From an uncultured bacterium (GTDB taxonomy: Bacteria > Patescibacteriota > Minisyncoccia > Phycocordibacterales > GWA1-40-21), in the NCBI GenBank assembly GCA_963804975.1, contig CAWDSG010000002.1:341015-405014 (forward strand): 64,000 bases of DNA, in the 5' to 3' direction. How positions within the stretch are numbered: the stretch's first letter is position 1; each line of letters opens with the position of its first letter. The notes beneath the pieces are model-generated. The model did no database searches, had not been told where the DNA came from, and worked only from the letters and a program-made list of their open reading frames with translations. Of the stretch, positions 1 to 64,000 are shown one piece after another. The translations under genes and the position numbers were made by a program.

Positions 1-1362
1 GTCGGATTTTTTCCAATCTTTATTTTTTCTCGCCGAATTTCTTTCTTCCACTAATTTTTGTAATTTAATATCTTTACTCATATCACTTAAAACAGGTTCT
101 AATATTTCAACTTCCTTTTTAATATTAAGTCCTAAAACTTTATCAAAATCATAAGCTGTAGCTAATTTATCTGAATTTGAAATATTTGACTTTAACATCT
201 CAAACAAAACAGCCAAGGCTTGAGAAACATTAAAATCATCAGCTATTTTTTCGGAAAAAGATTTTTTAAAATCTGCGTTTACTTTTCCAATTTTATTTCC
301 AAAGGAAGAAATATGATTTAATAAATTCTTATATCCAACCGAAGCAGCGGAAAGCGCGTCCCATGTAAAATTCTGTCTTGAACGATAGTGTGCTTGCATA
401 AAGAAAAATCTCAAAGCTATAGGATTGAAACCTTTTTCTTCAATATCTTTCAAGCTGACACTTAATCCTTCCGATTTTGACATTTTACCATCATTCACAA
501 CAAGCCATTCGTTGTGCACCCAATAATCTGCAAGTGGAGCACTATTCACAGCTTCGCTCTGAGCAATTTCGTTTGTGTGATGAACGGGAACATGTTCAAT
601 TCCTCCCATGTGAATATCAATCGTCTTTCCTAAAAGTTTTCTTATCATTGCCGAACATTCTATATGCCAGCCGGGGAAACCTTCTCCATTCTCAACAAGT
701 GGAGATTTAAATGGCGATTTCCAATATTGCAGTGCATTCTTGTGTGTGCCAGCTTTGAAAAACCAAACGGCAAAATCCACAGGATGTTTTTTCTGCGGAT
801 CTTCTATCTCAGCATTACCAGCGCCAGAAATATTTTTATCGAGGTTTTGTCCGGATAATCTCGTGTAATCTTTTGCTTTTGAAACATCAAAATACACCGC
901 CAAATCCGTAGAGTAGGCAAATCCTTTATCAAGCAGAGTTTTAACAAAAAAGATTATTTCATCAATATATTCCGTAGCTTTTGGCTTGAAATTTGGAGGA
1001 AGAGTATTCAGTTCAGCAACATCTTTTTCAAAAATTTTTATATATTTTTCAGAAATTTCTTTTGGAGAGAGATTTTCTCGTTTTGATGCCATTTCCATTT
1101 TGTCCTTCCCGGAATCCTGATCTGAAATAAGATGCCCAACATCCGTATAATTTCTTACAAATTTAACTTTATAACCGAAATATTTAAAAGTCCTGTCAAT
1201 AAAATCTGCCATTACCATAGCTCTCATATTACCAATATGCTGAGTCCAATAAACTGTTGGCCCACATTGGTAAAATAAAACCTTGCCTTTTTTTATCGGC
1301 TTAAATAAATCTTTTTTCCTCGTGAGAGTATTGTAAAGATAAATAGGGGAGTCGGATTTCAT
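1..1362 (-). CDS. cysS: cysteinyl-tRNA synthetase (C-terminus runs off window start)
   Basis: Reverse-strand translation contains HIGN (HIGH-type) motif near N-terminus, 'GWHIECSAM' zinc-site motif and 'KMSKS'; start ATG at 1360-1362 overlaps stop of upstream gene (ATGA). Confidence 0.85.
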   Translation of the reverse strand, partial: MKSDSPIYLYNTLTRKKDLFKPIKKGKVLFYQCGPTVYWTQHIGNMRAMVMADFIDRTFKYFGYKVKFVRNYTDVGHLISDQDSGKDKMEMASKRENLSPKEISEKYIKIFEKDVAELNTLPPNFKPKATEYIDEIIFFVKTLLDKGFAYSTDLAVYFDVSKAKDYTRLSGQNLDKNISGAGNAEIEDPQKKHPVDFAVWFFKAGTHKNALQYWKSPFKSPLVENGEGFPGWHIECSAMIRKLLGKTIDIHMGGIEHVPVHHTNEIAQSEAVNSAPLADYWVHNEWLVVNDGKMSKSEGLSVSLKDIEEKGFNPIALRFFFMQAHYRSRQNFTWDALSAASVGYKNLLNHISSFGNKIGKVNADFKKSFSEKIADDFNVSQALAVLFEMLKSNISNSDKLATAYDFDKVLGLNIKKEVEILEPVLSDMSKDIKLQKLVEERNSARKNKDWKKSD

Positions 1363-1826
1363 TTTTTTATTTCAACTTTCTTTTCAAGCTTGCTCAGGAT
1401 ATCAATCATCATTTCGTTCTGGTTTTCCAAATGTATCAAAATCGTATCAATTTCTTTTTCCGCAATCTGATTCAGTTCAAAATCGGCCTGCGCGCGTACA
1501 TCGGAATGGTATCCTTGGAGATTCTGTCCAACCATGACAATGGGCATCAATATAAGCTGTATCATATTTGATATAAAAAGCCATAGGACAAAAGCGGGAA
1601 ACGGATCAAACCGCAACTCCACGGGAGCAAACATATTCCAACCGAGCCAAAGAATCGTCCATCCCATCAAAATATAAAAAAATCCCATCGTGCCGACTTT
1701 TTCGGTGATCCATGATGCAAGTTTTTGGGTTTTTGTCAGATGCTCTCTTTGCAGGATATACAAATTTCGCACCGACGGCCTTAATTTTCTCAATTCCTCC
1801 CTTGTGAGCGGTTTTTCTTTATTCAT
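1359..1826 (-). CDS. small membrane protein, DUF1003-like (two predicted TM helices, C-terminal coiled segment)
   Basis: 155-aa ORF; hydrophobic core 'FFYILMGWTILWLGWNMF...FVLWLFISNMIQLILMPIVMV' and overall architecture recalled as DUF1003; 4-nt overlap with cysS start. Confidence 0.55.
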   Translation of the reverse strand: MNKEKPLTREELRKLRPSVRNLYILQREHLTKTQKLASWITEKVGTMGFFYILMGWTILWLGWNMFAPVELRFDPFPAFVLWLFISNMIQLILMPIVMVGQNLQGYHSDVRAQADFELNQIAEKEIDTILIHLENQNEMMIDILSKLEKKVEIKK

Positions 1827-1850
1827 GCAAATAATTTTACCACACCGTAT

Positions 1851-3152
1851 TTGATAAATCTAGCGCTGAATTATTGGACAAATAAAGCATATTTTGAGAT
1901 AATGGGCAGAATGAAAAATGGAAAATTAATCGGATATAAAATACTCATTCTTTCGGCGGTGATTACGCTTATAATATTCGGATTTGGCGTATATGTCGGT
2001 AAAATTTGGTCCCATCCGAATACGAACGAGATTATCAATATTGATAACAGCAGCTCTTTATCTGTTTCCTCGTCGACTATAGATATGGCTCCTTTTTGGA
2101 ATGTCTGGAAAACTCTTGATGAAAAATTCGTTTACACGCATAAAAACGCAAAAGTAATTACCAATCAGGATAAAATATGGGGCGCAATAGAAGGCCTTAC
2201 CGCGGCATACGGAGACCCTTATACGGTTTTTATGCCTCCTACGGAAAGCAGCGAATTTCAGACAAATATAAGCGGAGATTTTGAAGGGGTCGGAATGGAA
2301 CTTGCGATCAAAGGCAGTAATATTGTCGTAGTAGCTCCGCTCAAAGGCACGCCTGCTTACAACGCCGGCATAAAAACCGGAGATATTCTTTTGTCCATTG
2401 ACGGCACATCAACAGCGGCTATGGATATAGATACTGCTGTAAATCTGATAAGGGGCAAGGCCGGCACGACCGTAAACCTTAAATTTGAAAGAGCGGGAAA
2501 TGCAAATCCGCTTGAATTCAAACTGACAAGGGCTGTTATAAATATTCCGACTATAGATACCGATACCAAAGGCGATGTGTTTATCATACGGCTTTATAAT
2601 TTCTACGCTCCGTCCGCAGATGATTTCAGAGGCGCTCTGAGAGATTTTGTGCAGTCCGGGAAATACAAATTAGTCCTTGATCTTCGAGGAAATCCAGGAG
2701 GATATTTGGATGCCGCAGTGGACATGGCGAGTTGGTTTCTTCCGCTTGGCGATGTCGTTGTCAGGGAAAATTTCGGCTCAAGCTCTCCGGAGCAGGTTTA
2801 CAGAAGCAAAGGATACAATGTTTTCAACAGCAATTTAAAAATGATAATCCTTGTGGATCAGGGTTCGGCATCGGCGGCGGAAATTCTCTCCGGAGCTCTA
2901 GAGGAACACGGCATAGCGAAACTTGTCGGCACGAGGACATTCGGAAAAGGTTCAGTGCAAGAGCTCATGCAGATTACTCCCGATACATCGCTCAAAATCA
3001 CTATTGCAAAATGGCTTACGCCAAACGGCTTGTCCATAACTGACAACGGTCTCACGCCGGATTATAATGTGCCGATGACAGATGCAGACATGCTTGCCGG
3101 AAAAGATCCGCAGATGGATAAAGCGATAGAAATATTAGATAATAATAAATAA
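1851..3152 (+). CDS. C-terminal processing peptidase (S41 family, PDZ-containing)
   Basis: N-terminal TM anchor, PDZ-like segment 'GIKTGDILLSIDG', S41 motifs 'DLRGNPGG' and 'ILVDQGSASAAEILSGAL'. True start may be internal Met (about 1902/1911). Confidence 0.85.
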   Translation: MINLALNYWTNKAYFEIMGRMKNGKLIGYKILILSAVITLIIFGFGVYVGKIWSHPNTNEIINIDNSSSLSVSSSTIDMAPFWNVWKTLDEKFVYTHKNAKVITNQDKIWGAIEGLTAAYGDPYTVFMPPTESSEFQTNISGDFEGVGMELAIKGSNIVVVAPLKGTPAYNAGIKTGDILLSIDGTSTAAMDIDTAVNLIRGKAGTTVNLKFERAGNANPLEFKLTRAVINIPTIDTDTKGDVFIIRLYNFYAPSADDFRGALRDFVQSGKYKLVLDLRGNPGGYLDAAVDMASWFLPLGDVVVRENFGSSSPEQVYRSKGYNVFNSNLKMIILVDQGSASAAEILSGALEEHGIAKLVGTRTFGKGSVQELMQITPDTSLKITIAKWLTPNGLSITDNGLTPDYNVPMTDADMLAGKDPQMDKAIEILDNNK

Positions 3153-3153
3153 T

Positions 3154-3600
3154 ATGAAAATAATTTTATTGAAAGACGTGAAGAAAATCGGCAAAAAATA
3201 TGAGATCAAGGATGTTGCCGACGGATACGCGCTAAATTCGCTCATACCGAGCGAAGTTGCCGTTCCCGCCACGCCAAGCTATATAAAATTCGTTGAAGCG
3301 AAGAAAAAGCAGGATGGAATTATAAAAGAAGAATTCAAAAAAGAGTTTGAATATGCGCTTTCAAAATTACCGAACGGCAAGCTTCACATAAGCGGAAAAG
3401 TAAGCGGTAAGGGCCACCTGTTCGCAGGAATTCAGAAAGACAGGATTATAGAGGAATTCAAAAAAGAAACCGGAGTGGTGCTTTCGGACGAGCATTTTGA
3501 ACTTGAAAAGCCAATCAAAGAAGTGGGGGAGCACACCATTGAAATAAAAATAGACGACCAAAAATACAAATTGGTTATATTTGTAAAAGCAGAGGAATAA
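3154..3600 (+). CDS. rplI: 50S ribosomal protein L9
   Basis: N-terminus 'MKIILLKDVKKIGKKYEIKDVADGYALNSLIP' matches bL9 consensus; 148 aa. Confidence 0.9.
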   Translation: MKIILLKDVKKIGKKYEIKDVADGYALNSLIPSEVAVPATPSYIKFVEAKKKQDGIIKEEFKKEFEYALSKLPNGKLHISGKVSGKGHLFAGIQKDRIIEEFKKETGVVLSDEHFELEKPIKEVGEHTIEIKIDDQKYKLVIFVKAEE

Positions 3601-3712
3601 AGGATCGCGAGGCGTTTCGTTTGAAAAGCACGGATATTTTCTTGCTAGAAAATTCCTCGAGCTCGCGCCGTCGCGCTCCCTAGGCTTTTCAAACGAAACG
3701 CCTCGCTTGCTA
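3601..3712 (+). repeat. long-hairpin intergenic element, copy A (family with copies at 9698, 59357, 17424, 52119)
   Basis: Perfect 23-bp inverted arms gcgaggcgtttcgtttgaaaagc (3607-3629) / gcttttcaaacgaaacgcctcgc (3684-3706) around a 54-nt loop carrying the family motifs ATTTTCTtGCTaGAAAAT and GCCGTCGCgCTCCcTAG; starts at the first base after the rplI stop codon. Confidence 0.8.
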
Positions 3713-3739
3713 ACAAAAAATTCCCCGAAGGGAATTTTT

Positions 3740-4012
3740 CTAAATAACATTCACAATACTTCTCCTTGTTATTGTTGAATCAAAATTATTTTTTCTTTTT
3801 GTCTTGAATTCCACTGTTCCGTCCGCAAGAGCAAAAAGCGTGTGGTCTGTGCCAACGCCAACAGATTTGCCGGCGAGTACGTCTCTGCCTTTTTGCCTCA
3901 CGATGATTTGTCCGGTTTTTACGGCTTCGCCGTTATTGATTTTCACCCCAAGATATCTTGAATTGGAATCTCTGCCGTTTTTACTTGAACCTGCTGCTTT
4001 TTTATGTGCCAT
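3740..4012 (-). CDS. rpmA: 50S ribosomal protein L27
   Basis: '[24 protein letters not shown]...' typical bL27 N-terminus; 90 aa. Confidence 0.9.
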
Positions 4013-4078
4013 AGTTGATTTTTATCTTTATAATTAATGCCTATGATTCTAACTAATCTCAAGAAAAAAGTCAATCTA

Positions 4079-4107
4079 TTGAAAGAAAAGCTAAAAACCT
4101 ATATAAT
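4079..4107 (+). promoter_or_regulatory. sigma70-like promoter for the large surface-protein gene
   Basis: TTGAAA (4079-4084), 17-nt spacer, TATAAT (4102-4107); about 25 nt upstream of ATG 4130. Confidence 0.5.
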
Positions 4108-4129
4108 CAACGTCATATAAATATAAAAA

Positions 4130-6853
4130 ATGTTAAGCTACCTTGAAAAAAGACAAAATATGATGAATAAAAATTACAAGATATTTGTTTTTCTATTATC
4201 GGTTGTTGGAGGCCTTCTGGCTTTCGGCCAATGTGTTTTTGCTTCTTCCGACGGATATGGATATTTTCGCCCTATAACGATAGATCACACAGAAGTTTCC
4301 ACAAATGATCAAGCATCTTTTCCTATTCTAGTTTGTTTCAACGGAAATTCTCCATGTGACCAATCTTTGCCGGAACTTAAAAATACATCAGATGGAGGGC
4401 ATGTCCAAAATTCAAACGGCTACGATATTATTTTTACTTCCGATATTGACGGCAACAATGTTCTTCCTTTTGAATTGGAAAATTATGTTCCGACTACGGG
4501 CGAAGCTGAGTTTTGGATAAATATACCTACATTGTCCCATTCAACTGACACGACTATTTACATGTTTTACGGAAAATCCGGTGTAAGTAGTTTCCAGGGA
4601 AATACAACGGGAACATGGAATAGCGATTACAAAGGAGTTTATCATCTTTCCACGCCGTCAGTTATTTATGTAAGGCCGACTAGGAGCAGCTATAATCCGA
4701 TAATCAGTCACGGAGGAACAGGATGGAAAGAGCGCCAAGTTCAGGAACCGGTTATTATTCCTGATCCGACTGATAATTCAAAACTTATAATGTTTTATGC
4801 TGCTATGGACGGTTCAAACGATACTGCTATTGGGTTTGCAACTTCAACTGTAGCAAATCCTGAAAGTTGGAATGAGTACAGTGGCAACCCAGTTATTCCG
4901 GGAGAAGGTGTCGGACGGCGAATAGATGCGGTTATAAATGTATCGGGTACGCTTTATCTTTATGCTACTGAAAACAGTGTTCAGGTTGTTTTATACACCT
5001 CTACTGATAACGGACTTACTTGGTCTAGAGATGCTTCAAGTCCCGTTTTAACTCCGGACGGCCAAGAATGTTCAGACGAAACTAATGTCAGTGAAGGTAG
5101 TGTTTACTGGGATGGCGGAAGCAATTGGACAATGATTTACTCTTATCGCACAAACGCAGCTTCTTTAGCGGGATTTCGATATGCAACATCTTCTGATGGA
5201 AAAACTTGGACGAAAGGCGGGTGCACAGACATTCTTTCTTTAGGGCCTGCCGGTACAAGTGATACGTCATATATGGAATGGCATCAGATTTTTAAAATAG
5301 GCTCCACTTACTATTTAAGCTATGAAGGTTATGGCTATAATTCTGAAGGAGTAGTTTGGTCAGCCAATCTTGCTTACAGCAAAAGCTTAACAAGCGGCTG
5401 GAAAAAAGCTGGAGCTAATCCGGTTTTTATACGATCATCAACTCCCGGAGCTTTTGATGAATACCATGTGGCAACGCCAGCTTTTTATAATATCGGCGGA
5501 GTGTGGTATTTATTTTATCAGGGAGGAAACGTCTACGACCCTTATGCCGCTTCAAATTGGGATTTGGGTATGGCTCGTTTGCCTGGAAGTCCGGCAGATG
5601 CCGCTATTGGCGAAGTTCATGATTCTACTTCCAATGCAAATGATTTAGTTGCAGTAAATTTAGCAACTTCTTCAGGAGAATTTGGCAGAGGATTTGTTTT
5701 TAACGGCACTTCAAGTTATGCAAGTTCTCCGATTCCCGGATCTACGGCAACAAGCAATTTTACTTTGCAATCATGGATAAAACCTAACGATTTGGATACG
5801 CCGTTTACGTTCGTACAAAATGGAGCTGATAACGGAATAGATGGAGGTTCCGGTTATGGAATCGGCCTTAATGGCAGTGCCGGAGGAGGGGGAAGGCTTA
5901 CAGCTCTTTTATCTGGAATAACTTGGCTTGATTCGGGTTCTGCATTTGTTTCCACAAGCAGTTGGCACAGCACGGCAATGGTAAGAGATGCAGGTGGCAC
6001 TATTGATTTTTATGCTGATGCGGTTCAGGCCCCTCTTACGTATTCTCAAACACCGAATGCAGCGAATACAAATTTTACAATCGGATCCCTTACAACCGGG
6101 CATGGTTTTTATAACGGATCGGTAGATGAGGTACGTATTTTAGACACTGCGCTTGGAGCAGATTGGATTGCAACTGAATACAATAACGAAAATTCTCCAT
6201 CGACTTTTTATACAGTAGGAGACGAAACCGCTTTAACGACGACTTCAAGAGGTCATCATAGGAATCTTGAGTATCTTTTGTATACAGCCGGATTCGGTGG
6301 CACGATTTCAGGAGAAAAAAGTCAGGTTGTAGTTTCTGGGGGAAGCGGTTCACTTGTCACGGCTGTTCCTGATCCTGGCTATAAATTTACAACCTGGAGC
6401 GATGGCCTAAAAACAGATTCAAGAACCGATGAAAACATATTAGCAAGTGTCAGCTTCACTGCGAATTTTGAACCTTTGTTAACTTCGTCAAATGAAAGTG
6501 AAGCTGAAACTGCTGTTTCTTCGGGAGCATCAAATACCGGCACAGGTGGCGGATTTTATGTTTCGACCTCCTCTGAAATGATAGGTTCGGGCTCCTCCAC
6601 CACTTCAAAGTTTATTTTTAATCGCGATCTTTATTTTACAAAAACAGAATCAGATGTTAAAGAGCTTCAAAAATATTTGAATAATAATGGTTTTATTCTT
6701 GCAAAAACCGGTCCTGGTTCTCCGGGGCAAGAAACTTCTTATTTCGGAATATTGACAAAAAACAGTTTAATTGGCTTCCAAAAAGCAAATAAAATTAAAC
6801 CGACAATCGGGTATTTCGGTCCCATTACAAGAAAGTTAATCAACAGTCGTTAA
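4130..6853 (+). CDS. large secreted/cell-surface multidomain protein (DUF2341-like N-domain, Asp-box beta-propeller, LamG/ConA-like lectin domain, InlB-B-like repeat, C-terminal peptidoglycan-binding domain)
   Basis: Signal peptide after Met at 4160 ('MMNKNYKIFVFLLSVVGGLLAFG'); 'GYGYFRPITIDHTEV...FPILVCF' DUF2341-type start; two Asp-box motifs 'STDNGLTWS' and 'SSDGKTWTK'; LamG-like 'NGSVDEVRILDTAL'; C-terminal PG_binding_1-like 'VKELQKYLNNNGF...GPGSPGQETSYFGILT'. Confidence 0.7.
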   Translation: MLSYLEKRQNMMNKNYKIFVFLLSVVGGLLAFGQCVFASSDGYGYFRPITIDHTEVSTNDQASFPILVCFNGNSPCDQSLPELKNTSDGGHVQNSNGYDIIFTSDIDGNNVLPFELENYVPTTGEAEFWINIPTLSHSTDTTIYMFYGKSGVSSFQGNTTGTWNSDYKGVYHLSTPSVIYVRPTRSSYNPIISHGGTGWKERQVQEPVIIPDPTDNSKLIMFYAAMDGSNDTAIGFATSTVANPESWNEYSGNPVIPGEGVGRRIDAVINVSGTLYLYATENSVQVVLYTSTDNGLTWSRDASSPVLTPDGQECSDETNVSEGSVYWDGGSNWTMIYSYRTNAASLAGFRYATSSDGKTWTKGGCTDILSLGPAGTSDTSYMEWHQIFKIGSTYYLSYEGYGYNSEGVVWSANLAYSKSLTSGWKKAGANPVFIRSSTPGAFDEYHVATPAFYNIGGVWYLFYQGGNVYDPYAASNWDLGMARLPGSPADAAIGEVHDSTSNANDLVAVNLATSSGEFGRGFVFNGTSSYASSPIPGSTATSNFTLQSWIKPNDLDTPFTFVQNGADNGIDGGSGYGIGLNGSAGGGGRLTALLSGITWLDSGSAFVSTSSWHSTAMVRDAGGTIDFYADAVQAPLTYSQTPNAANTNFTIGSLTTGHGFYNGSVDEVRILDTALGADWIATEYNNENSPSTFYTVGDETALTTTSRGHHRNLEYLLYTAGFGGTISGEKSQVVVSGGSGSLVTAVPDPGYKFTTWSDGLKTDSRTDENILASVSFTANFEPLLTSSNESEAETAVSSGASNTGTGGGFYVSTSSEMIGSGSSTTSKFIFNRDLYFTKTESDVKELQKYLNNNGFILAKTGPGSPGQETSYFGILTKNSLIGFQKANKIKPTIGYFGPITRKLINSR

Positions 6854-6880
6854 ATTTAATTTCAAAGAGTTTAAGTAAAT

Positions 6881-7321
6881 ATGGTTTTAAATTATTTTTT
6901 CCAGAAAATCAAGCCCTTTTGGAATGATATAAAAGGCGGGTTTTTAGGCGTTAAAAATAACCTAAAAATAAAGGAAGATTTGTTTATTGCCATACTTATT
7001 GTTCTTGTCGGTCTGGCTTCATTCGGTCTCGGCAAATTGTCGGTTTTGGAAGCAGAAAAAACACCTATTTCCATTATCAATAATCAAACCGTAGTTGATG
7101 AAAGTGTATCCGGAAATGTTTCAAATACAGCTTCAACAAATACAGCGACTTCCACAGGGCAGGGAATCGTATTTGGCTCAAAATCCGGCACAAAATATTA
7201 TTATCCATGGTGTTCCGGCGCAGCCAGAATAAAGCCGGAAAACAGAGTTTGGTTTAAAAGCATTGAAGACGCGAAATCCGCCGGCCTAACTCCTGCGGCA
7301 AATTGTTCGGGATTGAAATGA
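6881..7321 (+). CDS. membrane-anchored hypothetical protein with C-terminal two-Cys domain
   Basis: 146 aa; N-terminal TM 'LFIAILIVLVGLASFGLG'; S/T-rich linker; C-terminal 'YYYPWCSGAARIKPENRVWFKSIEDAKSAGLTPAANC' resembles a small secreted metal/nucleic-acid-binding-type module I cannot name with certainty. Confidence 0.5.
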   Translation: MVLNYFFQKIKPFWNDIKGGFLGVKNNLKIKEDLFIAILIVLVGLASFGLGKLSVLEAEKTPISIINNQTVVDESVSGNVSNTASTNTATSTGQGIVFGSKSGTKYYYPWCSGAARIKPENRVWFKSIEDAKSAGLTPAANCSGLK

Positions 7322-7390
7322 CGAATTTGACATATCTTTTAGTTTTGATAATCTCAAAATAGGAAGTTCGTTCAAAAAAGAGGTGTGTTT

Positions 7391-7615
7391 ATGATCAAAA
7401 AGAAACAGCTCAAAAGTAAAACTATACCATTCAGAGAAGCACATAAAATAATCGGGTGGATGGTCAGATATTGCTTAAAAATCAAAAAAAGATTACAAGA
7501 CTTAAATGATGCGGAAATAGTATTTATTATTTGCTGTGTTTTGAGCGGCCAGGAAAAATGGATATTGGATGATAGGCTAGTGTTTGGAAAATGGACAAAA
7601 AAACGCAAAAAGTAA
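7391..7615 (+). CDS. small hypothetical protein (74 aa, basic)
   Basis: RBS aaaaagagg 8 nt upstream of ATG 7391; followed by a clean rho-independent terminator. Confidence 0.4.
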   Translation: MIKKKQLKSKTIPFREAHKIIGWMVRYCLKIKKRLQDLNDAEIVFIICCVLSGQEKWILDDRLVFGKWTKKRKK

Positions 7616-7633
7616 GGTGATTTACCCGATACG

Positions 7634-7667
7634 AACGGAGAAAGATTTTTTCTCCGTTCATTTTTTT
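7634..7667 (+). terminator. rho-independent terminator
   Basis: aacggaga / tctccgtt stem with 9-nt loop, followed by T7 run. Confidence 0.7.
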
Positions 7668-7746
7668 AAATCTAAAACCAAGTTGACTTTTTTCCTTATA
7701 ATGGTAGATTTTGTATCAGAAGAATTCCAAAAAATGGAGGCAAGAA

Positions 7747-7938
7747 ATGTACTTAGAATTCAATTGCAGAAATGAGAGTTGTGATAATGGAGTTGAAATG
7801 CCTGGCACCTATTGTGAATCTTGTCGTTCACTACCTAAAAAGATAAAATTATTCGCGGTAGCGATTACACTGCTTTTTATAGTGATACCGTTTATTTTTG
7901 TGGTTTATAAAATTTTTTCGATTCCAATCGGTTTTTAA
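7747..7938 (+). CDS. small zinc-ribbon membrane protein (63 aa)
   Basis: RBS ggagg then ATG 7747; 'C-x4-C ... C-x2-C' (FNCRNESCDNGVEMPGTYCESC) followed by one TM helix 'LFAVAITLLFIVIPFIFVVYKIF'. Confidence 0.45.
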   Translation: MYLEFNCRNESCDNGVEMPGTYCESCRSLPKKIKLFAVAITLLFIVIPFIFVVYKIFSIPIGF

Positions 7939-7949
7939 GGGGAGAAATC

Positions 7950-8072
7950 ATGAAAAAACTAAGATTGTTCTTTGTTTTGTTTATTAAAATACTTTTTCCA
8001 AAAAAGCCGAACAAGAAACAAATTAAGGTTTTGAATGAAACAAATATCAACTCCGGTACTACTACCGGTTAA
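7950..8072 (+). CDS. tiny ORF (40 aa) with RBS and terminator
   Basis: ggggag RBS before ATG 7950; terminator immediately downstream (8072-8102). Confidence 0.3.
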   Translation: MKKLRLFFVLFIKILFPKKPNKKQIKVLNETNINSGTTTG

Positions 8073-8102
8073 AACACAGCAAGTAATACGCTGTGTTTTT
8101 TG
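8072..8102 (+). terminator. rho-independent terminator
   Basis: aaacacagc / gctgtgttt stem, T-run. Confidence 0.7.
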
Positions 8103-8169
8103 TTGCCAATCTTATTTTTTGTGCTAGGATAAAAATAGATTCTTATTGTTATTTTAAATGGGGGATTAC

Positions 8170-8376
8170 ATGATCAAACATTTATTTATTTCTGGGAAAG
8201 CAATAGAAACTTTGCGATTAACTCCGCGTGATTTAAAAAAAGCAATGCGATTAAGGAAAAATGAAATAGCACGAGAACGTTATCAAGAAAAACGTAAGAA
8301 ACGTTTAAGGAAAACTCGCGTTAATCTTGTAGCTATTCGTGGGCAGATGGACTGCCCAAGACATAATGATTTTTGA
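8170..8376 (+). CDS. small basic hypothetical protein (68 aa)
   Basis: ATG 8170 after gggggattac; Lys/Arg-rich 'RERYQEKRKKRLRKTR'; own terminator. Confidence 0.4.
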   Translation: MIKHLFISGKAIETLRLTPRDLKKAMRLRKNEIARERYQEKRKKRLRKTRVNLVAIRGQMDCPRHNDF

Positions 8377-8391
8377 TTCAGACGGATAAGA

Positions 8392-8421
8392 GCGCGGAAC
8401 CGTAGGTTCCGCGCCTTTTTA
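8392..8421 (+). terminator. rho-independent terminator
   Basis: gcgcggaacc / ggttccgcgc stem then cttttta. Confidence 0.75.
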
Positions 8422-8442
8422 TTTCTGTGTTAAAATAAACTT

Positions 8443-9039
8443 ATGATTATCGTAGACGTAGAGGCAAGCGGGGTGGATTTGAATAAAAGCTCAATCTTAT
8501 CAATTGGAGCGTTTGATTTTGATAATCCTAAAAATAAATTTTATGGCGAGTGCAGAATCTGGCAGGGCGCGCATCTGAATAAGGACTCAATGAAAGTAAA
8601 CGGCTTTACTGATGAAGAAGCGCAGGATCCTAAAAAGCAATCCGATGGGGAATTGGTTAAGACCTTTATTGAATGGGCGCTTACCTTCTGCAAGGAACAT
8701 ACTTTTGCCGGACAGAATCCTTCTTTTGACAGGGATTTCATACATTATGCGGCGACAAGGGCCCATCTTGACTGGCCATTTGCTTTCAGGACAATTGACC
8801 AGCATTCTCTTTGCTTTATGCATATGATTAAGAGGGGAATAACTCCGCCCATTCTCAAGAAAAGGACTGACCTTGATTCCGATAGGATTATGGAATATGT
8901 CGGAATCCCGACCGAACCTCATCCTCACAATGCCTTAAATGGGGCAAAAGTGGCCGGAGAAGCTATTTCAAGATTGCTTTATGATAAACCATTCCTTCCG
9001 GAATTCAAAAAATACCCTATCCCATGGCTTAAAAAGTAA
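8443..9039 (+). CDS. DEDD-family 3'-5' exonuclease (DnaQ/PolIII epsilon-like)
   Basis: 'MIIVDVEASGVD...' Exo I motif D-x-E, later 'FDRDFI' and 'HNALNGAKV' (Exo III YxxxD/H-type) consistent with DnaQ-like fold; 198 aa. Confidence 0.7.
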   Translation: MIIVDVEASGVDLNKSSILSIGAFDFDNPKNKFYGECRIWQGAHLNKDSMKVNGFTDEEAQDPKKQSDGELVKTFIEWALTFCKEHTFAGQNPSFDRDFIHYAATRAHLDWPFAFRTIDQHSLCFMHMIKRGITPPILKKRTDLDSDRIMEYVGIPTEPHPHNALNGAKVAGEAISRLLYDKPFLPEFKKYPIPWLKK

Positions 9040-9080
9040 AGGCCTAAATTTGGATTAAAAAGCATAATTAGGATTAGATA

Positions 9081-9110
9081 AAATACGGCTTATTAGAGCC
9101 GTATTTTATA
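9081..9110 (+). terminator. rho-independent terminator
   Basis: aaatacggc / gccgtattt stem then tttta. Confidence 0.6.
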
Positions 9111-9190
9111 TTATTTACTGCCCCAAGCTCTTGACTTTTTTAATCAAACGTGCTAGCATTATAAGGAATCCGTCTAAGACGGATTTTATT

Positions 9191-9697
9191 ATGATAGAAC
9201 TTATAACAACGTCGTTTTTCGTTTTCTCATCTATCTATGGAGGGCCGACAGGAGCTGTGGCAGATAATCAAGCTGCAACTTCTCCGGAACCTACGATAGC
9301 TAAAGAGGCGACAACGACCACAAACCTGCCTACCGGCCAGGCAGGAATACCGACAAACGAAGGAATCAAAGCTAAAGCGATAGCTTACTTCAAAAACACG
9401 CCGATACTTGCGGATATTGCCGGATGCGAATCAAGATTCAGGCAGTATGACAAGAACGGCAAAGTATTGATTGGCGAGGTCAATAAAGGCGATATCGGAG
9501 TCATGCAGATAAACAAATATTATCATGCAGACAAAGCGGAATCGCTCGGTTATGACCTCAATACTGCGGAAGGCAATATGGCATATGCCAAGTATCTCTA
9601 TGAGAAGGAAGGCACAAAGCCATGGAATTCGTCATCGGCTTGCTGGAAAGGAGGAGATACGCAATCTTCCTCGACAGATCAGGTCGCAATGAGATAA
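9191..9697 (+). CDS. secreted Rpf-like / lysozyme-like transglycosylase-domain protein
   Basis: 'IAGCESRFRQY...GDIGVMQINKYYH...KPWNSSSACW' resembles the resuscitation-promoting-factor transglycosylase-like domain (AxCES ... G.MQ ... W...C). Track ORF begins with TTG at 9131; ATG 9191 gives a signal-peptide-like N-terminus. Confidence 0.55.
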   Translation: MIELITTSFFVFSSIYGGPTGAVADNQAATSPEPTIAKEATTTTNLPTGQAGIPTNEGIKAKAIAYFKNTPILADIAGCESRFRQYDKNGKVLIGEVNKGDIGVMQINKYYHADKAESLGYDLNTAEGNMAYAKYLYEKEGTKPWNSSSACWKGGDTQSSSTDQVAMR

Positions 9698-9810
9698 AAG
9701 CTCGCTCGGATATTCAATTTTGAGATCCGCATAATTTTCTGCTGAAAATTTGCTCAGGACTTGTGCCGTCGCACTCCGTAGCTCTCAAAATTGAATGTCC
9801 TCGCTCGTGC
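9698..9810 (+). repeat. long-hairpin intergenic element, copy B
   Basis: Starts at base after stop (9695-9697); 20-bp arms ggatattcaattttgagatc (9708-9727) / gctctcaaaattgaatgtcc (9781-9800); loop has ATTTTCTGCTGAAAAT and GCCGTCGCaCTCCgTAG; flanked by ctcgctc direct repeats. Confidence 0.85.
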
Positions 9811-9895
9811 TAATGGTTAGGGAATAGCTGGCTTATAGTAGTTGTGTCGCACAATATATCTTTGCGACACGATATGCTAAGGAAGCCCTTCTAAC

Positions 9896-10516
9896 TCATT
9901 CTTTAAAATCAAATAGGTCTTCTTCGCTAAAACGAACTTTGGGTAATTTAGCATGAGTATCATCAGAACTTCTGTACCCTATTGGAAGAAGGACTTTCGG
10001 TTCCAGATTGTCTGGCAAGTTCAGAGCTTTTTTAACGGATGTAAAATCCACTGCTTCCATAGCACAAGAATCGACTTTAAGTTCGGCACAAGCCGCTATA
10101 GCAAAGCCAAGAGCTATATATGTCTGTTCGGTTGCCCATTCCGCTCCCATTTTTTCCGAGAATTCAACAGCGCCGTTTTCATAGTTATATTCGGGGTCGT
10201 TTGTAATATCAGCTCTGCCTGTTTTGGAAGCTATTTGAACGAAATCTTTGGCTCTTTTTCTTATATCTAAATCTGCACAGAACACCAATACATGCGAACA
10301 AGTTATTATTTGTTTTTGATCCCAAAAAGCTCGTGGATTTAAATCCTTTTTAAGTTGGTCATTTTCAATTACAGTAATGTGATATGGTTGAATGCCAAAC
10401 GAACTTGGAGATAGACGAATGGTTTCTAATATTTTTTTTAAAATATCTTCCGGCACTTTTCTGCCGTCAAATTCTTTTGTGGCATATCGCCAATTTAGAT
10501 TTTCAATAAATCCCAT
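9896..10516 (-). CDS. NAD(P)H nitroreductase family protein
   Basis: 206 aa; 'RYATKEFDGRKVPEDILKKILE...SPSSFGIQPYHITVI' classic nitroreductase N-terminus. Confidence 0.85.
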   Translation of the reverse strand: MGFIENLNWRYATKEFDGRKVPEDILKKILETIRLSPSSFGIQPYHITVIENDQLKKDLNPRAFWDQKQIITCSHVLVFCADLDIRKRAKDFVQIASKTGRADITNDPEYNYENGAVEFSEKMGAEWATEQTYIALGFAIAACAELKVDSCAMEAVDFTSVKKALNLPDNLEPKVLLPIGYRSSDDTHAKLPKVRFSEEDLFDFKE

Positions 10517-10544
10517 TTTATTTCCTCAATCTTGCTTTCTTGCT

Positions 10545-10814
10545 TTACGGTGTTGTGCTTGTTGCTGCCGTGTGAAGACCGGCTTGAATTCCATTCCAGA
10601 GGACGCCGACAATAAGCGTGTTCCAAATCCACATAACAGGGCCGGAAATCCATGACCAAATAGTAACTAATATGTTCCAAAGCCAAGAAAGGTTTGCCTG
10701 CACCGGCTGGGAATGTATGACGTTGTTTATATTAATGCCAAAATAACCCAAGACGATGAGTATCAAAATGATAATTATTACGTCCATTATCAATCCTCCT
10801 TTGTTATATTTCAT
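10545..10814 (-). CDS. small membrane protein, hypothetical
   Basis: 89 aa, two hydrophobic helices, Trp-rich. Confidence 0.4.
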   Translation of the reverse strand: MKYNKGGLIMDVIIIILILIVLGYFGININNVIHSQPVQANLSWLWNILVTIWSWISGPVMWIWNTLIVGVLWNGIQAGLHTAATSTTP

Positions 10815-10869
10815 ATAAAAATTTGCTTATAGATGAATAAATAACCTTTGTCAAATTATACCATAATTT

Positions 10870-12210
10870 TTATTGCAAATCATCTATTGCCGACTTTATC
10901 CTTTTAAGAGATTCAGTTTTACCAAGAGTATTCAACAGAATAAACGGATCGGGGGACTTTTCCCTTCCTGAAAGCGATACTCGGAGAGGCCATAAAACAT
11001 TGCCTCTCCCCTTCTTTTCGGCAAACGGCATCAAAGTTTCTTTCAGTTTTTCCGATATAAAATTTTTATCGGATATTTTTTCTAAAATTTTAGATATTGC
11101 AGAAAGATTTTCTTTGGCTTCAGTTTGAGTACTTTCTTTTTTCCAGACAATCATATTTTTATCTATCTTTGGCGCTTCAAAAAAGTACTGTATATCTCTA
11201 TCAGCAACCATTTTGTCTATATCGGACCAGACGCTTATCCTTTCTTTGATTATCGGCTCAATTTTCTCTATTATTTTCTTGTCTTGGCAATTTTTCGGCA
11301 ACCTATTCCCTATTTCCTCAATAATTTTTTGAGCGGGAAGTTTCCTCATATATTCCTTGTTGAACCACAAAAGTTTTTCTATATTGAAAACTGCACCGGC
11401 TTTCTGCACTTTCATAATATCAAATTTTTCTATAATTTCGTCCATAGGCATAATTTCTTCAGTCCCTCCTGGATTCCATCCGCAGAATGCGAGAAAATTT
11501 ACCATCGCTTCCGGCAAGAATCCCTGTTCCCTGTAATATTTCAGAGAAACCATTTCGCCTAATTGCCTTTTTGAAAGTTTTGATCTGTTGGTATTCAAAA
11601 TAAACGGCATATGGGCATATATCGGTCTTGGAGCGCCGATTGCTTCCTGTATGAGAATCTGCCTCGGAGTATTATAAATTCCATCCTCCCCTCTTATTAT
11701 GTGAGTCACTCTCATTTCAAAATCATCCACAACGACGGCAAAATGATATATCGGCTCGCTCAAACTTTTTGCAATGACAAAATCGCCGAGCTCTGCGGTA
11801 TCCACCGCCACTTCGCCTCGTATCATATCTTCAAATACGACTTTTTTGCCCGGATTTTTAAGGCGTATGACCTCGGTTCTCTGGCCTTCTTCCTTTATTT
11901 CCTCTTTTGAAACATAAGCTTTTCCTTCAGCAATGATTTTTTCCAGATATTTTTTGTAAGTGGCGGTATGTTCGGATTGCTTATAAATATTCTTAAAATC
12001 AATATCAATACCGAGCCATTTCAGGCCGTCTATGATATCGTCGGCATATTCTTTCTTTGAACGCTCTTTGTCGGTGTCTTCAAGCCGGAAAAGAAGCTCG
12101 CCTTTGTTTTTTTTGACGAAAAAATAATTAAAAAGCGCCGTTCGGGCATTGCCGATATGAAAAGGACCGGTCGGCGAAGGCGGAAATCTTGCTATAATTT
12201 TATTCTTCAT
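10870..12210 (-). CDS. gltX: glutamyl-tRNA synthetase
   Basis: 'RFPPSPTGPFHIGNARTALFNYFF' (HIGH region) and 'KLSKR' (KMSKS) class-I GluRS motifs. Confidence 0.9.
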   Translation of the reverse strand: MKNKIIARFPPSPTGPFHIGNARTALFNYFFVKKNKGELLFRLEDTDKERSKKEYADDIIDGLKWLGIDIDFKNIYKQSEHTATYKKYLEKIIAEGKAYVSKEEIKEEGQRTEVIRLKNPGKKVVFEDMIRGEVAVDTAELGDFVIAKSLSEPIYHFAVVVDDFEMRVTHIIRGEDGIYNTPRQILIQEAIGAPRPIYAHMPFILNTNRSKLSKRQLGEMVSLKYYREQGFLPEAMVNFLAFCGWNPGGTEEIMPMDEIIEKFDIMKVQKAGAVFNIEKLLWFNKEYMRKLPAQKIIEEIGNRLPKNCQDKKIIEKIEPIIKERISVWSDIDKMVADRDIQYFFEAPKIDKNMIVWKKESTQTEAKENLSAISKILEKISDKNFISEKLKETLMPFAEKKGRGNVLWPLRVSLSGREKSPDPFILLNTLGKTESLKRIKSAIDDLQ

Positions 12211-13330
12211 GCTTTAAACCAAGATTAAGTATCTCTTTTGCGATCAGATGCGCGGCGTCTGTTTTGATGAAGCTTTTTGCGCCATCGGACATTTTTTTCG
12301 CGAGAGCTTTATCATCCATAATCCTTTTTATTTCCGCCAGAAGAATATTCGGCGATAAGTTCCCTTCTTCAATGACTGTGGCTCCGCCGAACTCGGCATA
12401 ATAATAGGCGTTTTGCCTCTGATGGTCGCCGTTTGAATTGGTAATCGGAATTATAATGCTCGGGATTCCCCAAGTGGCTATTTCAAAAATTGTTGAACCA
12501 GCCCGCGATACGATAAGATTTGCGGCGCCTGCGGCCATTGTCATATTGAGATTGTCCAGATAATCAAACGGCCTGTACCGGTCTTTGTGCGCATTGTCGG
12601 CAAGGATGACGCTTGCGGCGCCGAGCGTTTCTCCCATATTCGCCTTCCCTATCTGATGGATTACATAATACTGTGCCACAAGGTCAGGGAGAATATTCAG
12701 TATTTTTTCATTGATGATTTGAGCGCCAAGCGAGCCGCCGAGCACCAATATCGCCGGAATATTTTCTTTAAGATTGAGGAACTGCCTTGCGCTTTCCCGC
12801 GTCTCTGCCATCACGATATTTTTTCTGACCGGATTTCCGGTAACGGCGACTTTTGACGCGTTGAAAAATTTTGCCGCCGAAGGATATGATACGGCGATTC
12901 TTTTTGCGAATTTTCCGGCCCAAAGATTCGTCCTTCCCGGCGAAGAATCGGACTCATGTATGATAATAGGTATTCTGAAAAATCTAGCCGCTACAAGCAC
13001 GGGAAAACTCGTATACGCTCCTTTGCTGAAAACAACATCCGGAAATACATGGAATACTTTTATTGCCGCCGAAAAAATACCGGCTATTGCTTTGAAAATG
13101 TCAAAAAAATTGAGAACGGAAAAATATCTTCGCAACTTACCAGCGGGAATCTTTATGAATTGTACGTTGTTTTCAACGAGCATTTCCGCGTCGTGCGGAG
13201 AATCGGACATATAAAAAAGCTCCACCGGAAGCAATTTTTCCTCTTTGACTATTTTATTTATTTCTTCCGCGACGGCTATAAGCGGATAAAAATGCCCGCC
13301 TGATCCGCCGCCTGTCAATAAAATCTTCAT
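12200..13330 (-). CDS. murG: UDP-GlcNAc:undecaprenyl-PP-MurNAc-pentapeptide GlcNAc transferase
   Basis: 'MKILLTGGGSGGHFYPLIAVAEE' N-terminal G-loop typical of MurG; 376 aa; overlaps gltX by 11 nt. Confidence 0.9.
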   Translation of the reverse strand: MKILLTGGGSGGHFYPLIAVAEEINKIVKEEKLLPVELFYMSDSPHDAEMLVENNVQFIKIPAGKLRRYFSVLNFFDIFKAIAGIFSAAIKVFHVFPDVVFSKGAYTSFPVLVAARFFRIPIIIHESDSSPGRTNLWAGKFAKRIAVSYPSAAKFFNASKVAVTGNPVRKNIVMAETRESARQFLNLKENIPAILVLGGSLGAQIINEKILNILPDLVAQYYVIHQIGKANMGETLGAASVILADNAHKDRYRPFDYLDNLNMTMAAGAANLIVSRAGSTIFEIATWGIPSIIIPITNSNGDHQRQNAYYYAEFGGATVIEEGNLSPNILLAEIKRIMDDKALAKKMSDGAKSFIKTDAAHLIAKEILNLGLKHEE

Positions 13331-13338
13331 CTTATATT

Positions 13339-14436
13339 TTAATTAGCAAATTTTGAAATATTCAGAACAATTCCCAATTCCGCAAGCATTATAAACATTG
13401 ATGTTCCTCCTTGGCTGAAAAATGCAAGCGGAATGCCGGAAAAAGGCACGATGCCAAGCACTGAGCCGATGTTTGTAAAAGATTGGATCGCTATGATTAT
13501 AACAATTCCAACCACTAAAAGTCCACTGAAATTATCGGGCGCTTTAATGGCGATGCGCAAACCCTTGAATATGAAAAAAAGCAGAAATCCGATGACGCAG
13601 ATGCAGCCGACAAAACCAAGCTCTTCGGCCAGAACGGCAAAAATAGAATCGGTTATGGATTCCGGGAGAAAATTGTATTTCTGGATGCTTTGTCCCAGGC
13701 CTCTTCCGAAAAATTGCCCAGAACCAATCGCAATCAGGGATTGTTGGACCTGATATCCCGACGTCAGGGAATTTTCCGCCGGATGTATGAATGTTTCGAT
13801 CCTTGACATTACATAAGGCCGTGAAAACGCGATTGCCGCAAGACAGACGGCGCCGATGATTAAAATCAAAAAAATATGCTTGAATTTGCCGCCGGCAGCC
13901 AGAAACATGGCGATTCCCGTAAGGCAGATGATGATAAAGGAATCCGTGTCAGGCTCCAGCAAAAGCGGCACAGCAATAATTCCAAGTATGACTATAAGCG
14001 GTATCAGGCCGAATTTGATATCTGTAACTTTATCTTTAACGGAAGAAAGCCAGGCCGCGAAGTATACGACAAAGCCGATATTCAACAGAGCGACCGGCTC
14101 CAAAGAGAGCCCGGCAAAAACGATCCATCGGCGGGCGCCGTTTATTTTTGCTCCGACATGAGGAATAAAGACCGCAATCGTTATGAGAAGCGAGGCAAGA
14201 AAAATAAACAAAGCGTATTTTTTGAAAAATTTATAATTTATTTTTGAAAAGACGAAGCAAGCCAAAAGACCGAGTATGATTCCGAAAAATGCCTGCTTGA
14301 AAGCGATGGAACTGAACTCTGCGCTGTTCTCGGCCAAAAGCCCCATTGAAGCGGACATAAAAATCACAAAACCGAAAACAACAAGCGCTATGATTGAAAA
14401 CAGGAATGTTTTGTCTACCTCAAAAATCTTGGACAT
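13339..14436 (-). CDS. ftsW: SEDS-family peptidoglycan glycosyltransferase (FtsW/RodA)
   Basis: 365 aa, about 10 TM helices, placed between mraY and murG. Confidence 0.8.
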   Translation of the reverse strand: MSKIFEVDKTFLFSIIALVVFGFVIFMSASMGLLAENSAEFSSIAFKQAFFGIILGLLACFVFSKINYKFFKKYALFIFLASLLITIAVFIPHVGAKINGARRWIVFAGLSLEPVALLNIGFVVYFAAWLSSVKDKVTDIKFGLIPLIVILGIIAVPLLLEPDTDSFIIICLTGIAMFLAAGGKFKHIFLILIIGAVCLAAIAFSRPYVMSRIETFIHPAENSLTSGYQVQQSLIAIGSGQFFGRGLGQSIQKYNFLPESITDSIFAVLAEELGFVGCICVIGFLLFFIFKGLRIAIKAPDNFSGLLVVGIVIIIAIQSFTNIGSVLGIVPFSGIPLAFFSQGGTSMFIMLAELGIVLNISKFAN

Positions 14437-14488
14437 TCTGGTTGAAAAATTTTAATTTGCGATTTTTTTAATCCGTTTTTGTGCCAGC

Positions 14489-15547
14489 TTAACTCACTAA
14501 AACCAAAATAGTTCCGAGAATAACCGACATGACCGCAATAATCCAGTATCTCATCACTATTTTTTCTCTTGACCACCCGATAGCTTCAAGATGGTGATGA
14601 AGCGGCGCAACCTTGAATACTTTTTTATTGAAAAATTTGTACGAAACAATCTGAATGATATCGGAAAGCGAAGTGGCGACCAAAGGAAAAGCGATAATCG
14701 GCAGTACAAGAACGGAATTCGTTATAAACGCAATGACGGAAATCAAGACGGTAAGCCCAAGCATGCCGGTTTCTCCCATATAAAACCGAGCCGGCGGGAC
14801 ATTGAACCAAAGAAACGCCAAAATTCCTCCAGAGGTCGCTGCGCACAAAGCAGAGATATCTATCTGATGATTGGCGAAAGAAATAATGGCGTATGCGGTG
14901 AAAATTGAAGCCAGAATTCCGCCCGAAAGCCCGTCAATTCCGTCAACAACACTTGTGGAAAAAACCGCAAGCATAATGATGACGAAAAAAGGTATGAACA
15001 GCAGACCGATCGTCGCGTCTCCGAAAAACGGTACGTGGATATAATTTACGCCAAGCTTGTAATAAAACCAAAGGCTGATAAAAAAGCCTATAGCGATGAC
15101 CGTAACAATTTTTATTTTTCTGTAAATCAATTTATCTTCCGCGTACGATCCTTTTCCGATTATCTGCAGTATGTCGTCAATAAGCCCTATAATCGCTCCG
15201 GCAATGAATGCGGCAAGCGGAACCAGCGTCTGGTTTCTGCTCAAAAAATTCAATTTGGAAGTCATATCGTTCGGAAAAATTATAGACAGGAGATAAATCA
15301 ATCCGATGGAAAGAAGCACCGATATCCAGATAATAATTCCGCCAATCCTTGGAGTCGAAAGCTCGCCTTTGGTATTATGGATTTTTGCGAAATTGTCGTT
15401 TGTATCCGATAAAGTCCTCGGATTTTTTTTCCACATCTTATGCCTGTAAAAAAAATCGGTGAAAAAAGGCGTAATGAAAATAGCCAAAAAAAATGTCAAA
15501 GCGGACGGTATAACGACTTTTAATACATCTATCATCATTTTATTCAA
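14489..15547 (-). CDS. mraY: phospho-N-acetylmuramoyl-pentapeptide transferase
   Basis: 'VDGIDGLSGG' MraY signature; 352 aa polytopic. Confidence 0.9.
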   Translation of the reverse strand: MNKMMIDVLKVVIPSALTFFLAIFITPFFTDFFYRHKMWKKNPRTLSDTNDNFAKIHNTKGELSTPRIGGIIIWISVLLSIGLIYLLSIIFPNDMTSKLNFLSRNQTLVPLAAFIAGAIIGLIDDILQIIGKGSYAEDKLIYRKIKIVTVIAIGFFISLWFYYKLGVNYIHVPFFGDATIGLLFIPFFVIIMLAVFSTSVVDGIDGLSGGILASIFTAYAIISFANHQIDISALCAATSGGILAFLWFNVPPARFYMGETGMLGLTVLISVIAFITNSVLVLPIIAFPLVATSLSDIIQIVSYKFFNKKVFKVAPLHHHLEAIGWSREKIVMRYWIIAVMSVILGTILVLVS

Positions 15548-17379
15548 GATTTAACGATAAAAATATTGTACCATAACGCGAGCATCAATAAAGTGTAGAT
15601 TTTTCTTGAATTGTCCGTTTTCTTGCCGGTATGGTCCGAAATCATTTTTCGGATATAATCGGTGTTAAAGTGTTTTTTTATATATTCGTTGCCGAGGATT
15701 TTTTCAAAAATATTTTTTCTGTCCTCGGTAAGCCAGTTTCTTATCGGTATGGGAAAACCGAGTTTTTTTCTGACACGCGTTTTTTCAGGAATGATATTTT
15801 TAAACGATTCCCGCAGCAGATATTTTGTGATTCCTCCTTTCCATTTCAATCTGTCCGGCAGTATCTGTGCGAGCTTATACACTTCCATATCCAAAAACGG
15901 CACACGGAGTTCAAGGGAATGAGCCATTGTCATTTTGTCCGCTTTGGCCAAAATGTCGCCGACAAGCCAAGTATTTATGTCTATATACTGCATTTTTGAC
16001 GAATCGGAAAGGTTTTTTATATTCTGGTACAGAGGTTTTAAGGAAATTGCCGTGTAATTGCCCCCTTTCCATAAATTTGCCAGTTCATTTTTTTTGAAAA
16101 TTGACGCGTTTCCGATGTACCAATCCTCGATATTTTCATACGCCCTGTGCAAAAAATTTTTTCCCCAAAAATAAAAAGGCAGGCGGATAAAAAATCCGAT
16201 CAAATTTTTGGGCAGCCATGATATTTTTTTGTAGGCGAACGGAGCGAGATAAATGTTGTATCCGCCGAAAAGCTCGTCGGCGCCTTCGCCCGAAAGGACG
16301 ACGGTAACATGTTTTCTCGCTTCTCTGGCCACAAAATAAAGCCCGATAGCCGAAGGGTCCGCGACCGGCTCGTCAAAATGCCATGCCGCCTTTTCCAAAT
16401 GCGAGAAATATTCATCCGGTCCGACAGTGATTTCCGTATGGTCGGTTCCCAAAAAATCCGATGTCTGCATTGATTCCCTGCCTTCGGTCAGCGTATCAAA
16501 TCCCACCGTAAACGTTTTTACTTTTTTGCCTTTTTTTGTGCGGTTCAAAATTTTCTGCATCAAAGTGGCAATGATGCTTGAATCGATTCCACCCGATAAA
16601 AACGATCCGACGGGGACATCGGCAATCATATGATGCTCCACGGAATCCTCAATGGTTTTTAATGTTTTATTTTTAAGGTTTCCATTCAAATCGCTGTTTT
16701 GCCGGAATTCAAAAGACCAATATCTTTTTATCTCATATTTTCCGGAATCGACGGAAATTTTCATAAAATGGCCGGGCGAGAGCTTGAAAATATTTTTTAA
16801 AAAAGTTTCTTCCAGAGGATTGTATTGAAAGGACAGGTAGTTATATACGGCGTTGTCATTAACTTCCCTTTTAAAAGCGGGAATAGACAAGAAACTTTTT
16901 ATTTCCGATGAAAAAGCTAAAACGGAATTTTCCTGTTTTAAATAATATAATGGCTTGATGCCGAAGAAATCTCTGGCTATGAAAATAGTTTTTGCGTTCC
17001 TGTCATAAATTGAAAATGCGAACATTCCCCTTAATTTTACCAGCATTTTATCGCCGTATTTTTCGTAGAGATGCAAAATCACTTCCGTGTCGGAATTCGT
17101 TTTCCAGACAAAATCTTTTTCAATCTCTTTTCTCAGTTCTTTGTAATTGTAAATCTCGCCGTTAAAAAAAATAATTTTTGATCCGTCATCGGATAAAATA
17201 GGCTGTTTTCCCGTAGAAAGATCTATTATAGATAATCTTCTCATGCCCAATCCCACGAAATTATCAGCAAAATAACCATCCTGGTCAGGACCTCGATGGA
17301 CAAGAGCATCAACCATTTTTCTGTTTATGCCGGCCTTGTCCGGTATATTCGCGCCGATAATTCCGCAGATTCCGCACAT
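15544..17379 (-). CDS. asnB: asparagine synthetase (glutamine-hydrolysing) family amidotransferase
   Basis: 'MCGICGIIG' N-terminal nucleophile Cys2, 'SGGIDSS' PP-loop; 611 aa; 4-nt overlap with mraY start. Confidence 0.85.
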   Translation of the reverse strand: MCGICGIIGANIPDKAGINRKMVDALVHRGPDQDGYFADNFVGLGMRRLSIIDLSTGKQPILSDDGSKIIFFNGEIYNYKELRKEIEKDFVWKTNSDTEVILHLYEKYGDKMLVKLRGMFAFSIYDRNAKTIFIARDFFGIKPLYYLKQENSVLAFSSEIKSFLSIPAFKREVNDNAVYNYLSFQYNPLEETFLKNIFKLSPGHFMKISVDSGKYEIKRYWSFEFRQNSDLNGNLKNKTLKTIEDSVEHHMIADVPVGSFLSGGIDSSIIATLMQKILNRTKKGKKVKTFTVGFDTLTEGRESMQTSDFLGTDHTEITVGPDEYFSHLEKAAWHFDEPVADPSAIGLYFVAREARKHVTVVLSGEGADELFGGYNIYLAPFAYKKISWLPKNLIGFFIRLPFYFWGKNFLHRAYENIEDWYIGNASIFKKNELANLWKGGNYTAISLKPLYQNIKNLSDSSKMQYIDINTWLVGDILAKADKMTMAHSLELRVPFLDMEVYKLAQILPDRLKWKGGITKYLLRESFKNIIPEKTRVRKKLGFPIPIRNWLTEDRKNIFEKILGNEYIKKHFNTDYIRKMISDHTGKKTDNSRKIYTLLMLALWYNIFIVKS

Positions 17380-17423
17380 ATTTCATAATTTAACATATTT
17401 TTACACAAAAGTCCTCTATTTTT

Positions 17424-17533
17424 AACAAGCAAAGGAAGTAATTTTAAATGCCTTGGGAGGAGCGACGGCGACGTACAGAGAAAATTTTCAGCAGAAAATT
17501 TTCGTGCATTTAAAATTACTTCCTTTGCGAGTC
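17424..17533 (-). repeat. long-hairpin intergenic element, copy D (minus orientation)
   Basis: Perfect 23-bp arms gcaaaggaagtaattttaaatgc (17429-17451) / gcatttaaaattacttcctttgc (17506-17528); loop (read on minus strand) ATTTTCTGCTGAAAAT ... GCCGTCGCtCCTCC; lies 3' of the minus-strand DacA-like gene, before asnB. Confidence 0.8.
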
Positions 17534-17572
17534 TTATTCTTTTTGACTTTTTATTTCTTGCGAGACAATTAT

Positions 17573-18496
17573 TCATTCGGAAAGTTTCTCAAGTGCAACA
17601 TGCACGAGCTGTTCCATATCCGAAAACCTGCCTTTTTCGGTCGAACCGAGCAGAGAGATGATCACCGGATGCATGGGGCCGGCGTCAAATGCGATGACAA
17701 GGTTTCCTCCGGCAAGATCGGTATAGCCGGTTTTTGAAGCAATCAGCCCGGGAATCTTGTTTACAAGCATATCGGTATTTATGGCGATATGCTTTATGCC
17801 GTTTTCCGAAACAAAAGATGCCGATTCCTCGGTTGTTTTAGATACAAGAGAAGGATAATTTTCCAATATTTTCTGCAAAAGCACGGCGATATCGCATGCG
17901 GAACTGTAAGCGCCGCCCATATCCGTATTTACATCAAGCCCGGTTTCATTGAAAAAAATTGTGTTTGCAAGTTCAAGCGTTTTGGCTTTTTTATTCATCA
18001 AATCTATTGTACTTGAACTCCGTTCTCCTTCATATTCGTTAAGCGTGCGAGAAAGAGCATGAATGCCGTCATTTGAAGAGCTCATTAAACTGAAATCAAG
18101 AAGATCCACAGCACTCCATTTTTCGCCGGAAAGAAGCCCGGTATCGCCTTCCTCGGCTATATCTTCTTTGCTGATTACAATCGTGCTTGTGGCGGGCAAG
18201 TTTTCGGTAATGATGAGCCCGGACATAAGCTTTGTTATGGAGGCAATCGGCAATTGTTCATGCTCATTTTTTGCAAAAAGAGCTTTTTTTCCGTTTACAT
18301 CGTATACATAAAACGATTTTGCCTGAATGCTCGCGAGCTCGGGCGAATAATCGTAAGTTTCATTCGCTGTTTGTTTGTTTTTTTCGGAAGTGTTCGTAAA
18401 TATTCTGACGCCTAAAATGACAATAATTATGGCAAGGATAAAAAAGAGCGAAAATAAAATAATTTCATTTCTATTTAAAATTTTTTCCTCATCCAT
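17573..18496 (-). CDS. D-alanyl-D-alanine carboxypeptidase (S11, PBP5-like)
   Basis: 'SITKLMS' SxxK active-site motif, N-terminal TM anchor; 307 aa. Confidence 0.8.
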   Translation of the reverse strand: MDEEKILNRNEIILFSLFFILAIIIVILGVRIFTNTSEKNKQTANETYDYSPELASIQAKSFYVYDVNGKKALFAKNEHEQLPIASITKLMSGLIITENLPATSTIVISKEDIAEEGDTGLLSGEKWSAVDLLDFSLMSSSNDGIHALSRTLNEYEGERSSSTIDLMNKKAKTLELANTIFFNETGLDVNTDMGGAYSSACDIAVLLQKILENYPSLVSKTTEESASFVSENGIKHIAINTDMLVNKIPGLIASKTGYTDLAGGNLVIAFDAGPMHPVIISLLGSTEKGRFSDMEQLVHVALEKLSE

Positions 18497-18504
18497 ATTT
18501 GTAT

Positions 18505-19086
18505 TTATGCGGCAACATTTTCTTCCTCGGAGACCCGATTCGTTTCTTCCGCTTTTGCAGAATTCTTGTAATTTTCAATCTCGGCTCTGGCCTCCTTGAA
18601 TTCCGGCATATCCTCTATTTTTGTAAGCCCGAGAAAGCTGATCAGCTCAAAAGTCGGCTTATACAGAAAACTTCTCTGGTCTTTAGGATTCGGTATTTTT
18701 TCCACAAGCCCGCGGATCATCAAGCTCCTCAATATGAAATTTGATTGCACTCCCCTTATATAATCTATTTCTGCGCGTGATATCGGTCCCTGATAAATTA
18801 TTATTGAAAGCGTTTCAAGTCCGGCTCTTCCCAAGTCCTTTACCAATTCTTCTTTTGTAAGTTTTTCTATCAGCTCTGAAGCGTCTTTTGAAGTGCCAAG
18901 AGCCACTTCATCTTCTTTTTTTATCATGACAATTCCCCTTCCGGAAAGATTGGTCTCAAGATTTTTAAGCGAAGCGGAAATTTCCTCCTCGGTTTTATTG
19001 AAAATTTGCGAAAGTTTTTTTATTGAAACCGGCTCTCCAAACCAGAAAAGCACCGCTTCTATTTGTTTTTCCAATTCGTTTTGCAT
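18505..19086 (-). CDS. scpB: segregation and condensation protein B
   Basis: 'VQSNFILRSLMIRGLVEKI' winged-helix ScpB pattern; 193 aa, directly downstream of scpA. Confidence 0.8.
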   Translation of the reverse strand: MQNELEKQIEAVLFWFGEPVSIKKLSQIFNKTEEEISASLKNLETNLSGRGIVMIKKEDEVALGTSKDASELIEKLTKEELVKDLGRAGLETLSIIIYQGPISRAEIDYIRGVQSNFILRSLMIRGLVEKIPNPKDQRSFLYKPTFELISFLGLTKIEDMPEFKEARAEIENYKNSAKAEETNRVSEEENVAA

Positions 19087-19097
19087 TGTTTTTAAAA

Positions 19098-19826
19098 TTA
19101 ATAACTCGGAACCTCAACATGCTTTGTTTCCATGTGGATATCCTCAAATTTGCCTTTCTGATTGACCTCAATTATACCCCGCTTCACGAGCTCGAGCATA
19201 GCCAAAAAACTTATAATAATATTGATTTTATCAGCTTTTCCCATTCCCGAAAAATCTTTGAAGCTCATTTTCAAGGATGATTTTACCCGTTCCGTAAGTT
19301 TTGTAATCATCTCTTCCAAACTTATGACTTTATCAATTTTCACTTTCGGCCTTACATCAAATTTTGGCAGATTTTTTATCACTGCAAAAATGGCTTTAGC
19401 TATATTTTCCTTTGTCATTTTTGCGTCCGGAGAAAATACCGGTTCAAATTTTCTGGCGTTCGGGAAAAAGAGAATATTTTTTCCGAAAGTGTTTTTAATA
19501 TGGATGCTTAATTCTTTGAGTTTTTTATAGATTTTCAGCTTCAATTCCAAATCATAAATATCAGCTTTTTCTTCCTCGGTAAGATCCAAATTAGGCAGAA
19601 GAGATTTTGATTTGATCAAAAGAAGTGTGGATGCGACAACAAGAAATTCCGAGGTATCTTTGATTGAATATACTTCCCTATTTTGCAGATATGAAATGAA
19701 GTCGTCAGTCACTTTTGCGAGCGATACGTCATTTATCAAAAGCTTTCTCTTTTCTATAAGAGAAAGAAGCAGGTCCATCGGTCCCTCAAAAACTTCCGTT
19801 TTGATTTTGAATTGATTATCGGTCAT
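19098..19826 (-). CDS. scpA: segregation and condensation protein A
   Basis: 'FEGPMDLLLSLIEKRKLLINDVSLAKVTDDF' ScpA N-terminus; 242 aa. Confidence 0.85.
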   Translation of the reverse strand: MTDNQFKIKTEVFEGPMDLLLSLIEKRKLLINDVSLAKVTDDFISYLQNREVYSIKDTSEFLVVASTLLLIKSKSLLPNLDLTEEEKADIYDLELKLKIYKKLKELSIHIKNTFGKNILFFPNARKFEPVFSPDAKMTKENIAKAIFAVIKNLPKFDVRPKVKIDKVISLEEMITKLTERVKSSLKMSFKDFSGMGKADKINIIISFLAMLELVKRGIIEVNQKGKFEDIHMETKHVEVPSY

Positions 19827-20209
19827 TAATTCAATATTTTTTTTAATACTTTTTTCAGTTCATCTTCCGTAGCGGATTTTGCTTTTTCAGGATTCAATTC
19901 GTAAGGATTGTTTATCGGTATCAAATGAATGTGAACATGCGATACGCCGAAGCCTTCCACGACCATGCCGATTCTTTTTGGATTCAGTTTTTCTTTCAAA
20001 AGCTTTGCAATTTTTTTCGCTGCAATCATAAGCTCGCAATATTCATCATCCGGCAGATCAAAAATATAATCAGAATGTTTTTTGGGCACGAGCAGAGTAT
20101 GCCCCGGTTCTACCGGCCTGATATCAAGAAACGCAAGATATTTATCATTTTCCCAAACTTTCAGCCTAGATCCTTCTTTGATTATTTTGCAAAAAATGCA
20201 ATTTTCCAT
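19826..20209 (-). CDS. HIT-family nucleotide hydrolase
   Basis: 'HVHIHLIP' histidine triad; 127 aa. Confidence 0.85.
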   Translation of the reverse strand: MENCIFCKIIKEGSRLKVWENDKYLAFLDIRPVEPGHTLLVPKKHSDYIFDLPDDEYCELMIAAKKIAKLLKEKLNPKRIGMVVEGFGVSHVHIHLIPINNPYELNPEKAKSATEDELKKVLKKILN

Positions 20210-20210
20210 T

Positions 20211-21623
20211 TTATTTCTTCTTTTTAATTTCTATTCTCAAATCTCTTAGTTGTTCGGCAGATACTTCCGATGGCGCATCCATCATCAAATCCTTCCCTTC
20301 TCCTGTTTTTGGAAATGCGATAACTTCGCGGATATTCAGCTCATTTTCCAAAATCATCATCAATCTATCAAGTCCCCAAGCGATTCCACCATGCGGAGGA
20401 GTGCCAGATTCAAAAGCCCGGAGCATATGGCCAAAATTTCTTTCAATTCTTTCGTTCTCATATCCCATTATCTGAAAAACTCTTTTTAATGCCTCCGATT
20501 TGTGATTTCTGATGCTTCCACCGCCAATTTCATTTCCGTTTAAAGTAATGTCGTATTGCGCTGCAACAATTTTTTCTATATTTGTTTTGTTCATCAGATC
20601 ATTAAAACATTCCGGTTTTGTTCCGGAAAAAGGATTGTGCGTAAAGGTCCATTTTCTATCATCCCCTTTTTCAAACATTGGAAAATCTACAATCCAAGCA
20701 AAAGCCAACAAATTTGGATCACTTTTATCTTTTCTTAGATCAGGTTTGTCGGTACCGTATCTTTTCATGGATTCTTTATAAGAAATTATCGGAAAAGGAA
20801 TCTCCTGGATTTTTTTGTGAGGATAAAGTTTTTGAATGGATTCAATAAGGGCTTTTTCGTTCACACTCATCACATCTTCTTCTGTGGCAAAACTCATTTC
20901 CAAATCCATCTGTGTGAATTCGGGTTGTCTGTCGCCTCTTGAATCCTCGTCTCTGAAACATCTTGCGAACTGGAAATATTTTTCAAAACCCGCGGACATC
21001 AGAAGCTGTTTATACTGCTGGGGGGATTGCGGAAGAGCAAAAAACTTTCCCGTTTCAAGCCGTGACGGCACAATGAAATCTCTTGAACCTTCCGGTGTGG
21101 AAGCTGTCAGATCCGGAGTTTCTATTTCCGTAAAACCTTCTTTTTCAAAAATATTTCTCAAACACTGTATAAGTTTGAACCTGTTGCGAATATTTTTCTG
21201 CATCCTCGGTCTTCTAAGGTCCATATATCTGTATTTGAGGCGTGCATCTTCGCCGATATCTCTGCCGTCGCCTCGAACATCTATCGGAGGAACGCCTGCT
21301 TCATTTAAAACTGTCATGGAAAGCATTTCAACTTCTACCGTGCCATTCGCTTCATCTTTGTTTATCATTTTTTCCGGCCTAGCATTTACTTTTCCCGTAA
21401 CTTCCACTACCCATTCCGGTCTCACTGTATTTGCAAGTTCGTGAGCTTCTTTATGATTCGGCAAAGCTACCATCTGAACTTTTCCTGACATGTCTCGCAA
21501 GTCAATAAAAATAAGCTTGCCGTGGTCGCGTCTGACATCCACCCAGCCGGCAATTTTCACTTCTTCTCCGACTTTCTTATTCAATTCCCCGATATATGTT
21601 CTTTTCATGGTATTTTTATTCAT
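20211..21623 (-). CDS. aspS: aspartyl-tRNA synthetase (short form without the bacterial GAD insertion)
   Basis: 'CFRDEDSRGDRQPEFTQMD' motif 2 and 'GGGSIR' motif 3; N-terminal OB fold 'WVDVRRDHGKLIFIDLRD'; 470 aa. Confidence 0.8.
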   Translation of the reverse strand: MNKNTMKRTYIGELNKKVGEEVKIAGWVDVRRDHGKLIFIDLRDMSGKVQMVALPNHKEAHELANTVRPEWVVEVTGKVNARPEKMINKDEANGTVEVEMLSMTVLNEAGVPPIDVRGDGRDIGEDARLKYRYMDLRRPRMQKNIRNRFKLIQCLRNIFEKEGFTEIETPDLTASTPEGSRDFIVPSRLETGKFFALPQSPQQYKQLLMSAGFEKYFQFARCFRDEDSRGDRQPEFTQMDLEMSFATEEDVMSVNEKALIESIQKLYPHKKIQEIPFPIISYKESMKRYGTDKPDLRKDKSDPNLLAFAWIVDFPMFEKGDDRKWTFTHNPFSGTKPECFNDLMNKTNIEKIVAAQYDITLNGNEIGGGSIRNHKSEALKRVFQIMGYENERIERNFGHMLRAFESGTPPHGGIAWGLDRLMMILENELNIREVIAFPKTGEGKDLMMDAPSEVSAEQLRDLRIEIKKKK

Positions 21624-22608
21624 TTTTAAAATAATCCAAAAACATTTTTTCCTTCACTTTTTTCAAAGTTTCTTTTGCTACTTTCTTAGCTTTTTTTGTA
21701 CCTTCTAAAAGTATCTCCTGAACTATTCTTGGATTATCTTCATAATATTTTCTCCTCTCTCTTATGGGCTCTAATTTCTCTATTATACTTTCTGCTAATA
21801 TCGGTTTTAGTTCAGAATATTTTATTGTGTCAGTATCATATTCTTTTTTGAGTTTTTCAACCAATTTTTTGTCATCGGAAAACTGTTCAAAAAGTGACAA
21901 TAGATTCTGCCCACCTACCTTTCCTGTAAGCGCTCCTTTTATTTTTTCTCTGATGCTTTCCGGAGAATCAGTGAAAGTTATTGAATTGTCAGCGCTCTTT
22001 CCCATTTTTTTTCCATCCATACCCAAAACTCTAGGAAAATCTCCAACTTTTGCTTCAGGTAATTTAAAAGTTTCTCCATAAATTCTGTTGAATTTTCTAA
22101 CTATCTCACGCGTTTGTTCGATCATTGGCAGTTGATCCTCGCCAACTGGTACCAAATCTGCCTGGAACGAAAGAATGTCCGCTGCTTGGCTAATCGGATA
22201 TCCTAAAAAACCCATAGTTACATCATCCTTAAACAATTCTTTTTTCTGCTGGATTTCCTCTTTTACCGTAGGATTTCTTTTTAAACGATCAATAGTCACT
22301 AAATTAGAAAAGAAAATTGTTAATTCTGCTATTTCTGAAATTTCTGATTGAATAAATATTACTGACTTCTTTGGATCAATTCCCACAGCCAAATTATCCA
22401 TCGCCACTTCATAAACATTTTTTCTGACTTTTTGAGGATTGTTAAAATTATCGGTCAGAGCCTGAACATCAGCAATCATTACATATGTCTGATATTCATC
22501 CTGAAGAAGCACTCTATTTTTAAGCGCGCCCAATAAATGACCTATATGAAGTTGCCCTGTCGGTCTATCACCCGTAAGAATTGTTTTTTTGCCGGATTCT
22601 TTACTCAT
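21616..22608 (-). CDS. trpS: tryptophanyl-tRNA synthetase
   Basis: 'TGDRPTGQLHIGHLLGAL' HIGH region, 'KKMGKS' KMSKS variant; 330 aa (TrpRS size). Confidence 0.8.
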   Translation of the reverse strand: MSKESGKKTILTGDRPTGQLHIGHLLGALKNRVLLQDEYQTYVMIADVQALTDNFNNPQKVRKNVYEVAMDNLAVGIDPKKSVIFIQSEISEIAELTIFFSNLVTIDRLKRNPTVKEEIQQKKELFKDDVTMGFLGYPISQAADILSFQADLVPVGEDQLPMIEQTREIVRKFNRIYGETFKLPEAKVGDFPRVLGMDGKKMGKSADNSITFTDSPESIREKIKGALTGKVGGQNLLSLFEQFSDDKKLVEKLKKEYDTDTIKYSELKPILAESIIEKLEPIRERRKYYEDNPRIVQEILLEGTKKAKKVAKETLKKVKEKMFLDYFKNE

Positions 22609-22640
22609 AAGGTAATAATATCACAAAATTTTTGAGTTTT

Positions 22641-24428
22641 CTATTGTTCTTCATCGCTAATAAACCCACTTACCTGCAAATCCCAAAGTTTTTTATAAAG
22701 CCCACTTTTCTTGTTGACCAGTTCATCGTGGCTCCCTTCTTCAATAATCTTGCCATCCTGTATCGCGATAATACGGTCCATTTTCTTGATAGTGGAAAGC
22801 CGGTGCGCAATGACAATCGTAGTGCATCCGCGCATAAGATTATCAAGGGCGTCCTGAATCAAAAATTCCGAATGGGAATCCAAGCTTGAAGTCGCTTCGT
22901 CGAGAATTAGTATCGGCGCTTTCTTTAAAATCGCTCTGGCAATCGCAACACGCTGGCGTTCGCCGCCGGAAAGCTTTATTCCCCGCTCGCCGACAAAAGT
23001 ATTGTATTTCAAAGGCAGAGTATCAATGAACTCATCGCAATGAGCAAGGCGTGCAGCTCTGATTACTTCTTCGTCCGTTGCATCCCGTCTTCCATAACGT
23101 ATATTATCCAAAAGCGTGCGATGAAAAAGAATCGGATCTTGAGGCACAAAGCCGATATTTTCACGAAGACTGTCTTGTGTAACGGTATGAATATCCTGTC
23201 CGTCAATCAGAATAAATCCTCTTACCACATCATAGAGCCGCATAATAAGCCTGACAAAAGTGGTTTTGCCCGCTCCGGATGGCCCTATAATTGCAATTTT
23301 TTCTCCCGGTTTAATCGTGATATTTATATCGCTTAAAACTTCCCGTGTCTCGTTGAAATTGAAACTTACGTTTTTAAACACAATCTCTCCTTTATTTACG
23401 GCAAGTTTTTTTGCACCGGGAACATCCTGTATTTCGTACGGCGTCAGAAGAATATCAACCATCTCTTTTGAATCCGCAACGCTTTCGGATATTCGGCGGA
23501 CAACGCTGCTAAGGCCCCATAATTGCTGGGCAAGGCCAATGACATATGTTTGGACTAAAACGAAAACACCGATTGTCGCCAAACCTTTCTCCCAATATTT
23601 TATTGTGTAATAGAAAACGAAAAATTCGACAAGGGTAATAAGAAGCGACTGTGTTCCATCCACGATTTCGCTCAAAAGCCAGGAAAATCTCATTTTGCGC
23701 GCCTGGTCATCGGAAACATTTTTAAACCCTTTCGATTCGTAGCTATGTCCTGTAAAAAAGGAAATAGCATTATTGTTTGTTATCGTATCTGCAAGATATC
23801 CTGTAGTTTTGGAATCGGCCTCGGCGACTGCAAGATCATATTTAAGTTTCCATCGCGAAAAGAAAAAATTAAATATAATAAATAAGATCACCCAGCCAAG
23901 GATGACAAAAGAAATAAGCGGAGCAATAAACCATGTGATGGCAATGGAACCGACAATAGTGATTGCAACGGGCATAATGTTGAACGCGATGACGTCACAT
24001 AACACTTCAAAAGAACGGCTGAAACGATTGACTCTTTGGACAAGTCCGCCTGTAAAATTATTGGCGAAAAAACTGTAAGAATGCAGGGACATATAATTGA
24101 ACGCATGCTGTTTAAGCCAGGATATTACTTTTGATTGCATTCCGTTATACCAATACATGCCAATTCGCCAAAAAATCCAATTGGTAAGATGAAAAGCTAC
24201 GACAATGATAATGATTACAATCAATTGATGAACTACAAGAGAATGGTTGGTACCGGCAATACCCAATACATCAAAAAATTTTTTATAAAAAATCGGTACA
24301 AAAAGAGACACGGTCTGGGAAATAAAAAAGAACGCAAAAGCGCCGTAAAACATTACTTTGTTCGGTTTTATTCCCTTCCAGAATTCCTTGATTATCTGGC
24401 TGATTTTTATGTTTTGCGATTTTTTCAT
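22641..24428 (-). CDS. ABC exporter, fused permease/ATPase (MsbA-like)
   Basis: 6-TM N-domain then 'GPSGAGKTT' Walker A, 'LSGGERQRVAIARA' signature, 'ILILDEATS' Walker B; 595 aa. Confidence 0.85.
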   Translation of the reverse strand: MKKSQNIKISQIIKEFWKGIKPNKVMFYGAFAFFFISQTVSLFVPIFYKKFFDVLGIAGTNHSLVVHQLIVIIIIVVAFHLTNWIFWRIGMYWYNGMQSKVISWLKQHAFNYMSLHSYSFFANNFTGGLVQRVNRFSRSFEVLCDVIAFNIMPVAITIVGSIAITWFIAPLISFVILGWVILFIIFNFFFSRWKLKYDLAVAEADSKTTGYLADTITNNNAISFFTGHSYESKGFKNVSDDQARKMRFSWLLSEIVDGTQSLLITLVEFFVFYYTIKYWEKGLATIGVFVLVQTYVIGLAQQLWGLSSVVRRISESVADSKEMVDILLTPYEIQDVPGAKKLAVNKGEIVFKNVSFNFNETREVLSDINITIKPGEKIAIIGPSGAGKTTFVRLIMRLYDVVRGFILIDGQDIHTVTQDSLRENIGFVPQDPILFHRTLLDNIRYGRRDATDEEVIRAARLAHCDEFIDTLPLKYNTFVGERGIKLSGGERQRVAIARAILKKAPILILDEATSSLDSHSEFLIQDALDNLMRGCTTIVIAHRLSTIKKMDRIIAIQDGKIIEEGSHDELVNKKSGLYKKLWDLQVSGFISDEEQ

Positions 24429-24514
24429 AATAAGCGCCGATTATATAATAAAAATAGCCGGATGAGAAGAGAACAGCCCGGCCAATTTTATTTGATTGAA
24501 ATTTATTTGATCAA

Positions 24515-25195
24515 TTATGTTTTTAATTTTGCAACTTCGGAAAAACTGCATTCGCACGGAGCTTTGTGGCATACATGGCATCCGTTGTAATACATTTTTT
24601 CCAACTCCTTCGCAACGTCTATTTTTGCCGAATTTGCCACTCCAAACATGCAGGAAACAAAATCTGCCAGTTCAAGTTTAATCTCATCAAATTGTTTTTG
24701 CTGATGCTGGCCTAGATAATTATGAATAGCTTCGCTTACCTCGCCCATTTCTTCCGCCAGATGCACTCCTGCATCTGCAAGCGTTCTTGTATCGGGAGGA
24801 TATATCTCGCTGAACATTTTCTGAAAACCGGAAAGTGTTTTTGGCCTGAGATTATTGTTTATTTTCACTTTTAATCTTTCTACAGGTTTTATTTTCTTGC
24901 AAATACATGGCTTGTTTCCGCAATATGAGCAAAGATACGGGAAACGTTTCCATACTTCTTCTTCAATATCAATATGAAGGCGTTCTATCATAGAAAACGA
25001 AAAAGCTATAAGCAGATTCAGTTTTAATTTTTCAATGTCGCCTTTTCTGATTCCTTTCAGGGCGCGCATCACAAACCGTTGTTGCTGCGTAAGCAGATCG
25101 TGTATTGAATAGTTGCGGTCATCAGGCAAGGAATAAACATCATTAACAAATTTCTGAAAACCCTTTATTGAATCTTTGTCTTGAAATTTAATCAT
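24515..25195 (-). CDS. tandem MazG-like (NTP pyrophosphohydrolase-fold) protein with two Cys-knuckle motifs
   Basis: 'LAEEMGEVSEAI ... ELADFV' MazG-type EExxE...D signature in second half; both halves end in C-x2-C-x4-C-x-C ('CSYCGNKPCIC', 'CHVCHKAPCEC'). Confidence 0.55.
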   Translation of the reverse strand: MIKFQDKDSIKGFQKFVNDVYSLPDDRNYSIHDLLTQQQRFVMRALKGIRKGDIEKLKLNLLIAFSFSMIERLHIDIEEEVWKRFPYLCSYCGNKPCICKKIKPVERLKVKINNNLRPKTLSGFQKMFSEIYPPDTRTLADAGVHLAEEMGEVSEAIHNYLGQHQQKQFDEIKLELADFVSCMFGVANSAKIDVAKELEKMYYNGCHVCHKAPCECSFSEVAKLKT

Positions 25196-25233
25196 ATTAT
25201 TGATTGTAATTATACGGACAAAAAAGTCAATTT

Positions 25234-26121
25234 TTAGAGTCCTTCTCTTTTCAAACTTTCAACATCCTCTCTCGCTTTTCTTGAAAGCCGGGTCGGAATT
25301 TTAATGTTAAGTTTGATGAGTAAATCACCTCTTTTTGAACCGCCGATGGGCACTCCTTTGCCCTTTATACGCAATATTTGGCCGAATTCAGCGCCTTCCG
25401 GAACCTTTAGCTCTATATCTCCATCAAGCGTTTTAAGAGTGTATTTAGCCCCAAGCAGAGCGTCGGAAAGTTTTATGTTCAATTCTGTTACTAGGTCTTT
25501 ACCTTCCTTTTTAAACAAAGGATCTTTTTTAACATGAATCTTAATATAAAGATCTCCGGGCGTGCCGTCTTTTATCGTTTCTCCGGCATTTGGAAGCCGC
25601 AGAGTTTGTCCGTTATCAATGCCGGCCGGAATAGTTACAGTAAATTTTTCTTCTTTCATCGTTCCGCTTGAATTTTTAGTCAATCGTATTTGTTTTTCTG
25701 CGCCGAATACGGATTCATAAAATGAAATTTCCAAATCTACCGAAATATCCCTTCCTTTTCTCTGTCTTCTTCCGAAACCTCCGCCGAAGAAATCTCCGAA
25801 AATATCTCCAAGGTCAAAATCAAAATTTTGTCCGCCTTGGTTGAATCCGGAAAAATCAAAACCAAAATCCTGCGCATTGAATCCGCCTGCTCCGCCATAG
25901 CCAGCCCCTGTCGGGCCCGCGCTTCCAAATTGGTCGTATTGCGCCCTTTTTTGGTCATCGGAAAGCACGCTGTAAGCTTCACTTACTTCTTTGAATTTTT
26001 CGGCGTTGCCTCCTTTGTCTGGATGATGTTCGTGTGCCAGCTTTCTGAAAGCTTTTTTAATATCATCTTTCGTGGCATTTTTTTCCACACCGAGCGATTT
26101 GTAATAATCTTTGTTTGACAT
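25234..26121 (-). CDS. dnaJ: J-domain chaperone (DnaJ class lacking the Zn-finger)
   Basis: 'DYYKSLGV...[15 protein letters not shown]' J-domain with HPD, G/F-rich linker, no CxxCxGxG repeats; 295 aa. Confidence 0.8.
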
Positions 26122-26199
26122 TTATTTGATATTTGACTTTTATTCTACAATGATGTACCATACACTCGAAATTAAAATTCTTTGAGTGGAGGAAACAAA

Positions 26200-26376
26200 A
26201 TGCCTGAAATAATCGTTCATCTTATTATTGGACTAGCTGTAGGAACTTTTTGTGGGGTTACTATCAACGAGATTCCTGGTAGTTCACCTGCCTTATCGGT
26301 AGGTATTGGAATGTTGGCATGTATAATAATAACCTGTTTTTTATTAACTCTTATGTATATAAGAAAAAGAACTTGA
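26200..26376 (+). CDS. small membrane protein (58 aa)
   Basis: GGAGG RBS then ATG 26200; two hydrophobic helices; possible TTGACT/TACCAT promoter at 26136-26164. Confidence 0.4.
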   Translation: MPEIIVHLIIGLAVGTFCGVTINEIPGSSPALSVGIGMLACIIITCFLLTLMYIRKRT

Positions 26377-26395
26377 ATAAACAACCCTTGCGGGT

Positions 26396-26444
26396 GGCCT
26401 GCGATTCGCGCGTTTTTAGCGCGAATTGCAGGCCTTTTTGTTTT
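26396..26444. terminator. bidirectional rho-independent terminator (small ORF / dnaK convergent)
   Basis: ggcctgcgattcgcgc / gcgcgaattgcaggcc 16-bp stem, A-run upstream and T-run downstream. Confidence 0.75.
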
Positions 26445-26462
26445 CCAATTTTAATGAACTTT

Positions 26463-28349
26463 TTACTTTTTCTCCTTGTATTCCGCATCCTTGATGTTGT
26501 CATCTTTTTTATCCTCTGTTCCTGCAGTTTGTCCTGGCGCTTCTTTGCTTGCTTTTGAAACTGCTTCGCCGATTTTTTGCATTTCGGTTGAGAGCGCTTC
26601 TGTTGCAGTTTTTATTGCGGTCAAATCAGTTCCCTCTTTTGCTTTTTTAAGGTCGGCAATTTTATCTTCCACGCCTTTTACGATTTCCGGCGTAACTTTT
26701 GCGCCGTAATCCTTGATAGCTTTTTCCGCAGTATAAATCATCTGCTCGGCAAGATTTTTTGTTTCAACCTCCTCTTTTTTCTTTTTATCTTCCTCCGCGT
26801 GAAGTTCGGCTTCTTTTTGCATTTTTTCCACCTCTTCTTTTTTAAGGCCGGAGCTTGCTTCTATTTTTATGGACTGTTCTTTGCCTGTAGATTTATCTTT
26901 CGCTTTGACGTTCAAGATTCCGTTTGCATCAATATCAAAGCTGACTTCAATCTGCGGCATACCTCTTGGCGCCGGTGCTATGCCGTCCAGAATGAATCTG
27001 CCCAAGCTTTTGTTGTCTTTTGCCATCGGTCTTTCACCTTGAACGATATGGATTTCCACGGAAGTCTGGTTGTCCGCTGCAGTTGAAAATACCTGGCTTC
27101 TTGAAGTTGGAATGGTTGTGTTCTTTTCTATCAAGTGCGTTGCGACGCCTCCCATCGTTTCAATTCCCATTGAAAGCGGAGTAACATCAAGCAAAAGCAC
27201 ATCTTTCACATCGCCTCTCAAAATTCCGCCTTGAACCGCGGCTCCCATAGCCACAACTTCATCGGGATTTACGGAAAGGTTCGGTTCTTTTCCAAAAAGC
27301 GCTTTTACCGCAGAAACAATGGCAGGCATTCTTGTTTGTCCGCCGACCATTATGACTTCGTTTATTTCCTCTTTTTTAAATGGAGAAGCCGAAAGGGCTC
27401 TTTTTGAAATTTCCATAGATCTGTCTACGAATTCTTTTGTCAGATTTTCAAGAGTTGCGCGGGATAATTTTACAAGCAAATGTTTCGGGCCCGAAGCGTC
27501 GCTTGTGACAAACGGAATATTAATTTCCGTTTCAAGCACGGTTGAAAGCTCTATTTTTGCTTTCTCGGCCGCTTCATCAATTCTTTGCAAAGAAAGCGGA
27601 TCTTTTCTCAAATCAATTCCGTTTTCTTTCATAAATTGGTCTGCGAGCCAATCCACGATTTTTTTGTCTATATCTCGTCCGCCAAGATGCGAGTCGCCGT
27701 CTGTTGAGCGGACTTCCACCACGTTATCGCCAATCTCAAGTATTGAGATATCAAAAGTTCCTCCGCCGAAATCGTACACGGCAATCTTTTCATTCTTGTT
27801 TTTGTTGAGCCCGTAAGCAAGTGCCGCAGCTGTCGGCTCGTTTATAATTCTTAGGACATTTAATCCTGCGATTTGTCCGGCATCTTTTGTTGCCTGTCTT
27901 TGCGAATCGTTGAAGTACGCTGGCACTGTAATGACCGCGTCTGTAATTTTCTCGCCGAGCCGCGCTTCAGCATCGTTCTTTAATTTCTGCAATATCATAG
28001 CAGAAACTTCTTCCGGTCTGTAGTTTTTTCCTGCCATTGCAACTTCCACTCCGCCGTTTGAAGATTTCAAGACATCAAAAGAAACCGACGCTTTATCTTT
28101 CTGCACTCCGGCATCATCGTATTGATGGCCCATAAATCTTTTGATTTGGAAAACCGTATTTTTAGGATTGGTTACCGCTTGCCTTCTTGCAAGAAGACCA
28201 ACCAATCTTTCGCCGGTTTTTGTCGTTGCGACAATTGACGGCGTGGTTCTTGCGCCCTCGGCATTCTCAATGATTTTTGGAGAATTTCCTTCCATCACTG
28301 CCATCGCCGAAAATGTCGTTCCCAGATCTATTCCTATAATTTTTGACAT
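26463..28349 (-). CDS. dnaK: molecular chaperone DnaK (Hsp70)
   Basis: '[14 protein letters not shown]' ... 'DLGGGTFD' ... '[10 protein letters not shown]' Hsp70 signatures; 628 aa. Confidence 0.95.
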
Positions 28350-28504
28350 AATTTTTTTAGTTAATTTAGAATTTTCGGAGGTGAAACCTTGAGAATTCGT
28401 ATTTAAGGTTTCTCCTCGGAAAATTCATTTGTAATTCCAAATGACCCAATTACTTGGGCCTAGCACATGACGAAAATTTTGCGAAGCAAAATTTTCGTCC
28501 AGTA

Positions 28505-28804
28505 TTAAAAATTTGGAGCTCTCGTTGATTGAGATGTAATAAAAGATAAATCTTTCAGGACTGTTGAAACATAAGAAAAAAACGGGCTGACTAGCGGCTT
28601 GATTGTCTGCCTTTCAAAATAAACAGGCAATGCCAAGTTTTCTTCTTTTCTGACCGCAGCTTGGCCGAGTATTTTTCCGTATACTGCCCTTGCTATCGTC
28701 TTACCGTTGATTTCTTGCAATTCAAAGACAACCAAGGCAAAGGAGCCGTTTGGCAAACGTACTGTTTTTCTTAGGTATTTTGGCTGTTTTTGGATGGATA
28801 ACAT
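28505..28804 (-). CDS. hypothetical protein between grpE and dnaK
   Basis: 99 aa, no recognisable motif; operon position where hrcA is often found but far too short. Confidence 0.35.
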   Translation of the reverse strand: MLSIQKQPKYLRKTVRLPNGSFALVVFELQEINGKTIARAVYGKILGQAAVRKEENLALPVYFERQTIKPLVSPFFSYVSTVLKDLSFITSQSTRAPNF

Positions 28805-28817
28805 ATTTGAAATTTAA

Positions 28818-29417
28818 TTATACCATTTTTTGATACTCCGCAACAGAAACTTGGGCTGGAATTATTACTCTGCCATTCAGCATATATCCTTTTTTCTTTA
28901 CCGAAATTATTTTGCCGTCTTGTTTTTCGTCATTGGTTTTTTCATGTACTTCGGCAACATGGAATTTCGGATCAAATTTTTCTTCAAGAGGATTTATTAT
29001 TTTTAGGCCGTTTTCATCAAGAATTTTCAGAAATTGCGAATGGATATATTCTATGCCGACTCGCCAGTTTTTATCCGCTTTTTCCCATGCTTCTTTATTT
29101 GCAAAAGCCATTTCAAACGAGTCAAGCACGGAAATCAATTCCGAAATGAGATTTTCGTTGCTGTATTTTATGACCTCCAGTTTTTCATTCTCAACTCTCT
29201 TTTTGTAGTTTACAAAATCAGCTCTTTCTCTCTGCCAGCCGTTCATATATTCCTGCTTTTCTTTTTCGCAAGCTTTCAGTTTTTCTCTAAGTTTTTTCAC
29301 GAGATCCTCCGGTATCTCATTTTCAGCTACAACATCGTCAGAAATGGTTTTTTTCACCTTTTCTTCCTCGTATATTATATCTTTATCATCATTATTTTTA
29401 GTCATATTCTTAGCCAT
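28818..29417 (-). CDS. grpE: nucleotide exchange factor GrpE
   Basis: Acidic N-terminus, long coiled coil, C-terminal 'ISVKKKGYMLNGRVIIPAQV' GrpE-like beta domain; 199 aa upstream of dnaK. Confidence 0.8.
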   Translation of the reverse strand: MAKNMTKNNDDKDIIYEEEKVKKTISDDVVAENEIPEDLVKKLREKLKACEKEKQEYMNGWQRERADFVNYKKRVENEKLEVIKYSNENLISELISVLDSFEMAFANKEAWEKADKNWRVGIEYIHSQFLKILDENGLKIINPLEEKFDPKFHVAEVHEKTNDEKQDGKIISVKKKGYMLNGRVIIPAQVSVAEYQKMV

Positions 29418-29515
29418 TTTATCATATTTTATTTAAAAAGCAAGTTTTGAACTTGACGTTTATATAAAAATATGATACTCTTTTATTTGAAAGAACTTTT
29501 TATTAATAGGAGGTT

Positions 29516-29710
29516 GTGAGGATGTCAAAAAATCACAAATGTACCGAAGAAGAACTTCGGCGAGAGCTTAGTTTAACGGGCAATATTTCCGAAGTATTTC
29601 GAATCTATTCCGAGGCCACGGATCTCGGGTATGAGTCACTAGCCGAGGAAATTATCGCAAAAGCTCAGAGTTTTTTACCGGAAGATTTAGGTTTGGTTAA
29701 AAAACCCTGA
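29516..29710 (+). CDS. small hypothetical protein (64 aa)
   Basis: RBS 'taggagg' upstream of ATG 29522/29516; own terminator. Confidence 0.35.
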   Translation: MRMSKNHKCTEEELRRELSLTGNISEVFRIYSEATDLGYESLAEEIIAKAQSFLPEDLGLVKKP

Positions 29711-29730
29711 ATAAAAATCCCCAGTTCCAT

Positions 29731-29776
29731 AAAATCCGCTTTCTTTGTAAAAAGAAAGCGGATTTTTATTTTTTTA
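29731..29776. terminator. bidirectional rho-independent terminator
   Basis: atccgctttcttt / aaagaaagcggat 13-bp stem, loop gtaa, flanked by A-run and T-run. Confidence 0.8.
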
Positions 29777-29783
29777 ACTTTTC

Positions 29784-31007
29784 TTATTCATACCTCAGAG
29801 CGTCAATCGGATTCAGGTTTGATGCCCGAGCCGCAGGATAATATCCGAATACAATGCCGATAAATGCCGAAACGCAGAACGACAACAAAACCGGCCAAAT
29901 AGTAACTTGCGATTGCAATAATCCCGTGAGCGACAAGACGACAGAAATAATAATTCCCAGAATCACTCCGATGATGCCGCCAAAAACCGTCAGCACTATC
30001 GATTCAATCAAAAATTGCAGGCGAATATCGTGTTTTTTCGCGCCAATAGCTTTTCTCAAGCCAATTTCTTTCGTTCGCTCGGTCACGGTAGTGAGCATCA
30101 TATTCATAATGCCGATGCCTCCGACCACAAGCGAAATGCCGGCGATCGCGGCGAAAAGATATGTGAGCGTGGTGGTGATGGATGATGCGGTGGATAAAAT
30201 ATCCGCTTCGTTGAGCGTGCTGAAATCGGCCTTTGCCGGATCCGAGATATTATGCCTTGAAAGCAGAATTGATGTTGCCTGATTTTGCACATCGGTAACC
30301 AAAGCGGAACTTTGCGCTTCTATGCTTATTTCGCTGACATATTTGTTTCCGGTCAGATATTGTTGAGCCACGCTGATCGGAATATAAACAGCATCATCCG
30401 AATTGCTGAATCCGGAGCCGCCTTTCGCTTTTGTCACGCCGATAACGGTAAAAATATCTCCACTGATTCGTATGGTCTGCCCTACCGCTTCGGCGCCAAT
30501 GCCAAAAAGATCATCCCTGGTAGTTGGCCCAAGTACCGCGACTCTGGCCAAATTTGTCACTTGGTCTTGCGTAAAAAACATTCCGTCATCAACGCTGAAA
30601 TTGCGCACTTCAAGATAATCAGGAATCGTACCGATAATGGATGTGTTTGTATTAGTGCCTGCGGCTACCACTTGCTTTCTGGCGGTAACATCTGGGGCAA
30701 CGGCTTTTGCGCTTATCACTTCCTGCGCAAGGGCGGTTGAATCATCTAAAGTAAGCGTATTTGCGCTTCCTCTTCCCGCACTGACTGTGCTTCCGGGAGT
30801 CCTTTGGGCGCCGGGAGATACGACGACAAGGTTTGAACCGATTGACTGAATGCTTTTTTGGATGGAATTTGATGCGCCAGTGCCGATTGCCAGCATGGAA
30901 ATAACCGATGCGATGCCGATGACAATGCCAAGCATCGTCAAGCTTGTCCTGACTTTATTGGATAGAAGAGCTGATGATGTTTCGTGCATTAAATCTGATA
31001 TCGTCAT
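29784..31007 (-). CDS. ABC transporter permease, MacB/FtsX family
   Basis: N-terminal TM, large periplasmic domain, C-terminal 3-TM FtsX domain; 407 aa. Confidence 0.85.
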   Translation of the reverse strand: MTISDLMHETSSALLSNKVRTSLTMLGIVIGIASVISMLAIGTGASNSIQKSIQSIGSNLVVVSPGAQRTPGSTVSAGRGSANTLTLDDSTALAQEVISAKAVAPDVTARKQVVAAGTNTNTSIIGTIPDYLEVRNFSVDDGMFFTQDQVTNLARVAVLGPTTRDDLFGIGAEAVGQTIRISGDIFTVIGVTKAKGGSGFSNSDDAVYIPISVAQQYLTGNKYVSEISIEAQSSALVTDVQNQATSILLSRHNISDPAKADFSTLNEADILSTASSITTTLTYLFAAIAGISLVVGGIGIMNMMLTTVTERTKEIGLRKAIGAKKHDIRLQFLIESIVLTVFGGIIGVILGIIISVVLSLTGLLQSQVTIWPVLLSFCVSAFIGIVFGYYPAARASNLNPIDALRYE

Positions 31008-31025
31008 TGTGGTGATAAATTAAAA

Positions 31026-31736
31026 TTACGGATTTATTTTTACAATTCTTTTTGAGTGGCCTTTATCATCGCTTACGATAAGTCCGTCCCGGATATGAAT
31101 AATCCTATCCGCATGTTCCGCAACATCCCGTTCGTGAGTAATCAGAATAATGGTATGTCCTTCTTTTTTGTTCAGTTCCTGAAATGTTCCGAGTACGATT
31201 TCTCCCGTCTGTGTATCAAGATTTCCGGTCGGCTCATCCGCCATAATCAAAGACGGATCGTTAACGAGCGCCCGTGCAATTGCAACACGCTGAATTTCCC
31301 CTCCCGAAAGCTGATTTGAAAGATGACTCCACCTGCCTTCTTCAAGCCCTGCGGAAAGCAAAGCTTTTTTTGCAAGTTTTTCCCGTTCAATCGGTAATAT
31401 ATTAAGATACACGAGTGGCAATACGACATTTCTTAAAACCGTCGCCCGGCGCAAAAGATTGAAGGCCTGAAAAACAAAGCCGATTTTTTTCCCTCGTATA
31501 TCGGCAAGCTCATCTTCGGAAAGTTTTGAAACATCCTGGCCGTCAAGAAAATATGTTCCTGATGTAGGAGTATCAAGCGCGCCAAGAATGTGCATTAGGG
31601 TTGATTTTCCGGAGCCAGATGGCCCCATAATCGCTACGAATTCCCCGTCTTCAATTTTAAACGATACTCCTCTGACGGCTTTAGTTTCCGAATCGCCGTT
31701 TATGTATGTTTTTTTTATATCCTTGACTTCAATCAT
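31026..31736 (-). CDS. ABC transporter ATP-binding protein (MacB/LolD-type)
   Basis: 'GPSGSGKST' Walker A, 'LSGGEIQRVAIARAL', 'IMADEPTGNLD'; 236 aa. Confidence 0.9.
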   Translation of the reverse strand: MIEVKDIKKTYINGDSETKAVRGVSFKIEDGEFVAIMGPSGSGKSTLMHILGALDTPTSGTYFLDGQDVSKLSEDELADIRGKKIGFVFQAFNLLRRATVLRNVVLPLVYLNILPIEREKLAKKALLSAGLEEGRWSHLSNQLSGGEIQRVAIARALVNDPSLIMADEPTGNLDTQTGEIVLGTFQELNKKEGHTIILITHERDVAEHADRIIHIRDGLIVSDDKGHSKRIVKINP

Positions 31737-31740
31737 TTGT

Positions 31741-31830
31741 ATTATGCGAAAATTATGCGAATGTTGCGAATATCAACGAAAATTAATTTGAATTTATTCG
31801 TAGCCATTCGTTTTATTCGCATAATTTTCG
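31741..31830. promoter_or_regulatory. iterated TTATGCGAA motif cluster (3 direct + 1 inverted copy) inside efflux operon
   Basis: aTTATGCGAAaaTTATGCGAAtgTTGCGAAtat at 31741-31772 and inverted ttattcgcataa at 31813-31824. Confidence 0.35.
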
Positions 31831-31834
31831 TATA

Positions 31835-33793
31835 TTATCTTCCTCCTGTGAATGTTCCCACGGCGCCGCCTCCGAATTCTCCGACTCTGATAGCGCCGCC
31901 GGCTCCGCCAATTGTTCTTGTTGTCGCTTGCGTTGCGGCAGTTTTTACCGATGAGGCGCTGCCCGTGATTGTTCTTGTAACAACCATTTCTCCTTCCGTA
32001 AGGCCTGAAAGAATCTCAGTTTCGGTATCATTTGATATGCCGATTGTCACTTCAACTTTTACGACATTCGGCTGCGCAGCATTTGAAAGCGATTGCGCCT
32101 GGCTTTGCACGGAACTGCTGCCATATCTGAATTGCTTTGTCGTTGAACCGTTTGCAAATGTAGATGATGCGAAAGTGGACGAAGCAAAAGTTGAGGAAGC
32201 GAAATTCCTGTTTCTTGTTGAAGAACCAAAACTGCCATTGAAATTACCCATAAAACTTGAAGACGCAATTTTCGCCACAAGAACATATTTTTTCCCGCCG
32301 GAAGTTGTAATTGCCGAACTTGAAATCATAAGCACATTCTGATGATCAATGATATTTATATTCGCTATGGCGGTCATTCCTGTTTTTATAGAATCATTCT
32401 GTTCATCAAGTGCAATCTGAACGCCGTAGCTGACAACGCCTTGGCTTACTGTTCCGAGAGGGTCCACATATCTTACATGCCCGGCGATAGTGATATTTGG
32501 CAATGCGTCAAAAGTAATCTGTACCGGATTATTTGCCGCCACTTTTGCCGCATCAACTTCGTTTAAAGTCAGATTAACGACTCGTTGCGTTGTGATAAGC
32601 GTGCCAAGCGAATCCGATGACGAAACTTGCTGGCCAAGCTGTGCGGTAAGGCCGCCAATTTGTCCGTCAAACGGCGCAGTGATTATCCTGCTCTGATAAT
32701 TCTGCTCCGCGTTTGCAAGATTTGCATTTGCGTTATCAAGAGCTGATTTTGAAACGGTAACATCATCAGGATTTGGCGGGGCGATTTTCAAAGCTAAAAA
32801 TTGCTGGTCGTTTGCGAGATTTGTCACGGCGTTATTATAAGATTGGAGCAGAGATATAAGCGAACTGATTGCCGAATCGGCGCCTGATCTTGCGCTTGAA
32901 GCTCCCGATTTATCTGAATTTAATGTAGCTTGCGCAGTTGAACCTTGCGCTACGCTGTACGAACTGAATAAGGAAGTCATATTGTCAAAATAAGTCCTTA
33001 TTTGGTTTAAATATGAAATTGAATCATTGAGGAGAGTAACAAGTTCAGTAGAACTTATTGTCGAACTCGTTGCATTATTTATCTCTTCGTCCCACGCAAT
33101 AAGATTTGATCCGACAGAAACTCTGCCGGCTGCAACGCTGTTAACCAATTGCTGATTTAAAAAATCTATTCCGTTTATCATTAAGCTTGGATTTACGCCG
33201 GTTATATTCTGAAAAAACGGATCTGTGCTGATATAAACGGAATTTGATACCGATGAATATGCGTTTCGTATGCCAAGCAATATATTTTGCTGGTCGTTTG
33301 CAAGCCCAGTTTCGTCGGATTGAATCGTATTTTTGATTGACTGCAAATCCGATGCGGTTGGACCACCGACAAGTTTGTCATAACTTGCCTGAGCGCTTTC
33401 CACGCTTGCTTTTGCCTGATTGAGCGATTGGAGAGCATTTTTTCCGTCAAGTACAGCTATCACCTGCCCTGCTTTTACAAAATCGCCATTTTGAACTTTC
33501 ACTGAAACAATCTGACCAAGCGTTTGTGTCTGCCCCACTGTCTGCGGCTTTATACTTACTTCTCCGAGGGTGGCCACTTGCCCTGATCCACTGACAGAGA
33601 CCGCCAAATCCCCTCTTTGCACTTTGCCGAAAACATATTGAGTGACACTTGCTGATCCGCCTTTTGCAAACAGCACATAGACAAGCGATACGAAGATAAT
33701 TACCGAAACGATTGTAAGCGGTTTGTGCGCTGAGGCAAACGGTTTGATTTTTATTGTCCAGGCAACTTTAATTTTTGATAGAGCTGTTTTCAT
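31835..33793 (-). CDS. HlyD/MacA-type periplasmic adaptor with long low-complexity C-terminal extension
   Basis: N-terminal TM, biotin-lipoyl-like hairpins ('VQRGDLAVSVSGSGQV', 'KVQNGDFVKAGQVIAVLDG'), long coiled coil, then 'FASSTFASSTFASSTF' and G-rich tail; 652 aa. Confidence 0.75.
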   Translation of the reverse strand: MKTALSKIKVAWTIKIKPFASAHKPLTIVSVIIFVSLVYVLFAKGGSASVTQYVFGKVQRGDLAVSVSGSGQVATLGEVSIKPQTVGQTQTLGQIVSVKVQNGDFVKAGQVIAVLDGKNALQSLNQAKASVESAQASYDKLVGGPTASDLQSIKNTIQSDETGLANDQQNILLGIRNAYSSVSNSVYISTDPFFQNITGVNPSLMINGIDFLNQQLVNSVAAGRVSVGSNLIAWDEEINNATSSTISSTELVTLLNDSISYLNQIRTYFDNMTSLFSSYSVAQGSTAQATLNSDKSGASSARSGADSAISSLISLLQSYNNAVTNLANDQQFLALKIAPPNPDDVTVSKSALDNANANLANAEQNYQSRIITAPFDGQIGGLTAQLGQQVSSSDSLGTLITTQRVVNLTLNEVDAAKVAANNPVQITFDALPNITIAGHVRYVDPLGTVSQGVVSYGVQIALDEQNDSIKTGMTAIANINIIDHQNVLMISSSAITTSGGKKYVLVAKIASSSFMGNFNGSFGSSTRNRNFASSTFASSTFASSTFANGSTTKQFRYGSSSVQSQAQSLSNAAQPNVVKVEVTIGISNDTETEILSGLTEGEMVVTRTITGSASSVKTAATQATTRTIGGAGGAIRVGEFGGGAVGTFTGGR

Positions 33794-33821
33794 TAGTTGA
33801 GCAATTATTATTAATAAATAT

Positions 33822-34301
33822 TTAATTTTGATTTGCCGGCGGCGGAGGCGGAAGCACTCTTATCAATCTTGCAAGAAGCACCGGATCGGTCGATGACGAA
33901 GGCGAACCGAATGCAACAACAAAATCGTCAGTTTTTAGATCATCAGTTTTTTCATCTCCATTTGCGTCTTTGATTTGCGTTGAACTTGAAATTTCAATTG
34001 TTTTTTCAATGCCTGAGCGGTCTTCAATGGTGATAAGCGGCAGTTTCAGTTCAACAATCTGCCCGACTGCGCCATGTGCACTTTCAAAATCTCCTTTTTG
34101 AATTCCCATTATTTTACTGTTTGGACCGCCATTTATTTCATGAAAGTAATTTTCACCAACCTTGTTGTAAAAAGAGGCCTTTTCAAATCCTACGGACATA
34201 CCGGCCTGAAAAACAAAAAGTAAAACCAAAAGCCCTATTATAATATAGATGATTATTTTGAATTTTCGTGTTCCAAAAATATTTTTTATTTCCTCAACCA
34301 T
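33822..34301 (-). CDS. membrane-anchored hypothetical protein
   Basis: 159 aa, single TM, C-terminal PPPPP. Confidence 0.45.
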   Translation of the reverse strand: MVEEIKNIFGTRKFKIIIYIIIGLLVLLFVFQAGMSVGFEKASFYNKVGENYFHEINGGPNSKIMGIQKGDFESAHGAVGQIVELKLPLITIEDRSGIEKTIEISSSTQIKDANGDEKTDDLKTDDFVVAFGSPSSSTDPVLLARLIRVLPPPPPANQN

Positions 34302-34312
34302 AGTTTTATTGA

Positions 34313-34726
34313 TTAATTGTTAAATGAATAAGACAATTCTTTTTTGCTGTTTGTCGCATATCGGATGGATATGAAAATAACCAGCATGGAAACAAGCGTA
34401 ATTGTGATGGCAAAGAATGGCAGCGAATCAACGAGCGAAAGCGCAAATTCGCCAAAATTGCCGAGTACAAGCTTGCTGTCTGAAAAGATAAGCGATAAAT
34501 AAGCGGAAAAACCGGATAGCTCCAATGCGTTAAACAAGTTGACCGCAAAACCAATAAATGAAATTATTGAAACGGAAAAGACGGAAAAACCGATTATTTT
34601 CCTATTCTTATTTTTTCTTTCGATTGCGGTTTCAATGCTTTTCAAAATTTTATTTTTCAAATCCGCCGGCGGATTGATGTCATCAAGCGCCAGATACACA
34701 TTCGTATTTATGTAATTTTTTTTCAT
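34313..34726 (-). CDS. polytopic membrane protein, possible anti-sigma factor
   Basis: 137 aa, immediately downstream of ECF sigma gene; cytoplasmic N-terminus then 3-4 TM. Confidence 0.4.
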   Translation of the reverse strand: MKKNYINTNVYLALDDINPPADLKNKILKSIETAIERKNKNRKIIGFSVFSVSIISFIGFAVNLFNALELSGFSAYLSLIFSDSKLVLGNFGEFALSLVDSLPFFAITITLVSMLVIFISIRYATNSKKELSYSFNN

Positions 34727-34759
34727 ATCGTTTATTGCTGATTTATACGATTTTAAGGG

Positions 34760-35377
34760 CTATTTCGGTGCATTTGCAAGTTTTTTCCTCAATATCAGAA
34801 GGGCTCTGCGATGCTGGCTTTTAACGGTGTTTACCGATTTTTTCAGTATTTTCCCGATTTCTTCAAAATCCAGACCTTCACGATATCGGAGCAATAAAAC
34901 CTCCCGGTATTGGACGGTCAACTCATTAAGCAGCCGTTCAATTATCGCTTTTTGCTCGCCTATTTCAAAAATCTCATGCGCGGTTTTTTCAATACCAACA
35001 AGATTGTCCTCAAAAAAATTATCGCCTTCTTCATTTTCAAATTGCGAAAATGAAATATTTTTCTTTTTCCGCATCCAGTCAATAGTTGTGTTCCTGACTA
35101 TCGTATAAAGCCATGTCTTGAATTTTTGCCCTTGCTTGAAATTTTTCATATTTTTCCACAACTTGACGAAGCTTTCCTGGGAAATTTCCTCGGCATCATT
35201 TTTATTTCCGCAAAGCCGATAGCTGAAATTATAAACCGGTTTGAGATAGCGATTCACAAGTTCTACAAAAGCCGGACTATTCCCTTTCATATAATCAAGA
35301 ATAAGTTCTTCGTCTTTTTTTAATTTGTAATCGTTTTGCACAGACATTATTATATATGAATTATTATATTTAAACAC
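34760..35377 (-). CDS. ECF-type sigma-70 family factor
   Basis: Region 2 'VNRYLKPVYNFSYRL ... TWLYTIVRNTTIDWMRKKK', region 4 'YREVLLLRYREGLDFEEIGKILKKSVNTVKSQ'; likely start at Met 35347. Confidence 0.8.
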   Translation of the reverse strand: MFKYNNSYIIMSVQNDYKLKKDEELILDYMKGNSPAFVELVNRYLKPVYNFSYRLCGNKNDAEEISQESFVKLWKNMKNFKQGQKFKTWLYTIVRNTTIDWMRKKKNISFSQFENEEGDNFFEDNLVGIEKTAHEIFEIGEQKAIIERLLNELTVQYREVLLLRYREGLDFEEIGKILKKSVNTVKSQHRRALLILRKKLANAPK

Positions 35378-35398
35378 TTTTTGCTATAATGTTTAGAT

Positions 35399-36748
35399 AT
35401 GAAACCTGTTTTGCGAATCATAGGCAGTATAATCTTACTTTTTATTTTTGTTGTATTTTTTGCTCATGCTCAACTGCTTACTCCCGAGGAAAGAGCCCAG
35501 CTTGAAGCCGAGCTTGCGCAGGTGCAGGCGCAGGAAGCACAAGCGCAAAAAGATCTTGCCACGGCCCAGTCAAAATCATCTTCCCTGCAAAACGACATCA
35601 ATCTCTTGAATGCGAAAATCAAAGCCGAACAATTGGATATTCAGGCAAAAAATCTTCTCATCAAGACGCTTGGCAGCAATATTACCGATAAGCAGAACGA
35701 AATCAACAGCTTGAACAGCCAGATTGAATCAAATAAAAATGCCGTAGAAGATATGTTCAGGCAGCTTGATAAAACGGATTCAATCACTCTTATTGAAATT
35801 CTCCTTTCAAATGAGACCATATCCGGTTTTGTGGAAGATTCGCAAAATATAGAAACTTTGCAGCAAAATCTGGATGAATTATCTTTGGAATTGCAGAATG
35901 AAGAAGCTTCAACAACTGCGGCAAAAAAAGTGCTTGTAACAAAGCAAAATGCAGCAATCGATGCGCGTTATGCAATTCAACAAGAGCAAAAAACAGTTCA
36001 GGCGAATCAGACCCAGCAAAAGCAGCTTCTTTCAATCAGCAAAAATAATGAGAAAGCTTACACGGCTCTTGTAACCGCGGCAAAAAAACAAGCCGATGCA
36101 ATAAACGCAAAACTTTTCTCTCTTGCCGGCGGTTCAAATCCAATTCAATTTGGCCAAGCGTATCGGTACGCTCTTACCGCTCAGAGAAAAACAGGAATTG
36201 ATCCTGCATTTCTTCTTGCGATTTTTACCCAAGAATCAAATCTTGGAACGAATCAAGGCACATGTTATCTGACCAATGCGGTGACTGGCGCGGGGGTGAA
36301 CGTAAAATCCGGCAAAACGTATACGAATGTCATGAGTCCGGCGCGCGACGTGCCTCCTTTTCTTACAATTACGAATAATTTAAACGTTGACCCGTATCAT
36401 ACGATTGTTTCTTGTCCGCAATCTTTCGGCTGGGGCGGAGCAATGGGACCGGCACAATTTATCGCTTCGACATGGATGGGTTTGACGAGCCGAATCGCTT
36501 CAGCGCTTGGATTTAGCGGCATGGCGAATCCGTGGAGTCCGGAAGATGCATTTATGGCATCTGCAATCTATTTGTCCGATCTTGGCGCATCAGGCGGCGG
36601 ATATACGGCAGAAATCAATGCCGCATGCAGATATTATTCCGGAAAATCATGCTCTGCATCCGGACTTGCCGCAAGCTACGGCTCAAGCGTCATGGCTCTT
36701 GCCGCAACAATCCAGCAGACAGAAATAAACAAACTCCAGGGATATTAA
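35399..36748 (+). CDS. secreted coiled-coil protein with C-terminal Rpf/lysozyme-like transglycosylase domain (PcsB-like architecture)
   Basis: Signal peptide, about 230-aa coiled coil, then 'FTQESNLG...GAMGPAQFIASTWMGL...PWSPEDAFMASAIYL'. Confidence 0.6.
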   Translation: MKPVLRIIGSIILLFIFVVFFAHAQLLTPEERAQLEAELAQVQAQEAQAQKDLATAQSKSSSLQNDINLLNAKIKAEQLDIQAKNLLIKTLGSNITDKQNEINSLNSQIESNKNAVEDMFRQLDKTDSITLIEILLSNETISGFVEDSQNIETLQQNLDELSLELQNEEASTTAAKKVLVTKQNAAIDARYAIQQEQKTVQANQTQQKQLLSISKNNEKAYTALVTAAKKQADAINAKLFSLAGGSNPIQFGQAYRYALTAQRKTGIDPAFLLAIFTQESNLGTNQGTCYLTNAVTGAGVNVKSGKTYTNVMSPARDVPPFLTITNNLNVDPYHTIVSCPQSFGWGGAMGPAQFIASTWMGLTSRIASALGFSGMANPWSPEDAFMASAIYLSDLGASGGGYTAEINAACRYYSGKSCSASGLAASYGSSVMALAATIQQTEINKLQGY

Positions 36749-36769
36749 AAGTCTTACAAATTATTTTTT

Positions 36770-38131
36770 TTATTGATTAATTATTATTCTTTTTGATGGA
36801 GTAGAACTGGCGACACACAATTGGGCTTTGCCCGATTTAAAATCTTTAAACACAGTCATTTCACCTGGCGAAGCAAATACATTATTTGTTTTCATTATGA
36901 AAGAATCTTGGCTTTTTCCTTTCTCCAGTATAGTAGCAAACTTTATTGGAGAATTTGTCGCCGGATAAAATTCTAGAAGTTCTTTGCCAAATTGAGCAAC
37001 TACAGAATCTTCCCATCGATTTCGATAAATACCTTCGTATTTTGAATATACTGGCAACTTACCTTCATGTTTTGTTAGATTATCCAATCCGTTGTAAATC
37101 ATTTCAAAAACCCCTCTGCCGATACCAGATCCTTCGCTAGATTGGGAATTTGTAAGAACGATGACGCCCAAATCTAATGCTGGATCAAGAAATATTCGTG
37201 TTATAAATCCAAAGTATCCGCCACCGTGTCCAATGATCTTTCTTTTGGTAATGCGAATTATATCAAATCCAAGCCCGTATTCGTCATTCCCTTCTGTTTT
37301 TTCATGGCCTTTCATTATTTCTTTTTTTGATTCACGATTTATCAATGATTTTTTTGATTCTAATGACAAAGCGGAAAGATGTTTAGCAAGGTCGCTGACA
37401 TTCGAAAGAAAACCAGTGGCCGGAGCATATGCATTTGTCTTATAATGTTCAAAAACTTCTTCATCTTTATCTGGCATCTCTCTTCCATAACCGGTAGCGA
37501 CATTTTTTAACGATTTCGAATAATCGACAGTCGTTGAGTTCATTTGGAGGGGTTTTAGAATATTTTTTTCAATATAATCTTTGTATGTAAGACCGCTTAT
37601 TTTTTTAATTATCAGACCGAGTAGTGAGAAACCGTAATTCGTATATTTGAATCTTGTTCCATTTTCAAATGTAAGAGAAGATATGCCAAAAGATTTTTTC
37701 AGATCTGTCGGAAAATCACCCGTTTCCCAATGCGGCGTATCGCCATCACGGAAAAGCCCTGCTGTATGGGAAAGGATTTGCCGAATCGTTATATTTTTTG
37801 AATTTATATTTTTGCTTTTCGCCCTGAACCACGGAATGTAATCAGCGACTTTATCATCTAGACAAAGTTTTCCTTTCTCAACTAATTGTATTATCGCAAC
37901 TGATGTAAATGTTTTTGAAATTGAAGCAATGTGATACAACGTCTTTTCATTTACAGGTATTTTCTTTTCAAGATCGGTATAACCAAAACCTCGCGCGTAT
38001 ACTAAATTTCCTTTATACATAATTCCGATTGATAATCCGGGAGTTTTGTCGTATCTGATTTTAATTGGCAACCAAATATCTATAAGATGTGTCGTATTTT
38101 TAATTATTTGTGAAAGTTGTTCTTTTTTCAT
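36770..38131 (-). CDS. beta-lactamase-family serine hydrolase (class C/DD-peptidase-like)
   Basis: 'IASISKTFTSVAI' SxxK, 'YTNYG' YxN, 'IGHGGG' KTG-like; 453 aa. Confidence 0.8.
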   Translation of the reverse strand: MKKEQLSQIIKNTTHLIDIWLPIKIRYDKTPGLSIGIMYKGNLVYARGFGYTDLEKKIPVNEKTLYHIASISKTFTSVAIIQLVEKGKLCLDDKVADYIPWFRAKSKNINSKNITIRQILSHTAGLFRDGDTPHWETGDFPTDLKKSFGISSLTFENGTRFKYTNYGFSLLGLIIKKISGLTYKDYIEKNILKPLQMNSTTVDYSKSLKNVATGYGREMPDKDEEVFEHYKTNAYAPATGFLSNVSDLAKHLSALSLESKKSLINRESKKEIMKGHEKTEGNDEYGLGFDIIRITKRKIIGHGGGYFGFITRIFLDPALDLGVIVLTNSQSSEGSGIGRGVFEMIYNGLDNLTKHEGKLPVYSKYEGIYRNRWEDSVVAQFGKELLEFYPATNSPIKFATILEKGKSQDSFIMKTNNVFASPGEMTVFKDFKSGKAQLCVASSTPSKRIIINQ

Positions 38132-38151
38132 GGATTGATTATAACATTTTT

Positions 38152-38658
38152 TTATTCCGTTTTAAATGAATCCATCTTCTCCTGAATATTCTTTTGGAAA
38201 TATCCTTTGTATCGCTTCTGAAGAGCCGGCAGTTTCCAGTCGGAACCTTTAATTCTTCCTCGGCACAATTTTGTTCTGCATTTGCATTCCATATCGTAAT
38301 TTCCGCTGTCAGTCATAACGTCATCATATGTAACTTCCTCGTCCTTTTCTATATCTCTCATTGCGTGGGGCCAGTTATCTTTAATGCCTACGTTTGGATC
38401 GCATGAATGATTCATTAGAAAACCAGCCGAAGGATTATTAATATCCAACGGACATTCTTCCTCGTTATCATTTATTTCATAACAAAGCTGTTTCCAAAGA
38501 ATAAAATTCGGCTTCTTTTTGATTTCTTCTTTGGTCAAAATCTGAACATCTTCTGTCCTATCAATCAGTTCGCCTTTCAGTATTTTTTCTTTAGCAAAAA
38601 GACCTTTTCCTTTCTCGGGAGTATTTCTGACTTCAATTTTTGGGTTTATATAGTTCAC
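38152..38658 (-). CDS. SET-domain protein (putative protein lysine methyltransferase)
   Basis: 'GKGLFAKEKILKGELI', 'FLMNHSCDPNV' (NHSC-PN SET signature), 'EEVTYDD', post-SET Cys cluster 'CKCRTKLCRG'; 168 aa. Confidence 0.8.
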   Translation of the reverse strand: MNYINPKIEVRNTPEKGKGLFAKEKILKGELIDRTEDVQILTKEEIKKKPNFILWKQLCYEINDNEEECPLDINNPSAGFLMNHSCDPNVGIKDNWPHAMRDIEKDEEVTYDDVMTDSGNYDMECKCRTKLCRGRIKGSDWKLPALQKRYKGYFQKNIQEKMDSFKTE

Positions 38659-38659
38659 T

Positions 38660-39388
38660 TTAACGCTTATTATATCTATAAATATTTACTTTCTGCGAAG
38701 ATGAAGCTGTGTTGAAAACCTGTCTCTCTGTATTTGTTGCATGCATTCCAAACGGCTGTATTTGATGCGCTTTTAAAACCGTCTGCTCAAGAAGATTAAC
38801 CTCCCTCTGTTCCCCGTCGGTTTTGTTGGAACCGATTTTTTGAAGAATGCCGGCATGCTTGTTTATGGATTGATTGAAAAAGTTATTGATATTGTTTCTA
38901 GTCGGCGTTGTTGTGGCCATAAATCTCATATTATTATCAAAAGCATTTACATTCCTGCTGAAATTCTGCTCGATTTGCTGCCTGTATTTTGGTGTTAATT
39001 TATTTTTATTCGCAAGCGTTTCCGCTTCGTTCAATCTGCGCACGGCTTTTTCCGCGTTCCATGAAGCTTTTTCTACCGGAGTAATAGCTAAAGCATCGCG
39101 CATCGGCTCGGTGACATTTACTTTTATGGGATAAAGCAGATCGCCGGGTACAGTGCCTTCGGCTGCGTATGTAAGAGTTCCTCCGGCTATGACAAAAATC
39201 AGCAAAGAAGCGAGAGCGTACGCAAATGATTTATGAATGCTGAAAAAATTCCAAACATTTACCTTTGGCATATACGGAGAAAGAACAGGAGTTTTCATTA
39301 CTCGTTCAAAAATAATATTTTTCTCATCTTTTGTGAGATTAATATTTCTGATTTCTTGTATTGCTTTATTTATTCTGTCTTTATCCAT
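38660..39388 (-). CDS. anti-sigma-like membrane protein (DUF5667-like)
   Basis: Cytoplasmic N-terminus, one TM, extracytoplasmic 'PGDLLYPIKVN' then helical repeats; sits directly downstream of ECF sigma gene. Confidence 0.5.
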   Translation of the reverse strand: MDKDRINKAIQEIRNINLTKDEKNIIFERVMKTPVLSPYMPKVNVWNFFSIHKSFAYALASLLIFVIAGGTLTYAAEGTVPGDLLYPIKVNVTEPMRDALAITPVEKASWNAEKAVRRLNEAETLANKNKLTPKYRQQIEQNFSRNVNAFDNNMRFMATTTPTRNNINNFFNQSINKHAGILQKIGSNKTDGEQREVNLLEQTVLKAHQIQPFGMHATNTERQVFNTASSSQKVNIYRYNKR

Positions 39389-39399
39389 ATATTTATTTT

Positions 39400-39921
39400 T
39401 TATTTCATTTCGTGAAATTTTTCCCGTAATTTTTCAAGGCCTCTCGCAATGCGGACCGAAACGATGCTTGCCGTAATACCTAAAACGGAAGCGATTTCCT
39501 GAGGCAAGAGGTCTTCGGCAAACCGCAGATACAGAACATCTTTATATATCGGTTCAAACGTCTCTATTTCTTCAAGTATCATCTTTGTTTCTGCAGAAGA
39601 TACAATATTTAAATGAGCCTGTTCGTCGGCTGGTTCAAAAATACTCCCCGCATCCTCTTTGTCTATAAGCGCATCCAACGATTCGGATTTTTTCTTGCGA
39701 TACCAGTCAACGATCCTGTTGTGCGCGAGCGTAAACAAATAAGCTCTTTCTTTTCTGATTTTTTCGCCTGAATTCTGTGCTTTCCAAAGTTCGGTAAAAA
39801 TATCCTGCACAATATCAATTGCTTTTTCTCGGTCGGAAACCCGCAAGAAACAATATCGAAAAAGCGAATCTGCCTCTTTTTCGTATATTTCCGTAAATTT
39901 TTGTTTTATATGTACTTCCAT
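39400..39921 (-). CDS. ECF-type sigma-70 family factor
   Basis: 'DIVQDIFTELW ... AYLFTLAHNRIVDWYRKKK' region 2 and 'YKDVLYLRFAEDLLPQEIASVLGITASIVSVRIARG' region 4; 173 aa. Confidence 0.8.
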   Translation of the reverse strand: MEVHIKQKFTEIYEKEADSLFRYCFLRVSDREKAIDIVQDIFTELWKAQNSGEKIRKERAYLFTLAHNRIVDWYRKKKSESLDALIDKEDAGSIFEPADEQAHLNIVSSAETKMILEEIETFEPIYKDVLYLRFAEDLLPQEIASVLGITASIVSVRIARGLEKLREKFHEMK

Positions 39922-40095
39922 AGATTATGACGTATAAACAGGCCTGTTCTTTCAAGAATAATGAATTAAAAATAATAATACAATAAATAATTCGCTATGT
40001 CCATGAAAGAGTTGTATAATTGAGACGTCTTTATTTATGTAGATAGAGTATGTCAAAACGCCGTCTACTATTAACAATCTTAATTTATAAATATT

Positions 40096-41022
40096 ATGAA
40101 AACAAAAAAATTACTCAATTCATTTGTTGTTCTCTCGGTTCTTTTTGGCTTGGTTATGGCAAACACAGCGCTTGCGAACGATAATGGCCAGAATAATTCC
40201 CAGAATAAACCTGAAAAAGTGAATAATAACGGAGGTTTTTTGGGCGGACTTTGGAACGGCTTCTTAAATCGCACAAAAGCCAGCGGTAATAGCAATGCCG
40301 AAAGAGCAAATATTATTTCAGGCATGGTTTCTTCTGTGAGTGGCAACACGATAACAGTTTCTGTTGTGGAAAGGAAACTTCTTAATGTCCCGGCAAATAG
40401 ATATTTCGGTACGAGTACGAGACAGGAATATGGTTCAAGTACAAAACCGATGTTCGGTACGAGTACGAGGCCGGAATTTAATAAAAATATGAAGCCGGAA
40501 ATTTCAACAAGCACTGTTTTGTACTCGGTAGATGCGACAAACGCAAAAATTTACGAAGGCAGAGCGACGACAACGGTTTCAAATATAGCTGTCGGAGATG
40601 TGATTTGGGTTCAAGGCAAAGTGACAGATCAGAATGTGGCAGCCAAAGTGATATTAGTTATGGCAAAAAATCCTATTCCTAAAAAAGGAAATGAAGGGAA
40701 AAATAATCAATTTATCGGAGATGGCCAGCCGATAGTGGCAGGAACGATTTCTTCAATAAGCGCTTCCTCACTGACAATTACAAACAGCGGAAATAATACC
40801 TATACAGTTGACATAACGAGTGCAAAAATATTCGAAGGAAATAAAACCGCTTCATCATCGGATTTGGCAGTCGGCGATGCGGTAGTCGTCCAAGGCACTG
40901 TGAATGGGACTTCAATTACTGCTTCAAGCGTCATTGGCCAGAATGCAAAAGCGGAAAAAGGAGAATCAATGGGATTTTTCGGATCCATCGGCTCATTCTT
41001 CTCCAGATTATTTAAGTTTTAA
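40096..41022 (+). CDS. secreted repeat protein (DUF5666-like beta-rich repeats)
   Basis: Signal peptide 'MKTKKLLNSFVVLSVLFGLVMANTALA'; three repeats of 'G.V.S.SGNTITV ... VGD.V.VQG.V'; internal tandem 'FGTSTR(Q/P)E'; divergent from ECF sigma gene. Confidence 0.55.
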   Translation: MKTKKLLNSFVVLSVLFGLVMANTALANDNGQNNSQNKPEKVNNNGGFLGGLWNGFLNRTKASGNSNAERANIISGMVSSVSGNTITVSVVERKLLNVPANRYFGTSTRQEYGSSTKPMFGTSTRPEFNKNMKPEISTSTVLYSVDATNAKIYEGRATTTVSNIAVGDVIWVQGKVTDQNVAAKVILVMAKNPIPKKGNEGKNNQFIGDGQPIVAGTISSISASSLTITNSGNNTYTVDITSAKIFEGNKTASSSDLAVGDAVVVQGTVNGTSITASSVIGQNAKAEKGESMGFFGSIGSFFSRLFKF

Positions 41023-41037
41023 TCCCGATTGAAAGCT

Positions 41038-41075
41038 GTTGACAAAAACCCCGAGGTTAAACCTCGGGGTTTTTC
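41038..41075. terminator. GC-rich palindromic unit acting as bidirectional terminator (copy P1)
   Basis: gttgacaaaaaCCCCGAGGttaaaCCTCGGGGttttt; convergent genes on both sides. Confidence 0.8.
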
Positions 41076-41121
41076 AAAAGCAAAGATTGAACGGTTATAT
41101 TTATGTATTTTTTCATATTAT

Positions 41122-42288
41122 TTAATTATTTTTTATGGTGAATCCGAAAATAATAAGACCTATTATGACAACGATGCTTCCGGCAATAAGCGCTGTGTTA
41201 TCGCTGTACTGTTGCCAGACAAATCCTCCGATAATGCCGGAGAAAAGCGCTCCGAAACCGACAACGGCGTTCAGATATCCGTATGCTTCGCCTTTATATT
41301 CTTCTCCCACAAGCTTTGATACTTGCGCTCTTTGTGTTCCGTCCGTAAGCGCCGCATTGGTGCCAAGCAATAAAAATCCCACGACAAGCACAGCCAAAGA
41401 ATGGGAAAAAATCAGCACTATATATCCTAATATGAGCATAAGATAGCCGGTAAAAATAACTTTACTGTTCCCTATTTTATCAGCAATCTTTCCGGCAGGC
41501 GTGGAAAAAATCGCATAAGAAATATTATAAATCATATAGAAAAGCGGAATGGAGGCGATTAAAAATCCGAGATCTTTCGTCTTGAAAAGAAGTATGGCGA
41601 CAGGAAGCGAGCCAAGCGACAGGATAAAAATCGCGAGCAGATAAATTTTGAAGGAAAGCGGAAATTTATATCCGGCTTTTGCGATTGTTTTTCTGCTTTC
41701 AGCCAATGTCTTCACTTCGCTGACGAGCGCCAAGCTGAAAACAGCGAGAATTCCGATGACAAATGCCGTCATAAAAACCGTATTGAAAGCATTCGGATTT
41801 TTCAAAAGTATTAAATATGCTACAAGCGGTCCGAAAATCGCGCCGAGAGTATCCATAGCCCGATGATAGCCGAATGATTTGCTCATTTCCTCCGGCGCCG
41901 CCGAAATGGAAATAAGCGCGTCTCGCGGAGCATCACGCAGTCCTTTGCCGATTCTGTCGGTCAGGCGCAGACCGATAACGCCTCCTACGCTACTGACCAA
42001 TAAATAAAATGGTCTTGTCAGAACAGATAAGCTGTAGCCGATGACGGCAAAAATTTTCTTTTTGTGTATTTTGTCCGACAGGCGTCCGGAATATATCTTC
42101 ATAAAATCCGATGCGGCTTCAGCCAACCCTTCCACAAGCCCCAGAGATTCAGCTCCGGATTTGAGAACTGAAATAAAAAATGCCGGCAATACGGAAAGGA
42201 TCATTTCTGATGAGAAATCGTTGAAAAAACTCGTAAGTCCGAGAAAAAAAACATTTTTCTGCAATCCGAAAATTTTATCTTTTTTCAT
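41122..42288 (-). CDS. MFS transporter
   Basis: 388 aa, 12 predicted TM, 'GRLSDKIHKKKIFAVIG' MFS loop 2-3 motif. Confidence 0.8.
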   Translation of the reverse strand: MKKDKIFGLQKNVFFLGLTSFFNDFSSEMILSVLPAFFISVLKSGAESLGLVEGLAEAASDFMKIYSGRLSDKIHKKKIFAVIGYSLSVLTRPFYLLVSSVGGVIGLRLTDRIGKGLRDAPRDALISISAAPEEMSKSFGYHRAMDTLGAIFGPLVAYLILLKNPNAFNTVFMTAFVIGILAVFSLALVSEVKTLAESRKTIAKAGYKFPLSFKIYLLAIFILSLGSLPVAILLFKTKDLGFLIASIPLFYMIYNISYAIFSTPAGKIADKIGNSKVIFTGYLMLILGYIVLIFSHSLAVLVVGFLLLGTNAALTDGTQRAQVSKLVGEEYKGEAYGYLNAVVGFGALFSGIIGGFVWQQYSDNTALIAGSIVVIIGLIIFGFTIKNN

Positions 42289-42333
42289 CCTATTTAGAGA
42301 CAGATTACAATCGTTGCTGTTTTCTTATTAAGA

Positions 42334-42879
42334 TTATTTAGTAAAATTAAAAGTATTCATAATTTCTGAAATTTTTGTCGCATCTGGACTATTACTATAA
42401 TCCGTAAAAGAAAAGTCATAACCGTCATGTATAGTAATTATTGAATCACCACGAAAAACTGCTTTCCCAATATTATAAAAATCTTTTTGAGTAACGGGAA
42501 AATTACTTCCAACGGCTATGTTTTTTAAGTTGGCAAATAATTCATCATTATTTTTTACTGTAGTTGTCGATACATCCAGAATTCTTACATTATTAAGTTC
42601 TCTAATATAATACTCGCTAACAAAAAATCCTGCTCTAGGACTAGAAACTTTTAACACATCAATATGCATATTTTGCGGATATTGGAATGAAAAACCATAC
42701 TGATTATTTGTGTAGGTTTGCCAATTTGAAGTACTTGATGCAACGTTATTATTTACACCAACAGGAACAACTGTCGATGCTTTTTTACTTGAATAAATAT
42801 AAATGCCACTACCAACCACTAAAATTGCAATAACTGCTAATAAAAGAGGAACAATAAAACCTTTTTGTGAGTTTTTCAT
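42334..42879 (-). CDS. membrane-anchored hypothetical protein
   Basis: 181 aa, N-terminal TM. Confidence 0.45.
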   Translation of the reverse strand: MKNSQKGFIVPLLLAVIAILVVGSGIYIYSSKKASTVVPVGVNNNVASSTSNWQTYTNNQYGFSFQYPQNMHIDVLKVSSPRAGFFVSEYYIRELNNVRILDVSTTTVKNNDELFANLKNIAVGSNFPVTQKDFYNIGKAVFRGDSIITIHDGYDFSFTDYSNSPDATKISEIMNTFNFTK

Positions 42880-42987
42880 AGATAAATAATATCACAATAA
42901 AATTGAAAAATCATTGGCATGTAATATTATATGATGTGGATAATAAAAAAAACAGGATTGCTCATAACAATCCTGTTAATTCTTTCC

Positions 42988-43596
42988 TTAAAATACTGTT
43001 GCGTATATCGTCCATGTTTGCTCTAGGGGACCCAAACCCTGTTTCCCCCAACTGTGAATTGCTAGTATTTCTGCGATAATATCACAACTGAGAAAAATGT
43101 CTTTTGCAACTGGGCTTACCTTATCGTTTAATAACAAAGCAATGCCATATACCGCTCCAGCACTAAGAGGACCGCAAATAAACCCGAGATCTTTTTCCAT
43201 CAAAAATTTAGATATGGGATTCATTTCGTCCCAATTGCCATCAATGGGCTTGCCAAAACCATATATAGTTTTTTTCTGATAGACCAACTGAGTACGTCCA
43301 TCACCCAAATATTCACTGCTAATAAGTATCGTTTGATATCCAATTGGCTGATTGGCTAAGGTGTATGCATAAACATCCAATTGATTCATTACAACCGACT
43401 CGGCAAGTAAAGCCAATGATATGTTACTAATGCCTTTTCTATCATCTTTACTAATTCTTGGTTGCTGAGTGAAACAATTTGGAAGATTCAAGCGGCCCTC
43501 ATATTCGCTGATTGGGCTAGCAAAAGCAAACGAATTTTCGCTTACGAAAATAATCGAAATGACAGCAAACAACAAAACTGTAACAATGAACTTCAT
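42988..43596 (-). CDS. secreted hypothetical protein
   Basis: 202 aa with signal peptide. Confidence 0.45.
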   Translation of the reverse strand: MKFIVTVLLFAVISIIFVSENSFAFASPISEYEGRLNLPNCFTQQPRISKDDRKGISNISLALLAESVVMNQLDVYAYTLANQPIGYQTILISSEYLGDGRTQLVYQKKTIYGFGKPIDGNWDEMNPISKFLMEKDLGFICGPLSAGAVYGIALLLNDKVSPVAKDIFLSCDIIAEILAIHSWGKQGLGPLEQTWTIYATVF

Positions 43597-43702
43597 GTGT
43601 GCACCCGCCTTTCTTTTCTTAGTGATGCAATATGTTAATCCTGAAAACTAATTTCATAATATCATGTTTAATAATTAAAGTCAATAGCTTTATAAATATA
43701 AT

Positions 43703-44302
43703 TTACATCCCAAGCATCGCCTCAAATTTTGAATATACTTCCTTCACAAGCTCGCCTGATTTCGGATTATTCCAATCATGCATCCATTCAGAAACTAAAG
43801 AAAGAAGTGTTATCGGCACAACGCCGACCTGAAGCATTCTTTTTATTCCGAATTCATGGGCCGCTTTTGAAGCGTCTCCTGCGGCATCCATAAGTCCGTA
43901 AACTTCATAACCTTCTTTTATGGCATGCATCGCGGTATATGCAAAGCACATGCTTGTCCACAAGCCGGAAATCACCACTTTCTTTTTTCCTGATGCTTTC
44001 AATGCTTTGCGTATCGGCTCTTCTTCAAGCGCGTCAAAGCTCGGCATCTTGCGGTCAAAAATTTCTTGCCCCGGAAAAATATCCGTGATATCTTTCAGGA
44101 AATTTCCGTTGTATTTCGGACTGATGACCGAGAGCAATACGGGCACATTGAGAATCTTCGCCGCTTTCGCCGCTCCGATAGCGGCATTCCTGATAATCGT
44201 CCTGTCTCCGGAGCTGACTCCTTTGAACATTGCCGGCTGATAATCCACAAGGAGAAGAACGCTGTTTTCCGCGCTCAAAAGTTCTAGTTTTTTGTTTTCC
44301 AT
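43703..44302 (-). CDS. isochorismatase-family cysteine hydrolase
   Basis: 'VLLLVDYQ' ... 'VVISGLWTSMCF' (catalytic Cys) pattern; 199 aa. Confidence 0.8.
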   Translation of the reverse strand: MENKKLELLSAENSVLLLVDYQPAMFKGVSSGDRTIIRNAAIGAAKAAKILNVPVLLSVISPKYNGNFLKDITDIFPGQEIFDRKMPSFDALEEEPIRKALKASGKKKVVISGLWTSMCFAYTAMHAIKEGYEVYGLMDAAGDASKAAHEFGIKRMLQVGVVPITLLSLVSEWMHDWNNPKSGELVKEVYSKFEAMLGM

Positions 44303-44360
44303 ATTATTTTAGTTAAATTGATAAAACAAAACTGCCTAAATTATATCAAATATCTTATTC

Positions 44361-44849
44361 CTATTTTACATCAAAAGGCAAAATGGAAACCAAGACATTA
44401 TCTATATAAATTCTATTTTCATATTTCCCTGCCGAAACAGAAGGGCCGTTTCCGCATCCGCCGAAACCGCCCGGCTTAAGTTCCATGGGGAAAACTGCTT
44501 TTGGCTGAGGATACTCTTTTGTAGCGGGATTATAAATTGCGGTAGAAAAACTGCCGCTAGGAATATCTTTTTTAACATCCAGCGAGATGCAGAATTGGTC
44601 TTTGGAAAAATCAAAAACGGTTGTTTCTTGAGGCGCTTGCCTGACTCCTATAGGCGCTTTTCCCAAAGTGATCGGACCGGAAAAATATTCATTGAACTTC
44701 GCCTGATTTATTTGTTCCGATGTTTCTGAAGAATTTGTCGACGGGACATTATTTGCTGTTTCGTTTTGATTTTTAGGATGAAAAATTATCAAACCAGCAA
44801 TAATTACAAGGAGTATTATTATAATAATCAGCAAAGCTTTATTTTTCAT
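44361..44849 (-). CDS. membrane-anchored hypothetical protein
   Basis: 162 aa, N-terminal TM. Confidence 0.45.
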   Translation of the reverse strand: MKNKALLIIIIILLVIIAGLIIFHPKNQNETANNVPSTNSSETSEQINQAKFNEYFSGPITLGKAPIGVRQAPQETTVFDFSKDQFCISLDVKKDIPSGSFSTAIYNPATKEYPQPKAVFPMELKPGGFGGCGNGPSVSAGKYENRIYIDNVLVSILPFDVK

Positions 44850-45161
44850 ATTAATTTAAATTAAGTTTATAATTGACCTTCGCTTATTATATCACAGTGT
44901 ATATTAAAATAATATATGAAACTGCAATTATTTTTGCCGGCACAAAAGAACACAGTTTAGAATAAGCAGAAATATAAGGCCAATTAAGGAAACCGCTTGC
45001 ACACTATTGATGCTGGCAAATCCTTCATCAAGACCGTTATATAAAATCCAAAATATGAAAATTACATTCCCGATTAATGCAATAGGTTTGAATAATTTCA
45101 TAATGTTATTATATCAAAATTGCGAGATGACTGTCTGAAATGGTAAAAAACAATAAATTGG

Positions 45162-45644
45162 TCAGACTTCTTCCACCTCATGCAAATCTTTACCGATAAT
45201 CTTTGCTGAATAATTAGGATCTGACGGCTTGTCAAAGATAAACTTTCCTTTAAATTTCTTTCCTTTCAAAAGAAGCGGTAACCAGTATGCATCGTCAGAC
45301 CACATTTCGGAAAACGGTATTTTGTTCACATCAAACCATTGTGGTTTCATTTCCTCTGTTTCTTGTGGTTCACCACGAAATTTTTTAACAATAAAAATAT
45401 GTGTTTCAAGAATTTTTTGATCAAGTAAATATTCAAAATCAAGAATTCCAACTCTGGTAATCTCCAAAGCTTCAATCCCTGCCTCTTCTTTCAATTCTCT
45501 AATCGCTGCCATTTCAACTGTTTCTTGCTCTTGTAACTTACCGCCGAATCCATTCCATCTTCCCGCTCCGAAACCGCGCTTTTTCATACCTAAAAGTATT
45601 TTAGGGTGTTGATGTATAATGCACAGCGTCTGTTGTTTTTTCAT
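45162..45644 (-). CDS. NUDIX hydrolase (MutT-like)
   Basis: Nudix box 'GGKLQEQETVEMAAIRELKEEAGI'; 160 aa. Confidence 0.85.
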   Translation of the reverse strand: MKKQQTLCIIHQHPKILLGMKKRGFGAGRWNGFGGKLQEQETVEMAAIRELKEEAGIEALEITRVGILDFEYLLDQKILETHIFIVKKFRGEPQETEEMKPQWFDVNKIPFSEMWSDDAYWLPLLLKGKKFKGKFIFDKPSDPNYSAKIIGKDLHEVEEV

Positions 45645-45682
45645 ATTAGATTAGAAAGTATAACAAAACTAAATTTAATTTG

Positions 45683-45753
45683 CTGCGGGGCTTGGAATCG
45701 AACCAAGATACCAGCCTCCAAAGGGCCGTGTCCTACCGTTAGACGATCCCGCA
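45683..45753 (-). tRNA. tRNA-Gln (anticodon UUG)
   Basis: Reverse complement UGCGGGAUC GUCU-AACGGUA-GGAC A CGGCC-CUUUGGA-GGCUG GUAU CUUGG-UUCGAUU-CCAAG CCCCGCA G folds as cloverleaf; U1-A72 and G73 typical of tRNA-Gln; one A-C mismatch at 7-66; CCA not encoded. Confidence 0.8.
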
Positions 45754-45912
45754 ATAATGAAACAAGTTAAAGGATACTTGAAAATCAAGGTTTTTTCAAG
45801 CTGTTTTTGCATTTGTCTTATATTGGGTAATGGATTATAATATAGGCATTAATAGTTTTAATAAATAATCAGGCCTAAAACATTTTGATTACAGAATGTT
45901 CGGCTAAAAAAT

Positions 45913-46167
45913 ATGGCAAATAAAAATTCTGCGTTTATGAAGCCTTTGAATGTAAGTGCTGACCTTGCCAAGGTAGTCGGCGCCGGCCCGATGCCGAGAT
46001 CCGAAGTCGTAAAAAAGCTTTGGGTTTATATCAAAGGAAAGAATCTTCAGGATCCGAAGAATAAGAGAAATATAAACGCCGATGCAAATTTGAAAGCGGT
46101 TTTTGGAGGCAAGGCGGTGGTCAATATGTTTGAAATGACCAAGCTCGTCTCAAAGCACTTATCATAA
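45913..46167 (+). CDS. SWIB/MDM2-domain protein
   Basis: 'MPRSEVVKKLWVYIKGKNLQDPKNKRNINADANLKAVFGGKAVVNMFEMTKLVSKHL' matches the SWIB/MDM2 pattern closely; 84 aa. Confidence 0.8.
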   Translation: MANKNSAFMKPLNVSADLAKVVGAGPMPRSEVVKKLWVYIKGKNLQDPKNKRNINADANLKAVFGGKAVVNMFEMTKLVSKHLS

Positions 46168-46190
46168 ATCTGATAATAATGAATTGAAAA

Positions 46191-46226
46191 AGAGGATTTT
46201 CGCTCTGCGAAAATCCTCTTTTTAAT
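46191..46226. terminator. bidirectional rho-independent terminator (SWIB gene / dnaX)
   Basis: Perfect 13-bp stem agaggattttcgc / gcgaaaatcctct, 3-nt loop, T-run. Confidence 0.85.
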
Positions 46227-46238
46227 ATTTCTTAAAAT

Positions 46239-47276
46239 CTATTTTCCTGAATCTATCAATCTGTTCAGTACCAGTTCAAGCGGCAGCTCCGGAATATAGG
46301 CCTTTGTTTCCATGTCATAGTATGACAAAAGCGTAAGTAAGGTATCGGAATTAATCTTTGAGGGTTTTTTATCGGCAAGGTTTTTTAAAAATACAAAATC
46401 GGTATCGGTCATTTCTTCTGCAAGCTTGTCAGCTGAACTTTTCAAATTTCTCAAAAGCAAAACTGCGCGCATTTTATGCAGGATCAGTTTGAAGTATAAA
46501 AGCATATCAATGTTCAGTTCCGTTGCCTGCCCGATTGCTTTCAATCCGATTTCAAGATTATTTTCATCTATCGCTCTTATGAAATCATTCACTAGTTCGG
46601 CCCTCGGCGCGCCTGCGACAAGCTCAACTTCAGGAAGCGTGATTTTATTGTCTTTTGACGCGCTCATAACTTTTTGCAGAATGCTCTGTGCGTCGCGGAA
46701 AGAACCATCGCCGAGAAGTGCAACAAGCTCGCATGACGCGCTGTCTATGCTGAATTTCTCTTTTTTTGCGATTGCCACCACAGTATCTTTGAGCATTTTT
46801 TGTGTCGGTTTCCTGAATGAAAATGTCTGGCATCTTGAAATAATCGTCTCGGGAATCTTGCTCGGTTCTGTCGTGGCAAAAATAAAAATGACATATTTGG
46901 GCGGTTCCTCGATTGTTTTCAAAAGCGCGTTCCAGGCCTGTTTTGAAAGCATATGAGCTTCATCCAATATATAAACCTTGTATTTTGACTCATATGGAAG
47001 AGTGCTGACAGATTCGTTCAGGGCGCGGATATCATCTACGCCGGTATTTGAAGCTGCGTCAATTTCAACAATATCGATTGCGGAGGTGCCGATTTCTTTT
47101 GCAAAAATCCTGGCAACGCTTGTTTTGCCTGTGCCTCGACTTCCAGAAAAAATATAAGCGTGGGCAATATTGCCGAGTTTGATACTGGATTGCAGAACCT
47201 TCACGATATGATCCTGCCCAAAAATCTCATTGAAATTTTTAGGGCGATATTTTCTGTATAAAGCTGTTTCCGACAT
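46239..47276 (-). CDS. dnaX: DNA polymerase III gamma/tau subunit (short form)
   Basis: 'YRPKNFNEIFGQDHIVKVL...HAYIFSGSRGTGKTSVARIFAKEI' AAA+ clamp-loader motifs; 345 aa. Confidence 0.8.
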   Translation of the reverse strand: MSETALYRKYRPKNFNEIFGQDHIVKVLQSSIKLGNIAHAYIFSGSRGTGKTSVARIFAKEIGTSAIDIVEIDAASNTGVDDIRALNESVSTLPYESKYKVYILDEAHMLSKQAWNALLKTIEEPPKYVIFIFATTEPSKIPETIISRCQTFSFRKPTQKMLKDTVVAIAKKEKFSIDSASCELVALLGDGSFRDAQSILQKVMSASKDNKITLPEVELVAGAPRAELVNDFIRAIDENNLEIGLKAIGQATELNIDMLLYFKLILHKMRAVLLLRNLKSSADKLAEEMTDTDFVFLKNLADKKPSKINSDTLLTLLSYYDMETKAYIPELPLELVLNRLIDSGK

Positions 47277-47340
47277 ATTGGCTAGATTATATCATTTTAT
47301 TAAAATTACGGAATCCAAAACTAATTTTTAGACAAAAAGA

Positions 47341-47390
47341 AAACCGACCCACCTCTCTCTCGTTAGAGTTTGAAGGGTCGGCTTTTATTA
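47341..47390 (-). terminator. hairpin with U-tract (minus orientation) about 65 nt upstream of dnaX
   Basis: accgaccc / gggtcggc stem, loop with inner ctct/agag pairing, minus strand continues uuuucuuuuug. Confidence 0.45.
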
Positions 47391-47394
47391 ATGT

Positions 47395-47760
47395 TACACT
47401 AGGTCATAATGGAAACCTCCGGTTCCGTGCGAAATGAAACAGGTATTTACTGCACAGACCAATTAAGGTCTGTTGGCAAACCCGATCAATTGATTATTTA
47501 ATCGATTTTGATCTGTTCGCCGGGCCCCGGATTAGGCGATGGGGATGTCGGTCGCGCTGCTGGTCGTTTTCTTCCCAATAAAAATGGACTTCACGTCGAG
47601 ACTTCCTTCAAAGAACTGGGTCGCACGGCTTCTTCTCCTTTTGATTGGATCCAGCACATCTGTTCCAGATCCTCTCATTGAAATTGGTCCTGCAATAAAA
47701 GGATATCACCATTTACATTTTTTGTCAAATGTTTTGTAATGTTTTTCTGTGGATTACTCA
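47395..47760 (-). ncRNA. candidate structured ncRNA in GC-rich island (class unresolved)
   Basis: GC about 60 percent over 47515-47600 versus about 35-40 percent elsewhere; no convincing ORF; terminated by hairpin at 47341-47390. Confidence 0.25.
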
Positions 47761-47771
47761 GAAATACGGCT

Positions 47772-48746
47772 TTATTTAAGGTTTTTTAGGAATGCATTAA
47801 TTATTTTAATAGCTTCATCTTTATTATCCGCTGACATCAGTTTTATCCTCAACTCTTTAGCACCGTCAAACCCACCGACATAGGCCTTGAAATGTTTTTT
47901 CATAACAGCAAAGTTCTTATGTTTGCCCAAAAGCTTGTCAAAAAGCTTGGTATGTTCTACAAGCGCTTCCAGTTTTTCTTTTATTGTAGGTTCAGTTGTT
48001 TTTTTATCATTAAAAAACCAAGGGTTGCCAAAAACTCCCCTGCCGACCATTATTCCATCAAACCCAGTTTCAATTGCTTTCTCTCTTCCCTCTTCCAAGC
48101 TTTTAATATCTCCATTTGCAATCAATACGACATTTTTATCAATTACTCGCACAGTTTTCACAATATCTTTCGCAAGTTCCCAGTGTGCCGGAACATCCGA
48201 TATTTCTTTTTTTGTCCGCAGATGAATTATCAGAGTCGAAATATTTTCTTTCAATATTTCCGGAAGCCAAGTTTTATATTCAAGCGAATTGTAGCCAAGG
48301 CGGGTTTTCACCGATATTGGCAAATGCGGAGCGCCCTCCTTAGCAGCACGGATAATTTCTCTTGCGAGCTTCGGAGTTCTGATCAAGCTCGCGCCTGCGC
48401 CTTGGCTGACGACAGATTTATCCGGGCATCCCATATTTATATCAATGCCGTCAAAACCAAGACCTCCGAGATATTGGCACGCCTTTTTCATATTTTCCGG
48501 ATTAGCGCCAAAAACTTGAACAACGATCGGATGTTCGTTATGCGAATATTCCAAGATATGCGAAAGATTTTTCCTTGCCAATTTATTGCACAGGCCATCC
48601 GCAGCAATGAATTCCGTCCAAAAAACATCCGGCTTTCCGAATCTGACAAGCATTTTGCGGAAAGCGCAGTCTGTTACATCTGACATCGGCGCAAGACAAA
48701 AGAAAGGTTTTTTAGATTTTGAAATTATTTGCCAGAAATTCGACAT
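47772..48746 (-). CDS. dus: tRNA-dihydrouridine synthase
   Basis: 'FCLAPMSDVTDCAFRKM' N-terminus, 'MGCP' catalytic Cys; 324 aa. Confidence 0.85.
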   Translation of the reverse strand: MSNFWQIISKSKKPFFCLAPMSDVTDCAFRKMLVRFGKPDVFWTEFIAADGLCNKLARKNLSHILEYSHNEHPIVVQVFGANPENMKKACQYLGGLGFDGIDINMGCPDKSVVSQGAGASLIRTPKLAREIIRAAKEGAPHLPISVKTRLGYNSLEYKTWLPEILKENISTLIIHLRTKKEISDVPAHWELAKDIVKTVRVIDKNVVLIANGDIKSLEEGREKAIETGFDGIMVGRGVFGNPWFFNDKKTTEPTIKEKLEALVEHTKLFDKLLGKHKNFAVMKKHFKAYVGGFDGAKELRIKLMSADNKDEAIKIINAFLKNLK

Positions 48747-48805
48747 ATGTGATGCAAAGATAGCATTACTTTACGTGGAGGTCAAAAAAATGCTAATCTT
48801 TATAT

Positions 48806-49369
48806 ATGGCGCCGACAAAGATTAAAAAAAATCAAATAGTGCAGAAAAACAGTCCTGTTTTGAGGGAGATTTCTTTGCCTGTACCGCAAGATAAAATCGG
48901 AAGTCCGGAAATAAAGGCGATTATTTCGGATATGAAAAAATCTATTGAATCTCAAGCTGATGCAGTTGCCATATCGGCAGTGCAGATCGGCAAACCGGTA
49001 AGGATTTTTGTTATTTCAAAGAAGGTTTTTGGAATCGCAAGCGGTGATGTGACCAAAGCGTCCGCAAAAGATGACCTGGTTTTTATAAATCCCAAAATCA
49101 TCAAAACATCAAAAAACAAAAAATCTTTGGAGGAAGGATGCCTTTCCGTCAGATATTTTTATGGAAATGTCCTGCGCGCAGAAAAAGCTACGGTACAGGC
49201 GTTTGATGAGCATGGCAGAAAATTTACCAGGGGTTTTTCCGGCCTTTTCGCGCAGATAGTCCAGCATGAAACGGACCACTTAGACGGGAAGCTTTTTATA
49301 GATAAGGCCAAAAATATTCAGGAAATTTCTCATGAGGAATACGAGAAAAGTTTGGCAATCCATGAATGA
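48806..49369 (+). CDS. def: peptide deformylase
   Basis: 'EEGCLSV' motif 2 and 'QHETDHLDG' motif 3; 187 aa. Confidence 0.9.
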   Translation: MAPTKIKKNQIVQKNSPVLREISLPVPQDKIGSPEIKAIISDMKKSIESQADAVAISAVQIGKPVRIFVISKKVFGIASGDVTKASAKDDLVFINPKIIKTSKNKKSLEEGCLSVRYFYGNVLRAEKATVQAFDEHGRKFTRGFSGLFAQIVQHETDHLDGKLFIDKAKNIQEISHEEYEKSLAIHE

Positions 49370-49440
49370 TTGACAAATGCTTTTTTATCCTGTAATTTTA
49401 ATAATAGAAAAGATCATCTAAAAATTGGAGGCGGATAAAA

Positions 49441-49806
49441 ATGAAAAAGGAAGAAACAAAAAGCATCAAATACGTTTTTTGTGGTTATTCAAAAACGGGT
49501 CGTGAGCTTATTGAAACGGCAATAAAAAAAGTTGCCGAAACGGAAAATTTACTGGTTTTGTTTGACGAAGATCCGTATTACAAAATAGGCAGATCGCCCC
49601 GCGTAATAGTAAAAACAAAAAATGATGATGATTTTGTTTGGGCGATTTATATACTAAGATTGGTGGTGAAAGATAAGTTAAAGGAAAATATTACCGCCAT
49701 CAAGATTTCCAGGGATCCGAAAAAGGAAAGAAGTCAAATTGTTTATATCACACCCAACAGCATTCCGAAAAAGCCCCAGGTTCCTCAAAAAGCGCCTGCA
49801 ATCTAG
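49441..49806 (+). CDS. hypothetical protein, paralog 1 of a small two-gene insert in the def-fmt operon
   Basis: 121 aa; GGAGG RBS; shares pattern with next ORF. Confidence 0.5.
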   Translation: MKKEETKSIKYVFCGYSKTGRELIETAIKKVAETENLLVLFDEDPYYKIGRSPRVIVKTKNDDDFVWAIYILRLVVKDKLKENITAIKISRDPKKERSQIVYITPNSIPKKPQVPQKAPAI

Positions 49807-49887
49807 GCGCTTTTTTAATTGACAAATCTTAAAAATTTTATAGCATAGGAAGTAGAGGTATTTAAATAAATTCCAGGGAGGTTTGAA

Positions 49888-50202
49888 ATGTTTAATATTG
49901 AATTCATTGGGTTTAACAAAAAAGAACGGGAAATTATTGCGAGGTGGATCTCGAGTATTAAAGGAGAAGTAAGAGCACACCATATTAATCCCAATCCGAG
50001 ATATTTTGGAAATCAAATATCTTTTCACCGAGGACTATCAATCGAAAAAAGAGAAGGGGAAGTCAATTCTTTTGTTCGGGTTACTTATCTAAACAAAAAC
50101 GATTTGATCTATGTAAAGTTTCTTCTCAAGGAAGTTAAAAGGAGAGCGGCAATAGCACTCAATCCTGAATATTACAAACTTGATATGGGAACGAACCATT
50201 AA
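49888..50202 (+). CDS. hypothetical protein, paralog 2
   Basis: 104 aa; GGGAGG RBS; distant similarity to previous ORF. Confidence 0.5.
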   Translation: MFNIEFIGFNKKEREIIARWISSIKGEVRAHHINPNPRYFGNQISFHRGLSIEKREGEVNSFVRVTYLNKNDLIYVKFLLKEVKRRAAIALNPEYYKLDMGTNH

Positions 50203-50231
50203 TTTTTTCGGATAAGCAAGTTGAAAAATAA

Positions 50232-50264
50232 GCGCCTGACCTGCGGGTCGGGTGCTTTTCTTTT
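50232..50264 (+). terminator. rho-independent terminator (imperfect stem)
   Basis: gcgcctgacc / ggtcgggtgc then ttttctttt. Confidence 0.5.
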
Positions 50265-50294
50265 GGAAGATTATCTCGTAATATTAGAGTTATT

Positions 50295-51227
50295 ATGTTT
50301 AATAAAAATATAAAAACGGCTTTCTTTGGCAATTCGGAATTTTCTCTGATTGTACTTCTCGAGCTTAAAAAACTCGGTTTTTTGCCTGATATTGTAGTTA
50401 CCACTCCCGACAAGCCGGTTGGCAGAAAAATGATTCTTACGCCGACACAGACGAAGGTTTGGGCGCAGGACAATTCAATAGAATATATTGAACCGGTAAA
50501 ACTGAAAGATGAAAGTTTTCTAGAAAAGATGAAAGAATACAATCTTTTTATCGTTGCTTCCTACGGGAAAATAATCCCGAAAGCACTTATTGATATTCCT
50601 AAATATAAAGCGCTTAATATTCATCCTTCGCTTCTGCCGAAATATCGCGGTCCATCGCCCTTGCAGGAGCAGATTTTAAATAATGAGAAAAATGTCGGTG
50701 TTTCAATAATGCTTATAGACGAACAAATGGATCACGGGGCGATTTTGGCACAAAAAAAAGTGGACCTACCTGACCGGCAGGCAGGAATCCCTTCTTGGCC
50801 CGTTGGTTTTAATGAATTGTCTGAAATTCTAGGAAAAGAAGGTGCTAAGTTGTTGATGAAAATTTTACCGGAATGGATAAAAGGCAAGATCAAGCCGAAG
50901 GAACAAAATCACAGCGAAGCGACTTTTACAAAAAAAGTTGAAAAGCAGGACGGACTAATAATCTGTCCCGATGTCTCACATCAGGAAAATGTTGATAAAA
51001 ACCCCGAGGTTAAACCTCGGGGAAACGAAACATATAAAGATTATTTGAAATATTTGGCCTATGAAGATTGGCCGGGAACATATTTTGAAGCTACGCACAA
51101 TGGTAAAAAATTGAAAGTTATCGTTAAAAAAGCTGTTTGGAAAGATGATGAACTTGAAATTCTCCGCGTTGTTCCGGAAGGTAAAAAAGAGATGGATTAT
51201 AAGGACTTTTTGCGAGGCTTAAGATAA
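50295..51227 (+). CDS. fmt: methionyl-tRNA formyltransferase
   Basis: 'HPSLLPKYRGPSPLQ' SLLP motif; 310 aa. Contains an in-frame copy of the CCCCGAGG palindromic unit at 50991-51022. Confidence 0.9.
   Translation: MFNKNIKTAFFGNSEFSLIVLLELKKLGFLPDIVVTTPDKPVGRKMILTPTQTKVWAQDNSIEYIEPVKLKDESFLEKMKEYNLFIVASYGKIIPKALIDIPKYKALNIHPSLLPKYRGPSPLQEQILNNEKNVGVSIMLIDEQMDHGAILAQKKVDLPDRQAGIPSWPVGFNELSEILGKEGAKLLMKILPEWIKGKIKPKEQNHSEATFTKKVEKQDGLIICPDVSHQENVDKNPEVKPRGNETYKDYLKYLAYEDWPGTYFEATHNGKKLKVIVKKAVWKDDELEILRVVPEGKKEMDYKDFLRGLR
50991..51022. repeat. GC-rich palindromic unit, copy P2, embedded in-frame in fmt
   Basis: gttgataaaaaCCCCGAGGttaaaCCTCGGGG identical over 31/32 nt to P1; no T-run. Confidence 0.8.
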
Positions 51228-51242
51228 AAATGTCATTTTTGC

Positions 51243-51271
51243 TTGACAAAAGATAGCTAATATGCTATCAT
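51243..51271 (+). promoter_or_regulatory. sigma70-like promoter with no protein-coding gene downstream
   Basis: TTGACA (51243-51248), 17-nt spacer, TATCAT (51266-51271). Confidence 0.4.
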
Positions 51272-51446
51272 TGCATTGAATTTGAAATTGACAGTTTGTA
51301 CCCAGGGGGATTCACTGGTTCTCCAAACGGAGATAGGTGTTAATCCTCCTGGGTGTGGTGGGTTGATTGTCGGCGAACAACCAACTCATTTAAGATGACC
51401 GGCCTGTTGGGCTTTTATTACAAATACCACAGTGAACCGGTTTTTT

Positions 51447-51815
51447 TTATTTCCACATTTTTATGAAAGATTTGATTTTTGCTCCACTTCTTTTCAATAA
51501 GCTTGTTTTTTTATCCTTGAAGGATTTCAATTCCTCCGCCATTTCTTCGGTAGCAATATCGATGGAAGAATATAAGTCAGCTTCCTCAGCAGAAGCACGA
51601 AAAGCTTTTCCTCCGATGTGAATCATGAATTCTGTGCGAAATAAATCGCCTGTTTTGTGATGATTGGTGGTCTTCCCTATTTCCGCATAACACATAACCG
51701 TATCTTTAATGATTTCAGGATTTATAAATTTGTCCAAATGGCTGATTCTCTTTTCCAGATAATCTTTGATTGCGGGAGTCAAAACGAAATCGGTTGCTTT
51801 TATATTATGTTTCAT
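51447..51815 (-). CDS. hpf: ribosome hibernation promoting factor / RaiA family
   Basis: 'MKHNIKATDFVLTPAIKDYLEKRISHLDKF' S30AE-family N-terminus; 122 aa. Confidence 0.8.
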   Translation of the reverse strand: MKHNIKATDFVLTPAIKDYLEKRISHLDKFINPEIIKDTVMCYAEIGKTTNHHKTGDLFRTEFMIHIGGKAFRASAEEADLYSSIDIATEEMAEELKSFKDKKTSLLKRSGAKIKSFIKMWK

Positions 51816-51824
51816 AATGTACGG

Positions 51825-52043
51825 TTATTTTTCTAAACTAATAATCTTGCTTGATGAATGATATCCTTTTATAATTATGATTTTATTATAACCTTTAAAA
51901 TTCTTTCGCACCAGTTCCAATATTCTTTTATTCGCAAGATTTTTCTCGGCCGGTTCTATAACAAATATATGAAAACTATCATCAGATTTCTTGATGATTT
52001 TTTCCTTTTTTGCATCAGTAAAAACTTTGATTTTGATAAGCAT
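51825..52043 (-). CDS. DUF167 (YggU-like) small protein
   Basis: 'KIKVFTDAKKEKII ... EPAEKNLANKRILELVRKNF' matches YggU/UPF0235 pattern; 72 aa. Confidence 0.55.
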   Translation of the reverse strand: MLIKIKVFTDAKKEKIIKKSDDSFHIFVIEPAEKNLANKRILELVRKNFKGYNKIIIIKGYHSSSKIISLEK

Positions 52044-52118
52044 ATGTTAATTGTATCTTATCATTTAAAAATAAAATCAATCTATTCACTTTTTAATTTT
52101 AATCTGCTATTATGCTCG

Positions 52119-52247
52119 TATCCTGGAGTAGTTGAAATGCGAATACATGGAGCATTTCAAAGACGGAGCACGTCGGTGCGAGTCGGGGTCGCAAGATTTT
52201 CAGCAGAAAATACTTGTGACCAACGATTCCGCGAGCTACTCTGGATA
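52119..52247 (-). repeat. degenerate long-hairpin element, copy E
   Basis: Minus-strand loop motif ATTTTCTGCTGAAAAT present exactly; outer arms tatcctggagtag / ctactctggata pair imperfectly; CGTCGG core diverged. Confidence 0.45.
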
Positions 52248-52255
52248 TAAAATAA

Positions 52256-52327
52256 TCCGGAGTAGCTCAGCGGTAGAGCGATCGCCTGTTAAGCGATTGG
52301 TCGCAGGTTCGATCCCTGCCTCCGGAG
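52256..52327 (+). tRNA. tRNA-Asn (anticodon GUU)
   Basis: UCCGGAG UA GCUC-AGCGGUA-GAGC G AUCGC-CUGUUAA-GCGAU UGGUC GCAGG-UUCGAUC-CCUGC CUCCGGA G; perfect 7-bp acceptor stem, U33, A37; CCA not encoded. Confidence 0.85.
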
Positions 52328-52401
52328 CAAAAGCTAGTACTTGACAAATAGGATATAATTATTATCATATTTACAGAGGTACAAAATCTTAAAAAGGGGG
52401 T

Positions 52402-52725
52402 TTGAAAATGAAACAATTTTCATTAATAGTGATGCTGTTTGTTATGATGATTGCGACTTACTCTGTAGCGGATGCCAACACGAGTGGAGTCGAACACATA
52501 CGTCTCTTTTCTAAAACCGCAGGAGGGACACAAAAATCAGTTGCAATGGCAACGGAAAAACTGAACAATGAAATTGATCAGTGGCTTAATAACAATCCGA
52601 CTTTAAAAATAATCGGGGTTGAATTCGAAAATACAAGCACTGGGAATCTACCTAACGGTGGACTTGGTAACAACACAGTATTTGTAACTATCACCGTCGT
52701 TGTACATTGCATATCAAAAAAATAA
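52402..52725 (+). CDS. small secreted hypothetical protein
   Basis: 107 aa with signal peptide; RBS aaaggggg. Confidence 0.45.
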   Translation: MKMKQFSLIVMLFVMMIATYSVADANTSGVEHIRLFSKTAGGTQKSVAMATEKLNNEIDQWLNNNPTLKIIGVEFENTSTGNLPNGGLGNNTVFVTITVVVHCISKK

Positions 52726-52747
52726 CGAATACATCCGTTGGTACATA

Positions 52748-52779
52748 ATATCCAGTCTAAAACGACTGGATATTTTTTT
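52748..52779 (+). terminator. rho-independent terminator
   Basis: atatccagtc / gactggatat 10-bp stem then T7. Confidence 0.8.
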
Positions 52780-52825
52780 GTCCCAAACAGGTTCTGACTT
52801 CCTCCGGCCAGTGAAGCCGCCTTAG

Positions 52826-52851
52826 CCACCTTTTAATTGAGGTGGTTTTTT
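52826..52851 (+). terminator. second tandem rho-independent terminator
   Basis: ccacc / ggtgg stem with 10-nt loop then T6. Confidence 0.5.
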
Positions 52852-53150
52852 GGTTGATTAAAATTTTTGGAAGTGATAAACTGATATAATAATTAAATAA
52901 ATATAAAAATATGTAGTAAGAGGAAATTTTATTGGTGCGGCGATTGTTGCAATAATCTACACGGTTTATATTTTAATGAATCCCCTTCCAACAAAATGGC
53001 AAACGGCGTTAGTATTGGTGATTCTTAACGCTTTAACTATCGTGCTTTTGTCTTTTGCATTCAAAATGTAAAAGAGAAATAATAATTTGACTTATAATTT
53101 TATCGTGGTAATTTTATATTGAAAGAACCTTGTAAAGAAAGGAACTCAAA

Positions 53151-53495
53151 ATGCGTAAAGACAGAGCGAGAGCAGAGCGAAATATAAAAAATTTAATAAA
53201 AAAAGTAGTTGGCAGCTTAGCCGGTAAAAGGAAGTTGCCGAGACAACCTATTATTAATGTCAGGCAGGAACTTGCAGATGGAATAAGTATTACGATTGAT
53301 TCGCAAAAAAATAGCGGTAAGCATCCAGGCATAACTTATAGTGTGATTATTGAAAACGAAATTCCTGGACGCAAATCACTATTAATCTCAAAATTTACTG
53401 AGTCCGAAATTTTAAGAGCCTTTCTGCTGGGGCTTTGGTCATTAGGAGTTGTGAATAATTGCAATGATATTTCATCTATTGAAATTCCTTCCTGA
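53151..53495 (+). CDS. hypothetical protein
   Basis: 114 aa; basic N-terminus; terminator downstream. Confidence 0.4.
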   Translation: MRKDRARAERNIKNLIKKVVGSLAGKRKLPRQPIINVRQELADGISITIDSQKNSGKHPGITYSVIIENEIPGRKSLLISKFTESEILRAFLLGLWSLGVVNNCNDISSIEIPS

Positions 53496-53520
53496 ACAAA
53501 AGAATAATTTTATAAAAATT

Positions 53521-53550
53521 AACCCCGGTGTTTAGTCGCCGGGGTTTTTA
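53521..53550 (+). terminator. rho-independent terminator
   Basis: aaccccgg / ccggggtt stem then ttttta. Confidence 0.7.
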
Positions 53551-53713
53551 TTCAAATATTCGCTAAAAAAGCTTTATTTTATCCGCACGGATGCGTTATT
53601 TGTTATCAACAGGATTTTTGAATGCCTGTTTGACTATTTTTAAAAAGGATATAAAATTAACAAAGATATAGTCGATTATCATTATAATTATTAATTATAA
53701 AAAATATAAATAA

Positions 53714-53860
53714 TATGAAAGGTACGCTTATAACACTCGGAATCATTTTGCTAGTAATCGGATTGATTGGTCTTATTTCAAACACTTCAGTCGGTTTGAT
53801 GTGGGTACTTTTGATCCTCGGCGTAATCGGAGTAATCTGGGGCGCTTCAGTCAAAGGTAA
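53714..53860 (+). CDS. small membrane peptide (48 aa)
   Basis: ATG 53714; two Gly-zipper-like hydrophobic segments then basic tail 'GRNRSNLGRFSQR'; hand-translated. Confidence 0.3.
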   Translation, partial: YERYAYNTRNHFASNRIDWSYFKHFSRFDVGTFDPRRNRSNLGRFSQR

Positions 53861-53899
53861 GGCAACAATGTAAAAAAATTTAAATAACAAACAAAAAAT

Positions 53900-53927
53900 C
53901 ACCCGTGATGCGGGTGGTTTTTGTTTT
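53900..53927 (+). terminator. rho-independent terminator
   Basis: cacccg / cgggtg stem then gtttttgtttt. Confidence 0.6.
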
Positions 53928-54057
53928 ATATAATTCGGCAAAAACCGAAGATTATTCTTTTAACACTTGACAAATATATTTAATAGATATATACTTTTTT
54001 CAGTTTTTTGAACTGTTTTCCCGTTGATTTCCCTGCTTATTTTGCTAACATACATCT

Positions 54058-55110
54058 ATGTCGTTAGAATCAAATCCAATAGAAAAAAAGGTTCACGAAC
54101 AAAAAGAAGAGATTATCGAAAATCTTTTCCTATTTTTAAAGGAAAAAAGAGAAAGAGAAGAGCAGAAAATTGAAAAAGATCTTCCCGAAGCCATGAAAAA
54201 CCTTCCGAAAGATCTTCGTAATGTTGTTGAGAAAAATTTCCAGCGATTCAAATCATACAATCTTACCGCCAAACAGCTTCTTTCTGAATTAAAACACGAT
54301 ATAGAAACGATGAAAACCGCCTATGAAGACAAGCGATTTGGTATACCGAACGGAAGCTACTTGATGTATGAAATAAAGCATATTATTGACGATCTGGTCG
54401 CGGAATTCACTGATAAAAAAATAGATTTCACAAAAATCAAAGGACTCGGCATTATCAGCCTTGATGTAAACGGGCTTAAAACGATAAATGATGTGATCAG
54501 CCACGAAGCGGGCAGCGAATATTTGAGAAGAATTGCTAATGTTTTGAAAAAAGGCGCTACGACAAAAGAGCTTGAAGCGGACGGTATCAGCGTATTTGTT
54601 TCTTCAAATGGCGGGGATGAATTTTCAATCATACTCAGCGACAATGTAAATCTTATGGACGTTTCCGGCGGGTCCACATTTATTAATAAAGCGCTGAAAA
54701 AATACCAGGAAGAAGTGTCTATGATAGAAGTGAGCGATCTTATCAACTTTAATCGCCCGGAAATATTCGCGAAGTTCAAAGATCTTTCAATTCCGGATAA
54801 ATTCAAATTTATCGCAAGTGTTTCGGGCGGTACTGCGTGCATTGAAGAGATATTGGTTAATAACGGGTTTGTTCCAAATGCAACTGTTGGGTATTCCGAC
54901 AATCTAAACTTTATAATCAGCGGCCTTTTTGAACTTTCGGACAGGCGAAGCAAGCAAGATAAAGACAAATTCAAGGAAGAACTTGAAAACAGCAGCGATA
55001 AACACAAGAAATTCTTGGCGGTATTGCTGAAACGAAATTTGGAAACGGCTATGATTGAAGAAGAAAACAAGAAACTCAAACTTTTAATAGAAAAATTTAA
55101 GCAAAAATAA
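54058..55110 (+). CDS. GGDEF-domain protein (putative diguanylate cyclase) with helical N-terminal domain
   Basis: 'GIISLDVNGLKTINDVISHEAGSEYLRRIANVL' and intact 'SNGGDEFSIIL' GG(D/E)EF motif; 350 aa. Confidence 0.65.
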   Translation: MSLESNPIEKKVHEQKEEIIENLFLFLKEKREREEQKIEKDLPEAMKNLPKDLRNVVEKNFQRFKSYNLTAKQLLSELKHDIETMKTAYEDKRFGIPNGSYLMYEIKHIIDDLVAEFTDKKIDFTKIKGLGIISLDVNGLKTINDVISHEAGSEYLRRIANVLKKGATTKELEADGISVFVSSNGGDEFSIILSDNVNLMDVSGGSTFINKALKKYQEEVSMIEVSDLINFNRPEIFAKFKDLSIPDKFKFIASVSGGTACIEEILVNNGFVPNATVGYSDNLNFIISGLFELSDRRSKQDKDKFKEELENSSDKHKKFLAVLLKRNLETAMIEEENKKLKLLIEKFKQK

Positions 55111-55123
55111 TAAATATATTTAT

Positions 55124-55255
55124 ATGGCAAAAAGAGGCACAACACTTAGTTCAAAAAAGGGCAGATCAAAGCATTCCCACAAAACGCAGAGGCGGCTTGC
55201 TGCAAAGCGGCTTATGATTGAGAAGAAAACCGCCCGGAAAAAGTCCAAATGGTAA
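55124..55255 (+). CDS. very basic 43-aa peptide (possible ribosomal or nucleic-acid-binding protein)
   Basis: 'MAKRGTTLSSKKGRSKHSHKTQRRLAAKRLMIEKKTARKKSKW'; not in supplied ORF track (below 60 aa), hand-translated. Confidence 0.3.
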   Translation: MAKRGTTLSSKKGRSKHSHKTQRRLAAKRLMIEKKTARKKSKW

Positions 55256-55346
55256 TTTTATAATTACTCATTGACAATTAAGCGCATCTATACTATCATT
55301 TAACATAGAATTTGAACGCTACAAAATAATAAGAAAAGAGGGACGA

Positions 55347-55586
55347 ATGAACCTTTTAGAAGAAATAAAAATAGCAAAAGAAAAGGTTGATCGGAGGCCA
55401 GAAAATCCTAACGATAAAACAAAAGGGAAACGAGGTTCTGACATTCGAGCAGAAATGAGCGATAAGGCTCGAGTTGCATGGGATAAAACAAAACTTGCTG
55501 AAGGACTTCTAATTTCATCTCTTGAATGGATAGAAACTTATGCTAAAACGGAAGATGTCTATCTTACCAACATACTCGTTAGTTGA
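55347..55586 (+). CDS. hypothetical protein (79 aa)
   Basis: RBS aagagggacgaatg. Confidence 0.35.
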   Translation: MNLLEEIKIAKEKVDRRPENPNDKTKGKRGSDIRAEMSDKARVAWDKTKLAEGLLISSLEWIETYAKTEDVYLTNILVS

Positions 55587-55640
55587 TCCTGTTTATTAAA
55601 AAAGGCCTGCTACATTCAATTATGGCAAGGTCTTTTTTTA

Positions 55641-56219
55641 TTGCTAAAACAATTCCCTACCGATATTGTTTCTGATATCATATCTTTTATGCCTAAGCAC
55701 AAAATTCTTCAAAAGAAATTTTTTGACAGGTCGGTTTTGAAAGTGGCGCTTGAACTTTTGGGAAAATATCTGGTGCGGCGAAATTCTCGCGGCAAAACAG
55801 TGGAATATATGATTACCGAAGTTGAAGCTTATGACAGCGAAAAGGATTTGGCATGCCATGCGTCAAAAGGAAGAACCGAAAGAAACGAAACGATGTACGG
55901 ACCGGCTAGATATTGGTATGTTTATCTTTGCTACGGAATGTATTATATGCTTAATATTGTTACAGGTAAAAAGAATTATCCATCGGCGATATTGATCCGC
56001 GAACTGTCGAAAATGAAAGGTCCGGGAATAATTACTCGGGAACTTAGCATTAAAAAAGAGTTAAACGGAAAAATTGCATCGCCGAAATCCGGCCTTTGGA
56101 TTGAAGACCGCGGAATAAGAATTTCAAAAAAAGATATTGTCCAAACGCAGAGAATCGGCGTAGAGTATGCCGGAAAATGGGCCAAAAAACCATATCGTTT
56201 CGTTTTAAAAAATAGTTGA
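55641..56219 (+). CDS. mpg: DNA-3-methyladenine glycosylase (Mpg/AAG family)
   Basis: 'YMITEVEAYDSEKDLACHASKGRTERNETMYGPARYWYVYLCYGMYYMLNIVT' matches Mpg core; 192 aa. Confidence 0.85.
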   Translation: MLKQFPTDIVSDIISFMPKHKILQKKFFDRSVLKVALELLGKYLVRRNSRGKTVEYMITEVEAYDSEKDLACHASKGRTERNETMYGPARYWYVYLCYGMYYMLNIVTGKKNYPSAILIRELSKMKGPGIITRELSIKKELNGKIASPKSGLWIEDRGIRISKKDIVQTQRIGVEYAGKWAKKPYRFVLKNS

Positions 56220-56255
56220 TAAAAACCCCGAGGTTTAACCTCGGGGGATTTTTAT
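56215..56255. terminator. GC-rich palindromic unit acting as terminator (copy P3)
   Basis: gttgataaaaaCCCCGAGGtttaaCCTCGGGGgattttta; mpg stop TGA lies inside the conserved GTTGAT flank. Confidence 0.8.
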
Positions 56256-56286
56256 ACTTTACAATCATACTTAATATTTATATTAT

Positions 56287-56937
56287 TTGAATATGGCAAA
56301 TAAAACATTCCGTGAAAAACTGATTATAGTGCTCAAATGCTTATGGATGCTGATTAAGCCGATTCCCGCAATAATTGCCGTATGCGCGATATGGTATTTC
56401 GTGTTTTATAAAAATAGCCTTCATGTGAGCGAAAATGTTGAAATTATTATGATTTGGATTTCTATATTCGGCATTCTCTACGGCCTTTTTGAAGCTGTTG
56501 TACTGACCACGGTTTGGAATGAATACAAAACAATGAGAACGGCTGTCAAAAGATATGATTTTGACACTTTTGCGGATTTGCGTGACGAGGAAATATCCCC
56601 GCTGGTGCATACGCTCACGTTTGTGCTTTCCGGGGTTATACTTTTGGCACTTATGTGCCTGAAATACGTCAGTTTGCAAAGCGGAATGCTTTTTATCGCG
56701 AGCACAACCTATCTTTTCACCCTTATTTTCCTTGTTATATACGAAATAGACGATCCCTGCACCGGCCTTTGGTATATAAGAAGTATTCCTAAAGAATGGC
56801 TTCAGATTGATGTCAAAAAATTTCGTATGGAAGAACGATATAAAAAAGCTCATCCGCTTTTTTTGGAAAAACATAAAGACAAGATTGAGAAAAAAATTAA
56901 TAATTTCTTGGCAAATAATCCCGAACAGAAAAAATAG
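56287..56937 (+). CDS. polytopic membrane protein, hypothetical
   Basis: 216 aa, 4 TM. Confidence 0.5.
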   Translation: MNMANKTFREKLIIVLKCLWMLIKPIPAIIAVCAIWYFVFYKNSLHVSENVEIIMIWISIFGILYGLFEAVVLTTVWNEYKTMRTAVKRYDFDTFADLRDEEISPLVHTLTFVLSGVILLALMCLKYVSLQSGMLFIASTTYLFTLIFLVIYEIDDPCTGLWYIRSIPKEWLQIDVKKFRMEERYKKAHPLFLEKHKDKIEKKINNFLANNPEQKK

Positions 56938-56939
56938 AT

Positions 56940-58241
56940 ATGAGAAATGATATCGTATACGAAGGAGCCGACGAGCTTACTTATGAAATAAGGGAAATCG
57001 TGGAAATTGCCCAAAAAATAGAAAAAACCGGCATTAAGATTTTTTGGGAAAATATCGGCGATCCCGTGGCGAAAGGTGAAAAAATACCTGAGTGGATTAA
57101 GAATATTATTGCCGACACAGTGAAAAATGACGACGATAGTTTTGCATATTCTCCGACTCGCGGACTTCTTGAAACGCGGGAATATATCGCAAAAGAAAGG
57201 AATCTTGAAGGCGGAATCCAAATAAAACCTGATGATATATTATTTTTCAATGGGCTTGGCGACGCTATTTCAAAAGTTTATACTTATCTTAATTCGCACG
57301 CCCGAGTTATCGGCCCAAATCCCGCTTATCCGACCCATTCTTCCGCCGAAGCGGCGCATGCCGACGCTCCGCATATCACATATAAGCTTGATCCGAAAAA
57401 CAATTGGTATCCGGATCTTGCCGATATGAGAGAAAAAATAATTTCCAATAAGCATATTTCCGGAATTTTAATCATCAATCCGGATAATCCGACAGGGATG
57501 GTTTATCCCGAGGAAATTATGAAAAAAATCGTAGATATGGCGCGCGAATTCAAACTCTTCATCATTTCCGATGAGATTTATTCAAACCTTTTTTATGAAG
57601 GTGTAAAACATAAAAAACTGGCGCAGGTATTGGGCGATGTGCCGGGACTTGCCATGCGCGGAATATCAAAAGAATTTCCTTGGCCGGGAGGACGCTGTGG
57701 CTGGATAGAATTCTACAATTGCGATAAAGACAAAGATTTTGCCAGATACGCCAAAACACTTCTTGACGCAAAGATGCTTGAGGTTTGCTCTACCACCCTG
57801 CCACAAAAAGTTCTGCCGAAAGTTATGGGCGATCCGCGGTATTATCCATACTTGGCGGAGCGCAATAAAACATACAAAAGAAAAGCTGAAATCACCTATG
57901 AAATTTTATCAAAAATTCCGGAAATTATCGTGAATAAGCCCAGCGGAGCTTTTTATATGACGGTTATTTTCAAAAACGGCGTATTGAACCCAAAACAAAC
58001 CTTAAAACCGGCAAATAAGGAAGCCGGGAAAATCGTGGAAAAAATTTCAGAAACCGATAAGCTGGACAAAAGATTCGCTTATCAGCTTCTCTCTTCGCGC
58101 GGAATCTGCGTTGTCCCCCTTTCTTCCGGTTTCAATTCCGATCTGTACGGCTTTCGTATTACTCTGCTTGAACCGGACGAAATAAAATTCAAAAAAACTA
58201 TTGAAACGATAGCGGATGCAATAAATGAATATATAAAATGA
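56940..58241 (+). CDS. PLP-dependent aminotransferase, class I/II
   Basis: 'ISKEFPWPGGRCGWIEF' (SK...G.R.G PLP-lysine region); 433 aa. Confidence 0.85.
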   Translation: MRNDIVYEGADELTYEIREIVEIAQKIEKTGIKIFWENIGDPVAKGEKIPEWIKNIIADTVKNDDDSFAYSPTRGLLETREYIAKERNLEGGIQIKPDDILFFNGLGDAISKVYTYLNSHARVIGPNPAYPTHSSAEAAHADAPHITYKLDPKNNWYPDLADMREKIISNKHISGILIINPDNPTGMVYPEEIMKKIVDMAREFKLFIISDEIYSNLFYEGVKHKKLAQVLGDVPGLAMRGISKEFPWPGGRCGWIEFYNCDKDKDFARYAKTLLDAKMLEVCSTTLPQKVLPKVMGDPRYYPYLAERNKTYKRKAEITYEILSKIPEIIVNKPSGAFYMTVIFKNGVLNPKQTLKPANKEAGKIVEKISETDKLDKRFAYQLLSSRGICVVPLSSGFNSDLYGFRITLLEPDEIKFKKTIETIADAINEYIK

Positions 58242-59356
58242 AAAAGAAGAAAACTTTTTTAAAAAATCCTTATGTATGGCTCTCGGCAAGCTTGCTTTAT
58301 TTGGCTGCAATCATAATTTGCGGATTTTTTAATGTTAAAACTTCTCCCGCCCAGACAGTTTCAAATATCGTAAAAGATATTTTTATTGCTCCAAAATATC
58401 CGCCGCTTAATATCGCCGATTACGATCTGCGCCTCGACAAGCTTGCGCATCTTTTGCCGAGAGACGCAACAAACACTCTGTCGCTTATCTCCACTTCAAC
58501 AGCGACTTCCACCGTCAATATCGCAACATCAACGCGTCTTTGGCCTGTACAAGCCCCGTATCCTCTGGATGGGGCAATTTTTCCTTTCAAACGCATCATC
58601 GCCTATTACGGAAATTATTATTCAAAAAATATGGGCGTACTTGGGCAATATCCGGCAGATGAAATGCTTTCCATGCTCCAAGCGGAAGTGAATAAATGGA
58701 ATCTTGCCGATCCCGGCACGCCTGCCTCACCTGCATTGCAATATATTGCGGTTACAGCCCAAGGGTATAAAGGCAATGACGGCAAATATCGCTCTAGAAT
58801 GCCGTCTGACCAGATAGATAAAACTATATCGCTTGCATCAGAGATAAACGGTATTGTCATTCTTGATGTGCAGATCGGGCAAAGCACGCTGGAAAACGAA
58901 ATTCCTCCTCTTCTAAAATATTTAAAGATGCCGCAAGTAAATCTCGCCATTGATCCGGAATTTGCGATGAAAGCAAGCCAAGTGCCTGGAGCCGAGTATG
59001 TCGGCACAATTGATGCAGTGGATATCAATTATGTGATAAATTTTCTCGCGAAGCTTGTAAAAGAATACGATCTTCCGCCGAAAATTCTGATAATCCACCG
59101 ATACAGGGAAAATATGGTTACCAATTATAAAGAAATTGAAAAGATACCCGAAGTGCAGGTTGTAATGAATATGGACGGCTGGGGCGATATCGGCGGCAAA
59201 ATGGCAATTTATCAGGAATATATAACGGATCAGCCGGTGCAGTTTGCCGGCATCAAGCTTTTTTATCACAATGACACTCTGGCGAGCAGCACTATGATGA
59301 CGCCGGATGAAATTTTGAAACTGACTCCTGAACCGATTTATATCCAGTATCAATAA
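58238..59356 (+). CDS. membrane-anchored extracytoplasmic hypothetical protein
   Basis: 372 aa, N-terminal TM; no family recognised; 4-nt overlap with aminotransferase. Confidence 0.5.
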   Translation: MKKKKTFLKNPYVWLSASLLYLAAIIICGFFNVKTSPAQTVSNIVKDIFIAPKYPPLNIADYDLRLDKLAHLLPRDATNTLSLISTSTATSTVNIATSTRLWPVQAPYPLDGAIFPFKRIIAYYGNYYSKNMGVLGQYPADEMLSMLQAEVNKWNLADPGTPASPALQYIAVTAQGYKGNDGKYRSRMPSDQIDKTISLASEINGIVILDVQIGQSTLENEIPPLLKYLKMPQVNLAIDPEFAMKASQVPGAEYVGTIDAVDINYVINFLAKLVKEYDLPPKILIIHRYRENMVTNYKEIEKIPEVQVVMNMDGWGDIGGKMAIYQEYITDQPVQFAGIKLFYHNDTLASSTMMTPDEILKLTPEPIYIQYQ

Positions 59357-59469
59357 AAGCTCACTCGGACATTTAATTTTGAGATCCGCATAATTTTCTG
59401 CTGAAAATTTGCTCAGGACTCATGCCGACGCATTCCGTAGCTCTCAAAATTAAATGTCCTCGCTCGCTG
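59357..59469 (+). repeat. long-hairpin intergenic element, copy C
   Basis: Starts at base after stop; arms ggacatttaattttgagatc (59367-59386) / gctctcaaaattaaatgtcc (59440-59459) perfectly complementary; about 90 percent identical to copy B with compensatory stem changes; fills the intergenic gap. Confidence 0.85.
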
Positions 59470-59471
59470 TC

Positions 59472-60056
59472 TTATTTTATTTTTCTGAATCGGGTTTTGT
59501 AAATCAGATATGCAAGAAAAATAATAATAGCGATTATTGCAAAAATCCAAAGATCGGCAAGGAATTTCGGCCAGTACTTTCCCACCAGATATCCGGCGAG
59601 CACAAAAAAGACCACATCGGTTATATTTCCCAAAACATCGAATAAAAGGAATTTCCAGAAAGGAATGCGGATAAGTCCTGAGATGAAATTTACCGATGGG
59701 CCGAACGGCCCGACAATCTTGCAGAAAAATATAGTTCCATAGGCATAGTTTTCCAGATATTTCTTGACTTTAAAGAAAGCGTCATCTTTTTTTATACGCA
59801 GAAATTTAAAAATTGTATCGCCGTGCCTATGAGTAAGAAAATAGCCCAACATATCTGCAGAAATATTTGTGAAAAGCGAAATAAAAATTACTTTAAAAAC
59901 ATTAAAATAACCAAGACTGGCAAAAGCCCCAACCATCAGTATGATTTCATTCAGCGGAAGAGGCACAATGAAAGAACCTGAAAATACAATGATAAACAAG
60001 GCGATATACTTGTAAGCGATGAGATATGACGTGAATGACGATACCAAAAAAATCAT
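59472..60056 (-). CDS. DedA/VTT-family membrane protein
   Basis: 'GPFGPSVNFISGLIRIPFWKFLLFDVLGNITDVVFFVLAGYLVG'; 194 aa. Confidence 0.8.
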   Translation of the reverse strand: MIFLVSSFTSYLIAYKYIALFIIVFSGSFIVPLPLNEIILMVGAFASLGYFNVFKVIFISLFTNISADMLGYFLTHRHGDTIFKFLRIKKDDAFFKVKKYLENYAYGTIFFCKIVGPFGPSVNFISGLIRIPFWKFLLFDVLGNITDVVFFVLAGYLVGKYWPKFLADLWIFAIIAIIIFLAYLIYKTRFRKIK

Positions 60057-60101
60057 TTTTTGTTTAAAAACTAATTATAGCATAATAATTCATAAAATAT
60101 T

Positions 60102-60704
60102 TTAAAAATTTGCTTTAAGCCCGATTTTCTTTCTTTGCATTGTTTTGTAAATAATATAAATTATAAATATCACAAAAACAACGGCGCTCGCAAGCCACGT
60201 GTCGTCAATGAACAATTGCCAGTAATTGCCGAGAATATAGCCGGCAAGGACGAAAAATACGTCACCGACGGCATTTCCGAGGATATCTGCAAAAAGGAAT
60301 TTATGGAACGGAACGCCGATAAGCCCGGAGAGAAAATTGACATACGGAGCAAAAGGGCCGGCGATTTTTGTCAGAAAAATGGTTCCGAAAGCGTAATTTC
60401 TCAGATGTTTTTCAATATCAAAAATTTTTTTGTCCCATTTTGGAATAAGCTTATCAATGACAATGTTTCCATATCTGTATGTGAGAAAAAAACCGAAACA
60501 GTCGGCAAGAACAGTTCCGATAATTGTGATTAAAATAACGATATAAACATTCATATATCCTTGGCTGGCAAAAGCTCCGCAAGCGACAAGAACGGTATTT
60601 TCCGGTATTGGCAGAATAAAAGCCGAAGAAAAGGCAATGAGAAAAAGCCCCCAATATTTATACAACAGAATAAAAGATAGGAATGAGGAAAGAAACAAAG
60701 TCAT
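60102..60704 (-). CDS. DedA/VTT-family membrane protein (tandem paralog)
   Basis: 'GPFAPYVNFLSGLIGVPFHKFLFADILGNAVGDVFFVLAGYILG'; 200 aa. Confidence 0.8.
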   Translation of the reverse strand: MTLFLSSFLSFILLYKYWGLFLIAFSSAFILPIPENTVLVACGAFASQGYMNVYIVILITIIGTVLADCFGFFLTYRYGNIVIDKLIPKWDKKIFDIEKHLRNYAFGTIFLTKIAGPFAPYVNFLSGLIGVPFHKFLFADILGNAVGDVFFVLAGYILGNYWQLFIDDTWLASAVVFVIFIIYIIYKTMQRKKIGLKANF

Positions 60705-60705
60705 T

Positions 60706-61098
60706 TTATTTTATTGGCGAAAGAAAATAATCGGCGACTGTTTTTTTCATTTCTGCCAGAAACTGGATTTCATCAAGCTTATGATTCTTTGCATACCTTG
60801 AAATCGGAATTAGCGGATAGCTTGAATCGGAAATAACTAAAGTGTTTTTTAAATAATCCGAGGGCAGTGCAAAAATCCTGTTGATGTAGTCAAATGTCAT
60901 CCACGAAGCGATCAAATCAGTATTTTTGCCGATCAATTTGCCGTGAAATTCCGCCATTTTTTGCGTTATGGCTTCCCTATAGCTTGCGATTAATTGAAAT
61001 CTTTGAACGCGCGAATATTGCCTTATGCAATAAGCCGCCGAGAAAATAATTATAATGGAAAGGATTATGACAAGTGGTTTTGAGATTTCTTTTTTCAT
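60706..61098 (-). CDS. membrane-anchored hypothetical protein
   Basis: 130 aa, N-terminal TM. Confidence 0.45.
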   Translation of the reverse strand: MKKEISKPLVIILSIIIIFSAAYCIRQYSRVQRFQLIASYREAITQKMAEFHGKLIGKNTDLIASWMTFDYINRIFALPSDYLKNTLVISDSSYPLIPISRYAKNHKLDEIQFLAEMKKTVADYFLSPIK

Positions 61099-61260
61099 GG
61101 ATATATTTTAACACATTTTTTCAATACAAAAAAGTGTAGCTTTTTGAAGCGATATTTTATATAATAAAAATATAACAAATGTTGATTTGTGAGATTAAAA
61201 ACTCCTGTCAGGTGTTTTTTAATTGAGACGTTTAATAATTATTAATAATTTTGGATAAAT

Positions 61261-63915
61261 ATGGCAAAAAACAAGAAGTACGTTTATGCGTTTGAGGAAG
61301 GCAATAAGGATATGAGAGAGATTCTTGGCGGGAAAGGTGCCAATCTTGCCGAAATGAAAAGTTTGGGAATAAATGTGCCTCCGGGTTTTACCATTACGAC
61401 AGAAGCATGCCGTCTGTATTATGAAGTCGGCAAGAAAATAAATTCTGAAGTAAAAAAACAAACGGATATTGGACTAGCTCTCCTTGAAAAGAAAATGAAA
61501 AAGAAACTCGGAGATGCGAGCGATCCCCTTCTTGTTTCCGTGCGCTCTGGCGCTGCCGCTTCAATGCCTGGAATGATGGATACTATTTTGAATCTCGGAC
61601 TCAACGACAAATCTGTCCTAGGTTTGGCAAAAATAACGAATAATCCGAGATTCGCCTGGGATTCTTACCGACGTCTGATGCAAATGTTCGGCTCTGTGGT
61701 CATGGAAATGGAGCATTCCGATTTTGAGCATATTTTGGAATCAGCCAAAGATACGAAAGGCGTAAAATACGATACCGATTTGACCGCAGAAGATTTAAAA
61801 AATTTGGTTGAAAAATACAAGGCAAAAATAAAAGAGGTCAAAGGAAAGGAATTCCCGCAGAATCCGATTGAACAGATGTATATGGCTATCAATGCCGTTT
61901 TCAATTCCTGGAACAATTACCGCGCTATCAGATATCGCGAAATAAACAATATCAAAGGGCTTATTGGCACTGCAGTCAATATCCAGTCAATGGTCTTCGG
62001 CAATCTGGGAAATGATTCCGGCACCGGCGTATGCTTTACCAGAAATCCTTCAACCGGCGAGGCAAAATTCTACGGCGAATATCTGATGAACGCTCAAGGC
62101 GAGGATGTCGTCGCCGGCATCAGGACTCCGCTTGCTGTTTCAGCCCTGGAAAAGCAAGACCCGAAGATTTACAAAGAACTCGTCAGTACCTGCAACAAAG
62201 TTGAAAAACATTACAAAGATATGCAGGATATGGAATTTACCATTGAACGAGGCAAGCTTTATATTCTTCAAGCAAGAAGCGGAAAAAGAACTGCCGCAGC
62301 TTCAGTAAAAATTGCAGTTGACCTGGTTAAAGAAAAACTTATAACTCTTGAGACCGCGATTTTGAGGATTGATCCTAACCAATTAAACCAGCTTTTGCAC
62401 AAACAACTCGATCCCGTCGCCGTAGCCGAAGCCGAATCAATCGCCCAGGGTTTGCCTGCATCGCCGGGAGCTGCTGTTGGAGAAATTGTTTTCACCGCAT
62501 CCGAAGCTTTTGAAAAAGCAAAATCAGGACTTGATGTCATTCTTGTCAGGACGGAAACATCGCCGGAAGATATTGATGGAATGCATTCCGCGAAAGGAAT
62601 TTTGACTGCGCGGGGCGGAATGACATCTCATGCGGCAGTCGTTGCACGAGGAATGGGCACCTGCTGCGTCGCCGGTTGTTCGGATTTGGATATAAACGAA
62701 AAAAATAAAACTCTGACAATTAAAAGCAAAGGTATCACTCTCAAAGAAGGAGATTTTATTTCGCTTGACGGTTCTACCGGAAAAGTTTACGGCAAAAAAC
62801 TCGGCACGCAGGATCCAGCGCTTACCGGTAATTTTGCCACGCTTATGTTGTGGTCTGATAAATTCAGAAAAATAGGCGTTGAAACAAATGCCGATACGCC
62901 ACATGATGCGGAAGTTGCGAGAAAATTCGGCGCGGAAGGCATCGGTCTTTGCAGGACCGAACATATGTTTTTTGAAGGCGCTAGAATAAAAGCTATACGA
63001 GAAATGATTCTTGCCAAAGACCTTGAAGCGAGAAAAAAGGCATTGGCAAAGCTTTATCCGTACCAAAAAGGCGATTTTGCGGGCCTATTTACCGCAATGA
63101 GCGGCTTTTCCGTGACTATCCGCCTCTTGGATGCACCACTTCATGAATTCCTGCCTAAAGAGCAGAAAGATATTGAAGAATTGGCAAAAGAAATGAATGT
63201 CGGCGTAAATACTTTGGAAGCAAAAATTGCCGATTTGCACGAATTCAACCCGATGCTTGGACATCGCGGCTGCCGTTTGGCCATCACCTATCCGGAAATT
63301 TACGATATGCAGGCGGAAGCAATTATTGATGCCGCAATTGAAGTGAAAAAAACCGGAAAAGTTGTGAAGCCGGAAATAATGATTCCTATTGTCGCCACCA
63401 CGAAAGAATTCACTATTTTGAAAGATAGGATTGTAAATATTGTTGAAAATAAAATAAAACTTTCAGGAACAAAAATTGATTACAAGATAGGCACCATGAT
63501 AGAAGTCCCAAGAGCTGCTTTGATTGCCGACAAACTTGTAGAAGCCGGCGCGCAATTTTTCTCATTCGGCACGAATGATTTGACACAAATGGGCGCCGGG
63601 CTTTCAAGAGATGATGCAGGCAAATTCCTGAAAGAATATGTTGCAAAAGATATTTTCGCCTATGACCCGTTTGAAGTGCTTGACCAGGAAGGCATCGGCG
63701 AACTTATCAGAATTGCAGTCAAAAAAGGCAGGTCAATAGATAAAAAATTGAAAATCGGCATCTGCGGAGAGCACGGCGGAGAACCAAAAACTGTGGAATT
63801 CTGCCATCGCGAAGGTCTCACTTATGTTTCCTGCTCGCCTTTCAGAGTGCCGATTGCGCGCCTTGCCGGAGCACAGGCAGTTGTGAGAGAAAAGATTGGA
63901 AAGAAAAAGAAATAA
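61261..63915 (+). CDS. ppdK: pyruvate, phosphate dikinase
   Basis: 'GGKGANLAEM', phospho-His region 'GGMTSHAAVVARGMG', C-terminal 'CGEHGG'; 884 aa. Confidence 0.95.
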   Translation: MAKNKKYVYAFEEGNKDMREILGGKGANLAEMKSLGINVPPGFTITTEACRLYYEVGKKINSEVKKQTDIGLALLEKKMKKKLGDASDPLLVSVRSGAAASMPGMMDTILNLGLNDKSVLGLAKITNNPRFAWDSYRRLMQMFGSVVMEMEHSDFEHILESAKDTKGVKYDTDLTAEDLKNLVEKYKAKIKEVKGKEFPQNPIEQMYMAINAVFNSWNNYRAIRYREINNIKGLIGTAVNIQSMVFGNLGNDSGTGVCFTRNPSTGEAKFYGEYLMNAQGEDVVAGIRTPLAVSALEKQDPKIYKELVSTCNKVEKHYKDMQDMEFTIERGKLYILQARSGKRTAAASVKIAVDLVKEKLITLETAILRIDPNQLNQLLHKQLDPVAVAEAESIAQGLPASPGAAVGEIVFTASEAFEKAKSGLDVILVRTETSPEDIDGMHSAKGILTARGGMTSHAAVVARGMGTCCVAGCSDLDINEKNKTLTIKSKGITLKEGDFISLDGSTGKVYGKKLGTQDPALTGNFATLMLWSDKFRKIGVETNADTPHDAEVARKFGAEGIGLCRTEHMFFEGARIKAIREMILAKDLEARKKALAKLYPYQKGDFAGLFTAMSGFSVTIRLLDAPLHEFLPKEQKDIEELAKEMNVGVNTLEAKIADLHEFNPMLGHRGCRLAITYPEIYDMQAEAIIDAAIEVKKTGKVVKPEIMIPIVATTKEFTILKDRIVNIVENKIKLSGTKIDYKIGTMIEVPRAALIADKLVEAGAQFFSFGTNDLTQMGAGLSRDDAGKFLKEYVAKDIFAYDPFEVLDQEGIGELIRIAVKKGRSIDKKLKIGICGEHGGEPKTVEFCHREGLTYVSCSPFRVPIARLAGAQAVVREKIGKKKK

Positions 63916-63920
63916 AAGAA

Positions 63921-63950
63921 AAAACCCGTATGTCACTTGCGGGTTTTTAA
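63921..63950 (+). terminator. rho-independent terminator
   Basis: aaaacccg / cgggtttt stem with 11-nt loop then T-run. Confidence 0.75.
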
Positions 63951-64000
63951 TAGATTGATCTAACTAATCTTTATCAACCAACACACAGTATGGTTTTAAA

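Follow-up and report, generated by a model that had tools for sequence, protein, structure and literature searches.

A candidate small-RNA or micro-ORF gene in the variable gap between dus and dnaX of a Paceibacterota genome

Introduction

SgrS/SgrT, RNAIII/delta-haemolysin and SR1/SR1P are dual-function small RNAs, from which a short peptide is translated as well. They are promoter-to-terminator units of a few hundred nucleotides in which one part carries a short ORF and the other a conserved structured domain, and they are lineage-restricted and fast-evolving. The locus described here, a minus-strand island between the genes dus and dnaX, is alike in each of these features as far as they can be predicted. 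It differs from the dual-function RNAs in having no sequence or structural homology to them in Rfam, and in that its conserved module is the 3′ hairpin domain while the peptide is poorly conserved. A second parallel is offered by the variable islands of small genes or small RNAs that occupy fixed places on the chromosome, flanked by conserved core genes. As in these, conserved flanks (here dus, a promoter, a terminator and dnaX) enclose a hypervariable mosaic interior; unlike them, no integrase, repeats or att-like sites were seen at the dus–dnaX slot, and its cassettes carry strong Shine–Dalgarno motifs whereas the core genes do not.

Two further systems place an RNA element directly ahead of a gene. 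Leader-peptide attenuators are exemplified by thrL, the leader peptide of which is rich in Thr and Ile. The Bacillus-type SRP RNA gene (scr/ffs) lies on the same strand immediately upstream of dnaX and shares with the present island a GC-enriched non-coding character and a hairpin at its end; it was on account of this synteny that a preliminary description of the sequence had suspected an SRP RNA. SRP RNA is an essential housekeeping RNA, modelled on a helix 8/domain IV with conserved loops and a tetraloop, while 6S RNA forms a long rod with a central bubble and tmRNA combines a tRNA-like domain with a tag ORF. We know of almost no described regulatory RNAs in Paceibacterota (Candidate Phyla Radiation, CPR), and a search of the literature on SRP RNA, non-coding RNA, Shine–Dalgarno sequences and leaderless genes in CPR bacteria found nothing relevant. 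Here we report a comparative analysis of the dus–dnaX gap and its neighbourhood, the window being the whole 64-kb stretch of DNA that was analysed.

Results and discussion

The gap is bounded by dus (47772-48746, minus strand; Pfam Dus, 9e-58) and dnaX (46239-47276, minus strand; Pfam DNA_pol3_delta2, 1e-36). It measures 495 nt (47277-47771), and the order on the minus strand is dus, gap, dnaX. The preliminary description had pointed to a segment at 47515-47600 of about 60% GC in a genome of 35-40% GC, devoid of any ORF of reasonable length, and both observations were borne out by measurement: the segment has a GC content of 58.1%, as against 39.0% in the window and 40.6% over the full length of the dus–dnaX gap, and no ORF in the gap exceeds 66 aa (plus strand) or 48 aa (minus strand). 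Only 0.5% of all 86-nt segments of the 64-kb window reach 58.1% GC. This peak is unusual for non-coding DNA but ordinary for the genome overall, since almost all of the 32 comparable peaks in the window lie within genes and the remaining intergenic gaps have 28-41% GC. No paralogue of the island was found within the 64-kb window.

A sigma-70-type promoter is located just past the end of dus (47700-47728, minus strand). It consists of the −35 element TTGACA (47728-47723), a 17-nt spacer and the extended −10 element TGaTATCCT (47708-47700), and scores 10 out of 12 consensus matches in addition to the TG. The same arrangement, TTGACAA(T/A)AAA ... TGnTAnCnT, is present at the same position after the dus stop codon in two related loci, L100 and L081. 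Transcription is predicted to start at about 47693 on the minus strand. Close to this predicted 5′ end, folding predicts a hairpin, GGAUCUGG...CUGGAUCC (47647-47672, minus strand), and L100 and L081 carry unrelated hairpins at the equivalent relative position.

At the opposite end of the gap we located an intrinsic terminator (47334-47386, minus strand) made of an 11-bp outer stem and an inner CUCU/AGAG stem, followed by UUUUCUUUUU. Its hairpin, AAAAGCCGACCC...GGGUCGGUUUU, covers 47340-47386 and its U-tract 47334-47343, with a folding energy of −22.9 kcal/mol (z = −3.8), in agreement with the minus-strand stem-loop and U-tract that had been noted ahead of dnaX. A consensus terminator scanner missed this hairpin solely because its loop is longer than 8 nt. 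Between promoter and terminator, the predicted transcript is a minus-strand RNA that begins at about 47693, stops at about 47335 and is about 355 nt long.

The dnaX ATG lies 58 nt beyond the end of the terminator U-tract. An extended −10 box, TGaTATAAT (47286-47294, minus strand), is found 9 nt before this ATG (47276); it lies outside the island and forms its downstream boundary. In 70 of the 79 related loci examined, a box reading TATAAT or TATACT precedes dnaX and ends 6-10 nt from its ATG, with no Shine–Dalgarno sequence in any of them. With a −10 box of its own at the ATG and no Shine–Dalgarno sequence, dnaX would therefore be leaderless, or nearly so, and served by its own promoter. This promoter, together with the promoter and terminator of the island, argues for a separate unit of about 355 nt and not a dnaX leader. 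The sequence between the U-tract and the dnaX promoter can be aligned among the window, L081, L100 and the closest relative, L087. According to these sequence-based predictions the island has the two signals of a generic small-RNA gene, a promoter of its own and an intrinsic terminator within an intergenic region.

In order to compare the locus across relatives, 100 related loci were gathered through their DnaX sequences. Of the first 90, 77 retain the order dus to dnaX. Many relatives whose DnaX is 47-52% identical to that of the window, and one at 58%, have just 17-60 nt between the two genes, and in the closer clade the gap extends from 230 to 1300 nt or more. The interior of the gap cannot be aligned with that of the window at 81-84% DnaX identity (L081, L083, L086 and L100). 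What is conserved among the window, L100 and L081 is the first ~70 nt after the dus stop codon, which contain the promoter, and the end running from the terminator to dnaX, the interior between the two having been replaced. Relatives carry one to several tandem promoter-to-terminator cassettes of mosaic interior, and some of these, such as a hairpin RNA of about 100 nt common to L088 and L090, look purely non-coding.

The closest relative, L087, is a Logan contig from run ERR11596056 with a DnaX 85% identical to that of the window and sister to it in a neighbour-joining tree. This contig starts within the island and holds its 3′ half. Neither blastn nor nhmmer returned a homologue of the island from 80 genomes that represent GTDB species, nor did phage and plasmid collections contain a match. 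Pattern scans of JGI metagenomes with the codon-degenerate end of the ORF described below and with a 21-mer of the conserved domain gave no match, and when a covariance model derived from both known copies was run over 300 kb of related loci, it recovered these two and no others.

The portion shared with L087 is a structured non-coding domain at 47410-47530 on the minus strand. A GC-rich palindrome, CCGGGGCCCGG (47530-47520), opens it, followed in the consensus fold by three adjacent hairpins, H1 (47521-47475), H2 (47473-47454) and H3 (47453-47439), and the GGAACCGGAGGUUUCC hairpin (47426-47411) closes it. The domain matches L087 with 85% identity over 119 nt in blastn (E ~1e-29) and about 90% when counted per aligned column. 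For the same pair of genomes, dnaX is 76.9% identical at the DNA level and 46.6% identical at four-fold degenerate sites. Because about 90% identity is set against 46.6% at these sites, we consider the 3′ domain to be under strong purifying selection. It differs from L087 by four indels, each of a single nucleotide, and therefore cannot be coding.

None of the 37 consensus base pairs is broken between the window and L087; six are changed on one side and one on both sides. The one-sided changes are G-U/G-C exchanges and A-U to G-U replacements, which pair in the minus-strand RNA only. For the 3′ block (47395-47530), folding z scores are −4.2 (minus strand) and −2.4 (plus strand), whereas the 5′ half, which includes the GC peak (47531-47693, minus strand), folds like shuffled sequence (z = +0.39). 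The structured domain thus adjoins the GC peak and does not coincide with it: the proposal in the preliminary description of a structured RNA at this site stands for 47410-47530 and falls for the peak itself. The covariation analysis suggested there preserved all 37 pairs, as a comparison of two sequences, the window and L087, which is the sole other genome with the domain and is cut by the contig end. The sequence anatomy, the pattern of conservation and substitutions that fit the predicted structure are thus observed, and in these two sequences they include what a generic small-RNA gene displays, namely purifying selection on non-coding sequence and a structure supported by substitutions.

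The bulk of the GC peak corresponds to a 20-codon ORF, MKSIFIGKKTTSSATDIPIA (47532-47594, minus strand), which starts with GTG at 47594, stops with TAA at 47532-47534 and is preceded by the Shine–Dalgarno-like sequence GAAGGAAG (47609-47602). An in-frame ATG at 47678 would lengthen it to 48 aa, and this extension has no counterpart in the relatives. Homologous pieces of the 20-codon ORF were found in three related loci. L081 shares the N-terminus (MRSIFLRRISS, then an identical TAATCC after the stop), L100 shares the C-terminus and stop (...ADIRIT*; CCGACATCCGCATCACCTAG) and L087 holds a partial copy (..KKIDHPATATPLKI*) with in-frame indels of 6 nt and 3 nt relative to the window. The codon usage of the ORF places it in the top 7% of stop-free non-coding frames and at the 31st percentile among genuine gene windows of 20 codons, and it appears from these features to be translated into a fast-evolving peptide. 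Conservation of the peptide between the window and L087 is poor (about 6 of 14 residues); the C-terminal block shared with L100 differs at first and second codon positions, and its conservation looks more nucleotide-level than protein-level. An ORF of 20 codons is also short enough to stay open by chance.

Directly upstream of it, an 11-codon ORF, MRPSSLKEVST (47591-47626, minus strand; GTG...TGA), has AAAGGAG (47641-47635) ahead of it, and its stop codon, TGA, shares bases with the GTG that starts the 20-codon ORF (GTGA). It contains the motif AGTTCTTTGAAGG (47617-47605), which is common to L081 and L094, where it stands outside any ORF, and which is conserved irrespective of frame. The codon score of the 11-codon ORF is poor (−0.15), and it is probably not conserved as a coding sequence. 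A mini-ORF of the form AUG ACC UAG (47399-47407, minus strand) lies 8 nt downstream of a GGAGG; L087 keeps it as AUG ACU UAG after GGAAGG, despite an intervening 2-nt indel.

Eight candidate ORFs are all absent from a collection of 15 billion proteins. Word-indexed searches found no homologues of the 48-aa and 66-aa ORFs, and the island peptides gave no match in Pfam and NCBIfam. One apparent link was discarded: phmmer connected the 48-aa frame to giant NB-ARC/TPR proteins among 1.84 billion representatives with E = 3e-12, a value that is artefactual because it adds up at least seven weak matches, each worth about 25 bits, to TPR_12 repeats that are nearly identical. Against a single TPR repeat the match is far from significant at the scale of the database, and the ORF is not recognised by the TPR models of Pfam at a threshold as lax as E<=10.

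The putative ribosome-binding motifs of the island were then set against those of the genome. Only two of the 58 long ORFs in the window are preceded by a Shine–Dalgarno-like 4-mer. Core genes therefore hardly use the motif, which is a point against translation of the island ORFs and leaves ribosomal use of the island motifs putative. Strict Shine–Dalgarno-like 5-mers number six in the sense strand of the island RNA and none in the antisense strand (shuffle mean 2.4, P = 0.045), which amounts to 16.7 per kb in the island versus 4.0 per kb in genes. The gaps of the relatives show the same strand asymmetry of these motifs. Across 17 related gaps, an ATG follows 4-10 nt after sense-strand Shine–Dalgarno-like sites in 29% of cases versus 11% in the background (P = 4e-5).

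L081 and L094 share an ORF ending ...IRGPTK* in which three out of three differences are synonymous, a 10-codon ORF recurs at unchanged length in L083 and L094, and L001 has tandem paralogous ORFs of 7-11 codons (MNTPPNYSLFS, MNGPPSYLF and MADPFSF), each with a GGAGG. Judged by their substitutions and repetition, several of these tiny ORFs in the relatives' gaps (L081/L094 and L001) are clearly conserved as coding sequence. The comparison as a whole indicates that the dus–dnaX slot is a hotspot of small promoter-to-terminator cassettes mixing micro-ORFs and structured RNA.

The frequency of Shine–Dalgarno-led tiny ORFs in this slot (L081/L094, L083/L094 and L001), the enrichment of ATG after Shine–Dalgarno-like sites and the gene-like codon score of the 20-codon ORF would all suit a plain micro-ORF gene, the sole product of which would be the 20-aa (or 48-aa) peptide, with the hairpin domain acting as a stabilising or regulatory 3′ UTR that ends in the terminator. 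Under this explanation, however, the peptide retains some 6 of 14 residues in L087 while the supposed UTR is about 90% identical, above dnaX itself (77% at the nucleotide level), so that the strongest selection bears on the non-coding part; moreover no protein homologue was found in 5.8 billion clusters. We regard the micro-ORF gene as unlikely, though as an account that deserves to be kept in view.

A bolder proposal, which we put forward as speculation and rate as rather improbable, extends to the whole slot. In one Paceibacteria subclade the dus–dnaX junction might be a nursery of fast-turnover, strong-promoter cassettes that combine Shine–Dalgarno-led micro-ORFs of 2-30 codons with structured RNA, in genomes that are otherwise leaderless or poor in Shine–Dalgarno sequences. 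The cassettes would then constitute a class of specially translated regulatory or signalling RNAs of which the window island is one member, and might specify, for example, ribosome-sensing peptides or peptides directed at the host cell.

The position of the island on the same strand directly upstream of dnaX raises the question of a cis-regulatory leader, in which translation of, or stalling on, the short ORF would decide read-through of the terminator. As in leader-peptide attenuators such as thrL, a short Ser/Thr/Ile/Lys-rich ORF, hairpins and an intrinsic terminator come before the gene, and since most genes here start without a Shine–Dalgarno sequence, a read-through transcript would in principle be translatable. 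Such an attenuator is nevertheless very unlikely. Unlike the genes controlled by attenuators of this kind, dnaX has its own conserved promoter abutting the ATG, and the 70 of 79 relatives with this −10 box include those without the island. The terminator stands about 145 nt past the ORF stop, the predicted folds showed no alternative anti-terminator that would pair with its 5′ arm, and the content of the island is replaced wholesale between close relatives while dnaX stays constant.

Given that the slot is a hotspot with mosaic, quickly replaced content, the island might also be what is left of an inserted gene or a mobile cassette in decay, without any function today. The coding-like GC content would fit this idea, as would the weak phmmer match of the 48-aa frame to TPR repeats, had that match not dissolved into summed weak hits which the Pfam TPR models fail to reproduce at E<=10. 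A remnant with an intact promoter and terminator, a 3′ domain far more conserved than neutral sites and no phage or plasmid matches seems to us highly improbable.

The hairpins could alternatively be inverted repeats bound as double-stranded DNA, as in an origin of replication, a partition site or a binding site for a protein. The cumulative GC skew of the window is lowest at 46-48 kb, and genes switch from the minus to the plus strand at about 48.8 kb; GATC, ATCGAT and CAATTG occur within the near-palindromes H1 and H2, and one DnaA-box-like 9-mer lies at 47748-47756. That 9-mer, with one mismatch, is however the single DnaA box of the gap, where such boxes form no cluster (the 64 kb hold 25 boxes versus 15.5 expected), and no dnaA or dnaN was detected among 29 window ORFs scanned against Pfam, a subset of the long ORFs. 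The gap is absent or unrelated in relatives, and the substitutions in the stems, while forming G-U pairs in the minus-strand RNA, would be G-T mismatches in DNA. We see only a slim chance for a DNA-level element.

The island was also compared with known classes of RNA. At gathering thresholds, Rfam detected only two tRNAs in the 64-kb window, and ARAGORN reported the same number of tRNAs and no tmRNA. Models for SRP RNA, tmRNA, RNase P RNA and 6S RNA, the classes that the preliminary description had singled out for an Rfam check, gave no match at E<=10 in 47200-47850 (651 nt), where only terminator look-alikes appeared; for SRP RNA these negatives come from Rfam models run without a positive control for Paceibacteria SRP RNAs. 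Among 41 related dus–dnaX loci no family other than tRNA exceeded its gathering score, and a scan at E<=5 of the gaps in 11 of these loci produced nothing credible. tmRNA was rejected on the ARAGORN and Rfam results, and RNase P RNA and 6S RNA were set aside on the E<=10 scan together with the predicted fold, which is multi-hairpin and not a rod. A protein-sponge RNA of the CsrB/RsmZ type was likewise rejected, GGA occurring 9 times where dinucleotide shuffles predict 8.6; a scan of ten ORFs of 72-99 aa revealed no CsrA. A type I toxin–antitoxin system was rejected because the sense-strand peptides are hydrophilic, and the hydrophobic 66-aa ORF on the plus strand has no homologue, no promoter and no Shine–Dalgarno motif.

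The assignment as SRP RNA on the grounds of synteny is not supported. In contrast to the Bacillus-type gene, the island matches neither Bacteria_small_SRP nor Bacteria_large_SRP of Rfam, and the domain IV motif had already been sought in vain in the preliminary description. Nor is the island conserved at the syntenic site: the gap shrinks almost to nothing in many Paceibacteria, its content cannot be aligned among close relatives, those with DnaX about 85% identical included, and only L087 shares part of it. An essential RNA would not vary in this way between relatives with 81-84% identical DnaX. A divergent SRP RNA, RNase P RNA, tmRNA or 6S RNA missed by covariance models in CPR bacteria, for which only the Bacillus-type synteny (scr upstream of dnaX, as invoked in the preliminary description) and the size of the RNA would speak, has next to no likelihood in view of the negative scans, the absence of the element from those relatives and the multi-hairpin fold.

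Conclusions

The explanation that we favour, and to which we would give about an even chance, is that the island is a stand-alone minus-strand small RNA that may also encode a peptide, with the three-hairpin 3′ domain as its main functional module and a 5′ ORF that is probably translated. A sigma-70-type promoter just past the dus stop would start an RNA of about 355 nt (from ~47693 to ~47335), the end of which would be set by the strong intrinsic terminator that precedes the promoter of dnaX. The 5′ half would be unstructured and carry short ORFs with Shine–Dalgarno-like motifs, chiefly the 20-codon ORF that causes the GC peak. The three-hairpin domain in the 3′ half would either serve as the body of a small RNA that binds a protein or another RNA, or protect or regulate the transcript. 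We infer the transcription, the translation and any target of this RNA from the sequence.

As a small RNA or micro-ORF gene, the island is a new orphan within a familiar class. For annotation, the tempting call by synteny of an SRP RNA upstream of dnaX would mislead here. For the Paceibacterota, the locus adds one well-delimited candidate small-RNA/micro-ORF gene, and a slot of Shine–Dalgarno-rich mini-cassettes in a genome that avoids Shine–Dalgarno sequences could inform on translation initiation and on the turnover of small genes in reduced genomes.

A further candidate small RNA at the dus–dnaX junction

The junction between dus and dnaX, which varies widely in content among related genomes, was found to carry another transcription-unit-like element in two of the related loci collected through DnaX. 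A 321-nt stretch, 85% identical between the two, is shared by L013 (2683-3000) and L016 (2683-2998), where it forms a GC-rich promoter-to-terminator unit directly upstream of dnaX and ends in a 5-codon ORF that carries a Shine-Dalgarno-like motif and lies immediately ahead of the terminator. No Rfam match was obtained for this unit, and we regard it as a further candidate small RNA occupying the same slot as the GC-rich island of the window.

Micro-ORFs were encountered in other related loci. In L001 (1-3000, JBAZYH010000003.1) the 3 kb upstream of dnaX hold no ORF longer than 78 aa but include three tiny ORFs in tandem (MNTPPNYSLFS, MNGPPSYLF and MADPFSF), each preceded by GGAGG. A putative 22-codon ORF, MKKTNHGTARAGPIWGYTLNLI, was also spotted by eye in this region and is missing from the ORF-scan list; its RAGP is reminiscent of the SecM arrest motif. 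A micro-ORF ending in IRGPTK and a stop codon is common to two other loci, L081 (2008-2070) and L094 (174-232), and all three of the nucleotide differences between the two copies are synonymous. It is followed in both by the motif AGTTCTTTGAA, which is present too in the window island at 47605-47617.

On the other side of dnaX, a tRNA-Gln (UUG; 45682-45753, minus strand) lies about 490 nt downstream of the gene in the window. The corresponding place is occupied in most relatives by a tRNA of 71 nt, counted regardless of anticodon. The SWIB-domain gene at 45913-46167 is likewise a frequent neighbour in related loci.

Repeated elements elsewhere in the window

Two copies of a 114-nt direct repeat (9694-9807 and 59353-59466), 93% identical to each other, each lie directly 3' of a plus-strand gene. 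This repeat matched no Rfam family; a small RNA and a repeated 3' element are both possible readings of it. Another recurring element, GTTGAYAAAAACCCCGAGGTT(T)AACCTCGGGG, in which a TTGACA-like hexamer is joined to a perfect GC hairpin, was located at gene ends in three plus-strand copies (41033-41069, 50986-51022 and 56210-56246). A fourth match, at about 41042-41070 on the minus strand, coincides in part with the first copy and probably represents that copy's palindrome read on the opposite strand. A tandem repeat with a 24-nt period (family D3) occupies 40405-40497, within the ORF at 40096-41022.

Origin-like signature and translation initiation signals

The cumulative GC skew reaches its minimum at 46000-49000. 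At about 48.75 kb, where dus and def form a divergent pair, a 38-kb run of minus-strand genes gives way to a block on the plus strand. Taken together, these sequence features are an origin-like signature. Neither dnaA nor dnaN was among the 29 window ORFs scanned against Pfam, and 46000-49000 contains no DnaA-box cluster. The sole small cluster of DnaA-box-like 9-mers in the window, three with one mismatch each within 160 nt, lies at 53450-53611, in and beside the intergenic region 53496-53656.

Shine-Dalgarno sequences are nearly absent from the core genes, as exemplified by the start regions at 47274-47300 (dnaX), 45645-45670 and 48747-48775; GGAG, GAGG or AGGA was found at -20 to -4 in only 2 of the 58 long window ORFs. 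A TAnn[AC]T box ends 5-10 nt ahead of the start codon in approximately 17 of these 58, a pattern suggesting that leaderless or Shine-Dalgarno-independent initiation is widespread. Among 79 related Paceibacteria loci, 70 have a dnaX of leaderless-like appearance.

Follow-up and report, generated by a model that had tools for sequence, protein, structure and literature searches.

The locus described here raises the question of what two small genes are, and what they may do, when they stand between def and fmt, the genes of peptide deformylase and methionyl-tRNA formyltransferase, which form the canonical operon of the E. coli type (Meinnel & Blanquet 1993; Mazel et al. 1994; as cited in PMC12690207). 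The window, that is, the whole stretch of 64,000 nucleotides analysed, derives from a 606-kb contig of a small-genome bacterium of the Patescibacteria (CPR); the sequence has likewise been assembled from run ERR10755942. It carries def at 48806..49369 (plus strand; Pfam PF01327 Pep_deformylase, E 9.3e-41) and fmt at 50295..51227 (plus strand; PF00551 Formyl_trans_N, E 2.5e-29, together with the C-terminal domain), embedded in the local order dus(-) / def(+) / fmt(+) / hpf(-) / yggU(-). Genes, order and orientation thus correspond to the E. coli-type operon, but the pair is parted by 925 bp that accommodate two extra genes, hereafter ORF1 and ORF2, and two strong terminators, whereby the operon would be interrupted. 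The closest tRNA genes, at 45683-45753 and 52256-52327, both lie outside the insert.

A first-pass annotation of the same DNA had placed open reading frames of 121 and 104 codons between def and fmt, and these coordinates hold. ORF1 (49441..49806, plus strand) encodes a soluble orphan protein of 121 aa, which is basic (pI 9.6) and ends in a Pro/Lys-rich C-terminal tail, while ORF2 (49888..50202, plus strand) encodes a likewise soluble and basic orphan of 104 aa (pI 9.9). According to their sequence properties, both proteins are devoid of membrane segments, signal peptides and hydrophobic runs. The GC content of the two genes, 0.34-0.37, is slightly lower than that of the flanks, 0.38-0.40. The strong ribosome-binding sites ascribed to each gene are readily read from the sequence: GGAGG at 49427..49431 (plus strand), 9 nt ahead of the ATG of ORF1, and GGGAGG at 49876..49881 (plus strand), 6 nt ahead of the ATG of ORF2.

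Each of the two genes is followed by a terminator on the plus strand. Terminator T1 (49787..49816), which also appears as inverted repeat I8, overlaps the last codons and the stop of ORF1 and consists of a GCGCCT / AGGCGC core with a T6 run; its RNA fold has a dG of -15.9 kcal/mol and a z of -5.08, and none of 200 shuffles was equally stable. Terminator T2, located by a terminator scan in the gap between ORF2 and fmt (50230..50266), features a 12-bp stem at 50230-50257 and a T-rich tail, and its fold is likewise matched by none of 200 shuffles (dG -22.2 kcal/mol, z -5.08), which corroborates the terminator proposed earlier ahead of fmt. T1 had gone unmentioned at that time. Between the two genes, the promoter scan lists a sigma-70-type promoter for ORF2 at 49819..49846 (plus strand; TTGACA, 16 nt, TAGCAT; 10/12 matches).

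Moreover, the coding character of both frames is evident from codon usage. With a score trained on the 35 long genes of the window, which themselves average 0.331 +/- 0.074, ORF1 attains a log-odds value of 0.264 and ORF2 one of 0.177, and all five alternative frames of each ORF are negative (-0.22 to -0.99). At 39% GC, the calculated chance of a stop-free run from a given position is about 1e-3 for 104 codons and 3e-4 for 121 codons. Taken together, ribosome-binding sites, terminators, promoter, frame-specific codon usage and stop-free length make it very probable that both ORFs are real genes. With regard to structured RNAs, no Rfam match of the insert reached the threshold; those below it were to sRNA models, at 3' ends that resemble terminators.

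How ORF1 is transcribed can be outlined from the signals at its 5' side. A possible weak promoter on the plus strand (49370..49398) combines a perfect TTGACA -35 box abutting the def stop with a 17-nt spacer and a poor -10 box, TAATTT; this candidate is not listed by the consensus promoter scan. The TTGACAAA box recurs upstream of other genes in the window and is a generic -35 element of this genome. In addition, the spacer between def and ORF1 contains no terminator and its RNA is unstructured (fold z -0.65), so that read-through from def is possible. ORF1 would thus probably be transcribed by read-through from def, from its own weak promoter, or by both. It may share a transcript with def, and to that extent a role linked to def retains some plausibility. 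On the other side of the insert, two strong terminators between def and fmt suggest that fmt is transcriptionally uncoupled from def, and as judged from these signals the two genes would no longer constitute one operon in this genome.

Searches for homologues returned little beyond the two proteins themselves. In a word-indexed library of 5.8 billion (5.8e9) proteins, ORF1 and ORF2 match only themselves, and the sole return of a profile search with a concatenated alignment of the window proteins and those of relative L025 (see below) was ORF1 of the window. An exhaustive HMMER search of 1.84e9 representatives with the concatenated ORF1+ORF2 peptide yielded the two proteins plus two long tandem-repeat surface proteins, P0003 (1777 aa) and P0004 (624 aa). 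The latter are artefacts: seven near-identical repeats in one case and four in the other add up to their scores, a low-complexity Pro/Lys linker contributes, and one of them matches the Pro/Lys tail of ORF1 alone. The best single repeat among these non-self matches reaches 37.7 bits, a level at which about 100 matches are expected by chance in 2.4e11 residues, as calculated. Pfam, PHROGs, NCBIfam and PADLOC gave nothing significant for either protein, in line with the earlier statement that no domain is recognisable, and the same applies to the viral contigs of IMG/VR, the phage genomes of INPHARED and the sequences of the PDB. Structure models of the two proteins, with pLDDT values around 50, retrieved nothing significant from the PDB by Foldseek; the top matches of the ORF1 model are to ribosomal protein uL23 (E 0.06, TM 0.32) and are not significant.

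Several resemblances prompted the idea that the insert might be derived from Fmt: ORF2 and fmt start with the same 10 nt (ATGTTTAATA), an N-terminal motif resembles 'IAFFGT' of Fmt, and 'HINPNPRYFG' recalls 'NIHPSLLPKYRG'. The idea of an Fmt-derived fragment was rejected, since an HMM of 21 Fmt sequences scores all small ORFs at the level of shuffled sequence. With the clade Fmt HMM, ORF2 obtains -1.5 bits, a value attained by 19% of shuffles, and ORF1 obtains 1.9 bits (3.7% of shuffles), which is not significant over nine tests; the Pfam Formyl_trans_N model matches neither protein. A 30-nt DNA repeat, D1, was likewise dismissed as a sign of Fmt origin, being out of register and AT-rich.

Comparison of the def-fmt junction among relatives revealed that the pair is otherwise tight, as had been assumed from the outset. 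In 15 more distant Patescibacteria the spacing ranges from about -30 to +11 bp, and in L028 and L029 the Def and Fmt matches directly abut, so that the genes abut or overlap in 17 more distant relatives altogether. The distant exceptions are L016 with a spacer of 69 bp and L006 with 356 bp including a minus-strand hydrophobic ORF; apart from these spacers, a filled slot is confined to the clade of the window itself. This close clade, as sampled, comprises six genomes, of which three are represented by contigs that break off within the insert; it belongs to the family of CAWJAN010000001.1, Ga0116171_10034794, Ga0172381_10088649 and Ga0187884_10071737 and shares the synteny dus-def...fmt-hpf, with 58-64% identity to the window in Def and approximately 63-65% in Dus, while Fmt of the window is 65-67% identical to that of L002 and L025.

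Within the clade, the content of the slot varies considerably. Next to the 925 bp of the window with ORF1 and ORF2, the junction measures 95 bp and is free of ORFs in L024, spans 1181 bp with three ORFs of 75, 112 and 128 aa in L002, extends over at least 700 bp in L027, where one ORF of 124 aa is followed by the beginning of a second, covers at least 240 bp with one ORF running off the contig in L023, and amounts to 850 bp with two ORFs of 108 and 91 aa in L025. The inserted ORFs of L002, L027 and L023 bear no likeness to ORF1 or ORF2 by tblastn, phmmer, HMMs and hhalign, nor do they match known families. Since the occupied L023 and the empty L024 are mutual nearest relatives (Def 73% identical), the content of the slot turns over within the clade. 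Moreover, L002 harbours an extra small promoter-ORF-terminator module (64 aa) at the dus-def junction, and such modules are hence not specific to the site between def and fmt. As regards mobility, neither an integrase, nor significant flanking repeats, nor a tRNA was found at the site, and there is no second copy of the unit in the window.

The exception to this dissimilarity is L025. Its 91-aa ORF (L025 1876-2151) is 25% identical to ORF2 over the whole length and constitutes a diverged orthologue by comparison of the two sequences (local p about 4e-4; semi-global z 6.06, with none of 3000 shuffles reaching the score). The 108-aa ORF (L025 1470-1796), with 24% identity, is a weak syntenic counterpart of ORF1, marginal on sequence alone (p 0.01-0.08), while the cross pairs between window and L025 remain at chance level (p 0.1-0.7). 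Both pairs occupy the same position between def and fmt in the same order, their inter-ORF spacers measure 81 and 79 bp in the window and L025, respectively, and the terminator/-35 junction GCTTTTTTAnTTGACAAA is common to both. Judging from these features, the L025 pair represents a very diverged counterpart of the two-gene unit, and because pair, order, spacing and junction are shared, the unit predates the split of the two lineages. With roughly 25% identity for the unit against 58-65% for the flanking genes, it has changed at a much higher rate than the housekeeping genes beside it. Overall, about 25 def-fmt loci were informative, and two of them, the window and L025, carry the unit. The notion that the two genes might be strain-specific ORFans, absent from closely related genomes and without conservation, is therefore largely borne out, qualified by the diverged counterpart in L025.

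The first-pass annotation had further described a distant common pattern in the two proteins and interpreted it as a tandem duplication. The quoted peptides are indeed present, though their similarity is at the level of chance by shuffles and profiles, and neither BLASTP, nor shuffle tests, nor hhalign lend support to a duplication. BLASTP of ORF1 against ORF2 aligns 19 aa with 7/19 identities (E 0.019, for a single pair), and the local Smith-Waterman score is equalled by 3-8% of shuffles across three gap settings. Semi-global alignment, chosen because it rewards two collinear motifs as described in the annotation, gives a z of 0.68 (p 0.23). In hhalign, profiles of the ORF1 and ORF2 types, each built from the window protein and one diverged relative, attain a probability of 0.4% and align different, unrelated regions, and the HMM of neither type finds the other among 3460 translated ORFs. 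AlphaFold2 (AF2) single-sequence models, unreliable with pLDDT values of 49.6 and 53.6, depict both proteins as mixed alpha/beta, with the element orders b-a-b-a-b-b and b-a-b-b-a-b.

A tandem origin of the two genes, as strongly diverged paralogues within a single fast-evolving family of small proteins, is accordingly unlikely. In favour of common descent, both proteins are basic, comprise approximately 100-120 aa of mixed alpha/beta character and begin with an N-terminal strand-Gly-helix; the N-terminal motif aligns locally with p of about 0.03-0.08, the two L025 proteins are marginally similar to each other (p 0.02-0.2), and the 108-aa ORF of L025 is marginally similar to the 128-aa ORF of L002 (p about 0.014). 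None of these marginal p-values, however, survives correction for about 45 tested pairs. The semi-global result, the hhalign alignment of differing regions, the lack of cross-retrieval by HMMs, the chance-level cross-type pairs between genomes and, as far as the low-confidence models can be trusted, the differing order of elements likewise argue against paralogy.

We consider it rather likely that ORF1 and ORF2 are a genuine, fast-evolving and lineage-restricted accessory pair residing in a variable intergenic slot of one Patescibacteria clade. Such a slot would have opened between def and fmt in this clade, and a two-gene unit would have lodged there, whose products would be small, basic, soluble and cytoplasmic alpha/beta proteins. 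Rapid divergence and the turnover of unrelated orphan genes at the junction point to dispensable accessory functions for the pair. As a guess of low confidence, they may serve in genetic conflict, in dealings with a host or partner, or as general nucleic-acid binders; a part in core translation is the less likely guess.

Other explanations have to be weighed against this accessory pair. The position of the genes had been taken to suggest a role in formylation or deformylation of the N-terminal methionine or in translation initiation. Such a role, exerted for instance by modulation of peptide deformylase or Fmt or by binding near the ribosomal exit tunnel, appears very unlikely. Apart from the location itself, a role of this kind would accord with the lack of a terminator separating def from ORF1 and with the uL23 matches of the ORF1 model; the latter, however, are non-significant and stem from a model of pLDDT 50, and across bacteria no more than 58% of species have def co-localised with fmt (PMC12690207). 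Moreover, the ORFs are absent from the 17 distant relatives with abutting def and fmt as well as from the close relative L024, unrelated orphan ORFs take their place in L002, L027 and L023, and L002 carries a similar module at the dus-def junction. Terminators insulate the genes from fmt, and an identity of approximately 25% to the sole counterpart would be unexpected in a partner of conserved enzymes. The annotation had offered a small selfish two-gene cassette as an alternative, of which the cassette part fits better; there is no sign of selfishness or mobility in the unit. A cassette of the toxin-antitoxin type, for defence or of another selfish kind is, by our assessment, unlikely: the window and L025 do keep the two genes side by side in one order, and accessory distribution, rapid divergence and a GC content slightly below that of the flanks are compatible with it, but a terminator and a separate promoter stand between the genes in both genomes, whereas type II systems form one autoregulated operon. 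In addition, both proteins are basic, the toxin, antitoxin and defence models of PADLOC, Pfam and NCBIfam find no match, and the marks of mobility sought at the site, as well as a second copy in the window, are missing. None of the hallmarks of such a cassette that sequence would reveal is present.

Alternatively, the ORFs might be no genes at all, or else proto-genes that arose recently in intergenic DNA and have hardly any function, if any, as could be surmised from their singleton status in all protein libraries searched, from a codon score of ORF2 about two standard deviations under that of established genes, and from the differing slot content of relatives. This is highly improbable in view of the stop-free lengths, the canonical and correctly spaced ribosome-binding sites, the terminators placed exactly at the ends of the ORFs and a codon score that is positive in the annotated frame alone. 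Furthermore, similarity of ORF2 to its L025 counterpart at the protein level (z 6) is retained although the flanks are only about 60% identical, which signifies long-term maintenance of the reading frame.

As an accessory pair, ORF1 and ORF2 can be related to several known systems. The morons of phages are autonomous units of promoter, gene and terminator that have been inserted among conserved genes. ORF2, and in part ORF1, resembles these in being a self-contained promoter-RBS-ORF-terminator unit between conserved co-oriented genes, which some relatives possess and others lack, with a GC content slightly under that of the flanks; for ORF1 as an autonomous unit, T1 is present, but only the -35 box as a promoter. 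In contrast to a phage moron, the flanking genes dus, def, fmt and hpf are chromosomal housekeeping genes, and no similarity to PHROGs, IMG/VR or INPHARED entries was detected. Type II toxin-antitoxin systems share the arrangement of two adjacent genes of about 100 aa, their co-inheritance and accessory distribution, yet differ in that T1 and the ORF2 promoter separate the genes of the window, both products are basic and there is no homology to known families. Turnover of genes between conserved core genes also occurs at chromosomal hotspots, or islets. Here, the similarity lies in the flanks dus-def and fmt-hpf, which hold differing accessory content among relatives, including the empty state, whereas the slot is very small (0.85-1.2 kb with 2-3 genes) and no integrase, tRNA or repeats were found.

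A further comparison concerns the Patescibacteria themselves, where orphan genes of this kind are exceedingly frequent and 54,343 lineage-specific clusters of unknown genes, mostly restricted to the species level, have been described (PMC9132574). ORF1 and ORF2 are likewise small, taxonomically restricted and without a Pfam or other family, in a reduced genome, but differ in having a fixed variable slot between housekeeping genes and one diverged syntenic counterpart. The two genes are a typical CPR orphan pair, the twist being that they interrupt the def-fmt operon at a slot which sister lineages fill otherwise.

If this reading is true, the locus provides a clean small-scale case of orphan genes wedging into a housekeeping operon of a reduced genome, with def and fmt uncoupled transcriptionally and sister lineages reusing the slot with unrelated small genes. 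The slot would then be useful for studying how genes turn over and where the very large share of 'unknown' genes in Patescibacteria comes from; the pair itself opens no new mechanism and provides no handle on formylation biology. A bolder version regards the junction between def and fmt and the neighbouring junctions of the clade, such as that between dus and def, as a nursery in which small promoter-ORF-terminator modules would arise or land and evolve extremely fast, with ORF1 and ORF2 as a surviving example of a new family of basic alpha/beta proteins, whose target would be the machinery of translation or of nascent chains encoded by the adjacent genes; this seems quite improbable. The sole hint for its translation or nascent-chain step is the unreliable uL23-like top fold match.

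A minor observation pertains to the start of fmt. No GGAGG-type ribosome-binding site is present upstream of the gene, and in the window as well as in L002, L025 and L024 its ATG is preceded at a distance of a few nucleotides by -10-like boxes, so that the fmt mRNA of this clade may be nearly leaderless. If uncoupled from def, fmt would rely on read-through of the terminators or on its own short start, which would probably be near-leaderless.

Occupation of intergenic junctions by small genes extends beyond the two orphan genes, ORF1 and ORF2, that separate def from fmt in the window. At the dus-def junction of L002, the closest relative, an extra small autonomous module (3921-4215) is found, in which a 64-aa orphan ORF (3982-4176) is combined with a TTGACAAAT box, an AGGAGG ribosome-binding site and a strong terminator. 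The corresponding junction of the window measures only 59 bp. In L006, a more distant Campbellbacteria relative, the def-fmt gap of 356 bp harbors an ORF on the minus strand (5682-5921), which encodes a hydrophobic, membrane-like protein of 79 aa, and this junction looks as if it had been occupied independently.

The 108-aa ORF of the clade locus L025 (1470-1796) is marginally similar to two ORFs of the L002 insert, one of 128 aa (5559-5945; semi-global p 0.014) and one of 75 aa (4877-5104; local p 0.013), and both matches lost significance after multiple testing. These values hint that some occupants of the def-fmt slot could be very remotely related. On the minus strand of the window, a GTG-initiated ORF of 116 aa (49678-50028) spans the ORF1/ORF2 junction including the ORF1 terminator and the ORF2 promoter. 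It probably represents a shadow ORF, given that codon scores on this strand are negative across both ORF1 and ORF2.

The product of fmt is the initiator-tRNA formyltransferase. In four clade members (the window, L002, L025 and L024), a GGAGG-type Shine-Dalgarno site is absent before fmt, and its ATG is preceded at a distance of only 5-10 nt by -10-like boxes (TAATAT/TAGAGT, TATAAT, TATACT and TATAAA), which are located within 50258-50297 of the window, 5950-6003 of L002, 2170-2223 of L025 and 1740-1772 of L024. Judged from these sequence features, the fmt mRNA of this clade may be translated with no leader or almost none. In addition, the insert-free def-fmt spacer of L024 (95 bp) contains four direct copies of ATTCGTA (1713-1750) just upstream of fmt, spaced by 11, 9 and 11 bp, i.e., about one helical turn, and this array may be operator-like.

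Further small ORFs are present elsewhere in the window. A second islet (52341-53941) lies just beyond the tRNA at 52256-52327 and comprises ORFs at 52402-52725, 53151-53495 and, on the minus strand, 53657-53941, all three devoid of a Pfam match; the first features an upstream TTGACAAA box and begins with a signal-peptide-like segment (MKMKQFSLIVMLFVMMIATYSVADA). Three short ORFs of 78, 75 and 72 aa at 7372-8376, with low or negative codon scores and likewise no Pfam match, may constitute a further orphan islet or else non-coding DNA. Moreover, the window encodes an 84-aa protein (45913-46167) that is made up almost entirely of a SWIB/MDM2 domain (Pfam E 1.4e-30), a domain known chiefly from chromatin remodellers of eukaryotes and from a restricted range of bacteria.

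Follow-up and report, generated by a model that had tools for sequence, protein, structure and literature searches.

The window, which here means the whole stretch of DNA that was analyzed (64 kb), contains the gene fmt for methionyl-tRNA formyltransferase and the gene hpf for a ribosome hibernation factor, which are separated by a spacer of 220 nt (Table 1). A 32-nt palindromic unit is present in frame within fmt (P2) and in two further copies between genes (P1 and P3), and fmt additionally contains a second hairpin. About 88% of the window lies under ORFs; the source genome is small, with a GC content of 39%, and, as judged from the names given to relatives of its Fmt and LysRS, it is of the Paceibacteria/Patescibacteria type.

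Table 1. Hairpins of the window and the genes in or next to which they are located.
Feature	Position	Strand	Content or context	Basis or counterpart
Sister copy of the second hairpin, CCTGCCTACCGGCCAGGCAGG	9325..9345	+	in frame in ORF 9131-9697, LPTGQAG	
DUF5666 gene	40096..41022	+		
P1	41038..41069	+	flank GTTGACAAAAA and 21-nt palindrome	
MFS transporter gene	41122..42288	-		
fmt	50295..51227	+	frame intact	Formyl_trans_N, E = 2.5e-29
Second hairpin, CCTACCTGACCGGCAGGCAGG	50765..50785	+	21 nt, 8-5-8; in frame in fmt, LPDRQAG	
Relic hairpin, CCCGATGTCTCACATCAGGAA	50967..50987	+		codons where P0005 and P0006 have an intact hairpin
42-nt (14-codon) block, NVDKNPEVKPRGNE	50988..51029	+	holds P2	codon alignment
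P2	50991..51022	+	in frame in fmt, encodes VDKNPEVKPRG	
hpf	51447..51815	-	convergent with fmt	
P3	56215..56246	+	downstream of mpg, followed by GATTTTTAT	orthologous to L001:11813

The 32-nt unit and its intergenic copies

A search of the window with the pattern GTTGAYAAAAACCCCGAGGTTWAACCTCGGGG gave exactly three matches, all on the plus strand, and no further copies could be identified in the 64 kb when up to three mismatches were allowed. As estimated from 100 dinucleotide-preserving shuffles of the window, none would be expected by chance. The threefold occurrence of the unit, which had been reported in a first-pass annotation of this DNA, is thus confirmed by exact search and shuffling. 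The unit consists of an 11-nt flank and a 21-nt core, and the core is a perfect palindrome with arms of 10 nt and a central A in P1 and P2 or a central T in P3. When the three copies were aligned together with 40 nt of neighboring DNA on either side, identity started sharply at GTTGA and stopped at GGGG. The stem-loop alone was calculated to have ∼-17.5 to -18.5 kcal/mol in P2 and P3 (centroid structures), and the fold of P1, including its A5/T5 extension, has -28 kcal/mol with z = -6.0. Other terminator-like hairpins in the window have stems that are unrelated to the unit, and the only GC-rich hairpins within long ORFs of the window are P2, the second hairpin of fmt and the sister copy of the latter. 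P1, P2 and P3 are singletons and do not form inverted doublets. Two tRNAs were the sole Rfam matches in the window; neither the hairpins nor the holB-dus gap gave one.

All three copies have a single orientation, and stem and flank are strongly conserved although Fmt is only ∼76% identical between genomes, which might indicate a recognition site (uptake signal, binding site of a nucleoid or replication protein, or restriction-modification site) that is kept wherever it is tolerated. This explanation is regarded as very improbable, since just three copies are found per 64 kb, their loops vary among genomes, their orientation is unchanged on either side of the GC-skew minimum and their flank is only weakly DnaA-box-like. 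Furthermore, CCCCGAGG is never found outside the palindromes, whereas uptake-type words are mostly single and dense. An uptake signal (DUS/USS) was rejected because the half-sites CCCCGAGG and CCTCGGGG never occur alone in the window; both are confined to the three palindromes, with an expectation of ∼0.2 per strand.

Other candidate functions of the flank were rejected as well. It contains TTGACA/TTGATA as a promoter would, yet no -10 element is present at the right spacing. Read as a DnaA box, the minus-strand flank TTATCAACA has one mismatch in P2, is worse in P1 and P3, and shows no clustering.

P1 is located between the convergent DUF5666 and MFS transporter genes. Together with the adjoining T5 (41070-41074) it forms a 14-bp hairpin extended by A5/T5, and it has the predicted shape of a bidirectional intrinsic terminator. 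An ORF at 41029-41319, which had been recognized as a spurious product of P1, indeed begins with MKAVDKNPEVKPRGF and overlaps the MFS gene on the opposite strand. In P3 the GTTGAT flank supplies the stop codon of mpg (TGA at 56217-56219), as the first-pass annotation had stated, and P3 is called by the terminator scan on both strands. The intrinsic terminator pattern of a GC-rich stem-loop and a U-tract 3' of a stop codon is seen in both copies, with T5 after P1 and GATTTTTAT after P3, so that the terminator form attributed to them earlier is retained. Judged from this form, P1 and P3 probably terminate transcription. The ortholog of P3 was found in L001, a sequence that is broadly syntenic with the window: in each case the hairpin is found ∼60 nt 5' of one and the same Bestrophin-like gene and precedes a promoter-like sequence that is conserved, and the stem is kept while the loop is TTTAA in P3 versus CTCCG in L001. 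At this conserved position, P3 is an old copy.

Hairpins within the fmt coding sequence

Fmt of the window has 310 amino acids compared to ∼285 in close orthologs, with which it shares ∼67-80% identity when aligned. Between EKxDG(L/F) and YxxYLK there is a loop, which comprises 7-8 residues in 84 of the 91 close orthologs in which it could be parsed. The window protein has 25 residues here, P0005 has 14, and P0006, P0007, P0008 and P0019 have 11 each. P0002, the ortholog at the smallest distance (∼80% identity), has the short ancestral loop, with the DNA sequence gat ctg gct tcc gac agc. Since these 84 orthologs, P0002 included, have short loops, the peptide encoded by P2 is an insertion relative to the family and not ancestral coding sequence. 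The first-pass annotation had proposed an insertion with preservation of the frame and had named ancestral coding sequence, recognizable by the same peptide in orthologs, as the alternative; the alignment of the Fmt orthologs decided in favor of the insertion. All family-invariant residues are conserved in the window protein. An AlphaFold2 model, with the ortholog alignment as input, had a mean pLDDT of 70.5, and values below 50 were obtained for residues 159-168 and 224-260, which are both insert regions, as well as for residues 119-123 and 213-218.

On the sense strand P2 is not followed by a U-tract. Read in antisense, the conserved A5 flank provides TTTTTATCAAC behind the hairpin, and P2 was called on the minus strand by the terminator scan. 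The earlier description of P2 as a copy without a T-run consequently holds for the sense strand but not for the antisense strand, on which a full terminator form is present. Only weak terminator candidates could be identified in the spacer between fmt and hpf, and read-through transcripts of hpf would meet P2 in terminator orientation.

According to the codon alignment, the 42-nt block that holds P2 is a recent addition relative to the 11-residue loop that the window has in common with P0005, P0006, P0007, P0008 and P0019. GAAA is present at both of its borders (GAAA...GAAA), but as evidence of a target duplication this is ambiguous; a convincing target-site duplication was observed at none of the copies, in line with the first-pass annotation, which had found none. 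The block sits immediately 3' of a relic hairpin in which 14 of 21 positions agree with the intact copy, a level that is reached by only ∼1.3e-4 of the 21-mers in the window. At the codons of the relic, P0005 (L001/L002) and P0006 (L003) have the intact hairpin CCCCGAGGTGGAGCCTCGGGG, which is in the same frame and encodes PEVEPRG. The sequence of P0019 at these codons is TCT GAA ACA GAA CCT TGG GAA. Nine substitutions separate it from the intact hairpin; all of them are transitions, and eight of the nine are from GC to AT. A more strongly decayed version is present at the same codons in P0008. In L001 and L003 a T-run is missing from both strands of the fmt copy.

That the fmt copy is an artefact of assembly or binning, or a chance resemblance, is hardly conceivable, and nothing was observed that would speak for it. 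The hairpins of P0005 and P0006 were found at the same codons in independent assemblies (JGI and ENA), the reading frame of the window gene is intact with its family-invariant residues kept, and the shuffled sequences gave zero matches.

All Fmt proteins with a long loop contain Y-x-D-Y-L-K, versus Y-x-N-Y-L-K in those with a short loop. In a bootstrapped NJ tree of Fmt with masked loops, the window and P0002 grouped in 40% of the replicates and a clade of all long-loop sequences in 0%, and the tree does not separate one old insertion from several. The relic beside P2, together with the copies, intact or decayed, that relatives have at these codons, supports an occupation of the fmt loop that was repeated or lasted for a long time, and the site is not the product of one simple event. 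In our reading the site would have been occupied long ago, and P2 would be a newer copy that arrived beside the relic in the window; alternatively, the loop would be a hot spot of recurrent insertion.

The second hairpin of fmt, which accounts for the other length difference of the protein, has a size of exactly 21 nt and the 8-5-8 geometry of the first, but is unrelated in sequence to the 32-nt unit. It occurs in none of the aligned Fmt orthologs, and its deletion gives back the consensus VEIP.

Hairpin copies in related and distant genomes

L001 contains four hairpin copies in 17 kb. Its fmt copy is the same as an intergenic copy 6.7 kb away, including an identical loop, and L001 also has copies at intergenic sites that are not orthologous to those of the window. 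An inverted doublet (13847/13893) was found 3' of an aminotransferase gene, at a position where the counterpart genes of the window overlap and leave no spacer. Five copies, mostly in inverted doublets (1054/1099 and 1897/1923), are present within 2.5 kb of L123, a sequence that shares its sample of origin with L001, and one of them combines the flank GTTGATAAAAA, as in the window, with the loop of the L123 genome. The intergenic copies of L001 and L123 often have no T-run and are often arranged as inverted doublets. No copy, even with up to three mismatches, was found in L116, L117 and L118, which together cover 28 kb and are from relatives that have an fmt without an intact hairpin. In the window, L001 and L123, 10 of 12 copies are intergenic, an excess of the kind that purifying selection on insertions would produce. 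The loops are uniform inside a genome and differ between genomes at 4-5 of 5 positions.

A metagenome scan with the pattern of flank and stem resulted in 15 matches, of which 14 were chance matches with no hairpin. When contigs of one genome per species were scanned with CCCCGAGGTNNNACCTCGGGG, at least 112 stretches were obtained; ∼38 of the 112 matches listed are from Patescibacteria, several of them from the same MAG. Among the matches listed, at least 12 copies belong to MAG133, and two to three copies were found in each of H43-bin105_1, a Minisyncoccia MAG and three Paceibacterota MAGs, with a loop that is characteristic of each genome. The matches listed also include several Acutalibacteraceae and Clostridia MAGs in which the identical 21-mer forms the core of multiple terminators whose stems are extended differently from copy to copy, and singletons in high-GC genomes that resemble chance terminators. 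No match to the 21-mer was obtained in viral contigs.

In-frame copies were identified deep within further genes of other Patescibacteria that were confirmed by Pfam, namely those for class I LysRS (L004), LigA in the linker between HhH and BRCT (L081) and TruB (L021), and also for Sua5/TsaC (L061) and the 5'-3' exonuclease part of PolA (L040). For LysRS, the loop is short in 108 of 120 orthologs, and the net gain is five residues. The columns of the hairpin are filled in only two other orthologs, one of which has an unrelated insert, and the LysRS peptide appears to be an insertion relative to the orthologs. In a comparison of TruB with solved structures the loop was variable and no clean insertion of seven residues could be observed.

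It was considered whether the hairpins are selectively maintained, vertically inherited structures, the similarity of which results from convergence on an optimal stem, helped by template-switching or gene conversion. P1 and P3 would then be terminators, while the copy in fmt would function either in antisense termination or as an mRNA structure. The orthologous positions of P3 and of the fmt copy in the window and L001 also fit such old, maintained structures and not just recent mobility; P2 has a complete terminator form on the strand of hpf read-through, next to a spacer with weak terminators, and the scan of 65 window ORFs did not identify a transposase. The recurrence of the 21-mer as a multicopy terminator core in unrelated Firmicutes MAGs is compatible with convergence on a favored terminator stem as well. 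However, the hairpin is missing from fmt in 84 of 91 orthologs, it is not accompanied by a T-run in either direction in L001 and L003, and it has decayed in P0019 and P0008, from which it follows that it is not under general selection in fmt. Maintained structures also do not account for the 11-nt flank common to different genomes, nor for the L001 and L123 intergenic copies without T-runs or in inverted doublets, and point mutation under selection does not explain why loops are the same within a genome and different between genomes. Overall, maintained structures are considered an unlikely explanation.

A probable dispersed hairpin family and its relation to known repeats

P1, P2 and P3 probably belong to a dispersed, REP-like hairpin family that takes the form of a terminator between genes and was inserted in frame in fmt. 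Members of this family would have a stem of 8-10 bp, CCCCGAGG(T)/(A)CCTCGGGG, and a genome-specific loop of 3-5 nt, in the source genome with the 11-nt flank GTTGAYAAAAA, and the family would persist in some Paceibacteria/Patescibacteria genomes. Intergenic hairpins with flanking T-runs would act as rho-independent terminators, P1 in both directions and P3 after mpg. The fmt unit is an in-frame insertion in a tolerant loop, located where the C-terminal domain begins. Its survival can be ascribed to orientation and frame, as P2 contains no stop codon and has no U-tract on the sense strand, and the flexibility of the loop may have contributed to its tolerance. Due to the A-run, P2 would be a terminator for antisense or hpf read-through transcription only, which is possibly a side benefit.

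The loop sequence common to the copies within a genome implies that some copying or homogenizing process acts. The likeliest process would be recognition of the single-stranded hairpin, e.g., by transposition of the REP/RAYT or IS200/IS605 type. No transposase, RAYT or Y1_Tnp was identified in a Pfam scan of the 65 window ORFs, the window being ∼1/10 of the 606-kb source contig, and PHROGs gave no match for the uncharacterized ORFs of the window. Since no transposase was identified in these ORFs and the REP end tags GTAG and CGTC are absent, the mode of spread is one that we infer. The hairpin-bearing sequences did not grow by whole multiples of the unit; the net changes amount to +12 nt for P0006, +15 nt for LysRS and +42 nt for the window. 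The suggestion of the first-pass annotation that the unit is a small mobile or recombinogenic palindromic element agrees with the dispersed family in relatives, whereas mobility itself is suggested by the distribution of the copies.

A more far-reaching and rather doubtful possibility is that Patescibacteria carry a hitherto undescribed class of ultra-short (21-32 nt), untagged hairpins that are actively copied or homogenized within each genome by a hairpin-specific enzyme and that seed intrinsic terminators between genes. They would also have added lineage-specific peptides to essential proteins repeatedly (twice to Fmt, and to LysRS, LigA, TruB, TsaC and PolA), and would thereby be one origin of the insertions that are typical of proteins in these reduced genomes. 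If the dispersed hairpin family is real, hairpin repeats of a selfish or semi-domesticated kind would be kept in even the smallest genomes of bacteria (∼0.6 Mb for the source contig), in which repeats are thought to be scarce. One sequence of 21-32 nt would then serve both as an intergenic terminator and as tolerated extra residues in loops of essential enzymes, and a testable origin would be available for some lineage-specific insertions in CPR proteins. For annotation, the peptides PEV(K/E)PRG, PRGSTSG and LP(D/T)xQAG could be used as markers of repeat-derived segments and spurious ORFs.

REP/REPIN sequences (repetitive extragenic palindromes) are repeats mobilized by RAYT tyrosine transposases (Y1/HUH), the genes of which are usually flanked by them, and are present in many dispersed, mainly extragenic copies per genome. 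REPs are GC-rich palindromes of 20-40 nt, mostly situated 3' of genes or in the space between convergent ones, and are also arranged as inverted dimers; intragenic copies occur in several species, including approximately the same recB site in two Xanthomonas species, and REP ends may supply stop codons (PMC3733652). The hairpin family resembles REP/REPIN sequences in its short GC-rich palindrome with a stable stem-loop, in the occurrence of some intragenic copies beside intergenic ones, in inverted doublets as far as L001 and L123 but not the window are concerned, in the stop codon supplied by the end of P3 and in the presence of fmt copies at the same site in orthologs. Passages in the REP literature describe species-specific sequences at conserved positions (PMC3733652; PMC3116915, PMC3337134), and passages on RAREFAN describe a long and mostly vertical persistence of REPs. 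In contrast to REPs, one end of which carries the conserved tetranucleotide GTAG or CGTC as a tag (PMC3733652), neither of these tags nor their complements are found at the ends of the 32-nt unit or of the L001 and L123 copies. Further differences are that the 21-nt core is at the low end of the size range, that the T/A-tract belongs to the conserved unit, that no RAYT is present in the window and that the copy number seems modest (three per 64 kb). Because the end tag is absent and no RAYT is known for it, the hairpin family is not filed as REP in the strict sense. Patescibacteria are not among the REP-bearing phyla given in PMC3733652, and in the literature searched on CPR bacteria and REP/MITE-type repeats no description of such hairpin repeats was found.

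In-frame insertion of palindromic repeats is also known from Rickettsia palindromic elements (RPEs), which have a size of ∼100-150 bp and are inserted in unrelated housekeeping genes, with a host protein that is apparently functional (PMC10969869). Like RPEs, the hairpin is a palindromic repeat that lies in frame in housekeeping genes and adds a peptide. Unlike the conserved RPE peptide of 30-50 residues, its 21-32-nt unit adds 7-14 residues, most copies of the family are intergenic and terminator-like, and the sequence is different too. SPRITE and MITEs are approximately an order of magnitude larger than the 21-32-nt unit. The terminal inverted repeats and usual target-site duplications of these elements were not seen in the 32-nt unit, the similarity of its copies ends at 32 nt, and the ∼50-500 bp typical of MITEs are not reached. 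SPRITE, a dispersed repeat of the MITE type whose conserved sequence resembles a rho-independent terminator (PMC10969869), shares the terminator-like appearance with the hairpin family. Finally, P1 and P3 are similar to ordinary intrinsic terminators in their GC-rich stem, short loop, T-run and location at gene 3' ends, but ordinary terminators are not expected to have an identical 32-nt sequence, an in-frame genic copy and a flank and stem common across genomes. The fmt hairpin is an intragenic-REP-like phenomenon of the kind already known in Proteobacteria and other phyla; since intragenic REPs and RPEs have been described before, the advance lies in the host range and the type of element rather than in a new principle.

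Hairpins within coding sequences

Besides the CPR family of dispersed 21-32-nt GC-rich palindromic hairpins, a second family of GC-rich hairpins, 21 nt in length (CCTNCCTNNCCGGNNAGGCAGG), could be identified in frame in two genes of the window. The copy in the methionyl-tRNA formyltransferase gene fmt represents a clean insertion of 21 nt, and when it is removed the consensus VEIP is restored. A hairpin of the CPR family is carried by a PolA-like ORF of Patescibacteria MAG H43-bin105_1, together with several other GC-rich, repeat-like peptide segments, e.g., FPEVGLRGENTPPSGHPSIRGELKNYPSAKGWQASKLDGVV, between the exonuclease and polymerase parts of the ORF.

Coordinates of hairpins, ORFs and other features (L040, stretch of H43-bin105_1)
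Feature	Stretch	Position	Remark
Second-family hairpin in fmt	window	50765-50785	in frame, peptide LPDRQAG
Second-family hairpin in ORF 9131-9697	window	9325-9345	in frame, peptide LPTGQAG
PolA-like ORF	L040	2628-4274	CPR-family hairpin, peptide PRGSTSG
ORF between def and fmt	window	49441-49806	region 49441-50202
ORF between def and fmt	window	49888-50202	region 49441-50202
Strong hairpin	window	49787-49815	near def-fmt ORFs
Strong hairpin	window	50230-50257	near def-fmt ORFs
holB-dus gap	window	47277-47771	495 nt, non-coding
SET-domain protein gene	window	38152-38658
SWIB/MDM2-domain protein gene	window	45913-46167	also in L001
Sigma-70-type promoter match	window	51243-51271	intergenic
Sigma-70-type promoter match	window	52341-52368	intergenic
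Sigma-70-type promoter match	window	53967-53995	intergenic
Sigma-70-type promoter match	window	55271-55299	intergenic

The def-fmt interval and other features of the window

Two ORFs without a match in Pfam or PHROGs lie between def and fmt, and strong hairpins are found near both. In three stretches from relatives (L001, L116, and L117) def directly adjoins fmt; in a fourth (L118) one extra small ORF lies between them. The interval in the window resembles an inserted cassette of small size.

The minimum of the cumulative GC skew lies at about 46000-49000, where gene orientation changes from mostly minus to mostly plus. Relatives likewise have a gap between holB and dus, with lengths of 886 nt in L001 and 1359 nt in L117. 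Neither an Rfam match nor a DnaA-box cluster was found in the gap region of the window. The region with the skew minimum and the gap could be an origin region or contain an undescribed RNA.

The four near-consensus promoter matches consist of TTGACA, a spacer of 16-17 nt and TATCAT or TATACT (11/12 positions), and judged from these motifs, canonical promoters seem to be in use in this CPR genome. SET and SWIB/MDM2, both chromatin-type domains, are encoded in the same small genome.

Similar hairpins in other genomes

Patescibacteria MAG133 contains at least 12 hairpin copies with the loop TCTCA/TGAGA (L024, L030, L031, L034, L044, L056, L079, L086, L097, L108, and L111). These are often located inside larger composite repeats, whose common modules include TCATTCTGAAG and CATTGCGAGTGAAACGAA. 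Two contigs (L034 and L111) have one longer repeat in common.

Among the matches listed, multiple copies of the identical 21-mer CCCCGAGGTTWAACCTCGGGG, or of a variant differing by one base in the loop, occur in MAGs of unrelated Firmicutes, namely of Acutalibacteraceae (L013, L015, L016, L019, L022, L023, L029, L054, L062, L064, L074, L080, L082, and L101) and Clostridia HGM12758 (L009, L060, and L067). In these MAGs the 21-mer is the core of terminator-like hairpins with outer stems that vary from copy to copy, and its occurrence may reflect convergence or horizontal spread. In several green sulfur bacteria (Chlorobiaceae; L046, L065, L089, and L093) the CPR-family stem, with a variable loop, is found at one conserved locus with the layout …CCGTTCAGGCAYAT-hairpin-ATTGCTTTATWGGCA…. 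This hairpin is probably part of a conserved structured RNA or a terminator, unrelated to the CPR family.
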